Shown: positions 1-64,000, counted from the stretch's first letter. The stretch: DNA of 64,000 nucleotides from Azolla caroliniana (GCA_043228905.1 JBHGNT010000005.1:22196001-22260000); one strand, 5' to 3'. Notes: generated from the sequence alone by a model not told the origin. Made by a program: numbers and translations.

Positions 1-30
1 TCTCCTTTGTTAATACAATCTACCTTGCGT

Positions 31-113
<83 letters not shown>

Positions 114-171
114 TACGCACATAACACACATCTATTCCGCTTCACAAGAATCCATCTCTTGATTCTTTACA
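1..171 (+). mobile_element. 3' part of a copia-type LTR (ends ...GATTCTTTACA), probably belonging to a related element nested in the gag of the element at 172-5584
   Basis: Same layout as the LTR at 5220-5584 ((CT)n(CA)n, TTCCGCT-CA-AGAATC, GATTCTTTA[C/T]A) but clearly diverged from it. Its CA end abuts mid-gag coding sequence (..ac aat aaa ATG GTA CAG ATT TGC = MVQICLGGL). Confidence 0.6.
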
Positions 172-1301
172 ACAATAAAATGGTACAGATTTGCCTCGGA
201 GGCTTAACACCTAAGTTCGGAGTCATTCGGTCAACAATCCTCGCAAGGGAAAATCCTCCCTCCTTCGATTTCTAGTCGATGTTTCTGGTCGAGGAGAATC
301 ATGTTTGAACAAAAAGCAATGTGCAAGAAGGACAAATACTCTATTTGAACTTCGATGGAGGAAGAGGACAAGGTCATGGAAGAAGAGGTTGATTCAGCCA
401 AAGCCAACACAACCAAGAGCAACCCCGAGAACATAATTTGTACTACCGACCAGACGTTTCGAACGCGCGAGGCGGAGCGTTTGGAAGAAGGGGGAGCAAT
501 CATGTTGGACCCATCCGACAAAACAATCCTGCCCAATGAAGACACTGTGGTAAATTCAGCCACTATGCAGCAAAGTGTCGGAAAAAGAAGAGTGAGTCAG
601 CCTCCACAAGCCAACAACTCACAAACTACACTTCCAACTCCAACTACGACAATCGCGGCGGAATGTTTGTGATGAGGCATAGCGCGAACTCGATGACAAC
701 CTCCAACCCGACCAACACCTCCAAACCAAAAGATGTATGGTTTGTCGACTCAAGCGCATCCAACCACATGACGTCTCATGAGGATTGGTTCCGAGATCTA
801 CAAAAGCCCAAATGGCCCAGCTATGTGGAAACTGGGAATGACACAATCCACCCCATTTAGCATGTTGGCAATGTCCCATTTGGGGAAGAAGGCAACCAAG
901 CCTACATTAAGAATGGTCTACATGCTCCTACAATAACAAAGAACTTGGTCTCACTTGGCCAGATAGTCAAACAAGGCATGCAAGTCTGCGTCAACGATGG
1001 AGGATGCTTCATCAAAAAAGAAGGTTGACTTATCGTTCACGGTCAGAGAGAAGGTCAGATGTTCATCCTCGACTCTCACGAGATGAAATCGGAAATGTAT
1101 GCCAAGGGCCAGAAAGCCAACGCCGACATAGAGTTGTGGCACAAGAGGATAGGCCACATCAACCTCCAAAAGCTCAAAGGAATGCAGTTGAAAGGAAGCG
1201 TCGTCGGACTCCCGACTTTCACCAAAAAGGGATTGTATGCGTGTGCAAAGCTTGTTAATTCGCAAATAGCACTGACAACCATTCCCAAAGGAGAGGAACG
1301 T

Positions 1302-2525
1302 TGTCATGAAAAATCCGTCATTATGTGTGGATTGTGAGGCGGAACTGCAGGGGTCTGTCCTAGACCTGAAGGATTCGAAGTTTGTACTAGCTTTAGTGAG
1401 AAAGTATTTAAGATAGATTGAGGGAGATTGATATGGAGAGAGAGAGATTGAGATAAAGATTGAACACTTGCCTTTAGATTTGAGAGACAAGATACATCAC
1501 CATTAGGATAACTTGATTTATTCTTATTATTTGTACTAATTTCTTCCCAATTTTTTCATTAGCCCCATCTTGCTTGACCTCCATTCTTTTATAGATCCCC
1601 CCATGCATATGATGCATGGGAGGGTGCAAGACATGCACGTAATGCATGAAATGCATGCGATGCATGTTTGCCATGTCACTCATCCAAGCTCTCATGTATG
1701 AGATTTTACATATGAAAAGTACAATGATAAAAGTATGACTCTAAAGTCATGACTTAGCTTAGTGGTAAGTCATGTGGCTCTTATGTAGGAGGTGCAAGTT
1801 TCAAATTCTTACTTACACCCCCGTAAACACAAAATTTTACAAGGCTTTAGTCTTGTATTTACAAATGTTTAACTGCATATTACACCTTCAGTAGACCTCC
1901 AATGAACTGATGGAACCGTTAGACAATTTTGTTCGTTTCACACCGAAAAATCTTCAAGACACCGTGCGTCGCGATCAACCTATTCGACCGATCCGTCTGT
2001 CGGTCCCGACCAGTTCGATCCGCATCCGATCCGCATTCCATCCGGTCCGTTCTGGTTTCGTCGTCGTCCACCCGTTCCGGTTCCGGTTCCGTCGTTGACT
2101 GTCCGGTCCAGTTCTTCAAAACCATTACAAGTAGTTAAGCCACATCCATCCATCCGAATAGTTTAGCCCAAGTCACCTTGAACATTTTGTGCTTCACACA
2201 TAGACAAAAAGTAATAAGTTTTGGCTCTGCTTATATACTGTAGGATCCTGATTTGTCCTATCTATGTGGGATATCTCATACATTTGTTTTTCTCTTCTTC
2301 TTCTCAAACTTCACACTCACATAACTTGACATTTAGTTGTTTGTTTCAAATGTAGTAAAGTACATTTGGAAGCTCTTGAAGACGTCCATCTTTTCGTACC
2401 AAGATATTAAACTAATAATAAAATAGTATCTTCACTATTATTGTTTCATATTGTGTGTGAAGAACCACACTTGATTTTGTACATTCCATGCAATTTTCAC
2501 ACCGTTGCCGAAAATCTTCACGACA
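1302..2525 (-). mobile_element. 1.22-kb TG...CA insertion (solo LTR, probably Ty3/gypsy-type) nested in the copia integrase region
   Basis: Ends TGTCATGAA...TTCACGACA (9-bp imperfect IR). ACGT is duplicated at 1298-1301 and 2526-2529. Removing the insert plus one ACGT restores gag agg aac gta agc aaa ggg = ERNVSKGILDV. A TATA-like CTATAAAAAG on the - strand near 1586-1595 gives the orientation. Confidence 0.85.
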
Positions 2526-5219
2526 ACGTAAGCAAAGGGATCTTGGATGTAACATTTAGGTGTATGGGGACGAGCCCAAATGGAAACATTCGGTGGTTGT
2601 TGGTACTACGTAATGTTCATTGACTACTTCTCCAGACATACTTGGATTTATCGCATGTGTCAGAAAAGTGAAGTGTTCTTGCACTTCTAGAAATTCAAGA
2701 ATGAAGTCGAAAGGGCAACCAACAGTCATGTATGATGCCTTCGATCGACGGCGGCAAACAGTACTTCTCTGACGCCTTTACCGCATACCTTTGATAAGAA
2801 GGAATCCAACGGGAGTTTACTTGCTGACACACACCTCAACGGAACAGAGTAGCTGAACGCAAGAACCAACACATACTCAAGGTGGCAAGGGAACGAGAAA
2901 CATTTGTCAAAATCATATTGGGTAGAAGCGGCGAATACGGAAATCAATTTGATGAATCGTTTCACAACATCAGGAGTGCACGATGTTACCCTCTATGAAA
3001 AGTTATATAGGAAGAAACCGGATCTATCCCACGTCAGGATATTCGGTTCAATAGCATATGTACATATTCCCGACGAGAAGCAATAGAAACTCGATCCCAA
3101 GTCGGAGAAATGTATACTCGTAGGGTCCTCGCTCGAGCAAAAAGGGTATAAGTGCTTCAACCCTTCCACCAAGAAGGTACGAGTGAGTAGGGATGTAGTA
3201 TTCAACGAGTCGGCATCCTGGTATATAGTTGAATCATCCCTATCCGACACAGTCGAAACCGAGTTCGACACAGATGCAAAGGAGGTTGATCAACCGAGGC
3301 CCATATCAGAGGAAACTCCAATCTCAACCAAGTTGAGTGGACCACAAGAGCCTCCAAGCGACCAAAGCACGTCCCGACCAAGTCCGAAGACGGATACCAA
3401 AGGTAAGGCCAAAATTCCTGAGATGGAAATGAATTGACTCACTCACACGACAGTGAGCATGGTAGAGTAGATGTGCCCATCATGAGAACACCAGGAGCAC
3501 CATGTAGCTCCACCCGAGAAAAGAACGTAGTCAGTCGATTCAACTACAACGACTACATGGCATATCATTATGCATTCATGATGAAGGTGGCCACAATCCG
3601 AGAACTAGAAAGCTTTTCTGAAGTCGCAAATGGGTCGAAGTGATGAATGAGGAGATGCAAGCACTCTCCAAGAACGAGACATGGGATCTCGTCCCTTCTT
3701 CACACCACCAAAAGACAATTGGATGATGTCGGTGGATCTTCAAAGTGAAGCACAACATCCACAACATTGTCAATCGGTGCAAGGCCCGACTTGTGGCGAA
3801 GGGCTATGCACAAACACACGGTGTCGATTACGAAGAGACCTTTGCCCCGGTGGCAAAGATGACTACAATTCGAACTGTGATCACGATTGCAGCATCAAAA
3901 GGGTGGCACCTCCACCAAATGGACGTGAAGAACGCCTTCCTCCAAGGCGAGCTAGAAGAGGAGGTGTACATGATACAGCCGCCTAAATTCGGGTCAATTA
4001 CGCATCTGACTGTTGTCTACTGACTCAAAAAGCCTCTCTACGGTCTCAAGCAAGCATCGAGAGCATGGCATTCGAAGATAACACAATATCTTTACCAAAT
4101 CGGAGTTCGAATGTCCAAGTCCGACAATTCTCTATTCATTCAGAATGACTCCAAAGGATAGTTATTGATCATAATTTATGTGGACGATCTAGTCATTGGA
4201 GGAGAGCACCTCGGGGACATCCAACATACCAAAAGCCTACTCTCCAGCTGATTCAAAATGAAAGACATGAAGGAGATTCATTATTTTTTACAAATAGAAG
4301 TAATTCGGACTCTTGACGGCATCATGTTTTCTCAAAGGCATTATATCCTCAATCTTCTCTACAAGTTTGGGATGACACAATGTAAGCCTGTCACTACCCC
4401 TCTTGATTGAAATCTAAAGCTAGATGTTGATTCAGGCAGAAGAGGGTGTGAGCCGACGCTCTATCATTAGCTAGTCGAAAGCCTCATCTACCTCGCAATT
4501 TCCCAACTCGACTGAGTTACCCGGTCGGCCTCCTTAGCCAGTTCATGCAAAATTTGCGAGACATCCATCTCGATTGTGCTAAGCGAGTGCTAAGGTATGT
4601 GAGTGGAACGATGGACTTCGACATCCTCTACAAATTGGCCACACCGATACGACTCGAAGGGTACACCAATGCTGATTGGGCCGACTACGAAGGCGACAGA
4701 TGATCAACCTCAGGGTTCATCTTCTCCCTCGACAGCAGAGTCATCTCCTAGAGCAGCAAAAAGCAGCCGACAGTCGCACTATTGAGCATTGAAGCCGAAT
4801 ACAGGGGTGCGGCCGTCGCCACATGTGAAGCTGTTTGGCTCAAGAGAATCTTGAAGGATTTGGGTGTTCCCATCAAGGATCTGATTCTCGTCTACTACGA
4901 CAACATGAGCAGTATTCACCTTGTTGGGAACCCAATCTTCCACGCTCGGACTAAGCACATTGAGGTGCACTACCATTTCATCCGAGAACATTTCCTGGCC
5001 GGATATATCAACCTACAGCACATAAGTACGACCCTACACACGACCGACATCTTCATGAAGGCACTCGGAGTCAACAACCTGCAGTAGTTCACGATGAACC
5101 TAGGTCTTTTGACCGTCAACCATCCGAGCTTGAGGGGGAGCCGAACTCGGAGTCGAGCCGACCTAAAGACCAATCTGAACCCAACCATCCAACGACCGAA
5201 ATTTGTGTTTGAAGGGGCA

Positions 5220-5489
5220 TGTTGAGAATCAAACTCAACTTCCTATGTGTGGGAACACACTCTAGGATACTCAACCTCCTTGTATAGTAACTAGTGTGTC
5301 ATAGAAGTTAATATCCTACGACACATATTCTTTAAGTAGTTAAGACTCGACCTCTTTCCCAAGAGGTGCGTCTAGTGAGAGAATCTAGAGACAAGGTGAC
5401 TACATAAGCACCTTCTCCGTCTCTTTGTAGCTGTCGGTCATTCTTGTTTCCCTGTAATACATGCAATTTTCTATTTTTTTATAAACTTG

Positions 5490-5540
<51 letters not shown>

Positions 5541-5584
5541 TACACAATTCTTCCGCTGCATAGAATCATCGCCGATTCTTTATA
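5220..5584 (+). repeat. 3' LTR of the copia element
   Basis: Polypurine tract GAAGGGG immediately before TGTTGAGA; ends GATTCTTTATA (CA mutated to TA); internal (CT)n(CA)n. Confidence 0.8.
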
Positions 5585-5774
5585 GATATATTACCATTTT
5601 GTTTTAATAACAAACAAATTAAGGTGAAGGATGGAACTCACGACCACAAACCGATGTCGACCACAACCTCTTCACTTTCCCTACTATGCAGAAAGCTACC
5701 AATGAAGAGAAACATATCATTTACATGGCGAAGTGAGGCCTAGCCCATGCCAAGGATCAAACTTGGAATCTCTC

Positions 5775-5812
<38 letters not shown>

Positions 5813-6799
5813 ACACACACACACACAGAGGCCAATATTGATCATGAGGTTGGAGTACATAAAATTTCTTGATGAATGTCTTTTGAAGCATTAAGTCTCC
5901 ATGTGTGAAGAAGACATGCATACGAGCTCAACTTTCTAGATAGTCTCTCAAGTGTGACAAGTAAGTTATCAACCCCTCTTAATATGAGATCATTTTCACG
6001 AATTGCATGATATGTTGACCATGTAAAAAGAAAGTGATATTCATCCTATGCGAGACATTTTTCACATACCTTGTCTTTATATTTTATGCATTTTGATTCC
6101 ATAATGCAACTTCAATACCTAGCTTGTATGATTGAGAGTGGAAAAGTGTAAGGGTTGGATGAGCCTTAATTCTCATGTTAGTAATGAGATAAGGTTAAAT
6201 ACAATCAATAAGCATTATTGCATAATATTGAACCTATCATTCAAGGTTGATATTTGTAATGTAATATTTACTTTTGGAGGTGTGAAAGCAAGCTACAACA
6301 TAACAAAAAATGTACTCATGCTTTTGGCTCAAAATAAAATGGCAACTTTGTATTTAGTTAGTATTGATCAAATGTAAAATTTGACATTTAGAAAAGAAAA
6401 ATCTTTAAGGGAGTGGAGTGGAGATACTACAAAGGCCATTAAAGAAACAAAATGGGGGAAAATGGTTTAATGATTATGTTACCATTTTGGGGCCAATATA
6501 ACCTCACACTAGTAAAAGTGTACACATATTACCATTTTTAACTTTTCTTTCCTTTTCACTTTGTGCATGCAATAAGTGTTGTCTTCAGCAAACCAGTTTA
6601 TGGTTTATATAGGGTTTCTCTATGCATTTGTGGTTTTACATTTATATAGGATTTTTCCAGTGTCCTTTCTCTTTCTCTTTGAATTAAGGGTATATTTAAT
6701 AAGGGCATTTCTCACATGGTTTAAGATTTAGGGTCTCAATCATTTCTCTTTATATGGAAGGTTTAATGCATCACATTTTTCATCTCCTCTAGGGTTTTG

Positions 6800-8140
6800 G
6801 ACATGCCTTTCTCAAGGGTTTATCAACACAGTGCATTTCTTTCTCAACTTGTCATAAAAGACGTTAACTCTTACCATTCCACTTTACTCCATGGAACTTT
6901 CAAAGGAGAGAATACTTATATTCATAAGTTGTTCCAAAAGCCATCTCTTTATGAAAAGAAGTATTTCTTTACTCAACTAGATATACTTCTAGCATCTTCC
7001 AACTTCTTCTTTGGTTGTTCCATTAACCTTTCCTCATGAATAACTACAAAAATTGCATTGCATGACTTCAAAGTTTTAAAAGATCTTTGACCCTCCACCT
7101 TTTGAACCATGTTTTTATGTCAAAAACACAATTGGTTGAGAGAATTTTGATATTATGAATCGTTTGTAGCTTACATCCAACGTTCCAAGCAACATGTGGT
7201 AATCTAGGATTTAGCAGATTTATTCTTTTGTAATGTATCCATTTACTGTGTAGTATCAACATCTTTATGGGTTGAACACCTATTTCCAAGACCATAACTT
7301 GATAGGAGGTGGTGGATTCAACTCTCAATTGTCTCTTGGAAAACATATTTTGAATATTCTTAATTTCTACATTACCATCATCTTTGCTTTATCAACAATC
7401 ATAGTTTGTCCACTACTTAGCCAAAAAGCTTCTAACACTCCATGTAAATGTTGCATAACATCAACATCATATGAAAAGAGAACCACATCTTCAATATATA
7501 AAAACAATACTATAGGTCCTTGCATAAGTTTTTGAGGATCTCATCCTTCTTCTCTAGCAACCCTATTCACCACCTCTTCGTCTTTTTTCAATGCAAAAAC
7601 CAATAAGTGTGGGTGATAGTGGGAACCTTGATTAACCTCAATGTTACTTAAAAAACTTTATGAGAATCCATTGTCTATTTTTAGTTGGCATTTAAATTGC
7701 TCATATAATCATGCAATAGCAACTTAATACGCTAACTCTGCGCCAATTTCCACCATTCTATTCCAAAGGTCACTTCGTGATACTACATCAAAAGCTTTTT
7801 TGAAATCAACAAAACAACAATAGAATGTTTTTCCTTCTAGTCAATTTTTCCATAATTACTCTTAATGTAACCAAATGATCTATAATTGAGTGTTTTGGTC
7901 TAAAAGCTAATTGGCTAAGTGTTTCATTGTTTCTACCTTCAACATATGTATACAATTTGCCTTTTGCTCCATGATAGTGCTACACAAATTCGCAATAGTT
8001 TAGCTGATGGTGATTGAGAGGGTTATCTAATACTTTCTTCTTATATCTTGTTTTGAATATTGACTTAATCCAATTCATGAGTCAACCAACTTACTAAACC
8101 TTGTTTAACAACTTGTTTTAAAATAGTCATTGTCCAATAA
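6800..8140 (-). mobile_element. Decayed non-LTR retrotransposon (LINE, RTE/L1-type) reverse transcriptase remnant
   Basis: Minus-strand translation gives SQLAFRPKHSIIDHLVTLRVIMEK, FYCCFVDFKKAFDVVSR and a frameshifted NQG.PLSPTLIGFCI, which are LINE RT motifs in the expected order. Boundaries approximate. Confidence 0.8.
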
Positions 8141-8327
8141 TGAGTACATGGCCTTGTCCATTTTATTGTGTGTGTGAGAGAGAACAATGTTTTTCTTTTG
8201 CTTTTTGCTTTTGGGGTGGCGATAACCCGCATTTAATGACTGGATCTATGATAGCCATTACCCATTAGCTAGTACATGGCCTTGTTCATTTTAGTTGAGA
8301 GGGAGAGAACAATTTTGTTTTTTTTGT

Positions 8328-8379
<52 letters not shown>

Positions 8380-9649
8380 AGGGGGATAAAAGTGGAGTGT
8401 ATCCCTAGAGGGTCCCTATTATTATTATGAAGAATGGCAATGCCATGAATAGCCCAATATTCTCTATATCATAAGAACGATTAAATAGTTTCTTCCAATC
8501 ATTCAACTTTTTTCCTATGCAATGGACATTAAATTGCATCCCATTGAAAGATTACATACTTGATATAGAGTTTAGGAAACCCTTCATCGCACATTTGTTT
8601 CCCTTGTGTGTATGTGTGTGTGCGTGCATGTGTGTTTGGGGGGAGGGAGGGATCTTATAAATTTTATGTATTATGAACCCAATTTCATTTCAACAAAAAT
8701 GAGAAAATGTAAGAAGGCTAATTTTGATAGATACCTTTGCGATTCATCCCTTTCAATATTTCTACCTTGCGTAACATTGCGTTTGCTCTTCATTTATCTA
8801 TGAGCCAATGAATATATGATTTCCTCGATATATAAGCATTTCCTTATGATCAAATAGTGCCGAAGTCGATGTTTTTTTTTTTTCAAAATGAAGCTACTTT
8901 CCCATTAGTTAGGAAGGATTATTACATAGAGAGTCTACAAGGAGACTTATACACACATCGGGGAGTCTTCCTCCGATCAAGTAAAAGAAGATCAGCCTCT
9001 AAACATCTTATCATCCTCCATAACATCATTCCTTTGGATCACGTTTTGTGGGTCTTTATTTACTTTGAAGGAAGCAAAGGTGTTTGGTATTATGTGTTTG
9101 TTCCGTTTAGTCTTTCTATGACAACATTATTTGTGTTTGTTTATTCACCCCAACTAATGTTTTTCTTTTGCCCAAGGTCAAGATGTTGTTGCAAACGTCA
9201 TTCATGAATTCACATGAAAAATGACATCTCTTATATAAATCTGAGTGGCATATCCATCTAGGTAACTTTGGTCGACATTAAAAACCTATAAAGTATAGTG
9301 TCCTTAATAATAAAAAGGACTAACAATGAGGGCAAGGATGTTTTATGCCTTGCTTGTTGATCACGTGGAAAAAGATTAATATCTAATCATTTTTTAGGTT
9401 TGTGGTTGTGTTATCATAACATTTTTTGATGAGACAAAGTTTTAAATAATAATTTTCCATTATTTTCAATCTCGTGAATCCTTATGGAATTTTTGGTACA
9501 AAGTTAAGATTAGTAACATAAAATGCTTGTCATTATCATGTTCTAATACCAAATCCCATACCCCAAGTTAAATATAATCTCAATGAAGAAACTATATGAT
9601 GATGACTGAACCCGAGGGAAGTATTCTGCAATTAAATTCGAAATAGTTC

Positions 9650-11070
9650 CTATGGAAACGTCTCATACATGCGCTTTGCAATATGAGGTTGCAGGCGAAT
9701 GTATGAGAAAAAGAGAAGTTTGTTTTTTATGGAGATTAAAAAGAGGCTTACACTTTTTAGAGGTGTGATCATGGGCACACTAGGAATTAGATCCGGTTTT
9801 GTGGCTTACAATTAAAGGTTGCACAAAAAAGCCATACAAGTTACTTTCACTTACATGAGATGATGATATCAACTTACAAAATGGTTAAAACTATAGCAGA
9901 TACCTATAATGTAAACTCAAAGATCCTTAAAGCACATATACATTGTAAAAAATCAACAACGGGGAGGATAAGGAACCAAATTCAGGTGTGTGTGTGTGTG
10001 TGTGTGTGTACTCTCATAACAAATGTGATCTCTACATGAATAAAGAATTGTCGAATCAACAAACGCCATCAAGCTCCATTATTAGCACATGTCTACAACT
10101 AGCATACAACATTACACAAATCACAAGTCATTAATGACAATCAATATGGTCATGTTTGGTAACTTATACACTTCTTAGTACATTAGGATAGTCACTAAAC
10201 AATATCAAAGAATATAACTTATCATTAGAAGTTCATTACATAATATAGTGTTTATACATGATTGCTACAAACATAAAATGGAACTTGAACTTCTCCTTAC
10301 ATAGACTAGAAAATCACTAGAAAAAGGAAATGGAAGTAGTAATGTGCATGTATAGCAAGCAAACTTTGTGGTTGATAAAGATTAGTTTCAATTGTTGAAG
10401 TTTGGAGACACATTTCCTTGTTACTCATTACAGATAATGGGTTATGAGAGGTGCTTGAGCTAATATGTTGTTAAAAAATACAATTTTATGTGAATTGCTT
10501 CCAAAATCATTAACCATATAGATTGATAACTTTGAGCAATATCATATTGTGTAAATCATGTTGTCAACGATAACAAGGACTGTCTCCTTCATACTGCAAT
10601 CATCAATGTCATGATTTATAGGACATAATAATATTTAGGAGCACAATATCCAAAGGTGTTTGACCTATTTGGTAAAATTGTTGGATTTCACATAATGACA
10701 TGCGTGAATTTGTTCACTATAGATTGTGTCAACAACTTATCATTAGCTAATGCGTGTCTACACCTGAATGAGTCTCTTGTATTAGTGGCGTAAACATAAG
10801 AGGTATAGTTGGGAGCATGTAAGTGTGTTGAAGCTAAGGGTAACTATGCCAGACATGATGTAGTTTTTTACGGTTATTACTAAAGTATGAAAGATGGGAA
10901 ACATCCACTACATGTGGCATTATATGATATGATTCACATCATAGTACGAAGTGCTCTTCATCCTTGCTCGACCGTTCACACCTACATTTGATACTAGTGT
11001 AAAAAAGGTACTAATCATATGGAGTTTATGAAGGATTTATATTTGTTCAACTCTCAAGAGTTAATTATTT
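9650..11070 (+). pseudogene. Possible very decayed PPR pseudogene
   Basis: Scattered PPR-like peptides (LHKKAIQ..FTYM, ILKA, MYSK, NVMI, KVFDLFG, LSLANACLHL, ALYDM, YEG.YLFNS) with no open frame. Confidence 0.25.
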
Positions 11071-13147
11071 AAATAATAATAATTGCATCATATACGTAGA
11101 CTTCCTTTACTTCTAGTAAACCAAGATTCGTTCGATATAAATGATATCCCAAAAATTGTTTGATATGATCAACATCATTTGACCCGACTTTAACAAGCAT
11201 GACCAATAACAATTATTGAAAGTCGCAAGACTTTGGGATACCAATGATCAATTATTGGAAGCTTGTTAGTTAAAACTCTTGAGTTAACGCGCATATTTGT
11301 TTTAAGGGAAGAATATATGATAGATTAGTCAACATGATTGTACATTGCATAATGAAGACATACACAAACCAATTAGTCAACTCAATGGCTAGTTAGCAAA
11401 CTCGAAGCTTCACCGAAGAACAATCAAAGAAGAGAAATAATTACATTGTCATGATTGCCTAGAGGGCCTCTTACCTAGCAGAGGACCCATTACTCAATCA
11501 ATGTCACGCGCGCACCTCCACTTCCCAAAAGGACCCATTACTCGAAACAAAAAGGTTGCGAGAAAAAGGAAGAGCAGTTACCACGAGGCTAAAAGTCATA
11601 TGCTTAAAAATGTCTTGCATAATCAATTTTAAGATAAAGGCCAAACGGATGGGATGCCGAGTGTCAAGAACTCGAACTCTAGGACACCTCACGCGACTCG
11701 AACGTTCTCCTCATACGAAATCCATAAAAGAGTCCACATCGATAGTTTTTTTTTGTCCTTGGTGTGAATAGGTTTGTATACAGTAGTTCTATGTTGTTAA
11801 ATCGCCGACAAAGTCCGATAGTTTTGTTCCGACAATGATACAACGTGCCCCTCACCCCCCCCCCCCCCCCCCCCCAAAGGCGAGGTATTGTGGATAGGTC
11901 CCCGGAGGAGACAAGATGAAGAAATTGTGACCGTTAAGCCGTTAAGCCGCGGTTTCGTGGTTCGGTTCGGTTCAAACCGAACCGTCGCCGATCGTGACAC
12001 ACACACAAGAAACAGGACAGGCAGAGAGAGAGAGAGAAAACAGAGAGTGAGAAACAGAGACAGACAGCGAGAGAGAAGAGAGAGACAGAGAAACAGAGAA
12101 AAGAGAGAGACAGAGAGACACAGAGACACAGAGAGAGAAGAGAGAGAGATTTGGCAGTTTCTCGTGGTCAAGTGAACTCCATCAGTCGTTAAATCCACAG
12201 CAACTTGTTAGGAGAGAGAAGAGAGAGACAGACACAGACAGAGAAACAGACACAGAGGTTAGAGAGAGAGAAGAGAGAGAAGAGAGAGAGACCCACTTTA
12301 TCCATCTCCTCCCCTCACCTTGACAGGAAGTTTTCTCTTTCTTCAAGTCTCTGCAAGAGAAGAGAGAAAAAAAAGAAAGGAAAAAACAAAAGTCCTTTTA
12401 ATCAGGAGCATTTTTTCCTGGCAAATCACATACAGAGAGACAGACAGACTTTTGTGACAGACAGAGATGGAGGAAGCAGAGATATAAGAGAGAAGGAACT
12501 GAGAAAGGGTTTCAATGTAGACTCACAGACACAGAGATATAAGAGAGAAGAAGAGCTCTCTCTGTAGAAGAAGAGATATATATATAGAGACTGTTTTTCC
12601 TTTCCCTTTTCCTTTCTGTTTCTATTATTTGTCTCAGAGGGAGAAAAAGAAGAAGAACAGTTTCTTTTTCTTTTTGGGTTCCTCTTTAATCTTCTTTCCT
12701 TCTTCGTCTTTGTCTCTGCTCTGTTCTTCATTCATTCTACTTCTCTCTCTCTCTCTCTCTATCTCCATAGCTAATCTTGTAACCCTTTCTCCTCATCCTT
12801 CATAATTCTATTTTCTGGATTTCCCTTTTCACTCAGGTTTTTATACCTTTCCTTCTCTCTTTTTCTTCATCTGTGTGCCCTCATCACACTATTGGTTTCT
12901 CGTTTTTCCTCTCTTTTCCTCTCATTTCTCTCTTCTTTTTTGTCGTCTTCCTTCAATTCAGTAAATGCTAAGCCCTCCAAGCTTCCATTGCTTCCTAATT
13001 TCCTTTCTTTTCCCTACCATTTTTTCATACCTCGTGATGAGCATTTCTTAGCCTCAAAGCCTCCATTGTTTAGTGATCTCGTTCTAGATCATCCCACTTT
13101 TGTACAGAAATTTGATTACAGTATAATTATTTGTATTAATTACATAT

Positions 13148-16100
13148 ATGGAGCTCACAAATGTAAAGTCCTGTGTCGGCACCTTCAGAAAAGAAGTTTA
13201 TGTTGCCATAGTTTGTGCAATCTGGCTTTTCACGTCGATTCGAGCTCTTACTGATAGTCAAGATGGTATTTTTCTCATCTGAGTTTACCTACTGTGTTAG
13301 AACTACATTTGACAAACTTTTGTTTGTTTCTTCGCCATGTTTGATGGTATGTGTTGAATGCTTTAAATCTCACACTCCTGATTTCATACATTGAATCTCA
13401 GCATGTTGAATTTTGAAACTACAGTTGAATAGACTGACTGATCTTATGTGAAATGAAGTAAAACCACAATGCTTTGGTGTTCTCATGATGTTGGAAGATT
13501 GAGGCTGAAATTTGGAGGCTGGACTTGACCTTGCATGACTTTGGTGTGGGTTTCATAATTTAAAGTCTCAGAAGTATGCGTCGAGTTTCAGTTCCCAATC
13601 AATCTAGTCTTATCTAGTGGATAGGAGTAAAATAACAATGCTTCGTTTTCCTCATGATACAAAATAGTGGATAATTAAAGCTGAATTTGGGTTGCTTGAC
13701 TTGGTCTTGCATGTTTGATATGGCTTTAATACTCATGAATTAAGTTTCTTTGTAATCTGATCTTAGCTCAAATGAAGTAAAGTCACAGTGCTTTTAGTTT
13801 TTCATAGTAGAAATTATTGAGATTGGATTGATACACATTTTATGAAACTTCTCCCTTCCTATTGGCTTTTGTGCCCCATGATGCAAGGATATCAACCGTT
13901 ATGCATCCGATTGCTCTGGAAATGTAATAAAGTGTGTTGTTTTTCTCATAATTTGGTTTTGAATACTAGAAATTGCCTTGAACTAGCCCTCTCTTTACAG
14001 ACCGGTCATGATTCCCTTATTTAATAAAAAATCTGTATTACGGTATTCATAAGCAGCACTGAAGCCACTGTGGAAGGAGATAATGCCATTCTGCAACATC
14101 CGTCTGTTGTATAGAAAGCATAAAAGAACATCCCAAACTCAAAAAAAATTAATCAAAGCTCTTGAATAGTGAAGAAAAATTATCCAAATTGACACCCTTG
14201 AAACGAGCAAGGGCTCATATTTCCTTAGAAGCCAGCAAACAACTCTCCAAATAGGAATCCCATATTGTAAACCAGCATTAACCAGCAGAAGATTTATGGT
14301 CCGCCATAGCAGTGTTTCATATATTCTGTCAAACAGGAGTTATGACTGCTGCAAGTGGGGTCGGGACCAATGTATTGTGCCCAAAGTCTAATCATACGAC
14401 TAGCATACATCAACACTTACATGAAAAAGCTTATTTTGTGAGATATCTTCATCTCCTGCATGAAATGCATCTGATAAACCTTTGGTTTCCCATGTCTAGG
14501 GGTGTATTGAATTCAATAGTGTTCTTGCCCAACATGGTGCCTCCCAATCCTAAGGGGGTTATTGAAAGAAAGGTGCCGGTTGATGTGAATTGTCCACAGA
14601 CTGATCATGATGCATAAGTCACATGCTTTACTTTTTCCATAGTATTGGTTGCTGAAGATGTGAAATTGGGTCTTGAATTGAATTTTGATCCCCCTTCTAT
14701 GAGACGTCTCTCTTCCCATTGGCCATGTGGCCTTGGTCAGCTCCTTGAATGTGCCATGTCACTGCGTTTCTCATTTTGCAATCTTTCTGAAACATCTGGC
14801 TACCTTGATATCATGGCATCTGCCATATGTTTGTTCATCACTTATGAATCACACAAATTTCAGATCCTAATTCCTGTGCCACGTGCTCTATGCCATGTCC
14901 CAATGAAGAAAGATTCATGATGCATTTATCTCCTACCACAATATTGGAATAACACATTTTCTCATTTGCCTTTTTGATTGCAGTATATGCCTTGAATCAA
15001 CTGTATACGTCATTAAATTTCTCAACATTTTTATCGAGATGGAGTCCAAGTGGAGGTGACCCATGTGCAGAATCATGGGAAGGTGTGGCATGTGCAGGGC
15101 CCAATGTTACCATCCTGTATGCCACTTGGATTTTGCCCTTGACAATATTTAAAAAAAGATCTAAACTGGGTTTCTAGTTTTTTCATGTTCTTGTTTTGTC
15201 TTGTTACAGGAACCTAACTGGCCTAAGTTTGGTAGGTGGATTGTCGCCTGCATTAGAAAATTTGACTGCCCTAATAGTCTTGTGAGTATGGTCTTAATAC
15301 ACACAAGGGAGCAATAATATTATTTTATTGTATTAGTTTTAAAGCTTATTACAACTTGATAATATTGATTCGTTTTAACTGTCTAGTCCCCAAAATAGAG
15401 ACATTTCTTATGTATCTTAACTGACCTCCATTTTCCTAATTGGCCTTAATCACAGAGATCTCAGCAACAACTTTTTCTCAGGTGGACTTCCCGTGAACCT
15501 TCCACCATATATTCAACAACTGTAAGTGGCAGTACTGATGATGCCTAAACTGGTTGTGCTAGTTAAATGAAGCTATTAGTGGCACACAACCTGATTATGT
15601 AACTGTCTTTTCCTTTGATCTTGTAGAGATCTCTCTGAAAATCAATTTACTGGAAATATACCATTTTCTTACTCCAGCCTAAACAACTTGGATAAACTGT
15701 AAGTTGATTCGATAGGTTAAATTTTTTTGTATTTTTTTCTGATTGCTGACAAGAGAACACGAGGTAATAAATATGTGGAAAGTTATAGTCTCGTTCTAGA
15801 CCCAACATATATCTGTGATTAATAGAATAAAACTTGTTGAAAAAACCCTTCTAACTCTGAACAATATAGCTAAAGGCTTTGGAACACTTATTCTAAATCT
15901 CTTATATATACAGGTACGTGAGTAATAATTTATTATCTGGGACGCTTTTGGACATGTGGGGTCAACTAGAAATGCTGGAAACCTTGTAGGTAACCTTATA
16001 TGTATTGGTCCAAATAAAACAACACACTATAAAGCACAAACTGAGCAGTATTACTTGAAATTTGATTGGCATGATGTTATTAAATATGTTTTTTACTCAA

Positions 16101-17164
16101 ACGTCTCAAATCAGGTTTAATTGTTTTTTGTAAAAATTCCTTAACTGGAGGGCATGTTTTAATGTTTTGGGTTGTGTCTATAGAGATCTGTCAAGCAATG
16201 AATTCGATGGTTCGATTCCCCAGACCTTTCAAGCATTACCAAGTCTCACTCAATTGTAAGTACATTTTCTCCTATTTGTAATATTTAGCAATATAATGCA
16301 TTGTTTGTTTAGAAACTTTTGATGATATTCTCTTGCACATTACACATACCAGGTATCTACAAGAAAATCAATTTTCAGGCTCCATAAACATGCTAGCGAA
16401 TCTTCCACTGACAGATTTGTGAGATCCTATGAGAAGAAAGTTGCCATATATTGGAGAATTTAAATTCTTTCTCCAAACATCAGCTGATAAAATGTTTTAC
16501 TTATGTTTCTGACAGGAATGTATCAAGCAACAGGTTGACAGGATGGATTCCATCACAACTGCAGAAATTTCCTTCATCAAGGTGTGTGAAGCATACAATT
16601 GGAATTACTTAGCTCCTAGGTAATAATCATGGTTCAGATGTGGTATGTTGTTTTGTGAGAGTGGGCTGTGTTGTATGAATGTAGCTTTGCAGGAAATTCG
16701 TTCAATACATTTCCTGCTCCTCCACCACCACCTCCTCATTTGAGCCCCCCACCTCCATCAGCTCCACCAAACTCTACGAATGGTCTAGAGAAAACTTCTC
16801 CAACAAGTAGACAGACACCAGAATCTCAAGGTTACTTGACAGTTGGAAAACGGATAGGAATCGCAGCAGCTAGCCTCTTAGGATTTATGGTCTTCTTGCT
16901 TATCATTGCTTTCTTTGTCTCAAGAAGGCGTCATAAACGAAAGGAAGAGAAATATGATCCTGAAAAGTCCTGGCACAGCACCTTCACTTCTTCTTGGAAA
17001 GGTGCATTCAATCCATCCAAACTAGATGAAAGCAATGAATATGTATACACCTTTATGTATAATTATACATGGACATTCACATACACATGCACATACACAT
17101 GGACATGGACATTCACATACACATACACATACCCATACGCATACCCATACCCATACCCATACGC

Positions 17165-17213
<49 letters not shown>

Positions 17214-17359
17214 TACGCATACGCATACGCATACACATACACATACGCATACGCATACACATACACATACGCATACGCATACACATAATACACATACGCA
17301 TACGCATACGCATAATACACATACGCATACGCATATGCAGCATACGCATACACATACCC

Positions 17360-17390
<31 letters not shown>

Positions 17391-17491
17391 TCCACATCCA
17401 CATCCACATCCACATACACATACACATACACATGCACATGCACATGCACATGCACATGCACATGCACATGCACATGCACATGCACATGCAC

Positions 17492-17528
<37 letters not shown>

Positions 17529-20500
17529 TACTCATACACATACACATACACATACACATACATACACACATACGCATACGCATACACATACACATACCCA
17601 TACACATACACATATGCATACACATACCCATACCCATACGCATACACATTCACATACACATACACATACACATACATGCTGTATAATTTATCCATGTAAT
17701 TATCATTATAGTATTAACATTGTACATTTTATGACAGGTGACCGTAAACAACCTTTTGTTCCGGTTCAAGACCAGACAGAAGAATCAAGGAAAGTGGTAA
17801 AGCCACCACCAAAAGCCAAAACACTGGAGTTTTCTGCATTGAAGCCGCCTCCATTGCCTTTTGAAGACTTCAAGCCTGAAAATAGTCAAGACTACACTCG
17901 AGACAACAGATCACCAGAATTTTCTGTCTTGAGGCCTCCCCCCTTACCTTTTGAAAGTTTTAAGCTTGGGAACAGTGAAGAGTCTACCCCTAGAGCTGCA
18001 AATATTGCACGAAAGATATCAATCGAGGCACAAGAGTTCACTATTGCAGAGTTACAAGTAGCAACTCAGAGCTTTGCTGAAGAGAACCTTATTGGTGAAG
18101 GGGTGGATGCTAAAGTCTATAAGGCTAAGATTGCAGATGGAAATGTATGTGTCGATTTCAATGTGATCCAAATTCTCTTTCCCTCACACCTTTTAAAGAA
18201 AATAAATGGTTCGTTATATATTGGTGAAGTGAAGAACCACAAAAAAATGTATACAAGGGAGGAATCAGCAGGTCATTATATATATCTTAAGACCAGAATA
18301 TGCAAAGAAGAGGGCATATATATCCTCCTTGATACACATTACAAGTACATAAAGTTTGCCTGATGGAAAATTTGCGAAAGTCTGATATAGGTTGCAGGTA
18401 AGTTGATCATAATGGAATTGGTTGTGTGATAAGTCTGACCCATGCAAAAAAGACTGTTAATGCCTGAAGACCCCAAGTCATACTGGACTTATATGAGCTG
18501 GAAATGGTAGTTGTAGATAATGATTGACCTCCAGTAAAGTGGGTTATTGTGGACAATCCCCAAAGCAGATTGTAATGATCATAAAACATCTGTTTTAAGT
18601 CACATATGCCTGAGGGTATTCTGAATAATTGGCTCTAGTGGCATACTGCTTTGTCATGGATAAATTTGACCTTCAAGGGATGCTAAAACCCTTACGAAGG
18701 CATGCAAAAGAAAATTCATTAGATGTTAGATACAAAGGTAAAGGTCTAATTAATGTGTCAATAAAAGGTGATTTCAGTTTTTCTTGAAAATCTGAAGTGC
18801 CCTTCTAGATCTATTCATTTATGGTATAAACACCATAATCATATTGTTTTTGTTTGTAAATTGGGAAATCAATGTTCCCTTGTGTGTGTGCGTATGCATA
18901 TGTTTGATAATATTACACATAACCTTTGGCTTGTTTCGTTATGATCAGTTTGCAGTTGTGAAGAAGCTCAATTATTCTATTAACAGAGTAAGTGATGAGG
19001 ACTTTCTTGACTTTGTATGGAAAGTATCACATCTCCGGCATCCAAGTATAGTAAGACTCCTCGGATATTGCATCGAACATGGAGAACGTCTTCTTGTATA
19101 TGAATTTGTGGGCAATGGAACTCTTTATGAAAGCTTGCATTCAGATTTAGGAGGGAATACGAAGTTACCATGGAAAACCCGTGTAAAGATTGCCCTAGGG
19201 GTTGCCAAGGCTTTAGAGTTAAGTATTTTTTGATTTTTTTTTGATATCATCAGAAGGATGTCATGTTTATTTCAAACTCGCATATTTTTTTTAGTTGATA
19301 ATGGTCTGAAGGATTGTTCCACATGCTTGTTATGTTTTCTTGCCAGATACTTGCATGAAGAATGCAAACCACCTGTTATCCATGGCAACTTGACATCAAC
19401 CAATATTCTCCTTGATGAAGATCTTCTTCCTCATCTCTCTGACTGTGGACTTGTGACTGAAAATGTATGAACATATCTATTGATAGAAAATAAATTAGCT
19501 TCTTTGGATAAGCCTCCACATGCTCACTAATATGGGGATTTATGAGAAGTTAATAATGACTTGAGGTTTGACCTATTCTTCTTTACTCCAATTTTTTACT
19601 TGTTACTTTTGTTAGGGTTCCTCCAAGCGGTTTGTCTATAATGCCCCTGAATTTTTGTCACCTGAGGCTGACAAGGAAGCGATTGATACATATAATTTTG
19701 GAGTCGTTATGTTGGAATTATTGACAGGGCGTAAAAAAGTAGACAGGTACTGTTTTGCAAAACTTATATTACTTGCAACCTGGAAATTCAAATATTTTTG
19801 GTAAAATATTGCAATCTCATACTTGGTGATATTCCCGATATACTTTTAGAGCAAGACCTAGGTCAGAGCAATGTCTATTGAGATGGGCAGTCCCACAATT
19901 GCATGATATCAATGCACTCGAAAAAATGGTTGATCCAGCTATCGAAGGAATGCATGCTAAGAGATCTGTGTCTAGATTCGCCGACATCATACATCGGTGT
20001 GTCCTGGTACGAAATATTGATCATTTCTGGATTTCTTTTTCAAGTTTTGACCAAGATATATAATATACCAACCAACTAATCACCGACCAGAATATTGTTA
20101 ATATCTGTATTTTTTGCAGTTTTTGCTTAAGTTCTACTTTTTACCAAATGGAAATTGGTACATTCACAGTTTTTTCCGTATTTTCACAGTTTCTTTTTTT
20201 TGAGTTCAGAAATATGATTATTTGCACTACAAATGATAGCCAGATTCCATCCCCCCAAAAAACTGTGAAAATACGGAAAAAACTGTGAATTTACCAATTT
20301 CCCAAATTTAATATATATTTGCAAAATAAAACTATTACCAATCAAGAAATTATGCTTCGGCCAGTCTCTAACTTAATGTGTATGTAGAGATTGATATTGA
20401 CTAATCATCAGTTAGCAAAATATTTGATAATATGTGGAAATTATCAAGTTTTTCTTAAGCTCCAATATATGTATATCACCTAATTACCTCACAAAATATT

Positions 20501-20742
20501 GGTAATTTTTTGATTGCTTCATGTTTTCCTGAAGCTCTCCTTCTCATTTGTATCTATTTTGATATAAACAGAATCATCTAGCAGAAAATCATTCATATTT
20601 TGATTTATGAAGTTTTTCTCAAGTTCCAATTTTGTTTCTTTTCATATTGTTTTTGTAATAGACGGGGCCAGAATTTAAGCCTTCAATGTCGGCGGTGAGA
20701 CAAGACTTGGAGCGTCTGCTGGAATGTGATGATGATGTTTAA
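13148..20742 (+). CDS. SRF: STRUBBELIG-receptor family (SRF, LRR-V) leucine-rich-repeat receptor-like kinase, probable pseudokinase, ~738 aa
   Basis: 16 GT-AG exons: 13148-13265, 14984-15116, 15210-15281, 15456-15521, 15627-15698, 15914-15985, 16184-16255, 16353-16418, 16516-16581, 16685-17001, 17738-18144, 18949-19217, 19347-19464, 19616-19746, 19850-20006, 20662-20742 (2217 nt, in frame). Signal peptide + [25 protein letters not shown], 66/72-nt LRR exons, Pro-rich stalk, TM, kinase with SDCGL and the SRF-typical [18 protein letters not shown]. Confidence 0.93.
13450..13825. repeat. Three diverged ~150-170 bp tandem copies in SRF intron 1
   Basis: AAATGAAGTAAAACCACAATGCTT / GATAGGAGTAAAATAACAATGCTT / AAATGAAGTAAAGTCACAGTGCTT recur near 13451, 13620 and 13770; copies 1-2 share GACTTG..CTTGCATG. 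Confidence 0.55.
14050..14900 (-). mobile_element. LINE (L1-like) 3' ORF2 fragment antisense in SRF intron 1
   Basis: Minus strand gives [13 protein letters not shown]...IGPDPTCS...C.TEYMKHC, resembling the zf-RVT zinc-binding region. Boundaries approximate. Confidence 0.45.
17067..17678. repeat. Compound hexanucleotide microsatellite (CACATA)n with CGCATA, CCCATA, CACATG, CACATC and GACATG blocks in SRF intron 10
   Basis: Read directly, ~100 units. It generates the spurious poly-HT/HI/YT/CM ORFs. Confidence 0.97.
20150..20302. mobile_element. MITE-like inverted-repeat element in SRF intron 15
   Basis: GGAAATTGGTACATTCACAGTTTTTTCCGTATTTTCACAGTT at 20150 and its near-perfect reverse complement ending at 20302; CAAAT on both flanks. 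Confidence 0.75.
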
Positions 20743-21979
20743 TTGAGGTAAAGAGCTATGGTGGAGCGATGAAAGCGTGATTCATTCATAAAGATTTGTA
20801 ATTCAAGGTTGTAGCTTCAACCTTTAGTAGCACTTTTACTAGGTTGAATCTACAACCTCGACTTTACTTTTGCTTCTGAATCGATCAGTTACCTGCCGAT
20901 CGAGTTATGACTGAATTGGAATCCCATTGACACATCAGTTGGAAATCAGCAAGGCGTCAGATGTTTGTTTCAATCCAATTCTTATAGTATGTGGAGATTT
21001 TGGCATCACAATCTCAGAGTAAGTAGATATACTCAAAATTGGAAGAATCATTCTTTTCCTAAGTGCAACAATTGCGGGTTTTCGCTTTAATACTACAAAG
21101 AGAGGGATACCCATGTTGAAAAATGTTTTTGAGTTAAAGTATGCTAGAGTGAAAAGCATTATGTATTAATACCTACATAGAATGGAAAAAACCCACATCA
21201 TATACCGAATTCCTTTTATTGAAGAAGATAAGCCCTCAACTGTTAAGCCTAAGGATGCAATTAACAAGTGGATACTGGTCGTTTTATTGATACGATCAAC
21301 AAAGTGTCCATTTTGACTGTTGTAGAATTGGGAACAATTTCCTTAGATCGCATTCAATCGAGTACTCTCGCACTATAAATTTTAATGAAATGCACACATT
21401 CAAAACCCTTGCTCAATTTTTTGTATTGAATATAATCTTAAATAAAAATGTAATTTGATTTTTAATATAAAGGTCATTTGAGCTTGCAATAATTGACCAA
21501 CTTGTGTTTTTAAGTGTGACCAACAACAAGCCTTCCAAGTAAATTGGTGATCAAACTTTATTGGGGTTTGGTGTTATTACCCACATGAAGCATTTTTTGT
21601 TGATGGATCTAGATAATCGTTGATTTGGAGTAACGTTTAATTTAGAGGAATATCACACATCAGCATGAGTAGAGGTGCAATGCGTTGGAAAAAAAAACGA
21701 TGTTAGTACATAACAATCAACAATCACCAATATATGATTTTACCAATCTAATGAAATACTTTTTGCATCGGATTTGCTATCATAACAGAATTGGAATAAT
21801 CTAAAGATGTTGGATATGTCATAGATTGTTATTAGATTATAAATACAACAATTCTAGGAAGTTTAAATATATTCATGATCAAGTTTCATCTAAGAGCATC
21901 AAATTGATGAGTCAATTTGTTAATCCTTTGAGCTCTCCGACCATTCATGTCAATATTGACTACTTTGCAATTTCCAATG

Positions 21980-22290
21980 CCACAAAGTTGTTGATAAAAT
22001 GCTTCTTGTGCTCAAAATGCTAATGAAGCCTAAGGCTAAAAAAATGGTTTGTCATTGTCTACATACCAAGCTTGATTTATTGAACTCTTGAAATTCTGTT
22101 GCCATTCACAATATACAAGTTCCATTAGCACAAAGTTGTTGAGAAAATGTTTCTTGTGCTCAAAATGCTAATGAAGTGTAAGGCCAAAAAAAAGGTTTGC
22201 CATTGTCTAGATACCAAGCTTGATTTGTTTGAACTCTTGAAATTTTGCTGCCCATCACTACAAACGAGTTCCATTGCCACAAACTTGTTT
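21980..22290. repeat. ~149-bp tandem duplication (2 copies + partial third)
   Basis: CACAAAGTTGTTGA.AAAATG.TTCTTGTGCTCAAAATGCTAATGAAG at ~21981 and ~22129, partial at ~22278. The minus strand reads NQAWY[V/L]DN, resembling a copia protease motif. Confidence 0.8.
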
Positions 22291-22713
22291 AAACAAAATG
22301 CAAGGGTTCATAGTTAGTAGTGTCATGGCACCTCGGGGTTCCATCATCCAATAATGAATAATATACATTTGTGATAATCTCATTCCAGCAATGATGCATA
22401 TATATCATGTCATGAAGTGTTCACGAATAAAAATTCCACTTAAGGTAACAAATGTTTTGCCTTGAAGATGGTTTAGGTTTATAGGTGCAAAGGTTTGAAT
22501 CTCCAAGGTGTGATACAAGCATTAAATATTGAATGTGTATGCTACAACCACATTGAACCCTTGTGAAGTCTACTAAACGATCAATAGACAAAAATTGGAA
22601 GATTTGACAAGGTACTTTGCATGTGTGCCATGTGGCAATGTATGTGGTAGCATGTGAATTACATGCAAAGAGCACTTTCAGATGTATACATATATAGACT
22701 CTCAAGTTAATTC

Positions 22714-22982
22714 TGTTGGGAATCCGGTCCCTCCGAATGGGGTAGGACGAGCCGCATCGAACGAGCCGAAGCAAGAAGCCGGATCGGACGGACCAGGAAC
22801 GGGTCCGGCCGGATCCGATGTGAACCATGAGAAGGGACATATTGGTAAATATGTTCCTATGTGCCATTGAGGCCATACTTGTAAATAGCTCGAAAAGTAT
22901 TATGAGTATAAATATAACTAGGGCAACTAGAGAGTATCATGATCATTATTCGAGTTGAGTATTGTTGTTGTAGAGACAATGT

Positions 22983-23050
<68 letters not shown>

Positions 23051-23318
23051 AGAAAGTAAGTTTCTGTTGTAACCGCTTGTTAGCGAGGTCATAGAGCTCG
23101 AGGTCGGTGCCTCTGAGCTTCACATTGTATCTCTCTACTTCATATAGCGATTTGGTTCGGAGTTAGAGGACTCTCGTGGTTTTGCCTCCTTGAGGTTTTC
23201 CACATTAATATCCTGTGTCATCTTATTTCGTGTGCAAGTGTGTATCAATCTACTTGTTTTATTTGTTTCTTCCATCGTGTGTTTGAGGCTCGGTTGTGGC
23301 CGAGCACTATTTGTATCA
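22714..23318 (+). repeat. 5' LTR
   Basis: TG...CA ends, aligns with 26730-27269, followed by a tRNA-iMet PBS. Confidence 0.95.
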
Positions 23319-26300
23319 ATCTGGTATCAGGATTTAGAGCATTTTTTGGTTTCAAGTCTACATAGAAAATGGAAGATCCATTCGGCGGCATGTTCAAGCT
23401 CACCGGCTCCAACTACTCAGTGTGGAAGTCGAAGATGAGGGACATGCCGGTGGTAAAAGATCTCTAGCTGCGAACAGTTTGGAGGTGCAAAGCCGGACAA
23501 AATAGAAGAATGTTTCGGATTGGAAAGGAACATCGGTAATCATGACAAGCGAAGAAGAATTGTTGCTCATCACTGAGGAGAACAAGCTACATCTTGTCAG
23601 TGACGAAACAACATGGGTGGTCGACTCCGGAGCGTCGTTCCATTTGACTCCCAACCGGAAGTGCTTCGTGTCCTACAGAGCATGAAATCATGGCTATGTG
23701 AATGGGGAGTGAAGGTGCATGTCGAATTGTCGGCATTGGAGACATGTGGCTGACTATGTCAACCGGGTGCAAGTTGCTGCTGAAAGATGTCGACACGTTC
23801 TAGAGGTTCGGTTGAACCTCATATCAATCGCTAGGTGAGATGATGAAGGCTACACGTGTTGCATCCGGAACGGAGTCATGAAGTTCAGCAAAGGAAGCTT
23901 GATCGTGGCCCAAGCTTGAAAGATCAACACCTTGTACTTGATGCATGCCTGGATTTGTCGGGAGGAAGTAAACATTGCATCTGACACTGCTTGTGAGTTG
24001 TGGCACAAGAGGTTTTGTCACATGAGCCAGAAAGGGATTAGAAGACTTGCCGAGGATAACCTCATTCTGAAGGTGAAAGACACGCAACTTGAGAAGTGCA
24101 CCGATTGTTTGGCTGGCAAGCAGAACCGAACCTCTTTCCGGTCGAGACCACCGACAAGACAGAAAGAACCACTAGAGCTCGTGCATACCGATGTATGCCA
24201 AGTGGACACAAAGTCACATGCTAGGTCGTAGTACTTTGTGACGTTCATAGATGAACACAACCGAAAGTTGTGGGTCTCACCGCTAAAGACGAAGGATCAG
24301 GCACTGATTGTCTTCAAGGAGTTCCATGCAAAAGTGGAAAGAGAAACCAGCCGAAAGTTGAAGGCAGTTCGAGCCGACAATGGTGGAGAGTACCAAGGGC
24401 AGTTCAAGAAATATTGTCAGTCAAAATGAATCCGGCCAGAATTTACCATGCCGAAGATGTCGGAGATGAACGGATTGGCCAAAAGGATGAACCAGACCGT
24501 GATGGAGAGAGCCTAGAGCATGTTGGCACATGCTAAGGTGCCCAAGACGTTTTGGGCTGAGGCGTTGATGACGGCAACCTATCTGATAAACATATCACCC
24601 TCAACACCCTTGGAAAAAAATACACCACAGAGAGTATGAACCAGTAAAGACGTGTCTTATCGGCATCTGATGGTATTCGGTTGTCTTGCCTATGTGCATG
24701 TAGCAAAGGACAAGAGAGCAAAATTGGACCCGAAATCTTGGCCATGCATATTCCTCGAATACGACGATGATGAGTTCGACTACCAAGTGTGGGACTTGGT
24801 CGACAAGAAGGTCTTTCGGAGCCAACACATAGTCTTCATGGAAGACAAGACCATTGCCGATTAGGAGTCGAAGAAGAAGATAGCGGACTCCGGGTTGACT
24901 GAAAAAGATCGTTCGAAAGATACAGGGACCCATCTGGCCGGAAGCCGAATGACACTCGATGAACATGCCGAATTTGGATGAGGAACCGAACCAATCGAAG
25001 AAGAATTTGACACCAAAACCGGACAAGGCCCCGAATAAGATTCGGATGAAGAACAAACACAGGAACCAGTTGTTGAAAACCAAGGACGGAGATATCCTCT
25101 CATGGAAAGAAGAGCTCCCCAGAGATTTCCGGAAGAAGAGTGTGTTTTGCTGACCAACGAGGGGGAGTCGGAAAGCTTTGAAGAAGCAACGAGGGATGCC
25201 CACAACTGAAAATGGTTGAGTGCCATGCATGATGAAATGGATTCCCTACATGAGAACCATACATATGAACTTATGGAGCTGCCGAAAGGAAAGAGAGCGC
25301 TCCGGAACAAGTGGATGTACAAGTTAAAACTGGGAGATGCCAGAAATCCACCAAGATACAAACCCCAGATCCTGGTGAAGGGATTCCAACAAAAGAAAGG
25401 AGTGGATTTCAACAAGATCTTTGCACTGGTAGTCAAGATGACATCCATCTAGACAATGTTGAGCATAGCGGCAAGCATGGACCTCAAGGTCGAGCAACTA
25501 AACTTCAAGACGACGTTTCTACATGGTGACCTCGAGGAAGAGATCTACATGTAGTAGCCAGAGGGATTCGTCAAGAAACGGAAGGAGAACCTTGTGTGTC
25601 AGTTGAAGAAGAGCTTATACAAACTGAAGCAAGCCCCCCGGCAATGGTACCGGAAGTTCGACTCCATGACTGATCAAGGATACCAAAAGAAGTAGGCTGG
25701 CCACTGCGTATTTGTGAAGAAGTTCGACGAAGGAGACTTCTTGATATTGTTGTTGTACGTGGATGATATGTTGATCGTTGGATGGGACCGTATCAAAATC
25801 GGGATGCTGAAGAAGGCCTTGAGCTAGTCATTCGCAATGAAAGATATGGGTTCGGCGACACAGATATTGGGGATGCACATATCCGGAACTGGTCGAAGAA
25901 ACAACTATGGCTGTCACAGGAGAAGTGTGTGAAAAAGGTGCTTCAAAGGTTCAGCAGGTCATATGCTAAGCACCTTCCGACAAATTGCAAACTATCTGGA
26001 AAGTAGAGCCCAAAGACAAAGTCAGAGAAGTCGGAAATGATGAAGATACTATATGCCTCTGTAGTCGAAAGCCTCATGTACGCAATCGTGTGTGCACGAT
26101 CGGACATCGGATATGCAATCGGAGTGGTCAACCGATTCATGAGCAATCTAGGAAGAGAACACTGGGTCGTCATCAAGTGGATACTCCGGTACCTAAAGGC
26201 ACCTCAAGCATGTGCCTCTGATTCAGCTCAAGTAATCCCCAACTTGAAGGGTTCACCGATTCGAACATGTCGGCTAATGCAGATATCAACCGGTCTACAT

Positions 26301-26729
26301 CCAGATACGTCATGACATATGCAAGGGGAGTCGTATCGTGGTAGTCGAGGTTGTCGAAGTCCGTTGCACTGTTGACAACGGAAGCGGAGTACATGGTAGT
26401 TGTGGAAGCCGGCAAGGAAGTAATCTGGATGAGGGACTTCATCGGAGAGTTGGGGATCCGGCATGAGGAATATCAGCTCTACTGCAACTGTCAAAACATC
26501 ATCCAACTTGCAAAGAATGCATCCTACCACTCCAGGACGAAGCACATCCAACGTTAATACCACTGGCCTCATGAGAGAGTAGAAGATCAAGACTTCACTT
26601 TGGTGAAGATACACACTGAGGAGAATGGGTCAGATATGCTAACCAGGGTGTTGTTAGCCGACAAACTAGACGCGCGCCGGAGACAACTCAGATTGACAAG
26701 GAACCCCATGCCAGAGTAGAGGGGGAGTT

Positions 26730-27269
26730 TGTTGGGAATCCTGTCCCTCCGGATGGGGTAGGACGAGCCGAAGCAAGAACCCGGACCGGATGGACCCGGA
26801 AGGGGTCCGGCCAGATCTGATGTGAACCATGAGACGGGACATATTGGTAAATATGTTCCTATGTGCCATTGAGGCCATACTTGTAAATAGCCCAAAAATT
26901 TATATGAGTATAAATATAACTAGGGCAACTAGAGAGTATCATGATCATTATTCGAGTTGAGCGTTGATGTTGTAGAGATAGAGTGTGTGTGAGAGAGAGA
27001 GAGAGAACAGAACGTAAGTTTCTGTTGTAACCGCTTGTTAGCGAGGTCACAGAGCTCGAGGTCGGTGCCTCTAAGCTTCACATTGTATCTCTCTACTTCA
27101 TACAGTGATTTGGTTCGGAGTTAGAGGACTCACGTGGTTTTGACTCCTTGAGGTTTGCCACGTTAATATCCTGTGTCATCTTATTTCATGTGCAAGTGTG
27201 TATCAATCTACTTGTTTTGTTTGTTTCTTCCATCGTGTGCTCGATTGTGGCCGCACACTATTTGTATCA
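26730..27269 (+). repeat. 3' LTR
   Basis: Preceded by the PPT, aligns with the 5' LTR, followed by the TSD AATTC. Confidence 0.95.
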
Positions 27270-27639
27270 AATTCTAAGGGAGGAAGAAAGAAAAGGGAAA
27301 TCAATGTCTAGCTACGTTCATTCAGAAGCTTGCTATAGTTGTGTCTTAATGCTTGTTGAAAAATAACAGGTTTTGTCAAGCAACCATTTGTTGTTAACTA
27401 GACACCCATTGGACAGTGATTGCCCCACCTTTTTTTATCTAAGGTGTCACACAACGATAGCCAAATATATATGAAAGCAACACATAAATAGTAGAGTATC
27501 TATAGATACTTAGAGTATACATAGCCTGATTTGTATATGTGATTTAACTAATGGGAAGCAATTTTTTGTCCAAAAAAAAGAAAGAAAAGGGAAATCAATC
27601 AACGGACTATTGTAAGCTATATTTGAAATTTTAATTGTT

Positions 27640-28740
27640 TCGGGTTAGGATGTCACTATTCTATACTGTACATATATACCTATTAAACCAATCTCTTGTT
27701 TTTTCGACTCTATCTATCTATTTGTTTTTCTAATTGTATTTCTCTCTTTCTCACTCCTAATTCCCCTCAATTTATCTATTCATTTTCTTTCTCTCTCCTT
27801 GTTCATAATCCTAGTGGTTTCGACGTAATGATTATGAACTTGGCAAAGTGGTGAACCCAATGTGAACACATGGGCAAGAGAGATTTTGGGAGTAGCTTCA
27901 ACAAGTCAGAGGCAATTTAGTAGAAAAATGCTGGAAGGATCAATAACCTCATGATGACCGTAACTGGGCTAATGATGTAGGAGCAAAGTATAGCAAACCC
28001 CTTGGAAAACAAATTAATTATCGTTTTTCGAGTGGTACTTGAGAAGGTAGGACACTTTAATGGTGGTGATATTAGTAAGTTTCTAGAAACTTATGAATAT
28101 GATATGGCTAGCAAAGGGGCTATTGAGTTGTACAAGGTAGCCCAATTTAGTAGAGTGATGACATTAGCGGTGAGGGTTAAGGTAGCAAAACTTTAAGACA
28201 GGTTCTAAGGTTACTTGAGTGGTTTTCATCCAAACATTGTTGGATGAGTTCACACAAGATGATCAAACATGAATGACAATGAAGACCTATATGGTGTGAT
28301 AGCACAGAGCACTAGAAGAGGGATTTTCGAGGTCATAGAGAAGCCTTAGATAAAAAGTAGTTCTTCTACCAAGAGGAGAAGATCTACTTGATTGAGACAT
28401 GTAAACCTCTATAATTGAAAATTGGAAAGGTGGAACGAAAATGTTGGTGGAAGAAGCAAAGGCAAAAATTATTCAAGCAATTTACTAAACAACTTTCGGA
28501 TGAAAGGCAAAAGATTCTCGATTTTGGGTTAAGGCGAAACGGAAAGTTGGGACTGGAGAATTAAGAGAGGCTAGAGATCATATTTGGAGTAGCAATCAGT
28601 GGAATGACCTAGTAGATACCCTAACATGCCCACGAAGTTCAAGTGGAGGAGAAAAGGATGGATGATGTTGGGCTAGAGACTAGGGAGTAGAAGAAAAGAG
28701 AAGAAAAAGAAAAGCCTCACAAGGGCAAAACTTTATGACA
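27640..28740 (+). mobile_element. Decayed Ty3/gypsy remnant: LTR end, tRNA-Trp PBS and gag fragment
   Basis: LTR-like end TTGGCA at 27845, then TGGTGAACCCAATGTGAA (27849-27866), matching the plant tRNA-Trp 3' complement TGGTGAACCCGACGTGAA except at two CpG transitions. Gag-like VLEKVGHFNGGDISKFLETYEYDM follows. Outer limits approximate. Confidence 0.65.
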
Positions 28741-30507
28741 ACTACAAAACAAAAATGTTGTGTAATGTATATCTTTCCATGTCATAATTCTACATTTGTG
28801 ATAATCCTATCCCACCAATGATGCATATATATATATATATATATGACAAAACAATAGTGGTGAAATGTATATCTTTCAATGGATTATTATGGATCATTGA
28901 GCAGAGTCCATTGTTTTTGCACATATGGTAATGTGTCAATTGTAACCAAGCTCTTAAATAATTTCATACAAAAACGGCATATTGAAAAATATCATATGAC
29001 ATTTGACGTTTCCCTATAATCTCTCTTATCATGATTCATATAGATAATGCAAGTGTTCAATGTGTTGTTTCGATTGTAGCAAAGAATGTTAGAGTGGCTT
29101 CAATTGGTTCTACATTGACGATTAAAAGTGGCATTAGTGAAAGTAAGTATTGCCATGGTGTCAAACAACCATTGGGCTTTTGCTTGTGTTTGCAAAAGAC
29201 ATGCCTTCTTAGTGAAAAGCTCTAACACATCTAAATAGAGAAATATTGGAGTTTAGTGGAGTCAATAACTAATGAGTGTATAGACCAGCTATCAACTTGA
29301 GATGCATAATGTGCTCCATGGTGAGATTATCTCAATTTTTTTAGTGGCTCAAATTGCATTCTACATAGTTAGCAATCCTCTCAATATCTTCATATAGAAT
29401 GTTAACATTCCTTTACAATCAATCCCAAGGTTGCTTGTTTGAACAATTATGATTTTCACTAATGCTTGAATGCTCCTCATCCTCACATAGATGTTCCATT
29501 AGTGACATTGTTTACTGTAACAAACCTTACATTATGGCTATTACATTTTTAAGACTATCCCTTGTCTAATTCCTAGACACAACCTTTTTTTTAATGAACG
29601 AATCTTTTTTTAATTAAGTCACTTAATAAAATGTCTTTACGGTTCACTTGAAGGTGAAATACACTTAAATGATTCTATGTTGATAATTTAATCGAGATTA
29701 CTTTAAATTGTTGTCTTGTAACAGTATCTTCAATTATTTTGAATAATCTAATCATATAGTTAACTTTTGATCAAATAATCTATACCTAATGTTAAATGTC
29801 AAATTTATCCTTTCTTTAACACAATTTTTATCATTTTATAATATGGTATAAGCATAGGTCACCAAAAGATGCCTTCCATTTTCATTTACTAAAAGTTATG
29901 TTGATTCCAGTCCATATTGTTTCCGAAATTTGAGGATTTATGAGTGGTAGACAAAAGCGTGGCTCTCCTTTTTAAAGTTTGGACACATCACCCTACATCT
30001 TCTTAGGCACACATAAATATGCATGGTCTCAATTTAAGAATTTGAGCGATCTTAAGAAAATACACAAGTTGTGTGGCTACGCACCCTTTGTACCAACAAA
30101 GGAGAGTTTCTTATCATACTCTTTGTGGGTTCCTTAGGTCATGTTACGATAATGATCATCATGTTCGCGTAGGGAGACCACACTCATCTATGCATGTTGG
30201 AGCTCGTTCCTTTCTCCATTATGGCTTCCATACAAGTTAAGCTCACATTCTCTTTAATTTGAGATGGGGCATTAGTCTGTTGAAAGGAGACAGGTCAACT
30301 ATGTAGATTTTGCTCTAAACAAGTTCATGACTCTCAATACACTCATTAATACAATGCTCCACCATTAACTACGTTTGAGTTTGAATTCCACTCTAGTCCC
30401 AACTCACGTTTCTCTCATAGCCACAATGTGAACTCTAAATTGGAATGCCCATCGGTAAAATTCTTGAACATCGAGACTCACTACTCAATTCCCACACACA
30501 TTACAAG

Positions 30508-30551
<44 letters not shown>

Positions 30552-30929
30552 CCAACAAGTTAAATCCTCGCCATGTGTTTGGCCCCATCACATGATTGTG
30601 AAACAGTCTCCTATGCATGCGAAAAAGATACATATCTCTCTCTTTGTAAAAGTATTTGTAATGTGCAGTAATTTTTAAAGTCGTGTCGCATTGACTAGTT
30701 AATGTAGGGGTCGTCGTGATAGGTGTAAAGCCTCCCCATAGGTTACACCATCAATTTACTCACACAAACACACATGCACACACAAATGCAAACAAATGCA
30801 TGCACCAAGCTCTAGAGTCTAGATAGATATATTGGATATCTTTTTAATGTCCATGGGGTCTGAGACCCATTAAGTTCTATGAGACTGGGCCCACCTAGCC
30901 CCATGGCGAGGATCGAATAAACTAGGGGG

Positions 30930-31110
30930 TCTTATAGAGAGAGTCTTCACGAGGAGGATTTATCAAAACTAAGAGATGTCCCTCCCGAACCAAATATAGA
31001 AGATGCGTTCACATTGTTCTTTGATGATGCTTACTGAAAGGCAATAAATTTGGCGGTTCGAGGCTTTATATTAAGAAACCCTAATGGAGAGGTGGTACAC
31101 GTTGAAGGGG
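30930..31110 (+). mobile_element. Retroelement RNase H (type I) fragment
   Basis: AFTLFFDDAY*KAINLAVRGFILRNPNGEVV resembles the LFFDGA...GxxLxxPxG N-terminus of retrotransposon RNase HI. Confidence 0.5.
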
Positions 31111-31357
31111 TCGCTCAGTATGTATACAGAGAGAGAAGTTTCCGGCCGCACTATCGGTTGTTACGCGGTCTCCCGATTGATCCTAGCAATGGTGGCTTGA
31201 CTAGAACCTTAGCCAATAGGCGATGTCTCGGTGATTCATCGTGGGAATCTAATGTGCTTAGCGACTAACCGAAGTAACCGACCGACGGCTCGAGATGGGC
31301 CCGGCAAGATAAAGATCGATGACACGGTGGTGACGGTGACGTCTCAACCTCCTTTGA

Positions 31358-31388
<31 letters not shown>

Positions 31389-31401
<13 letters not shown>

Positions 31402-31598
31402 CTCTCTTGAACCTTCAAGAAGTATAAGTCTACATATATGTATGTATGTATATAAAAAAGAGCCTCCATTGTAACCTTCAAGAAGTATAAGTCTATATCA
31501 GTATATAAAAGAGCCTCCATTTTTAGAGAGAGAGAGAGAGAGTATATGGCCTTTTGAAGCTTCAGAAAAACTTAGATATAAAAAGAGCCTCCATTTTT
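31389..31598 (+). promoter_or_regulatory. Core promoter of the bestrophin gene with a triplicated TATA module
   Basis: TATAAAA(A)(A)GAGCCTCCATT occurs three times (~31451, ~31505, ~31577) with ACCTTCAAGAAGTATAAGTCTA twice, 60-260 bp upstream of the ATG. Confidence 0.55.
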
Positions 31599-31653
31599 AC
31601 AAGTCAAAGAGAAAGCAGAGAGACACAGAGAAAACAGAGTAGTGTGTTGTGCC

Positions 31654-34600
31654 ATGGTTGGCCTCACCTCTGGCCATAGCCATAGCCATAGCCATAGCCA
31701 TGCCTTCCTTCACCCCTGCTCCTCCAACTCTTCCTCTTCCTCCCTTCAGACGCAGACACAGACACAGACGCAGACTCAGACACAGCAGCCATGGCGGCTC
31801 CACCTCCCCCGATTCTCCTCCCCGACCTCCTCCTCCTCCCCCGTCGTCGTCTCTCTGCTCCCCCGCTCTCGCAATTCCCCCCTTTTGTGTAGCCTCTCCG
31901 CCCCAGAACCTGCCCCACCCCTTTCGCCTTCATACCTCCTCGCTCTCACTCTGCAGCGGACGCGCCCCTGCCAAGCCCATGGAAATCTCGCCCGAAACGC
32001 CCCTGGTGCAGATGATCCCCCCGTCTTGGCTTCCCCTGGAGAAGATCGATGGGAAGATATCTCTGGTTCCAGTGATCAAGATCAGGTACTCATCTCACCC
32101 TGTCTCAGACAATCAGGCTCTGATGTCAGCTCTGATGAGATTGTAAATAAAACCCTAACTAACGGTGATAGTAACGAGAAGGGAAGAAGTAATGGAAATT
32201 TTGAGAAGGATGAAATGTCATCTTCTGCCAGAATGCCAGAAAATAGTGGCCAAGATTTTACTAGCAAAGTAGGTATTGAGGATCACAAAACACCTGTACA
32301 AAATCTTTATGAAGATGGAAAGACGCTGTCATCGCAGCTTTCCTCAACGAAAATGAAGCACAATAGCAATAGTCCAAATTATAATGACCGAAATTCTACT
32401 TCGATACCATTAGAAATCCCTGTTGAAAATCTTTGTGATGATGGGAAAAGGTTTTCATCATCTCAGCGTTCCTCAAGCAAAATGGAGCTAGATAGCAGAT
32501 TGTCTACTTTGTTGCCCTCAGAAATGTCAAAAGGGTACTATGCAGATAGAATACCATTATCGTCTAAGTCGTCCACTAGCAAAACGAATCTGGATTGTAA
32601 TAATCTAAATCAAAATGGCATAAAGTCTACTACTATCACAAGCGCTGACATTACTGACAATCTTGGTGAAGATGGGAAAACATCTTCATCTCAGATTTCC
32701 TCCAGCAAGATGGAGTTCGATAGCAATAACGAAAATCAAAATAGATCTTCTACTATGATAAGCTCTGACATGTCTGAAAGCCTTTATGAAGACACTAAAA
32801 CATTGTTATCGCAGACTTCCCCAAGTAAAGTGAAACTTGATTGCAGTAATATGAACGGAAATGGAAGAAATTCCTCTATGATTCCATCAGAAATGTCTGA
32901 AGACGGAAAAACGTCATTAATAAAGCAAAAACTGGATAGCCACAATGCAGATCAAAATGGTATAAAATACACTGGTAAGATACCCTTGGAAATGTCGGAA
33001 GACAGTTCAGGAGAGCCATCTACTTCATCTTATTCAGCTACGGAAGAGTCTGAATCTACACTGGCATATCTCTTGGCGTCAACGAATCCTATAGAGTTCA
33101 TCACTAGGTTTCCTGCTTGGGCGGATGCACAGAAAGAGAGTGGTATGCCTCAAAGGCAGAAGAGAGCTTTCTTTTCGCATGAGGATTGGCTTCAACACCG
33201 AAGTACATTGAGATATGTGCGTCACATGCTTTCCAGTTTTTCTTCAAGAGTTATTGTTTCATTGGTTCCACCCGTCTTTACTTTCACTGTATGTGCTGTT
33301 GTCATTGCAGCATATAACAGTGCTGTAGACTCTGGCTTTATCCCATCATTTTTTCCGTTACTTCACGCATCATCGCTTCCATATGAGCTCACAGCTCCTG
33401 CCCTTGCATTACTCCTTGTGTTCAGAACTGATGCGTCTTATTCTCGTTATGATGAAGCAAGGAAAACGTGGACAAATGTTATCAGCGTTACCAAAGACTT
33501 TGCAAGGCAAAGTGCACATCTGATTGCAAGGCCAGAAGATGAATATTTGAAATCATCGCTTTTGAGTTACATCCTGGCATTTCCTATTGCATTAAAGGCA
33601 AGCCCTTTTATATATACGTGTTTCATTTCCTTCCTTTATTTTTTGTTCTGAACAGCCTGCTAAAAGTTCATTTCTTTTGCAGTGTCACCTTATCAACGGT
33701 TCTGATATAAGGAAAGAGCTACAAGTTTTGCTTGAGAAAGATGACCTAGCTTTTGTTCTTGCTTCAAAGAACCGGCCAAATTGCTTACTTCAGCTGATGT
33801 CGAGAGTCCTTGCCCTTGTGCAACTTGAAAATACAGAAAGGATTCTATTGGTGAGTTGAAAATATTCCATTGTCAAGAAACTGCTGAATAAAGACAAAGT
33901 CTTTCTAGATCAATAAGATGGTATGTTCTGTGGTGAGTGGACACAGTTCTTTATTATTTCATTGACGTTAAAGATGAATCTGGGAAGAATGCTTTCGTAT
34001 AATCCTATTTTGATGACCAAGACTTTATTCTAACACCCCATGATCTACATACAATTTCATAATATTGTTTTCTTGAATGAATAGTGCTCATGTGTAAACA
34101 TTCTTTCACATCTTAACAGGAGGCCAATATCGTACAATATAATGCAAGTATTTGTGTGTGCGAACGGCTTATTCGAACACCAATCCCATTGTCTTACACA
34201 CGTCTTACATCAAGGTTTTTGGTCTTGTGGCATACAAGTCTTCCAATTGTACTCTGGGATTCTTGCAATTGGCTAGTTGTGCCTGCCACTTTTTTGAGTG
34301 CTACAATGCTGTTTTACATTGAGGAGGTATGGCTGAATTTTGAAATCTATAGATCGTTGTATATTTTCTCATTGCTGGTCTGAAACCAAGTGAGATTTCT
34401 TGCATAGATTTAGAACCATTCTTCCACTAATAGCTTTGATTTTAACAAGGCAACCGCTCAAGCCACTATCTCAACCCCGCATACTAATATTGATTGATTC
34501 TTAATGGAATAGTGGTTCTTTTTTACCTAAATGGCCACATGGGCATGAAATGAATGTTGGTATCCTAACTAATTGGCTCTCTTTTTCATTAACAGGTGGG

Positions 34601-34766
34601 TGTCCTTATCGAAGAACCATTTCCCATGCTAGCTTTGGATAAAATCATTGGTGTTGCACATAAGAACATACATGAACTAATAGGCCTACAGCAGAAAGCA
34701 GATGAATTCCTCTCCTTGAAGAGGAAGGTAGCAAGTGACATCTCAGCAAATGATCTCACAGATTGA
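31654..34766 (+). CDS. VCCN1: Chloroplast (thylakoid) bestrophin-like voltage-dependent chloride channel, VCCN/UPF0187 family, with long repeat-containing N-terminal extension, ~829 aa
   Basis: Exons 31654-33597, 33683-33850, 34120-34326, 34596-34766 (2490 nt; intron 1 is GC-AG). Ser/Pro-rich transit-peptide-like start. Core motifs HEDWLQHRSTLRYVRH, APALALLLVFRTDASYSRYDEARK, FPIALK|CH, TPIPLSYTRLTSRFL and IEEVGVLIEEPFPMLALD match plant VCCN. Confidence 0.93.
32290..33010 (+). repeat. Coding tandem repeat array (6 full + 1 partial units, ~33-42 aa) within the bestrophin N-terminus
   Basis: EDGK-type anchors at ~32311, 32437, 32542, 32668, 32788, 32899 and 32998; consensus ~NLYEDGKTxSSQxSSSKMELDSNNxNQNGxxSTxIPSEMS. 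Confidence 0.88.
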
Positions 34767-35923
34767 GCCCACTTGGGCATACTCGTTTTTTGAGATCGAG
34801 AGATATGTTACGCATGCTCCTCATCTATCTTTTGGGAAGTTATGTTATCTTGCTGATGTCTATCTGCTGCCAAATCTTCCTTTCAATAGGTGAACTTTAT
34901 GAGGATAATGGTTGCCAATCTATACCAGTATTGTATCCTCTACAGAATTGAAGTTCGAAGATTACCGATTATCATGCCTGTACATTACACAAAAGAAAAC
35001 GTGTTGTTTTGTTACTGGTTGTGTACGTTACACAAAAGAAAATGTGTTGTTTTGTTACTAGTTCTTATTTAATGTAGTGAATTACAATCTACAGCCACCC
35101 ATCTTCAAGACTTTGGCTGATACAGTTAAGACATTTGCCTAGTCACTAGCATCCCATAATGTTTGGCTTCTGAAGCCCAAGTCAGTCCAAATAATTGCCA
35201 AGGTTATACAATGTTTCGAGGAATATTTCAATATATACATATAATGGTTAGGAAGCATATCATGTTTATCTTGTCTCCATTGGGAGTAAATTGTGGTCTC
35301 AAAAGTCATTTTGCATCAAATGAATCCAAGAACCATCAATCAATGGCCAATGAGCAACCTTGTGATTGCATTTGCTTGCCAAACTAGAAGGGCAATACCA
35401 AAGTAATCTCCAATATGTTAAACCACTTCCATCAAGTATTTTGGGATGCGATGTTGGTGCCAAATGATTGGATTAGAACGATGCCCAAATAGTGTGATGA
35501 ATGGAAGGATTTCAAATTGACTCTTTGGGATTGCTAGATAATTGGGGTAGGAGTTCAAGCAAGGGGATTAGATTGGTGAATGAATGATGAAAATTCAAAC
35601 ATTGAATGGATTGTGATAGTTTGAACACTTAAGGGATTAAGGGTAGAAGCATCCGAGACATACTTAAGGTTTTGGTGATCCCATCTTTGTGCACAATAAT
35701 TTTGTTCTTTCATGAGATGCTACTTAGTAACAAAAATTATGTAATGCATAAAGGAGATCTAAAATATCGTTGTCAAGGGATTCCTAGTTTATTGCCATAA
35801 AGGATTTGGATTGAATATAAGATACTATATTACTATGCGGATTCCCAATCAATGCAACCATGTGATCACCCCCTAAATAAGAGGCTTGAGGTGCCAACAA
35901 AACTTCTCTATTGGGGGGTTATA

Positions 35924-37463
35924 TCTAGGCATGTCCCATATTTGGAACATTAAATGAAAATGGATGTTACATGTCTTTATTCGTGTACTTCTAACTCATT
36001 AAATCATGAGGATTGGTGTCCTTTTGTGTCATATAAAGGTAATGCAAGCATAAAAATGTTGATGTGCTCAACCATTTCTTAGCTTACATACTAATGAACA
36101 GACTCCATGGTGTCATTCTCAAGCAATAAATTGATGAAACTCTAACTATGAGCTAGTTGAAGCTAAAAGAGGCTCATGAATTATGCTTGGTATGTAGAAC
36201 TTTGATTTGACAATGTGAAAATGGCATTAGAAAACACATTAGCAAAAATCGTAACATGTGTTTATGAGTTCTACTACATATGTATATAGAGACTAATGAA
36301 GGTGGAATCAAACTAAATTCCTCAATGTAACGAAAACACCGATGTAGACTAGAATTATCTAAATATGTTGTCATTCTCAAGCAATAAATTGATGAAACTC
36401 TAACTATGTGCTAGTTAAAGCTAAAAGAGGTTCATGAATTATGCTTGGTATGTAGAACTTTGATTTGGCAATGTCTAAACGTCCCATTATTCTTGTGAAC
36501 TCAAAAGTATGAGGTAAATATTGTTTGCTATAGTGATGGATGTGCCAATGTCTCTGCCCAATAGATTGTGCCCTCATTTTGGGAGGATGAGTAAGCTTCT
36601 ACATGTTTGTGTTAATTAATTAAGTAATAGTAGTATATTGCTTATAAAATTAGGAATCATAGTGCGGTCCAAATTGCATGTTCCCTTTACATTATTGTCT
36701 CTAAATTTATCTCTCTCATACGACTTTATGTGTCTACTTTATACACGTTTATGATTTACTATTTGTATTGAAACAACTCATCATATTTGAAGATTAAGTT
36801 ACCAATTCAAGTGTGCTTTTACATGTTACACGAGGAGCATATTCAATGAATGTAATCACTCGAACGTTAGTGTCATGGGACACCTCCTTAGAGCCTCTAT
36901 ATCTTAACCTTTTCCAATATGTTATTCCCTTCGGTTTTGGTATCCCAATAAAAATTAAAGTAATAACGAAATGTGCTTTCACTAGTATGCAAGTCAAGTT
37001 GGCACATGTCTTGTGTTTTAGTGATTACATCTTGCACTAGTATACAAAGAGTAACTACCTACAATTATAGTTTGAAATAAGGAGCTATTAGTCATTGTCC
37101 TTTCTAAGTTCGAACCTCACTTATGTGAGTGGACACTTATATTCTTAAATATTGAAAAGAGGGAGGGGTGGGTCATAAAGGTGTTAACATTCCTTTCTGT
37201 TCTTTGGTTGAAGTTGTTGCTCAACAATAGCTTATCATTTTTGAGGAAGCATTGATTAGAAAACATATACTATATTTGCGGTTATGAAGTGATCCCTACA
37301 AGCATTAGACGACGTTATTTCGTTGTCATTTTGAGCCCATGAGTTTTCATATTTTATGGTTTAGTTATGAAAGCAATGTTTTTGGCTAACAAACAACAAG
37401 AATACATGCTTATTCAAACAACAAATTTTAGACAAAGCAAACTCGAATTTTATGTTGTGGTGC
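35924..37463 (+). repeat. Copy A of a local dispersed duplication (copy B at 42757-45017)
   Basis: Collinear similarity from TCTAGGCATGTCC..TTTGGAACATTAAAT to TTTTATGTTGTGGT; also an internal ~105-bp duplication (36111-36215 / 36369-36473). Confidence 0.9.
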
Positions 37464-38057
37464 TTCACGCTTACAAGAACCTGTCCATTTGAACCCACAA
37501 CCCTAGACATGAGTGGGAAAATAAGTTGTTCGGGGCCTATCATTTATTTATTACCGAATGACTAATTGTATATTTCTTACCAAGAAACGAGGAACAAATT
37601 GAGAAGCTAGGCAAAATTAGATAAAACCATGATGAGACCCAAAAAACCAGGAACAAATTGAGAAGCTTGGCAGAATAGATAAAAACATGTAGAGTCCAAA
37701 GGCGGGGCTCGATTACAGTGCATTGTAATAAAACAACAAACCCTAAACTTTGCCGTTTTCTTATTATTGTTGTTCATTTGCGTTATTATGTTTTCCTAGT
37801 ATCGTTGGGCAGGGTCCGAGGGACAATGTAAGCGTTCCGGCTATATATAGAGAGAGAGAAAGCCGGAATTACGTGATTCCAGCCAGAATATCCAAGAATA
37901 TCCCAGGAACTAGAATCTAAGGAATCTAGCCTAAGCCCTAGATTCATATAATTTTTTGAACCGGCTAATTATGTAGTTTTTTAAAACCACAAGGTTAAAA
38001 ATAAAAACAGAAAACGATTTTAGACATAAATATGTACATATTTCGTAACACTTGGTT

Positions 38058-38108
<51 letters not shown>

Positions 38109-38149
38109 CTGCTCATTTTGCTGTCTAGACTCTACAGAGAGGCGCATCG

Positions 38150-38293
38150 CCATTACCTGTGTGCCGAGATTTCCCTCTCTTCTGCTCAGTACTCGCCGAT
38201 TTTGCCTCTCATTTTGCTCTCTACAGCGGCATCTCCATTACCTGTGTTTCGAGATTTCCCTCTCTTCTGCTCAGTGCTCACCGATTTTTGCCT
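38150..38293. repeat. ~58-bp direct duplication in a CpG-rich, 5'UTR-like segment
   Basis: CCATTACCTGTGT..CGAGATTTCCCTCTCTTCTGCTCAGT.CTC.CCGATTTT at 38150 and 38235. Confidence 0.85.
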
Positions 38294-38579
38294 TTGCTTT
38301 TGCGACTCGCGGCTCGAAACTGCTCACCGCTCATTCGAATGCTTCAACTGGGATATTTTCCTTGGTAAGTTCCTTCTAATCACATTGCTCTTTTGCTTTT
38401 ACTAACCGCTTGCATCGCTTCAAAGCGTTTGAGCGCTCTCATATAAACCACATTCTTAACATATCCATATATTGTACCTGATTAATTATATCATTCCTTG
38501 GTTTTTGTATTGTACCTGATTCATTATATCATTTCTACATTAATTCTTATACTCTATAAGCATTAAAGGTCTTTTGTAG

Positions 38580-39580
38580 ATTAGTAAGTACACACACTCC
38601 TTATATGCTAAGCTTGGTATGCTTGCCGAGGCGTAATCAGTATTTGATGAGGTTGTGACTAGAGCTGTAGTCACATGGACTGCACTTATTGCTGGATATT
38701 CTGAACAAGGTTTATGTGAACAAGCGCTGTGATATTATGAGCAAATGCTATCAGAACAATTGGATCCAGACAAAGTCATTATAATGTGTGCTTTAAAAAC
38801 ATGTACTAGCATTAGAGATTTAGAACGAGGAAAAGAAATACATCTTCATACTGTCAATGAAAGGATAAAAACTATGTGCTTAATACACTGGTAGATTTGT
38901 ATGCTACATGTGGTTGTTTGGCTGAAGCAATACAACTGCTTGATGAGCTTCCAAAGAGAGATGTGATCTCATGGAATGCATTGGTGACAGGGTACTCACT
39001 ACATGGGTGTGGCAACAATGTTTTAGATTGCTTAGAAAAGATGGAACTGGAGGGTCTGTCTCCCAATGGTATTACTTTCATTTGTATCTGAAAAGCATAT
39101 TGTATTCTAGAATATATGGAACGGGTATAGGAAATAAATATTGGGACTGTAAAACAAGGATTTGAAAAAGATCCTTATGTTGGGAGTAGTCTTGTAGGAA
39201 TGTATGCTAAGAATGGCTGACTTCAAGAAGCAAAGATGCCACGCTTTGGAATGCACTCATTTCTGCATATGCAGATGAAAATCTTCTTATTGAATTGTTT
39301 GGATCTATGAATTAGATGCAACTAGAAAGAATCTCTCCCAATGCAGCTATATATGTGAGGTCTTTGTGGGTTTGTGGAATTGTTGGTTGCCTAAACCTGG
39401 GACAAAAAATACACTTCGAAATTGTAAACAAAGGGATGGAAGAAGACATTTTTGTTGGTAATGGATTAGTAGATATGTATGCAAAATGAAACCTTCTCTT
39501 AGATGCACAGGCAGAGTTCAATAAGTTGCTTGTTCAAGCTGTTGTTTCATAGACTGCACTGACTTCTGCATATCTTGATT
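38580..39580 (+). pseudogene. PLS-class pentatricopeptide repeat (PPR) pseudogene
   Basis: AKLGMLAEA*SVFD..VVTWTALIAGYSEQG..LERGKEIH; NTLVDLYATCGCLAEAIQLLDELPKRDVISWNALVTGYSLHG; VGSSLVGMYAKNG; VGNGLVDMYAK*. In-frame stops and frameshifts, intronless. Confidence 0.9.
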
Positions 39581-42417
39581 TTATACTCCTATATGTATTC
39601 TAGTCTCTCTATATGATTCTATACTGTTGTTTTTCTATTGAATCGAGAAGGTGAAGAAGATGGAGAGAGGGGGGGAGGGAGAGACATCCCTAGATGAAGA
39701 TATAATATGATTTGTATAGAACGGTAGTGTGTAAAACATGTTTTGCTTACGAAAGACTGGTCAATTAGAACAGTAGTTTCGGTTAAACTGAGGTATGTGG
39801 TTGGTGAAACTGAACATAATGTATATGCTATGTATGATTGTGATAATAAAAATCAGTTTACATTGTGCATTAACAACAAACCACTAGCTCAACCCAGTGA
39901 GTATTAGTTATATGGCTGCTCCTATGTGATGTAATTTCTTCTACATTTAAAAGTAATTTCTTCTACATTTAAAAGTGAATGCATATACGTGTAAGCAAAT
40001 AAGATAAGTTCATTATGTGTGCTTGTAATACTAAGACAAGTTCATTATGCCATTGTACCATGTTCATATATATGAGTACAATAATGGGATTTGTAAACAC
40101 ATTTAAACGTTGGTTATAGCCTAAATTGGTGGCTGAGGAGAGTAAATTCATGCAAAAGATAATGCGCCAACACTTTTTTGGCTCTTTGTTTTTCCATTGA
40201 CATTAAAGTATATCAGCATCACATTCAATATTTGGAGTTCATTATTTTGCTAAAGCGTTTTGTTTATGCTTGCTGTTTATTAGATGTAGAGAAACCATTG
40301 ATTTCTCAAGACAAGTGGAATGAGTTTGGACTTCATACAATTCAGTAAAGGCATTGATAGGCAAACGATCGCAGAAAAAGTACACTTGATAATGGCAGTT
40401 GGGCTTTGATAGAGGTTGATGGATTATGATATGAAGGAATTGCTCAGAGAAGCCAATGAATTATGGTGAAGGATAAGCCTCATTGTACACTCTTTATTGA
40501 ATCAGTTGCAGTTAATTTGTAAGCCCAGAGATACTCTATTTTGTTCTTATAAAGGTTTATGATGTTTCTATAGTTTTAGTTCAATGTATCACATGATCTC
40601 TACTCATCTGGTTTATTAAAATGTATATTATAATACCTGTCTAGATGTCTAGTTACATCCCCCCCAAACTTTTCCTAGACCTGGCATAGATAATATTTCG
40701 CTCTTGTTGTTCAGCTCTCATCTTCACTCTACATTTGTAGATTATATAAAATTGAACTTTTGATTGATTATAGACAGCCATAAGTTTAGAATGTTTTAAT
40801 CATTTTGAATGATTGAAGTGCTCCAAGAATTCCACGTTAGATGCGTGTGATCAATGTTAGTTATAATGTAGATGTCATTATAATGCAATTTTGAATGAGG
40901 ATTTCAATTTTATGCTCAAGGTTGGTTTGTTGAATGCAAGTTAGCCTGAAGATTTGGAGAAAGTGATTGAATTTATGTCAAAAAGTTGTCCGACTAGGAG
41001 TGCAAGCCTTTGCTATAGATATGTATACTATGTACTTGATTGATAAATTGAAAAGAGTCATATAATCTATTTCTCTAACCTTTGATTAGAGCAAAACTAT
41101 GAGTTTGAGATGTGTGAAAGAATTTGTAACAAAATCCTTTTGAGATAATGCAAAGTATAATGACCAAATATTGAGAAAACTAATGTGCAATTTCATATAG
41201 ATGAGATCAATTATACACTTTTTGGGTAGTGAGATTGATTTTATCAACACAACTCAAATCGTATAAAAATTGCTGCCTCAAAAACTTTTGAAGGATTCTC
41301 ACTTGCATCATTGAAACCTTGAGATGAACATTCACTTCATCACTTGAAGCTTCAAAACCAATCCATTGCTCCATATAATGATGACTAGTTGCATTCCATT
41401 TTCATTAGCATTGGTTGCATTGATCCATGCTTCAAGTCAAACCAAGGTATATGTGAAAAAGAAAAACAGTATGGTTAGGACAATGTCATTTGAATAGGTA
41501 ATAATTTTACCACCGAGAACAAGAATTTGTGATGCTACACCACAAATGATAGAAATCAACTACTTAGCACGTAAAAGATCACATGAATTGGTGATCGCAA
41601 AGTAGGTATTTATACGAAGTCTAATCACAACATCATAAGTTGGGTAGTGTCTCATTGCCATTACCCCAGATCAATGAAGTTACCCCTTTTTTCTACCCAT
41701 GAAGTATGGGGGTCAAGCTTTATTTATTCTTTGTGTTGTATATGTTTTAGAGTAATGGAGGAAAACATAGAATCTAAATATTAAGTGAAGAAAAATAAAA
41801 AAATAGCTTATATGTGTACTTTTCCATGAGAGATTGGTACTCCCGAGTATGGAAGGGCCAACAATGTAGGAGAGAATTCGATGTGGAAGTATCTTGAAGT
41901 ATTATGGAAACTCAACGCCACATTTGAATCCACCAATAACATGTTTAGTTGGCCTTGCAATCAATCACTTCCATGAACCAATGTAAATTCAAGAAATTCA
42001 AAGTCCTATCGAAAATAATGAAATGAAGACAACCATTTTTTAGTGGGCAATTGAATATCCATGTTGATAGGTCTTTACACATTAATATGAAACATGTCTC
42101 ATATGAACACAAATCAATCCATCACTAGCGAAGGATGTCGAATACCATTTTGTTATATACAAACTACCTTAAATGTGTCAGTGTCGAAGGGACCAATACC
42201 CTCGTATCTAGGATAGCAAACACAATGAGAAGGTGCATGTAGATTTTTCTCATTGTAGAACCCTAGGTAAGTGTGTCAACTACATGAACTTGGGTGCTTC
42301 ACAAGGTGATTGTAAGGACCTTATGGGAGGTGTTGATGCCCATGACACATTTCTTAAGTTTGACATACTAACATGGCATTGGAATTAAGTGTTGAGAGAG
42401 AGAGAGAGAGAGCCGAG

Positions 42418-42489
42418 GTGGATGTAGCTCAGTTGGTAAGGTTGCCCAATGGAGACCAGGTGGTCATGGGTTCAACCCCTACATTCCAC
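42418..42489 (+). other. tRNA-derived sequence (degenerate tRNA pseudogene or SINE head)
   Basis: Box A TAGCTCAGTTGG (42425), Box B GGTTCAACCC (42469), near-pairing ends GTGGATGT/ACATTCCAC, 72 nt. The D and anticodon arms do not fold canonically. Confidence 0.6.
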
Positions 42490-42756
42490 AATGGCATCTA
42501 GTGAAATAGAGATATATATGAAGTATATAATAGAGAGGTGAGGAAATTGGGTTTCGAACCCAGGACACAGTGCTTGTAGTAAGCTAATTACGATAAGAGA
42601 GAGAGAGAGAGAGAGAGAATAATAATCGATCAATGTGCACCGAATGCGGTGCACATGAACCACAATACAAGAACACAAAGACAAGCATGCTTATCTGTGT
42701 GATAGTGTACACCCTAGGTTCATAAGAAAACAAAAAACACAAGTATTACTTCAAAG

Positions 42757-45017
42757 TCTAGGCATGTCCAAGATTTGGAACATTAAATAAAAATAGATGT
42801 TACATATCTTTATTGATGTACTTTTAACTCATTAAATCATGAGGATTAGTGTCCTTTTGGTCATATAAAGGCAATGGAAGCATAAAAATGTCAATCGGTT
42901 CAAGGCTCAAGCATTTTTTAACTTACATACTAATTAACATACTCCTTGTCAATTATGAGTTTTCACTCGCTTAGATCTAGATGGGAAACAATCATTTGAA
43001 ATGAGGATATTAGGTAGGGTGCAAGTCTCCTAACTAATGTAGAAGATGGTAGGTAGTACGTTGGTAATATCTTCAAATGGACCACAAGAAAATGTTGTTG
43101 ACAAAATACTTGGAGGACAATAAGATTCTAAATTCATGGTATCTTTAGAAACTTTATGATGTATGGAAACTTAACTAGAAATATGCATAAAAAATGGTAT
43201 AAGAAAAGACATTAACGAAAATTGTAACACATGTTTGTGAAGTGATTGGAGGGTGTCTTTGCTGAATGTGGGTTGTGTGAGGCTCATGTTGATGGGCGTC
43301 TATCGAGTAATTCTGTGATGATGCTTTGTTGCTTCATTTATACATGATGTTTTCTTGTAGCCATTGCAAAGTGGCTTGTAACATATGAATTGTATATTAT
43401 TCTATGTACTTTTTCTTAACTAATGGAAGTAGAATGTTTTTGGGGGGAAAAAAACACATGTTTGAGATGTCTACTACATATACAATGGGAATGGAGATGT
43501 TATAGATAAACTTTAGAGACTAATGAAGGTGGCACCGAACGAAATTCCTCAACATAATGAACATATTGATGTAGGCTAGAAGTATGTTAACATGTCCTCC
43601 TTCTCAAGCAATAAATTGATGAAACACTAACCATGGGCAAGTTAAAGTTCAAGAGGTTCACGAATTATGCTTGGTATGTAGCGCTTTGATTTTTCAATGT
43701 GGGAAGGTGTAGTTAACCTTGTGGACTCAAGGTATGAGCTAGACATTGTTAGCCATGGTGATGATGAGCCAATGTCTCTACCCAATAGATTGTGCCCTCA
43801 TTTTGGGAGGATGAGTAAGCTTCTACATGTTTCTGTTCATTTTATTATTATTATTAGGGAAAAATACCAGGATACCCCTGGAAGTTCCAAATTTACCAAA
43901 CTACCCCTGTGTCCAAAAAATTACACTTTATAAAGTAATTATACACTCAAATCTACAAGCCCTATTTACCAAAGATGGAAGAAATGGACCTGAACTAGCC
44001 CTATTTACCAAATATTTGAGTGTATAATTACTTTATAAAGTGTAATTTTTTGGACATAGGGGTAGTTTGGTAAATTTGGAACTTCCAGGGGCATTCTGGT
44101 AAATAGACGAACTTCCAGGGGTATTTTGGTACTTTTCCCTTATTATTATTATTATGACGATGATTATTAGTACTAGTAGTAGTAGTTTATTATTATGTTA
44201 GGATAGTGTGGTCCAAACAGCATGTTCCCTTTACACTATTGCCTCTAAATTTCTCTCTCTCATACAACTTTATATGTCTATTTAATGCAAGTTTTTTATT
44301 TACTCTTTGTATTGAAACAACTCATCATATCTGAAGATTAAGTTACCAATTCAATGGTGCTTGTAAAATGTAAAATGTAATTGTCATGTTACCCTAGGAG
44401 CATATTCAATGAACACAATCACTCAAATGTTAGTGTTGTGGACTCACCTCCTTAGGGTCTCTATATCTTCACCTTTTTCAAATGTCTCATTCATTCCCTT
44501 CACTTTTGGTATCCCGATAAAAATCAAGGTAATAACACAATGGGCTTATACTCGTAAGCAAGTCAAGATGGTACATTTTCTTACTCATGTTTTAACGATT
44601 AAATCTTCCACTACTATAAAAAGAGCAACTAGCTACAATTATAATTTGAAATAAGGAGCTAATATCCATTGTCATTTCTAAGTTCAAATCTCACTTGTGT
44701 GAGTGGATGCTTACGTTCAAAAGATGGAGGGGTGGGTCATAAAGATGTTAAATTTCCTTTCTGTTCTTTGCTTGAAGTTGGTCAACAATAGCTTATAAAT
44801 TCTAAAGAAGCATTTATTAGAAAATAGATACTATATTTGTGGTTATGAAGTGATCGTGACAAGCTTTGGATGATGTTTATTCGTTGTCATTTTGAGCCCA
44901 TGAGTTTTCAGATTTATGGTTTAGTTATGAAAGCAAAGTTTCTGGCTAACAAATAACGAGAATACATGTTCAAACAACAAACTTTAGACAAAGAAAACTT
45001 GATTTTTATGTTGTGGT
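42757..45017 (+). repeat. Copy B of the local duplication, longer, containing a MITE
   Basis: Aligns to 35924-37463 with extra segments, including 43857-44139. Confidence 0.9.
43857..44139. mobile_element. Mutator-like MITE (long TIRs, 9-bp TSD)
   Basis: GGGAAAA.TACCA.....CCCTGGAAGTT ends with ~95-bp inverted arms (..CTACCCCT.TGTCCAAAAAATTACACTTTATAAAGTAATTATACACTCAAAT); TTATTATTA on both flanks; absent from paralogous copy A near 36615. Confidence 0.9.
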
Positions 45018-45339
45018 CTATGGAAGGTTATCACAACTCATTTATGTATGTAGAAATCTTCTTATACAAATCACAATCTCTTTATAGACATAAGAATGTT
45101 CTTTGTTCACACCCACTCAAAGAAACTCATTAATTATAGATATAAACCTTTTCAGCTACTACTATTTAATAACTCGTTTATAACTTGACTATGGATATCA
45201 CTTGGGGCACACATCTAACCATCCGTCAAGGTGTCCTTCCATCTTACTATTTTTAATGTTTTTTGATGGAACAAAAACCCCACAAGAAGAATGGCCCCAA
45301 GTCAAACAAATGTTTTGTAAGTGTGAGCATGAGCACAAG

Positions 45340-45444
45340 CGTGGGCATGGGCGTGGGCGTGGGCGTGGGCGTGGGCGTGGGCGTGGGCGTGGGCGTGGGC
45401 GTGGGCGTGGGCATGGGCGTGGGCGTGGGCATGGGTGTGGGCAT
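45340..45444. repeat. (GGGCGT)n / GGGCAT hexamer array
   Basis: About 17 G3-containing units read directly. Confidence 0.95.
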
Positions 45445-46006
45445 GAATGTGAGTGGCAATTAGTTTGTGCAAGCCACACTATTTTGAGTTGAGAGGAATT
45501 GTAAGTATCACAAAACTAATAGACTTTAAGGCAAAGCGAAATGATTGTTAATAGCTTACCTATATACTTTCATTCATGGGAGCACAACACAAATTGATAA
45601 GAACTTCGCCAGTTAATATATATATATGTTTCCATGCAGATATGTTCCCTTTATAAACATTTCCAAACTAGCAAAGCCCAAAAAGTAAAATGTCGTTCTA
45701 GTGAATAAAGGCACCGTTTTCCATAACTCTTAGCCATATAATCAATAGGTTTCCATATCTTTATTATCATTGTTGTAAAAAAAAATGTTGCATCAAATAG
45801 CTCATTAATCATGCACCATTGTCTCACCTACTACAACTTAATATCTTATTGATGGCTCGAGGGGGGGGGGGGGGGTTGACTTGGCATCGTGTACACTGTA
45901 AACCCCAAGCAAGGCCCCATCATGCAATCTGGAATGCTTTTAGTTGAAGAAAGATTCCAAAGCCAAATGAATTTCTTCTTTATGTGTGAATGAGAGAGAG
46001 AGAGAG

Positions 46007-46038
<32 letters not shown>

Positions 46039-49000
46039 CACGCCCCCCACGGATGAAAGAGAGGGCATACTTCATATTAGTGTGGTAAAGTTTGCAATAT
46101 GGAGAATACTTTTCATGATGGTCTTAACATGTACGACCTTGACGCCTTAACGCATACTTGTGAACTATGCGAAATACCTACTAGCGCATACTAGCAAAGT
46201 GTATTCTATTATTCGTAAAACAAATGCCATCGAATCTATTCAACCAATGTAAGATGCATTCTTAAACTTTGCTAAAGTACAATCATTAAAGTATCCAACC
46301 CATATTTTGTCTTTTTAATTACCAATAGTAATTGAGCTTTATTTGGCTCATAGCTAATAACGAAACATGCCAGAGGTATGAGCAATGCATGAATTAAGAG
46401 AAAGTAAGAAAATATATGTAGATATGTACACAAACACATATTGTTGAAAATAAAATAAAAGATAAACATAAAAAAATGATTCTCCAAGCTTGTGTTCTAC
46501 AACTCAAGGATCGTCGCGGGTTCAAGTGCCTCAAACTTGGCCTCCTAAAAATGTATTTACTTGATATAAAATGTATATGACACTTTCTGTCAGATGTAGA
46601 TCATCTTCCTCTATCCATGCTATTTACAGAAAAAACAACCACTCAACAACTCAAATCATTGTTTCATTATCTTGTTGGGGGGCTCACCAATCCAAAAGGA
46701 ATAGTATGCATTTGAACATAAGCTTATCTTTCCAAGAAAATAAATGTTCATTTATGTTATATGATATAGTTTTAACCAACCTGATTTACTGATTTTTTGC
46801 AAATAGAAACAATATTGGTCATATGTACATACATTAATGCACTCTCTAGCCCCGATTCCCGAAGGATTACAATACTTTCTCCAATTTATGTAAGACCATT
46901 GCACTTTTTGAATGCATAAATCCCCCCTTCAACAATTTAATGTTAGGCCATTTTGATCTTTCTGAATATGAACGCATTTTTACACGATGGCAATCTCATT
47001 TATGTAAATTGAATTCACTATATAGTACAATTCATAAACCAGGGCGCAAAGTAACTTAAAGTTATGTCTAGTATGTTGTTGCTTAAACATGGGAGTAAAA
47101 CTTTGTGTCTCATTTCATAAGCCTTTTGATTCTAATGGATTGTGATGGTAACATTGTGCCAAAAATTGTGTTTATAAAAACATAAGTAAATGGCATGATG
47201 ATACTGTTTTGTATGCATTTACGCATAATAATAACTTTCATGGATTTAACCGACTTCATAAAGATGGTGATGCTCGTTGTCAAGGAGTGTGATGTGCAAA
47301 AAGATAAGGAAAAAGGGCCAGCCAAGATAACATGCAATTAATGGCTCTCGTCTTTGTCCCATCATATTTCTATGTTGGTCTCTATCCCTAAGATTGGGAA
47401 CCGTAGCAATGTATATGTAGGTGTCCAACATTTCGTTATATGCAAATGGTTCATGAATGAGGGCCCAATTCATGAATCTACCTTGCAAAAGAGATCATTT
47501 TCTATGAGAAACAAAGTTTGACATTGTATTTCATACACTCAAGACAAAATATCCACACAAGAATCAGTTATGTGGGTCTCATGTATTATTTAATTATCGC
47601 CATCAATTGACAATGATAGAGAGATTATATAGGATAGTGTTTCCATATGTTTTCCTTAAAATAAATACAAACTTGCCCTTGACCTACATATGTGATATGT
47701 GATAGTAATAACTAGAAAATGTTATATGTTCTTTTTAAAACAAATATGGGATCGCCATATATCGTAATAGCAATAGCAGAACAATATTATCACAAGTGTT
47801 GTATATTTAAGAGGAACATTTTATATTGAAATACATAGCAAGCAAGCCAACAAGTATTTTACATCAACCATTACAGGATGGGAAGTTCCTTGGTTTGAGA
47901 AGTTTTGAAACCTTCTCATGGTTAGGGTTGAGTATTGAAGACATTTGCCTCTGATTGATTTTGAAGGATGGAGAGGTAATCACGCTTTTTTATAAACTTC
48001 AAAGCCCAATCTTCACCTCCCCTAACCCATCGAAGACAATGTCGATGTGAAAGTTTTTCATTTGGAAACATGTATGGGTGGTATGATGCTATGAAACTAG
48101 TAATAAAACACCCAAACTGATTTCTTGAGTGGTGGGGATGTTCTCTAAATATTCAATTGAAGTAGTGTCAATGTTTGGAATTATCTAAAAGAGAGAGACT
48201 AATGATTGAGAAATGGAAATCATGTCTGCTACTATGGACCACGAAACAAGTTTACAATAAAGTTATGCCCAAGATAATAACAAAAAAACTTTGTTATTGT
48301 ATATTTCCACAACAACGGGAAAACTTTATCCTCTAGTCATTATAATTTCTATATGGGTATTTGAACATTTTTAAATCACCCTAATAAGTTGCCGAATTGA
48401 TGTTGTTACCAAGTTTCCTTTGTGGATCACATGCTTCTTAATGCCCTTAAAGCTTTGTGCCTCATATAAAACCGCAACCTTAATCCGTTTTAAATTGGTG
48501 ATTTTAATAACCTAATATTAATCAATGTGTATTAACATAGTGGACATGTTAAATCAAACTCTCCATTTGAGGTGAGGTTCAAGTGCATTGAATACTACAC
48601 TTAGGAGGGGTGTGAGTCGTGACTCTATGTGGAGGGCCCTAGGAGCTCACCCATCGCGGTATTGTCTCTATCTTTGTCGCTTATTGTAATGTCAATCTCA
48701 ATTTGGTTTAGCATTCCATACCCCATAACCTTAAAAGGTTGATAGTGCCTCCAATCCAACAAACTTTGCAACTTGCAACACTGAGGGGTGTCTAACACAA
48801 CCAAGTATATAAAGCCATTGTGTGTAGACTAAACCATCACAATGTGAGCAAAGAAAAATTTGAGAGGAATGAACATACATGATAATACCCAAACCAATTA
48901 TAAATATATCCATAAATCCTTTGCCTTTTGCCCATATTTTACCTCATGTTAGTGGAATTATGTGTGGTTATATGGCTTACTCCTACATAATTCTATGAGT

Positions 49001-52000
49001 GCAGCATATTAGATTCACTACAAGTTTGAAAAGTACACGCTTGCAATTGAAAATATTTTGCTTCATCCAAGTGGCACAATTCGGAAACGATATATTTTCA
49101 CAAAAAAAGTGGAAATTGAAAAGTATATGACCAAAGTTGGCACATACTAGAGTTCAAAATGAATTTGCTTCATTTGCTTAGCGTGACCTTCAAGCTTGTG
49201 AAATGAATCATGTTTATATTGAAATATTATAACAACTACACAAACTAAATATATCTCCATACATTTAAACATTTAATAAAGGTCCATGTTATAGAATGAT
49301 TTACGATCAAGAGAGGGAAGAAGAGAAAGCTCCTCATGTCAAATACATAGTAACAAAATATGCTCGTTCATGTATCTTTGTCTCTCTCCATTTCTGTTTT
49401 TTATAACCCATTGTGTTAATATTGTTCATCCAAAGAGAATGGTTTGTTATGGTGAAGAGCCATTGTTGTAATTCACAATGCGGATATTAGAAACATTGTG
49501 AGTTGCAAAGTTTGTTAGAAATATTGTAAGTTCATTTTTCGTTTTCAATTTCTTCATGTATACGAACATGGATGCATGCATCTTATATAAGACTTCAAAA
49601 ATGCTCGAAAGACCTAAACACAACATGTTGTGTGATATAAGTACAATGCGTAAGCAATATAATTGTACATTATAAAAGATGGACTTACTCCCCAGTAAGT
49701 CCAACACACATGTATTGTATTAAAGCAATGACCGATGCGTTATGCCGCATTGTGACATGTTCTAGTGTAGAAACATGCATAGTTTCTACAAACGTCGTAA
49801 TGCAATGGTGTAGAAACATGTCACATTAAGACCCATATATTTGTCACACTACAACACCTCTTTTACAACAAAAAAAAAACATGTCATTAGCGACATATAG
49901 AATATGTTTCTAGAAGTTTATAACACAATATGACCTTAAGTTTCCAATGTTTAGATATATAAACAATGGTGTTGCCATAACCGGTTGTGTTTTCCCAAAC
50001 ATTTAGCTTGCCATTAAAAGGCAATGTCGACAAACTCAATTTACCACAATATTTCGATATTTTTATGGGCATAACCTTTGGGACCATTCTAAAAGCTAAA
50101 CTTAAATTGTTTAAAAGCAAGATAAGTGGGAATTTGGTTATGCTATGAGTTGAGATACCCAAAATGACTCATGAAATGTGGGAATACGTGGTGATATGGG
50201 TGCCGAAAGAGTTTAGCTATGAATATGGAACTAGTTATATCGTTCATCAACGTTCCGCTCTATTAATGAGTCAAAGCTCTAATTAGAAGGATCCATATTC
50301 TCAACAACTTTCAACATATAACATAAAGTCATATTCATTGGTATGGGATGACAATGGAGTTTTATGTTCAATTATTTTCCTTCACCCGAGGTTGGTTGGT
50401 GTGGTTAACCAACCTTAAACCATTATTTTCCTTGATCTTCTCATTTATTATGTACCAATAGAGGTGCACATTATAATCATACTATCACCATGTGCGATAC
50501 CGTGATAACAAACTCTAATTACAATCGTATATTCACATAACCATCATAATAACATATGGAATGGAGATTGATATGACCATGCCCCGTCATCAAATACGGT
50601 ATTGCATGACAAGGCCATAATTAAATAACAAGAAGACAAATCATAATGTGATCAATGGCCTCTTACTTGCAAAGCACATTTGTACAAGGTTGGATGATGT
50701 TGACAAGTCATTAAACGTGAAAACATTGCCATTTTTATGGATTCAAACATTTCAGTCATAACTTAGCTTCATAAAAGTCTTGAAATTGGGGATGAAAGGA
50801 GTTGTAAAGCTAGTAGTCTTCAACCTTAAGTTTGTCGATGGGTTAAATCTTGCTCAATACAATGCTCGTTAATTAATCACACTAATACTTTTTTGTCTCA
50901 AATCATGCAACTATTATTTTTGTTGCTAAAAATATGGATTTATAAACCATCCTAAATTGTAACATATTAAGTAGGATACATTGTTGTCTCTAAAAAAAAT
51001 TCTAAATTAATCCTCCTATTAGCCGCTAACAAATTAAAGTAAGTAACATGGTGCGTATGCTAACAAGCTAACTTTATTCCTAATTACATGTAGGTAAATG
51101 TTGATAGAGCCCTATTAAATACGAGGGTGTGTTTGGAACATGGTGAATAAGCTTTGTGTTTTTCTTTAAGGCACACCTAAAAAAGTTGTTAGGAGCCAGT
51201 AATCTTTGTGTAGCAAATAAAGGATTAATTGAAGTCCAATGCAAAGAAGGTAGACAAGGGCAACACAACAAAGTGCAAAAACGGAATTACAAACATCTCT
51301 TCATTATGACCCAAGCATTTCAAGATTGGTAATGAACATAGCTTTGAAGTGCAAGCAAGAAAAACATATTATCGTGGATCCCACGCGGAGGGAATGAGGG
51401 AGGTGGAAAACCATGTCTTGCATACAAGTAAATAGGTAAACCAAAGGGCACATGTACCTTACAGTATAGAAACATAATAGAGAAACAATACCTCGACGTT
51501 AAATAAGGAACATGGAGTTGGCATAATAAAACAACCAACTTGCATCAAGCTTTAAAGGGAAATCCATGAAAATATGAATATACTGTATTTTAGGTAAAGG
51601 TGGTTTGTTTATCGAAAAAGTTGAGGAGAAATGATTCAATTGGGGAGTGTAGCATGTTGTCCAGCTCTTAACCAGCTTCAAAGTTGAGGGGTCCATGCGA
51701 ATATACCACGAAATGCTATGTAGAGGGAAGAGACATGGAGGAAGTGGTGAGGAGCGAGAGAGGGTGCACATGGATGTCCACGTTCTTTTTTTTAACTTGG
51801 CGACTTAAACAAAACAATCTAAGCAAAATTAATGCATATCCATAGATTCCACAAACACTAGAGGGTTGGCATGTTCTCCCATACGGGGTCACATGTTCTC
51901 CTTTAGACGAGCTCTAGTTGGCATCATTTTGTAAGACAATTAACTCATATTACTTTAGCTAGTTAAGGATCATTAACCTACGAGAGAGATATTGGTAGAA

Positions 52001-52461
52001 AGAGACAGATAGGTAGAGAAAGGCAGAAAGAGATGGAGGGTGAAATGGGTCAAAGTTCTATGTCAACCTCTTCAAAATGGCCTAAGGCAACATTATCGTC
52101 AAATCAACAGGTGTACCCAAGGTTGGTAACCAATTGCTATAATATATATCATTTGTCCATGAAATTTGGGAAACGAGTCGTTGGGGAAAAGAAAACGCAT
52201 AATAATTTCCCATAAAGTCGAAACTTCTGGCCGATGAGATTAAAACCGCAGATAACGAACAAAAGGGTAGCGAGAGATCCTTTCGGATGTGTGTGTGTGT
52301 GTTGGTGAAAAGGAAGAAATAGGTTTACCTATATGCAAGCAGATGAAAAAGAAGAAGAAAAACGTACCTATGCGGATAATGGGGGAGGGGGGGAGATTCT
52401 CGAGAGGGGGGAGTTATGTCGGGGGATTCGGTAGGTGTACACCTTACCAAGTAGAGAGAGA

Positions 52462-52507
<46 letters not shown>

Positions 52508-52550
52508 TGATGATGATGAATGAGCGAGCGAGAGAGTGAATGAACTGATT

Positions 52551-52866
52551 GAAACGCAAAAGCAAAAAGCAAAAAGCAAAAACAAAAAGCAAACGCAAGA
52601 CCCAAAATGCAAATCGCAAACCGCAAACTCCAGACTCCAAACCCCAAACGGAAAACGCAATCCGCAATCCGCAAACCGACAACGGCAGAACATAGAACGC
52701 AAAAAGCAAAACGCGAAAGCAAAAAGCAAAAACAAAAAGCAAACGCAAGACCCAAAATGCAAATCGCAAATCGCAAACTGCAAACACCCCAAACGGAAAC
52801 CGCAAACCGCAAACAGCGAAACGCAAAAGCAAAAAGCAAAAAGCGAACGCGAGACCCAAACGCAAA
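52551..52866. repeat. GCAAA/CGCAAA-based compound tandem repeat with a higher-order duplication, between (GA)n tracts
   Basis: GCAAAAAGCAAAAACAAAAAGCAAACGCAAGACCCAAAATGCAAATCGCAAA occurs at ~52569 and ~52719. Confidence 0.85.
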
Positions 52867-52974
52867 CGTGTGGTTCCGAGAGAACTCGTCGATCAAAAAC
52901 CGAAATCCTGGCTCCTGAGAAAACACGAGCATAATCGTGCTCCCTGCGAGGAGAGGTTAGAAGTGTAGAGATAG

Positions 52975-53037
<63 letters not shown>

Positions 53038-53080
53038 TTCTTAAATGCAGCAAATTGAGGTAGAGATTACACAGAGAGAG

Positions 53081-53118
<38 letters not shown>

Positions 53119-53260
53119 TTTTGTTTTGTTTTGATTTGATTTGATTTGGGTGATTTTCTGTAGAACCAAGGAATTAGGGGAAAGAAGAAAGAAGAAGAAG
53201 AAGAAGAAGAAGAAGAAGGATGTGTGGATCTCTCCCCACTCCATCTCTGCTCACACCTTC

Positions 53261-53277
53261 TAAACCCTAACCCTAAT
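53261..53277 (+). promoter_or_regulatory. Telo-box (AAACCCTAA) in the UBP promoter/5' region
   Basis: TAAACCCTAACCCTAAT ~300 bp upstream of ATG 53579, among GA/CT tracts. Confidence 0.5.
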
Positions 53278-53578
53278 TAACTCCCCCCCAAATAACACAA
53301 ATTCTCTGTCTCTGTCTCTGTCTCTGTCTCTCTCTCACACAGAGCCTCACACAAGAACAGAGTTTGCACAGAGGCGAAAGAAAGCTCTGTTTCCCTGCTC
53401 TGTTTCCCTTCACATAATACACCACATATCCATGTATACATAAGCAGAAGACAGAAACCTGCGTTTTCCCTTCATACTTACATACATATATATCTACAGA
53501 AGATAATCCTCTGTTTCTTCACATATATATATATATATATATACAGAGAGAGAAAGGGGGGCATATATATGTTAGAGC

Positions 53579-56500
53579 ATGGAGAACTCTATCATGATTG
53601 CTCTGTGTAACTCCACCTTCAGTATGTTGATGAACATAGGAGATGGAGATGGAGGTAATAATAACCTTTTCACGGATTCTTCTTCCTCTTCCTCTTCTTC
53701 CTCTTCAACCTTATTTACTGTGTTTGGAGCTTTGGCTATGGGAGCTATTGTTCTCGCTGGTCGTGTTTCAGCACGATCTTTCTCCTCTGCCTTCAAACCT
53801 CGCAATTTGTTTGATTTCTATGCGATTCATCATCGTAGTCGAGCTTCTTCATTATTATCTTCTTCGTCATCATCAGAAATAGATAATCTCTCAGTCCCTG
53901 GTCTTCGGAATGTTGGGAATAATTGCTTCCTCAATGCGGTTCTTCAGGTAAGACCCTCAATCTCCCTCTCTTGTTTCATCACTAAATTTCTGTCTATCTA
54001 TACATGAAACATGCATATGAACATGTCCCTATGGTGCATGGTCACTGTACAATCTGTCTAATATGAACAGAAACACTTCCTTTGTTGTGGTTCTATATCC
54101 TCTCTTGAGAGAATTCCTTCCTAGTATCAGAGAGATCTGTCATGTCAATAGAACTCATTTCAGAATGGTGGAAAACCTTATGTAGATACTTTAATGACCT
54201 GCAGCTTCCTCACTCTATCTGATTTGATGATTAACTGAGTGAAATAGTTTCATAATCTAGTCTACCGTGATCAATTAGAATTTAAATAACTAAATAGAGA
54301 AGTTATGAACATTGTTTCATATGAGCATTTGTCCCCATGCACTTTTGCAAATGCTATAACGCATGTTTTCATACCCTCATACTCATGTTTGCGATTAATA
54401 TAAGTTACATGCTTGCGAATCAAGATTCTTTTCCATTTGGTTTAACCTCAGGTTTCTATGCGTGTTATGTGGATATAGGTGCCTTTATTCAAATTATCCA
54501 CACATACAAGTCCTTTTAATATAGGATGCAAATCGATTCCATGGGCATTTGATACACAATCACTGAATGACATCAGTTTTCTGTGGATCTATAATACATG
54601 TGGATTTGGGTAGAAGTGCATTTAAAACAGTGTATCTATCTATGATTCAGTTGAAACAGTTAGTTTGACCCCTAGAGTTGCAACTATCCTGTTGTCATAT
54701 GTTTATTGATAAGCCAACCAAGACGAGAAATATGTGTTTTGTTTAAGAGATGGATTAATAGACCATTTTTTGTACTTCCATTGAAGGAAAAGCAGAATAG
54801 TAATATATTTTCTTTCAAAGCCTGAGATGCTCCATTTATGCAGGCGCTTGCTAGCTGTGATGTGCTGTTAACATTTTTAGATAAAGAGAGAATATTTTCA
54901 GCATGCCATGGTGTAGAGAAAAACTGCCCCGAGCTTCCGCTTACTGAGGCCCTTTCAGAGCTCCTAAGGGGTATAATTAAAATTTTTGAGTTTGGTCTTT
55001 CATTTCTCAACTGCATTGTTACGTAATCTGGAGTTTAATAAAAAATGTATTTGTTCTCTTTGTTTTCTTATTCTCCCAGAATTATCAGTGATCGAATCTC
55101 AGAGGCGTGTTGTGAGTCCATGTCGAGTCATGCATGCCCTTGAGCCTTATGCAAAACAATTCGATCTTGCCATACAACAGGTTAGAAATTCCTGTACTCA
55201 TTATTGGGTGTACGTATTTTTTTCTTAGTGGGGGGTAGGGCCAATTGTCATTTGTGGCAAGTGAGCCTGCGGGCAAGGATGTGAGGGCTGTACCCCAAAG
55301 CACCATGTTGACCCCCCCACGATCCTAGTTTTGTATGTGTGTGTATATGATGTTCTAATATTTTTTTTTTATGAACATATCAGGATGCAGCAGAGGCGCT
55401 TACGCATATCACAAGTGCTCTGCACGAAGAGCAATTAGCATTCTTAAGAAGCTGTAATCCCCATGAGATGAGCATAGACAAAAAAAATTCTTTCAATGGA
55501 ATGCATATGCAAAGTAATGTAAGTGGGAAGGAGAAGAATGACTTACCGACATGTTGGCCAATGGAAGGAACTATTGGGAGTATGCTGACTTGCCAAGAAT
55601 GTGGTTTTCAGGTGCTTGAATTTATTGGCCTTGTTTCCAATATTTAATTTTGTCTTTCAAAATGTAATGAACTTTTAACATATAGCATCTGTGGTGCAGT
55701 TTGCAACCTTGTTTCAGTCATTTAATGATGTGCCACTATCTCCACCACTTCTGCCTGATGGGAACATTGTAAGTTAAAATTGTGGTTGACTTTTACATGT
55801 AAAAGACAATGAATGAAAATGTAGCTGCTTTTGCTGGATTCTGAAATCCTAGCTCCTTTTGGCCAGGCAGAGGAATGCACTTTAGAGGCGTGTTTAGAAC
55901 AGTTCACAGCTCCAGAGTGCATCACAAATGTCAAATGCAGTTATTGCTCGCACGTATTTGCGCTACGCCTTCTACACCAGAAAGAAAAAGTGAACAAGGT
56001 AGTCAAAGTTAATTTTCTTCTTTCTGTTTTTCACGCCCCCTTAATTTTTATGTACCTAAGAAAAGCATATGAAGTCACTCATCGACAAGGGGTGTAATAA
56101 TCATTCATTTCCCCCTCCTGTTGATATGGATGACAATCTGTGATCTGGAGCTTTTTCTTGAGTGAAGTTCTTCCTGTGGGTACCCACCCAAGGTCGAGGT
56201 TCATCAGATGTTCACTTCATTCCATCTCTAGGTTAAAAATCTGTAGCTTTATCCTTGCATTAAATGACTCCAGATCTTCATTTATCGAGCTCTGACTGCA
56301 GATTTTAATTGTTATTTTGCTTGACTACGTTTCTCTATTTCTCCAGGATCTATCACATAGGATACAACAATGTACCTTTGGTGATGATTGCTATTGTGAG
56401 AGCTCTGTTACAAAAGAGGGTGAAACATGGAAAAATGTATATGTCAATGCTTTGAAACAGTTGAGATTTGACCGTTCTCCCGAGGTATTCTTTCAATTTC

Positions 56501-58152
56501 CATCTCTGTTTGTAAAAAGACATCATGATATGGTGGTATAAAGGTCACTATTGCATTTTAGAATGTACTTCCAAGCTCAGTATCCTAGAGAAGAACATCA
56601 TGACATAGGTGATATAAAAGCCACTATTGCATTATGGGATGTATTTTGAATCTTAGCCAAATTGTCTCAGCGAGCTGTGAAGTTCTACCACATGTTTTGT
56701 GAAGCAGAGAGTGATATTTTATCATCATAATATAACTCGTACAAAAACCATCTCTCATTGATTCCAGGTGATCTGCTGTCATATGCAGCGAGTTATTGTC
56801 TCTAACACTGGGGATCTTGCGAAATGGAAGGTAAAAAAACATATATATACCTTAGCATATGTTGTTGATGTGTTCCATAATTAATATTTTGTATATTTTA
56901 TTCGTAGGGGCGTGTGAAATTCCCGTTTGTTCTGAATTTTTTTCCTTACACACTTTCTGCACAAGGTTACACTGAGCAAAAGTATCAGTCATTAGCCAGT
57001 ACCCCATTTCATTGGATGGACCATGAAGAGTTCCTGCACAAGTATGTGTGGCACAAAATACCTCAGGGCAATGCACCTCATCTTCATAGGGACCCTTTAA
57101 GTACCTCTGATGAATCAACCTCTGATGACACTCATGCAAGTTCGTCTACTAGTGATAGTGAAGATTTAGCTTCTGAAATGTCCTTTGAAAGTATGGTTTG
57201 GAGATGTGAAAATTCTGAGCAAGAGATGTATGAAGAGGCGTATGGATGTGATCGGCATGATGGCCCTTTCTCGGTACATTGCGATGGTCGCTGGAACAGC
57301 AGTGCTTCATTTATGCAAAAGGATGGAACTTTTGAAGATAGGAAGGTGCCTTATTCTTGTGGCTATCAAGCAGATGAAGATTTTGCAATGGAAAGTGATA
57401 CACAAGATGCAGTACCTATGTTATCTGTGGCTGATACATTGGATGAAACTATCCACTATGAACAAGGACAAGATGATAAATTTAAGAGCAAGAATTGGTC
57501 ATATGAGCTTGTTTCAGTAGTGGTACATGATGGATCTCCTGGAAACGGACATTACATCGTTTACAGAAAGGCAAAGCTGAAAAAGGAAAAAAAACCCCAA
57601 AAGGAAAGTAATTTACAAATATCTCAGCAAGGCTCTTTGGATGTTGATATGGAAGTCGAATCAAGTGAAGTGCAAAATGTGATAGCTCTCAACACAACTG
57701 ATACATCGAAATGGGTTGGCTCAATGGTTTTAGACAGCAGTTGTGAAAATGATGCAAGATCCAGTGTTAATGAATGTGAAGCTTGTCTACAATATGATAG
57801 AGAATCAAAAGATCGCACTCTACTTGCTTCTTCTTCTTCTTCTTCGTTAATAAACAGCGGTTGTGAAAATGATGGAAGATCCAGTGTTAATGAATGCGAA
57901 GCTTGTCCACAATATAATAGAGGATCAAAAGATCTCACTCTACTTGCTTCTTCTTCTTCGTTAGGATTGGAAAAGGGATATTCTCAAGGTATCCAGTCTC
58001 TTTCTTTCCAGATGAAACCTCTTAGAGATTGTATTGCAGAAGACGAGTCTGTGCTTTGGTTCAGAGTCTCGGACTCTCAAGTGGATCTAGTGACAGAGCA
58101 GGATGTTATGATGGCAGAGGCAACCTTGCTTTTCTATGAGAGATGTTCATAG
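53579..58152 (+). CDS. UBP27: Ubiquitin-specific protease (peptidase C19), UBP27/USP30-like with N-terminal membrane anchor, ~823 aa
   Basis: 9 GT-AG exons: 53579-53947, 54844-54970, 55080-55180, 55384-55611, 55700-55768, 55867-55998, 56347-56484, 56768-56830, 56908-58152 (2472 nt, in frame). Cys box GLRNVGNNCFLNAVLQAL, QQDAAE, CQEC and CSYC zinc pair, His box VVVHDGSPGNGHYIVYR, WFRVSDSQV..ATLLFYER; hydrophobic LFTVFGALAMGAIVLAG anchor. Confidence 0.92.
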
Positions 58153-61100
58153 AAGAGCAAGGCAAACATTGAATGTGTAACAACACAACAAATGATATGA
58201 TTTTTTATCTTAATTTTGGAGGCATTGCACACTAAAGAGAATGCAGTAGAGATGAAGCTGACATTCGGCAACTAAGGGAGTCACACAATTCTCCCGTAAC
58301 CTCAACCCAATCCCGATTTTTAAAGGATCAGTCCTTTCAGCGATTTATATACTATATCCTATACTGTAAACCCTAAACCCTAAACCTCCGTTTATATAGT
58401 GGAAGGATCATAAAATTTAAACCTTCGCACAAGCTCCCACATGGTTTAGCGTTTAGGGTTTAATATAGATATATAAGCTTTAAAAACCCATCAGAACATG
58501 AGCTATTCTTCACTGGAGATTTGGCCGACTGCTTCAGAAGCTCGGTTTTGGGTTATACTAACTTTGTTGAGAGTCTTATAGAAGCGAGTGTGTTATTTTT
58601 TAAAAGAGTTTCAATGCTCAGCACAGAGGGCAGCGATATTTAACTAGAAAATTTAAGCTGATCCGAGTTTTGTAATCGAGGAGACAGAATATGGAAAATG
58701 CCGTTCTAACAATTTTACATGGATATGTTAGAAGACGAATTCAGAATCTGTGTAGTACTAACGTTCTCCACCTTTGTTTTTTTCATCCCTATTTTATTTG
58801 GTTATTCATAATTTAGTCCATTTTGTGGTACAATTTATCTAGAAAGATGGGTAAGAAATCTGCCTGTTGCAAAATATCCCCATGTTCCCTTTTGAGTTTT
58901 GGACGATATATTCATTGTAGAAAATGAGAAAACCTTCTGTTGTTTCCCAAATGTCACCTCATGGTTTACTGAATGCTTTTGTTTGTCATGACATGTAACT
59001 CAAGGGATCATAATTTCTTATTGAATTCTATTTCCCAGCATATAGTGTGCTGAGGGATGGTGAATAAATGACTCTTCCTTACTCTCCCAACTGTATGACC
59101 GCACCCTGGATGGTGGTCTCTGTGATGACAGCTGAGTCGTTTCATTGAGCTCTATGAGACTTGTACTTTTACAGTTAGTTGTGTTTTACGTAAGGTCTAT
59201 CAAATTTCCAGCGATTGTTTACCGTGGACCAAGGAACATCTAAAGTAAAACTATAATGTGTGGTTTGTAGGCTATGTCTATTTCATTGAGTGGATTTTGT
59301 TGTTTGTTGGGAAGCAGATGGTGAATGCGTTGTGTATGTTTTGGTCATCGAGACTGCAATGATAAAAAAATGACTGTCTTTTTGAGGTTTTTGGAAGCAT
59401 GCTTCTATGCTTAAACATAATAACTTCAACCATAGAGAACCTTGCTTCTTGGGTATTGTATAACTCCTAACTAATATTTTAGGGCAAGAAAGGATAGTAA
59501 AAGATATATGTATTTCTTTTTTCCAAAAAAAAACTATTTCCATTAGTTATAAAAGATATATGTATTTCTTTGCTTGCTTATGATTCTCTAAGTAAATAAA
59601 CCTATACTTTGTATCATATATGTAATTTAACCTTATTGTGGGAATGTGAAATCAACCATTCATACCATACTCCCCTCATTTAGTTGTCACATCAAATGCA
59701 CTACTAATGTATCACTTGGTAATAAATGGATTGTAGAGAGGTAATGCATGGTTAATTGATGGATCATGTATGAATGAGTCATGTGTGGGATGCATTCAAC
59801 ATTTGTAGATGAAGGCATAAGGATTTTACTTTGAATATGTCTTTATTGACTAGAATTTTTGTTTCAAGTTGAAGTGGTTCATTGAGTTCAAGTAATAGTC
59901 TTCCCTCTTGTAGGCTATATTTGTAAAGAAGTTCATCAAACTTCATTGAGCTCTGGTTGCAAAATTAGTACAAGAGAATTGAACTAAGACATACAAAAAG
60001 AGTTAATAAGAGAAGAAACGCTATCTCAAATAAAAATTGTTCATCACTCCTTAATCAATAAAGGAGAATGGAAATCTCAAATAAGTTTGAAATCACTTTT
60101 TATTAATATGCTCAATCAAGATTACAAGAACAAATGAGTGCTTAAAAGAGGATTGTAACTTGGGTGTAAAGAGAAAAAAAAAGTGAGAATATTTGATGAC
60201 AGTCACAAAATGGAACTTTATAACCATTTCCCAAACAATGCTTGCCCTCAAGGGAAAGGGCTTTCACACTTACTTTATGGAAAATAGATTTTTATCTTTA
60301 AGGGTAAGGATACTTTCTATTGTGATACCTATGACTACTTTTTAGAGGATGGCATGTATTTCTATCCTTTTGACACACCCTAGTTTCACCTCTATAACAA
60401 TCCTACCTAGGGGCTCACATTCGATCTCAACATAGGCCCAACTCGTTGCTAACTAGTCGGCCTATGGATGCATGTCAACAATGAACATATTACCTCCATG
60501 AACGAGAACAATTTTTAAACAATGGTCGACACATGCGTCATACCCCCTTTTGGTAGTTTTAGTAGATCACTACCATTATTTGCGCAGTTACACTACTCAC
60601 AATTGGCTAGTAGGCAACGCAAAAAAATTCTTCACCGTCGACTCCCAGATGTTGGACTTTTAATTACAAGTTCTAGTTGAAACTACAAAGATTAAGAGAT
60701 AGAGTTCATTAATGGCAACAAAGACATCAAAATCTTGATTAACATCTTCGATTGATGATTCCATATTAGGCTATATATCAGGGCTATCATATACACAATA
60801 TTAGAAAGATAACCTGCATGAGTATTTCGAATTTAATATTTTACATTCTAATACGTGAATGTTCAAAGTCCTAATATGTATTGGGAGGGTGAGCAAGGGG
60901 GTCTCTAGGTGAAAGAATATTTGTATTGCTTTTAGGGGGTCGATTATCCTAAGACTCGTTTTTACTTTTTGGGCACAACCCACCTAGATGAATCACGTTA
61001 AGGTTTTGTTGTATGCATGTGAAACGTGAGTTGGATCACTGAGGACCTAAACCAGAAAGTATGATTACCTTGAGGCGTTGATGCCATAGTGCTCAAGGAT

Positions 61101-61212
61101 CATGGATTTACACACTTGGATTTCTTTTGAAGAGCTAAATTTCTCTTTTTTCAAATTCTTGTGCACGTTTAGCACTTTCGTGTGTTTGCATTATTATATA
61201 TATATATATATA

Positions 61213-62367
61213 CATAGATTGAAATATTCGCATTCGTGGGGCCTCCCCCACGAATCCCAACGAATGCGTATACGAATATTTCTTCTAATATTCGTTAACT
61301 TTTTTTCCCCCTTTTTTTCCCCTAATTTTTTTTTTGGAAAAAATTCAATCGACGAGTAGCGAACAGAGACTTTCTGTTTTCTTGCCTTTCTCTCTCGCCT
61401 GCTCCCATTGAAGCTCCAATCCTCCTCTGCATCTTCCTGCGCGCAATCTCTTCTTCTTCGCAGTCTACAGAAACAACAGATTCAGGTATGCTCTTGCTTC
61501 TCCTCTGATTTTCCTGCAAGAAATATATGCTCTTTCGTGTAGTTTTGTTCTCTCACGAGAGAGAAGAGAGAGAATTTTTTGTTCTCGAATTTGGTTTTCA
61601 TCGAATTTTTTGTTCTAGAATTTGTTCTAGAATTTCATTTCATAAATCATAATTCGTTCCTTGTAGTCAGATTTTGTTTATTCTGCATTATGCAACAAAA
61701 TATAGAAATGAAAAAATCCATGTGCATATGTACTATGAAGAAGTTGCTCTAATAAACAATGCAACCAAAGGAATGAAGAGTCTCCTTTGCTTGTGCATGT
61801 TCCAAAGTGCAGAAAAAACCAAATCAGAGTGCAATGAAAGAACATTGCATTATGGAATAGTTCACTGTCGCCTAATTCTTTTAGTTATTCTCATAGGTTA
61901 GGGTCCAGGGAACAACAAAGGCTGAAGGTTAATTTACACAATGGTGAAACAAGACTTTTGAGAATGCAAAATCAAGCTATTGATGAAAATGAAGCTCATA
62001 AGGACATTATGGATGAGCTTGAAGATACGGATGATGAATGTGATAGTGCATAGAGTCTTAAGCATTTCGAAGCATTACTTAGAAGTTAGAAGTTAGAACC
62101 TAGAATTTAGAAATTACAATATAACGGCTCATAATCGCTTTAATTAAAACTTTTCTTTCTTATGTTAGTGTGATTTTGAAGACCTTCCATTTTTCTATAA
62201 ATTGGTGATTTTTCCTTTTTTTTTTGAGTGAATTGAATAATTTTTATTATATAAATTTATTTTCCATAAACGAATGGTTTTATAATATTCTTGGAGCAAT
62301 TTTATATTCTCGAATACTACGAATATTGCGGATGTCGAATACCACGCATATCACGCATGCTTCAATC

Positions 62368-62371
<4 letters not shown>
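61213..62371 (+). mobile_element. Non-autonomous hAT-type DNA transposon inserted in a (TA)n tract
   Basis: 11-bp perfect TIR CATAGATTGAA / TTCAATCTATG; subterminal CGAAT(A) motifs at both ends; (TA)n on both flanks (compatible with an 8-bp TSD); internal promoter-like segment, splice donor at ~61486 and acidic tail ELEDTDDECDSA*. Confidence 0.8.
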
Positions 62372-62398
<27 letters not shown>

Positions 62399-63121
62399 GT
62401 TTGTAATCAAGTAGATAAATGTGTGAATGTGTGTGAGTGCAAAATATGTATGGTACATGTTTATGAGGGAAATGTAAATTTGTGCTCGCATTTGTTTGCG
62501 ATTGAGGTTTGCTATTTCTACATGAATTAGTCTATGGGAAAAGGAATATTTGTATTTATGTATGAGATGTTTAGGTGTGGTTGTGTGTGCCAATTTCTAG
62601 GTGATATTATATATTTAGGAGTGGTTGTTTGAGAAGTGCATTGGAAGGTACGAAAAGGGTATTTAGGGAAATTAGTCCTCATCCTTTGACTAGTGGGTAG
62701 AAAGTTGATTTGTTTGCCAAAGTTTGGAGCAAATAAGAAAAAAGAAAAGAAAAGAAAGGGTAGAGGAATAAGAAAAAAGGGGAGAGAAAAAGGTAGAGAG
62801 AGAAGAGGAGAGAGAAAGAAAGAAAGAAAGAAAGAAAGGTGGAGGAGAACGTTTGATGAGGAGAACGTTCCAATTTCTCACCCAGAATCAGGATTCTTAA
62901 AAATCTGGCATGTAGCTTGTGTTGAATTCTTCTCATCGACAATGTAAATGATCAATGTGGTAAGCTTCGGAGGGATATCCATTAGATGACTTCGTTGCTT
63001 CTTATAGTAGGTGGTCTCTAACACCCTCTTGATTTGTGAGTCTAAGCTTGTCCGAAATTTCAACTATGCTTCCACCTTGATCCCCTTACAATGAGCTCTC
63101 CTCTCACTTTTATAGGTCTCT

Positions 63122-63510
63122 GGAGCACCTCATGCAAATAAAAATGAGATTTTTTAGCACCCACACCTCGTTTTCTCACCTTTGCATGCAATCCTTTTCC
63201 TTGAGCGCTAGGAGCACCTCATGCAAATAAAAATAGTAGTCTTTTTTAGCATGCACACCTTTTCCTTGAGCGCTTGGTGTAAGCAAAATGCTGGTGTCCA
63301 TGACCATCCATTTGCATTCTTCTAATTGGTATTCACTTGATCTCTCGTAGTTTAAACAAGACTTGAACCCTTAAAACTTACACTTTTAGTATAAGCTCTT
63401 GATGATTGAGCTATGACCTCTTGTTGTCTTTAAGTTCATCCAACCCTTAAACTTTTGTCTTAGTGTAAGCTCTTGATGATTGAATTTTTGTTGTCTTTGA
63501 GTTCATCTTA
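63122..63510. repeat. Two pairs of short direct duplications (possible LTR/TE interior)
   Basis: GGAGCACCTCATGCAAATAAAAAT at 63122 and 63211; AACCCTTAAA...TAAGCTCTTGATGATTGA...TTGTTGTCTTT.AGTTCATC at ~63366 and ~63442. Confidence 0.7.
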
Positions 63511-64000
63511 TCATATGACCTATTTATACTTTTTTCCTACCCTTCAATCTTTTATCTATATCTAGTTTAATCCATTTCCTCATGCATGCACCTCACATCA
63601 CAACACCGTGTAGAAGTTGATTATATTCATTTATGAGAGAACGAACACATGATCGTGTAGAAGTTGATGGTGTGTCTGTCTATCCACTAGGTTTGAGGTC
63701 GTATCAGAACTCGATTGGTTACGACTTCTTGCACACCTTTGGTACATTCTAACAAAAGAAAACAAGATATATCGAGAAATTATTGTGACTAAAATATAAC
63801 AAAAGTTTTCTAAAATACAAACCTTTCACCCCGACACAACAACACAATTTACAGTTAAAAATTAAGGCTCAAGTAAAGAAAAAACGCAATAAATTATGCA
63901 CTTACCTAGAATTTGTGGATTGGGGCCAAGCAAGATGTGGTGTTTGAATTGCCATGGTCTAGGGAAGTACCCACGACTAAAGCTTTGGGTGTTCTTTGTG

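What the first reader, a model, noticed from the sequence alone, without database searches (positions are those of the whole stretch)
32050..33110. Thylakoid bestrophin (VCCN) doubled in size by an intact, Ser-rich N-terminal array of ~40-aa tandem repeats
Seen: a single 1.94-kb open exon places ~350-400 low-complexity residues between the transit-peptide-like start and the conserved VCCN core (which begins ~WADAQKE/HEDWLQHRS at ~33110). This region has six full and one partial diverged repeats (NLYEDGKTxSSQxSSSKMELDSNNxNQNGxxSTxIPSEMS; spacing 99-126 nt, all indels in frame). Known: angiosperm VCCN1 is only ~400 aa, and bestrophins are pentamers. In Chlamydomonas, BST4/RBMP1 carries a long disordered tail with repeated Rubisco-binding motifs. 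Inference: a pentamer would display ~30 copies of a sticker-spacer motif on the stromal side. This could be a multivalent tether, condensate or phospho-regulatory module on a thylakoid anion channel in a land-plant lineage. The algal W[R/K]xxL Rubisco motif is not present, so any partner is unknown.
Basis: partly seen in the sequence, partly recalled or inferred. Interest (0 to 1): 0.82.

Follow-up and report, generated by a model that had tools for sequence, protein, structure and literature searches.

The report
Fern chloroplast channel with repeat-swollen tail
This fern gene is a relative of the chloroplast chloride channel VCCN1 whose spliced transcript carries a long, serine-rich front end with six repeats; the repeats change almost as fast as introns, so they are likely a floppy, loosely constrained tail rather than an array of binding sites.

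Summary
An 829-aa VCCN-family protein is encoded by four exons. One spliced contig carries exon 1 from 31791 to its end, array included, in one piece. The array is six 33-42-aa units at 32299-32997, narrower than reported. The gene belongs to a fern-only paralogue clade (100/99) whose members all have long Ser/Asn-rich N-termini of similar composition. The six-unit array is confined to close relatives; more distant ferns show one or two weak copies or none. Against an intact orthologue, array dN is 0.08 (core 0.009; introns 0.06-0.10) and dN/dS 0.44-0.59, CI 0.26-1.03. Changes are no more conservative than random and hit consensus columns as often as variable ones. The frame is kept: 5 of 5 coding indels are in frame. 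AlphaFold gives no fold. The multivalent sticker-tether reading is not supported. The best reading is a recent tandem expansion inside a tolerated, likely disordered stromal tail, selected for frame and probably composition rather than motif. I found no description of the long-tailed fern clade in my literature searches.

The parts
31654..33597 (+). Exon 1 (648 codons): putative transit peptide, long extension with array, N-terminal helices, TM1-TM2 and start of the stromal domain; ends in a GC splice donor
   Evidence: (Pfam Bestrophin_2 on aa 512-648)
31654..31893 (+). Putative chloroplast transit peptide (aa 1-80): Ser-rich, no acidic residue before E85; contains HS and QT microsatellite runs. 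Inferred from composition, no targeting predictor run
   Evidence: the start resembles the N-termini of fern homologues P0002, P0006, P0015 (by eye)
31894..32298 (+). Non-repeat part of the extension (aa 81-215), acidic, predicted disordered; aa 135-215 evolve neutrally
   Evidence: dN/dS 0.8-1.1 versus L001; pLDDT about 40
32299..32424 (+). Repeat unit 1 (aa 216-257)
32425..32529 (+). Repeat unit 2 (aa 258-292, internal in-frame deletion)
32530..32655 (+). Repeat unit 3 (aa 293-334)
32656..32775 (+). Repeat unit 4 (aa 335-374)
32776..32898 (+). Repeat unit 5 (aa 375-415)
32899..32997 (+). Repeat unit 6 (aa 416-448, shortened; some relatives carry 12 more bases at its start)
32998..33039 (+). 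Remnant of a seventh unit start and acidic Ser-rich linker
33040..33168 (+). N-terminal helices matching the VCCN amphipathic (NAH) and charged (NCH) helices (aa 463-505)
   Evidence: helices 463-474 and 479-495 in the model; alignment to 7EK1 from aa 481; dN 0 over aa 471-505 versus L001
33683..33850 (+). Exon 2 (aa 649-704)
34120..34326 (+). Exon 3 (aa 705-773)
34596..34766 (+). Coding part of exon 4 (aa 774-829 and stop)

Best explanation
This is a transcribed, spliced member of a fern-only VCCN paralogue clade, likely a thylakoid anion channel, whose long Ser/Asn-rich N-terminal extension is predicted to be a disordered stromal tail and grew further in this lineage by in-frame tandem duplication of a ~40-aa segment into six units. 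Shown: gene structure, presence in the mature transcript, clade membership, frame maintenance, near-neutral amino-acid turnover and no position-specific conservation. Inferred: import into the chloroplast with cleavage near aa 80, retention of about 380 disordered residues ahead of the membrane-anchored NAH helix, and pentamer formation. Also inferred: selection acts on the frame (the start and transit peptide must stay joined to the channel) and probably on hydrophilic composition, not on the repeat motif. Any effect of the tail would come from its bulk, as a passive brush on the stromal face, not from repeated binding sites.
For: Contig X1 record 1 (2938 nt) covers 31791-33595 in one piece with 11 differences and is spliced at all three introns. 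The window sits in a 10-row fern clade, support 100/99, with 230-511 residues before the WxxHRS motif versus 128-187 in the six other fern rows; Ceratopteris and both Adiantum species have a long and a short paralogue. Extension composition is similar in the eight other clade members tested (Ser 0.16-0.22, Asn 0.08-0.15, aromatic 2-4%) and in the array (0.21, 0.10, 3.4%), while the sequence is barely alignable. The unit profile finds one or two copies, in the same position, in P0002 and P0003 (21.0 and 13.6 bits, 0 of 300 shuffles), a marginal signal in P0005, and little in other Adiantum or Ceratopteris rows. Versus L001: array dN 0.077-0.082, core dN 0.009, introns 0.056-0.101, core dS 0.09-0.11. 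Mean BLOSUM62 score of array changes is -0.39, against -0.40 simulated neutral. Column conservation does not predict change. 5 of 5 coding indels are multiples of three, versus 2 of 10 non-coding (p=0.007, pooling different comparisons). Three of four distinct short array-like proteins from other contigs break into another frame, showing what decay looks like when the frame is not selected. No secondary structure is predicted over aa 1-462, pLDDT about 40; two-unit model pTM 0.14.
Against: Array dN/dS is below 1 in point estimate (0.44-0.59; CI 0.26-0.83 at kappa 1, reaching 1.03 at kappa 3). There are 36 amino-acid changes versus 42-43 simulated (p=0.04-0.06), and an independent subsample of read differences gives 15 synonymous and 22 non-synonymous. 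So weak constraint exists, and it is stronger than in the pre-array stretch. A long extension has persisted across the whole clade, which is hard to explain if it does nothing. Shared composition may partly reflect common ancestry. Short linear motifs under weak selection would be hard to see with one orthologue pair. The AlphaFold alignments were shallow over the array. Targeting, processing and channel activity were not tested.
Confidence: 0.58

Rival explanations
1. The tail is an active regulatory module encoded by composition: a Ser/Thr-rich disordered region that would be phosphorylated or sense stromal crowding, and would tune gating through the adjoining NAH/NCH helices or set the channel's place in the thylakoid network. 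It would give ferns a differently regulated second VCCN; the repeat number only tunes its length.
For: Long extension of similar composition in all tested members of a well-supported clade, while short paralogues are kept alongside. It abuts NAH/NCH, which are essential for activity, and the authors of PMC9076864 suggest activation by stromal secondary signals. 28% Ser+Thr and 6 S/T-x-x-D/E sites in the array. dN/dS point estimate below 1.
Against: No conserved phosphosite positions were found, and changes are as radical as neutral ones. Extension length varies about twofold within the clade. No functional data.
Confidence: 0.2
2. The extension, array included, is removed during or after chloroplast import (extended presequence or secondary processing), leaving a normal-sized channel.
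For: Near-neutral evolution with strict frame maintenance is also what a cleaved presequence shows. All structural conservation starts at NAH.
Against: aa 131-470 are net acidic, unlike typical transit peptides (own knowledge). AtVCCN1's predicted targeting peptide is 40 residues (PMC4890181, section 5). aa 1-80 already look like a complete transit peptide.
Confidence: 0.13
3. One reading: each unit carries a sticker motif, so a pentamer would display about 30 binding sites that tether the channel to Rubisco, carbonic anhydrase or a condensate.
For: Six recognisable units with a few shared positions. Stromal position by analogy (PMC9076864). Precedent of a bestrophin with a disordered, motif-bearing tail (BST4, PMC11638005).
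Against: Consensus columns change as often as variable ones (17/104 vs 19/125; 12/104 vs 10/125 in reads). No Trp and only 8 aromatic residues in 233. The array is not shared with more distant clade members. The unit profile against 1.84 billion representatives found 12 proteins: six array pieces close to this gene and six weak hits, of which the three I inspected are unrelated repeat proteins. I know of no pyrenoid in ferns (own knowledge).
Confidence: 0.06
4. Artefact or non-coding: the array is a cryptic intron, a 5' UTR or a pseudogene remnant.
For: Contigs drop rare variants, so a minor spliced-out isoform cannot be excluded. Frameshifted array fragments exist elsewhere.
Against: One spliced contig holds the whole array. 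No in-array joints in the runs laid. All coding indels are in frame. The core is under strong purifying selection (dN/dS 0.08-0.10). Only one canonical donor-like site was found (32975), downstream of the only acceptor-like site.
Confidence: 0.03

Closest known systems
VCCN1/VCCN2 thylakoid anion channels (Arabidopsis At3g61320; apple MdVCCN1, PDB 7EK1)
   Same: Bestrophin_2 domain; N-terminal helices ahead of TM1; neck Pro/Leu/Phe (P582, L586, F590); Tyr332 equivalent (Y730); small aperture residue (T699 for S301) (numbering from PMC9076864).
   Different: 511 residues before the WxxHRS motif versus a median of 93 among 160 homologous proteins held. Glu195 is Asp593, and four of seven NCH charges differ; these states are shared with other ferns, and the Asp with lycophytes.
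Fern long-N VCCN paralogues (Ceratopteris KP509_16G014300, Adiantum GOP47_0011025 and L7F22_067601; unnamed P0002, P0003, P0007, P0008)
   Same: Same clade (100/99); about 77-82% identity over the exon-1 core; extension of the same composition; one or two weak copies of the unit in P0002 and P0003.
   Different: Extension is 175-280 residues shorter. No six-unit array. Self-repeat signal is absent in Adiantum and Ceratopteris and present, from an apparently different short unit, in P0003.
Chlamydomonas BST4/RBMP1
   Same: A chloroplast bestrophin with a long disordered stromal tail (PMC11638005, passages).
   Different: BST4's tail is C-terminal with two Rubisco-binding motifs in a pyrenoid-bearing alga, and the authors conclude it is not a tether. 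Here the tail is N-terminal, has no such motif in the array and shows no motif conservation.

Membership tests
VCCN (plant thylakoid bestrophin-like channels) | Bestrophin domain homologous to VCCN1 | tested here: met
   Pfam PF25539 E=1.6e-30 on exon 1; 7EK1 matches for exons 1, 2 and 3; nested among land-plant VCCNs
VCCN (plant thylakoid bestrophin-like channels) | N-terminal amphipathic and charged helices (NAH, NCH) | tested here: met
   Helices at 463-474 and 479-495. D95, E99 and probably R103 equivalents are kept; R88, D92, R96 and R100 are replaced, with similar replacements in other ferns
VCCN (plant thylakoid bestrophin-like channels) | Neck Pro/Leu/Phe and the Glu195-Tyr332 pair | tested here: inconclusive
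   Neck and Tyr are kept. Glu is Asp593, also seen in lycophytes and most fern rows; E195 mutants including E195D cut currents by half or more in MdVCCN1 (PMC9076864)
VCCN (plant thylakoid bestrophin-like channels) | Chloroplast transit peptide and thylakoid location | tested here: inconclusive
   Composition of aa 1-80 fits; no predictor or localisation available
VCCN (plant thylakoid bestrophin-like channels) | Pentamer with anion conductance | not testable with these tools
   Inferred from family only
Rubisco-binding bestrophin (BST4/RBMP1 type) | W[R/K]xxL-type Rubisco-binding motifs on the stromal tail | tested here: not met
   None in aa 81-488; a single match at aa 47-51 inside the putative transit peptide. 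The motif pattern is taken from the finding and recalled, not from a call
Rubisco-binding bestrophin (BST4/RBMP1 type) | Long C-terminal disordered tail | tested here: not met
   The C-terminus is of normal length; the tail is N-terminal
Multivalent sticker-spacer linker | Motif positions conserved above spacer positions across orthologues | tested here: not met
   p=0.86; p=0.71 and 0.38; one orthologue pair plus read differences, so power is modest
Multivalent sticker-spacer linker | Intrinsically disordered, repeated units | tested here: met
   (disorder is predicted only)

The most novel reading that the evidence does not exclude
Ferns evolved a second class of thylakoid anion channel whose gating or placement is controlled by a several-hundred-residue disordered stromal tail attached directly to the gating helices. 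The tail is encoded by composition and length rather than sequence and is lengthened independently by tandem duplication in different fern lineages. It would be a natural handle on the still-unknown stromal signal that opens VCCN channels.
Probability: 0.2. Interest if true: 0.7.

Novelty: new variant of a known kind. Interest (0 to 1): 0.36.

Why it matters
How VCCN channels are switched on is unresolved, and the N-terminal helices are the suspected control point (PMC9076864). A fern clade that has kept a long disordered tail on exactly those helices, beside a short paralogue in the same genomes, offers a ready long-versus-short comparison in Ceratopteris. If the tail is inert, the case is a clear example of a membrane channel tolerating a doubling in size by neutral repeat growth, which is of modest interest.

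Tried and rejected
No whole genome is held for this window, so a short paralogue or further array fragments in the same genome could not be sought. The word-indexed protein search with aa 135-480 found nothing at E<=1 among 7996 candidates of 356-1134 aa. The ESM Atlas gave no result for the array or for P0002. The scan's earlier findings held nothing by sequence or by words. No run listed as holding the stretch is on record as RNA; I rely on the spliced joints instead. Contig depth is lower over the array than over the core in X2, X15 and X3; contig depth cannot rank parts of a gene and no joint supports skipping, so this was not used. A seventh unit upstream (aa 181-215) was rejected. A resemblance of the unit's end to a short stretch in short fern and moss VCCNs (P0015, P0020), seen by eye, was not significant with the unit profile (25 and 136 of 300 shuffles reach it). 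The reverse test, a profile built only from the eight other clade members, hit the window's extension at 0 of 500 shuffles without composition correction but only 20 of 500 with it, so homology of the unit beyond P0002/P0003 is weak. Gene conversion between units as a cause of the high array dS was not supported by an excess of multi-hit codons (5 observed, 5.3 expected). No complex prediction was run: I make no binding claim and no matching partner was available. Long N-terminal frames in three moss-clade rows (216-252 residues; P0017, P0055, P0069) were examined. They are genomic frame calls ending in intron read-through, P0017 has an upstream Met extension, and none resembles the fern extension by eye (P0017 also scored no hit).

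Full report
Gene structure. The window holds an open frame from an ATG at 31654 to a GC splice donor after 33597, followed by three phase-0 exons (33683-33850, 34120-34326, 34596-34766); the product is 829 aa. Exon 1 matches Pfam Bestrophin_2 over aa 512-648, and exons 1-3 each match apple VCCN1, PDB 7EK1. Four of 19 listed runs were laid on the whole gene; all four show the three intron joints. One 2938-nt contig from X1 covers 31791-33595 in a single piece with 11 differences and one 3-nt deletion, then runs through exons 2-4. The tool marks these runs as RNA only by guess, but the joints show spliced molecules. The array is therefore in the mature transcript. Contigs drop rare variants, so a minor isoform is not excluded.

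The array. There are six units of 42, 35, 42, 40, 41 and 33 aa at aa 216-448 (32299-32997). Of 15 unit pairs, 12 beat at least 499 of 500 shuffles; a candidate upstream unit failed in 6 of 6 comparisons. DNA copies are 64-84% identical, spaced 99-129 nt apart. Tandem Repeats Finder does not report the array, consistent with its divergence. The array is 21% Ser and 10% Asn, near neutral in charge (net -4), with 8 aromatic residues and no Trp. AlphaFold on exon 1 with a 29-row alignment predicts no secondary structure before aa 463 (pLDDT about 40) and helices from 463 on. A two-unit model with six rows has pTM 0.14. Both alignments are shallow over the array. Residues 1-80 are Ser-rich with no acidic residue before E85, as expected of a transit peptide (inference).

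The channel core. Using the MdVCCN1 numbering of PMC9076864 (I read parts 1-3 of 6 of the text: abstract, introduction, results, discussion), the neck P184/L188/F192 is kept as P582/L586/F590, Y332 as Y730, and aperture S301 is T699. E195 is D593 and four NCH charges differ, with similar states in other ferns. That paper places the charged helix on the stromal side and shows NAH/NCH are needed for activity, so an uncleaved extension would lie in the stroma directly ahead of these helices (inference).

Phylogeny. The best database hits are fern proteins. In a tree of 47 core sequences, chosen by me from the 120 listed hits (all top 19 plus a spread of other plants), the window falls in a 10-row fern clade, support 100/99, as sister to the other nine rows (that branch 97/65, unsure), within a 16-row fern group. 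Clade members have 230-336 residues before the WxxHRS motif (window 511), the six other fern rows 128-187, and the median over 160 held proteins is 93. Ceratopteris richardii and both Adiantum species each have a long and a short paralogue. The genus of the window was not determined. The extensions share composition (Ser 0.16-0.22, Asn 0.08-0.15, aromatic 2-4%) but little alignable sequence. A profile of the six units finds one or two copies just upstream of NAH in P0002 and P0003 (0 of 300 shuffles), a marginal total score in P0005 (0 of 300 on full score, best domain 7.1 bits), and weak or no signal in the other rows tested. Self-repeat signal is strong in the window, present in P0003 and weakly in P0002 and P0007, and absent in Adiantum and Ceratopteris. 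Searching 1.84 billion representatives with the unit profile gave 12 proteins: six array pieces close to this gene and six weak hits, three of which I read and found to be unrelated repeat proteins. So a long tail is old in this clade, and the six-unit array is a lineage-restricted expansion.

Selection. A metagenome scan returned 14 loci, two close to the window (L001, L002) and 12 moss-like. L001 covers aa 135 to the end with an intact frame and intact splice sites, including the GC donor. Window versus L001: core dN 0.009, dS 0.09-0.11, dN/dS 0.08-0.10; NAH/NCH dN 0; pre-array dN/dS 0.8-1.1; array dN 0.077-0.082, dS 0.14-0.17, dN/dS 0.44-0.59 (bootstrap CI 0.26-0.83 at kappa 1, 0.35-1.03 at kappa 3); introns 0.056-0.101. 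The ratio below 1 owes much to a high local dS; the array's amino-acid rate is close to the intron rate. Simulation gives 36 observed changes versus 42-43 under neutrality (p=0.04-0.06), with no shift toward conservative changes (BLOSUM -0.39 versus -0.40). Columns conserved among the other five units change as often as variable ones: 17 of 104 versus 19 of 125 (p=0.86). Read-based differences, of which only 40 of 109 and 40 of 110 rows were shown, gave array 15 synonymous to 22 non-synonymous, core 19 to 2, and the region before the array 2 to 12. The frame is protected: five of five coding indels are multiples of three (3, net 24, 12, 15, 3) against two of ten non-coding ones in L001 (p=0.007 pooled; 0.09 within L001 alone), and 89-91% of neutral simulations put a stop in the array. 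By contrast, short proteins from other contigs match pieces of the array and then shift frame (P0124, P0125/P0134, P0129). L002 and a loose end in run X12 join foreign sequence to unit 5 at about 32800. P0122 equals L001 for about 260 residues and then switches to a diverged copy. These look like dispersed decaying fragments, with some assembly chimeras (inference).

Interpretation. The simplest account is a working VCCN paralogue with a long disordered stromal tail that tolerates duplication, insertion and substitution as long as the frame, and probably a hydrophilic make-up, survive (0.58). A regulatory role encoded in composition or length remains open (0.20), because the tail has lasted across the clade, adjoins the gating helices and shows slight constraint. 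Removal on import (0.13) fits the evolutionary pattern but not the acidic composition. A multivalent motif tether (0.06) fails the one test available here. Artefact (0.03) is nearly excluded.

Comparison and novelty. AtVCCN1 has a predicted 40-residue targeting peptide and lies in stroma-exposed thylakoids (PMC4890181; section 5 and passages read). BST4 has two Rubisco-binding motifs on a C-terminal tail that direct its localisation, and the authors conclude it is not a tether (PMC11638005; abstract, outline and passages read). Searches for VCCN1+fern (16 papers), VCCN1+N-terminal+cryo-EM (7), bestrophin+hornwort+pyrenoid (18), VCCN1+VCCN2+phylogenetic+bestrophin (5), bestrophin with two fern genus names (0 and 0), VCCN1+phosphorylation+N-terminus (4), a five-term fern ion-channel query (28) and a disordered-repeat query (0) showed no title or abstract start describing long-tailed fern VCCNs. 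Apart from the three papers named, I saw listings only. I read no supplements; the supplementary phylogeny of PMC4890181 might include fern sequences, and subscription journals are not covered.

Noticed in passing
window 33598-33682: Intron 1 is a GC-AG intron, confirmed by contig joints and conserved in L001.
   Followed up: yes
L002:1-700; run X12 loose ends at window 32802, 32917, 32965; proteins P0122, P0124, P0125, P0127, P0129, P0134: Dispersed, partly frameshifted fragments of the array with foreign flanks exist in relatives. The L002 flank looks like a GT-AG intron ending just before the junction. They could be transposon-captured or duplicated pieces; L002 and P0122 may be assembly chimeras.
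   Followed up: partly
window 57734-57959: A 120-nt, 1.9-copy, 93% identical tandem duplication inside the open frame of a ubiquitin C-terminal hydrolase gene (56908-58152, Pfam UCH): another in-frame 40-aa duplication in a low-complexity coding stretch.
   Followed up: no
P0002, P0003 residues about 125-205: These fern orthologues carry their own short repeated unit in the extension, apparently different from the window's unit, suggesting independent repeat growth.
   Followed up: partly
window 31673-31785: Coding microsatellites (His-Ser and Gln-Thr runs) in the putative transit peptide; a W[RK]xxL match at aa 47-51 follows them, probably by chance.
   Followed up: no
runs X2 and X15 on window 31791-33144: Two distinct copies of the gene, one about 99% and one about 90-94% identical to the window, as expected of a hybrid or polyploid.
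   Followed up: partly
window 16659-19233: Receptor-like kinase gene fragments (Pfam kinase at 18796-19230) interrupted by a 600-nt hexamer microsatellite at 17073-17676.
   Followed up: no
window 38540-39530: PPR repeat fragments in short frames on both strands (Pfam PPR at 38861-39088); possibly a degraded PPR gene.
   Followed up: no
window 31400-31600: Two or three imperfect copies of a 60-70-nt segment containing a TATA-like motif just upstream of the start codon (seen by eye).
   Followed up: no
tree: The window's core has a long end branch (0.24) compared with P0002 and P0003 (about 0.08 from the shared node); lineage rate or relaxed selection was not separated.
   Followed up: no
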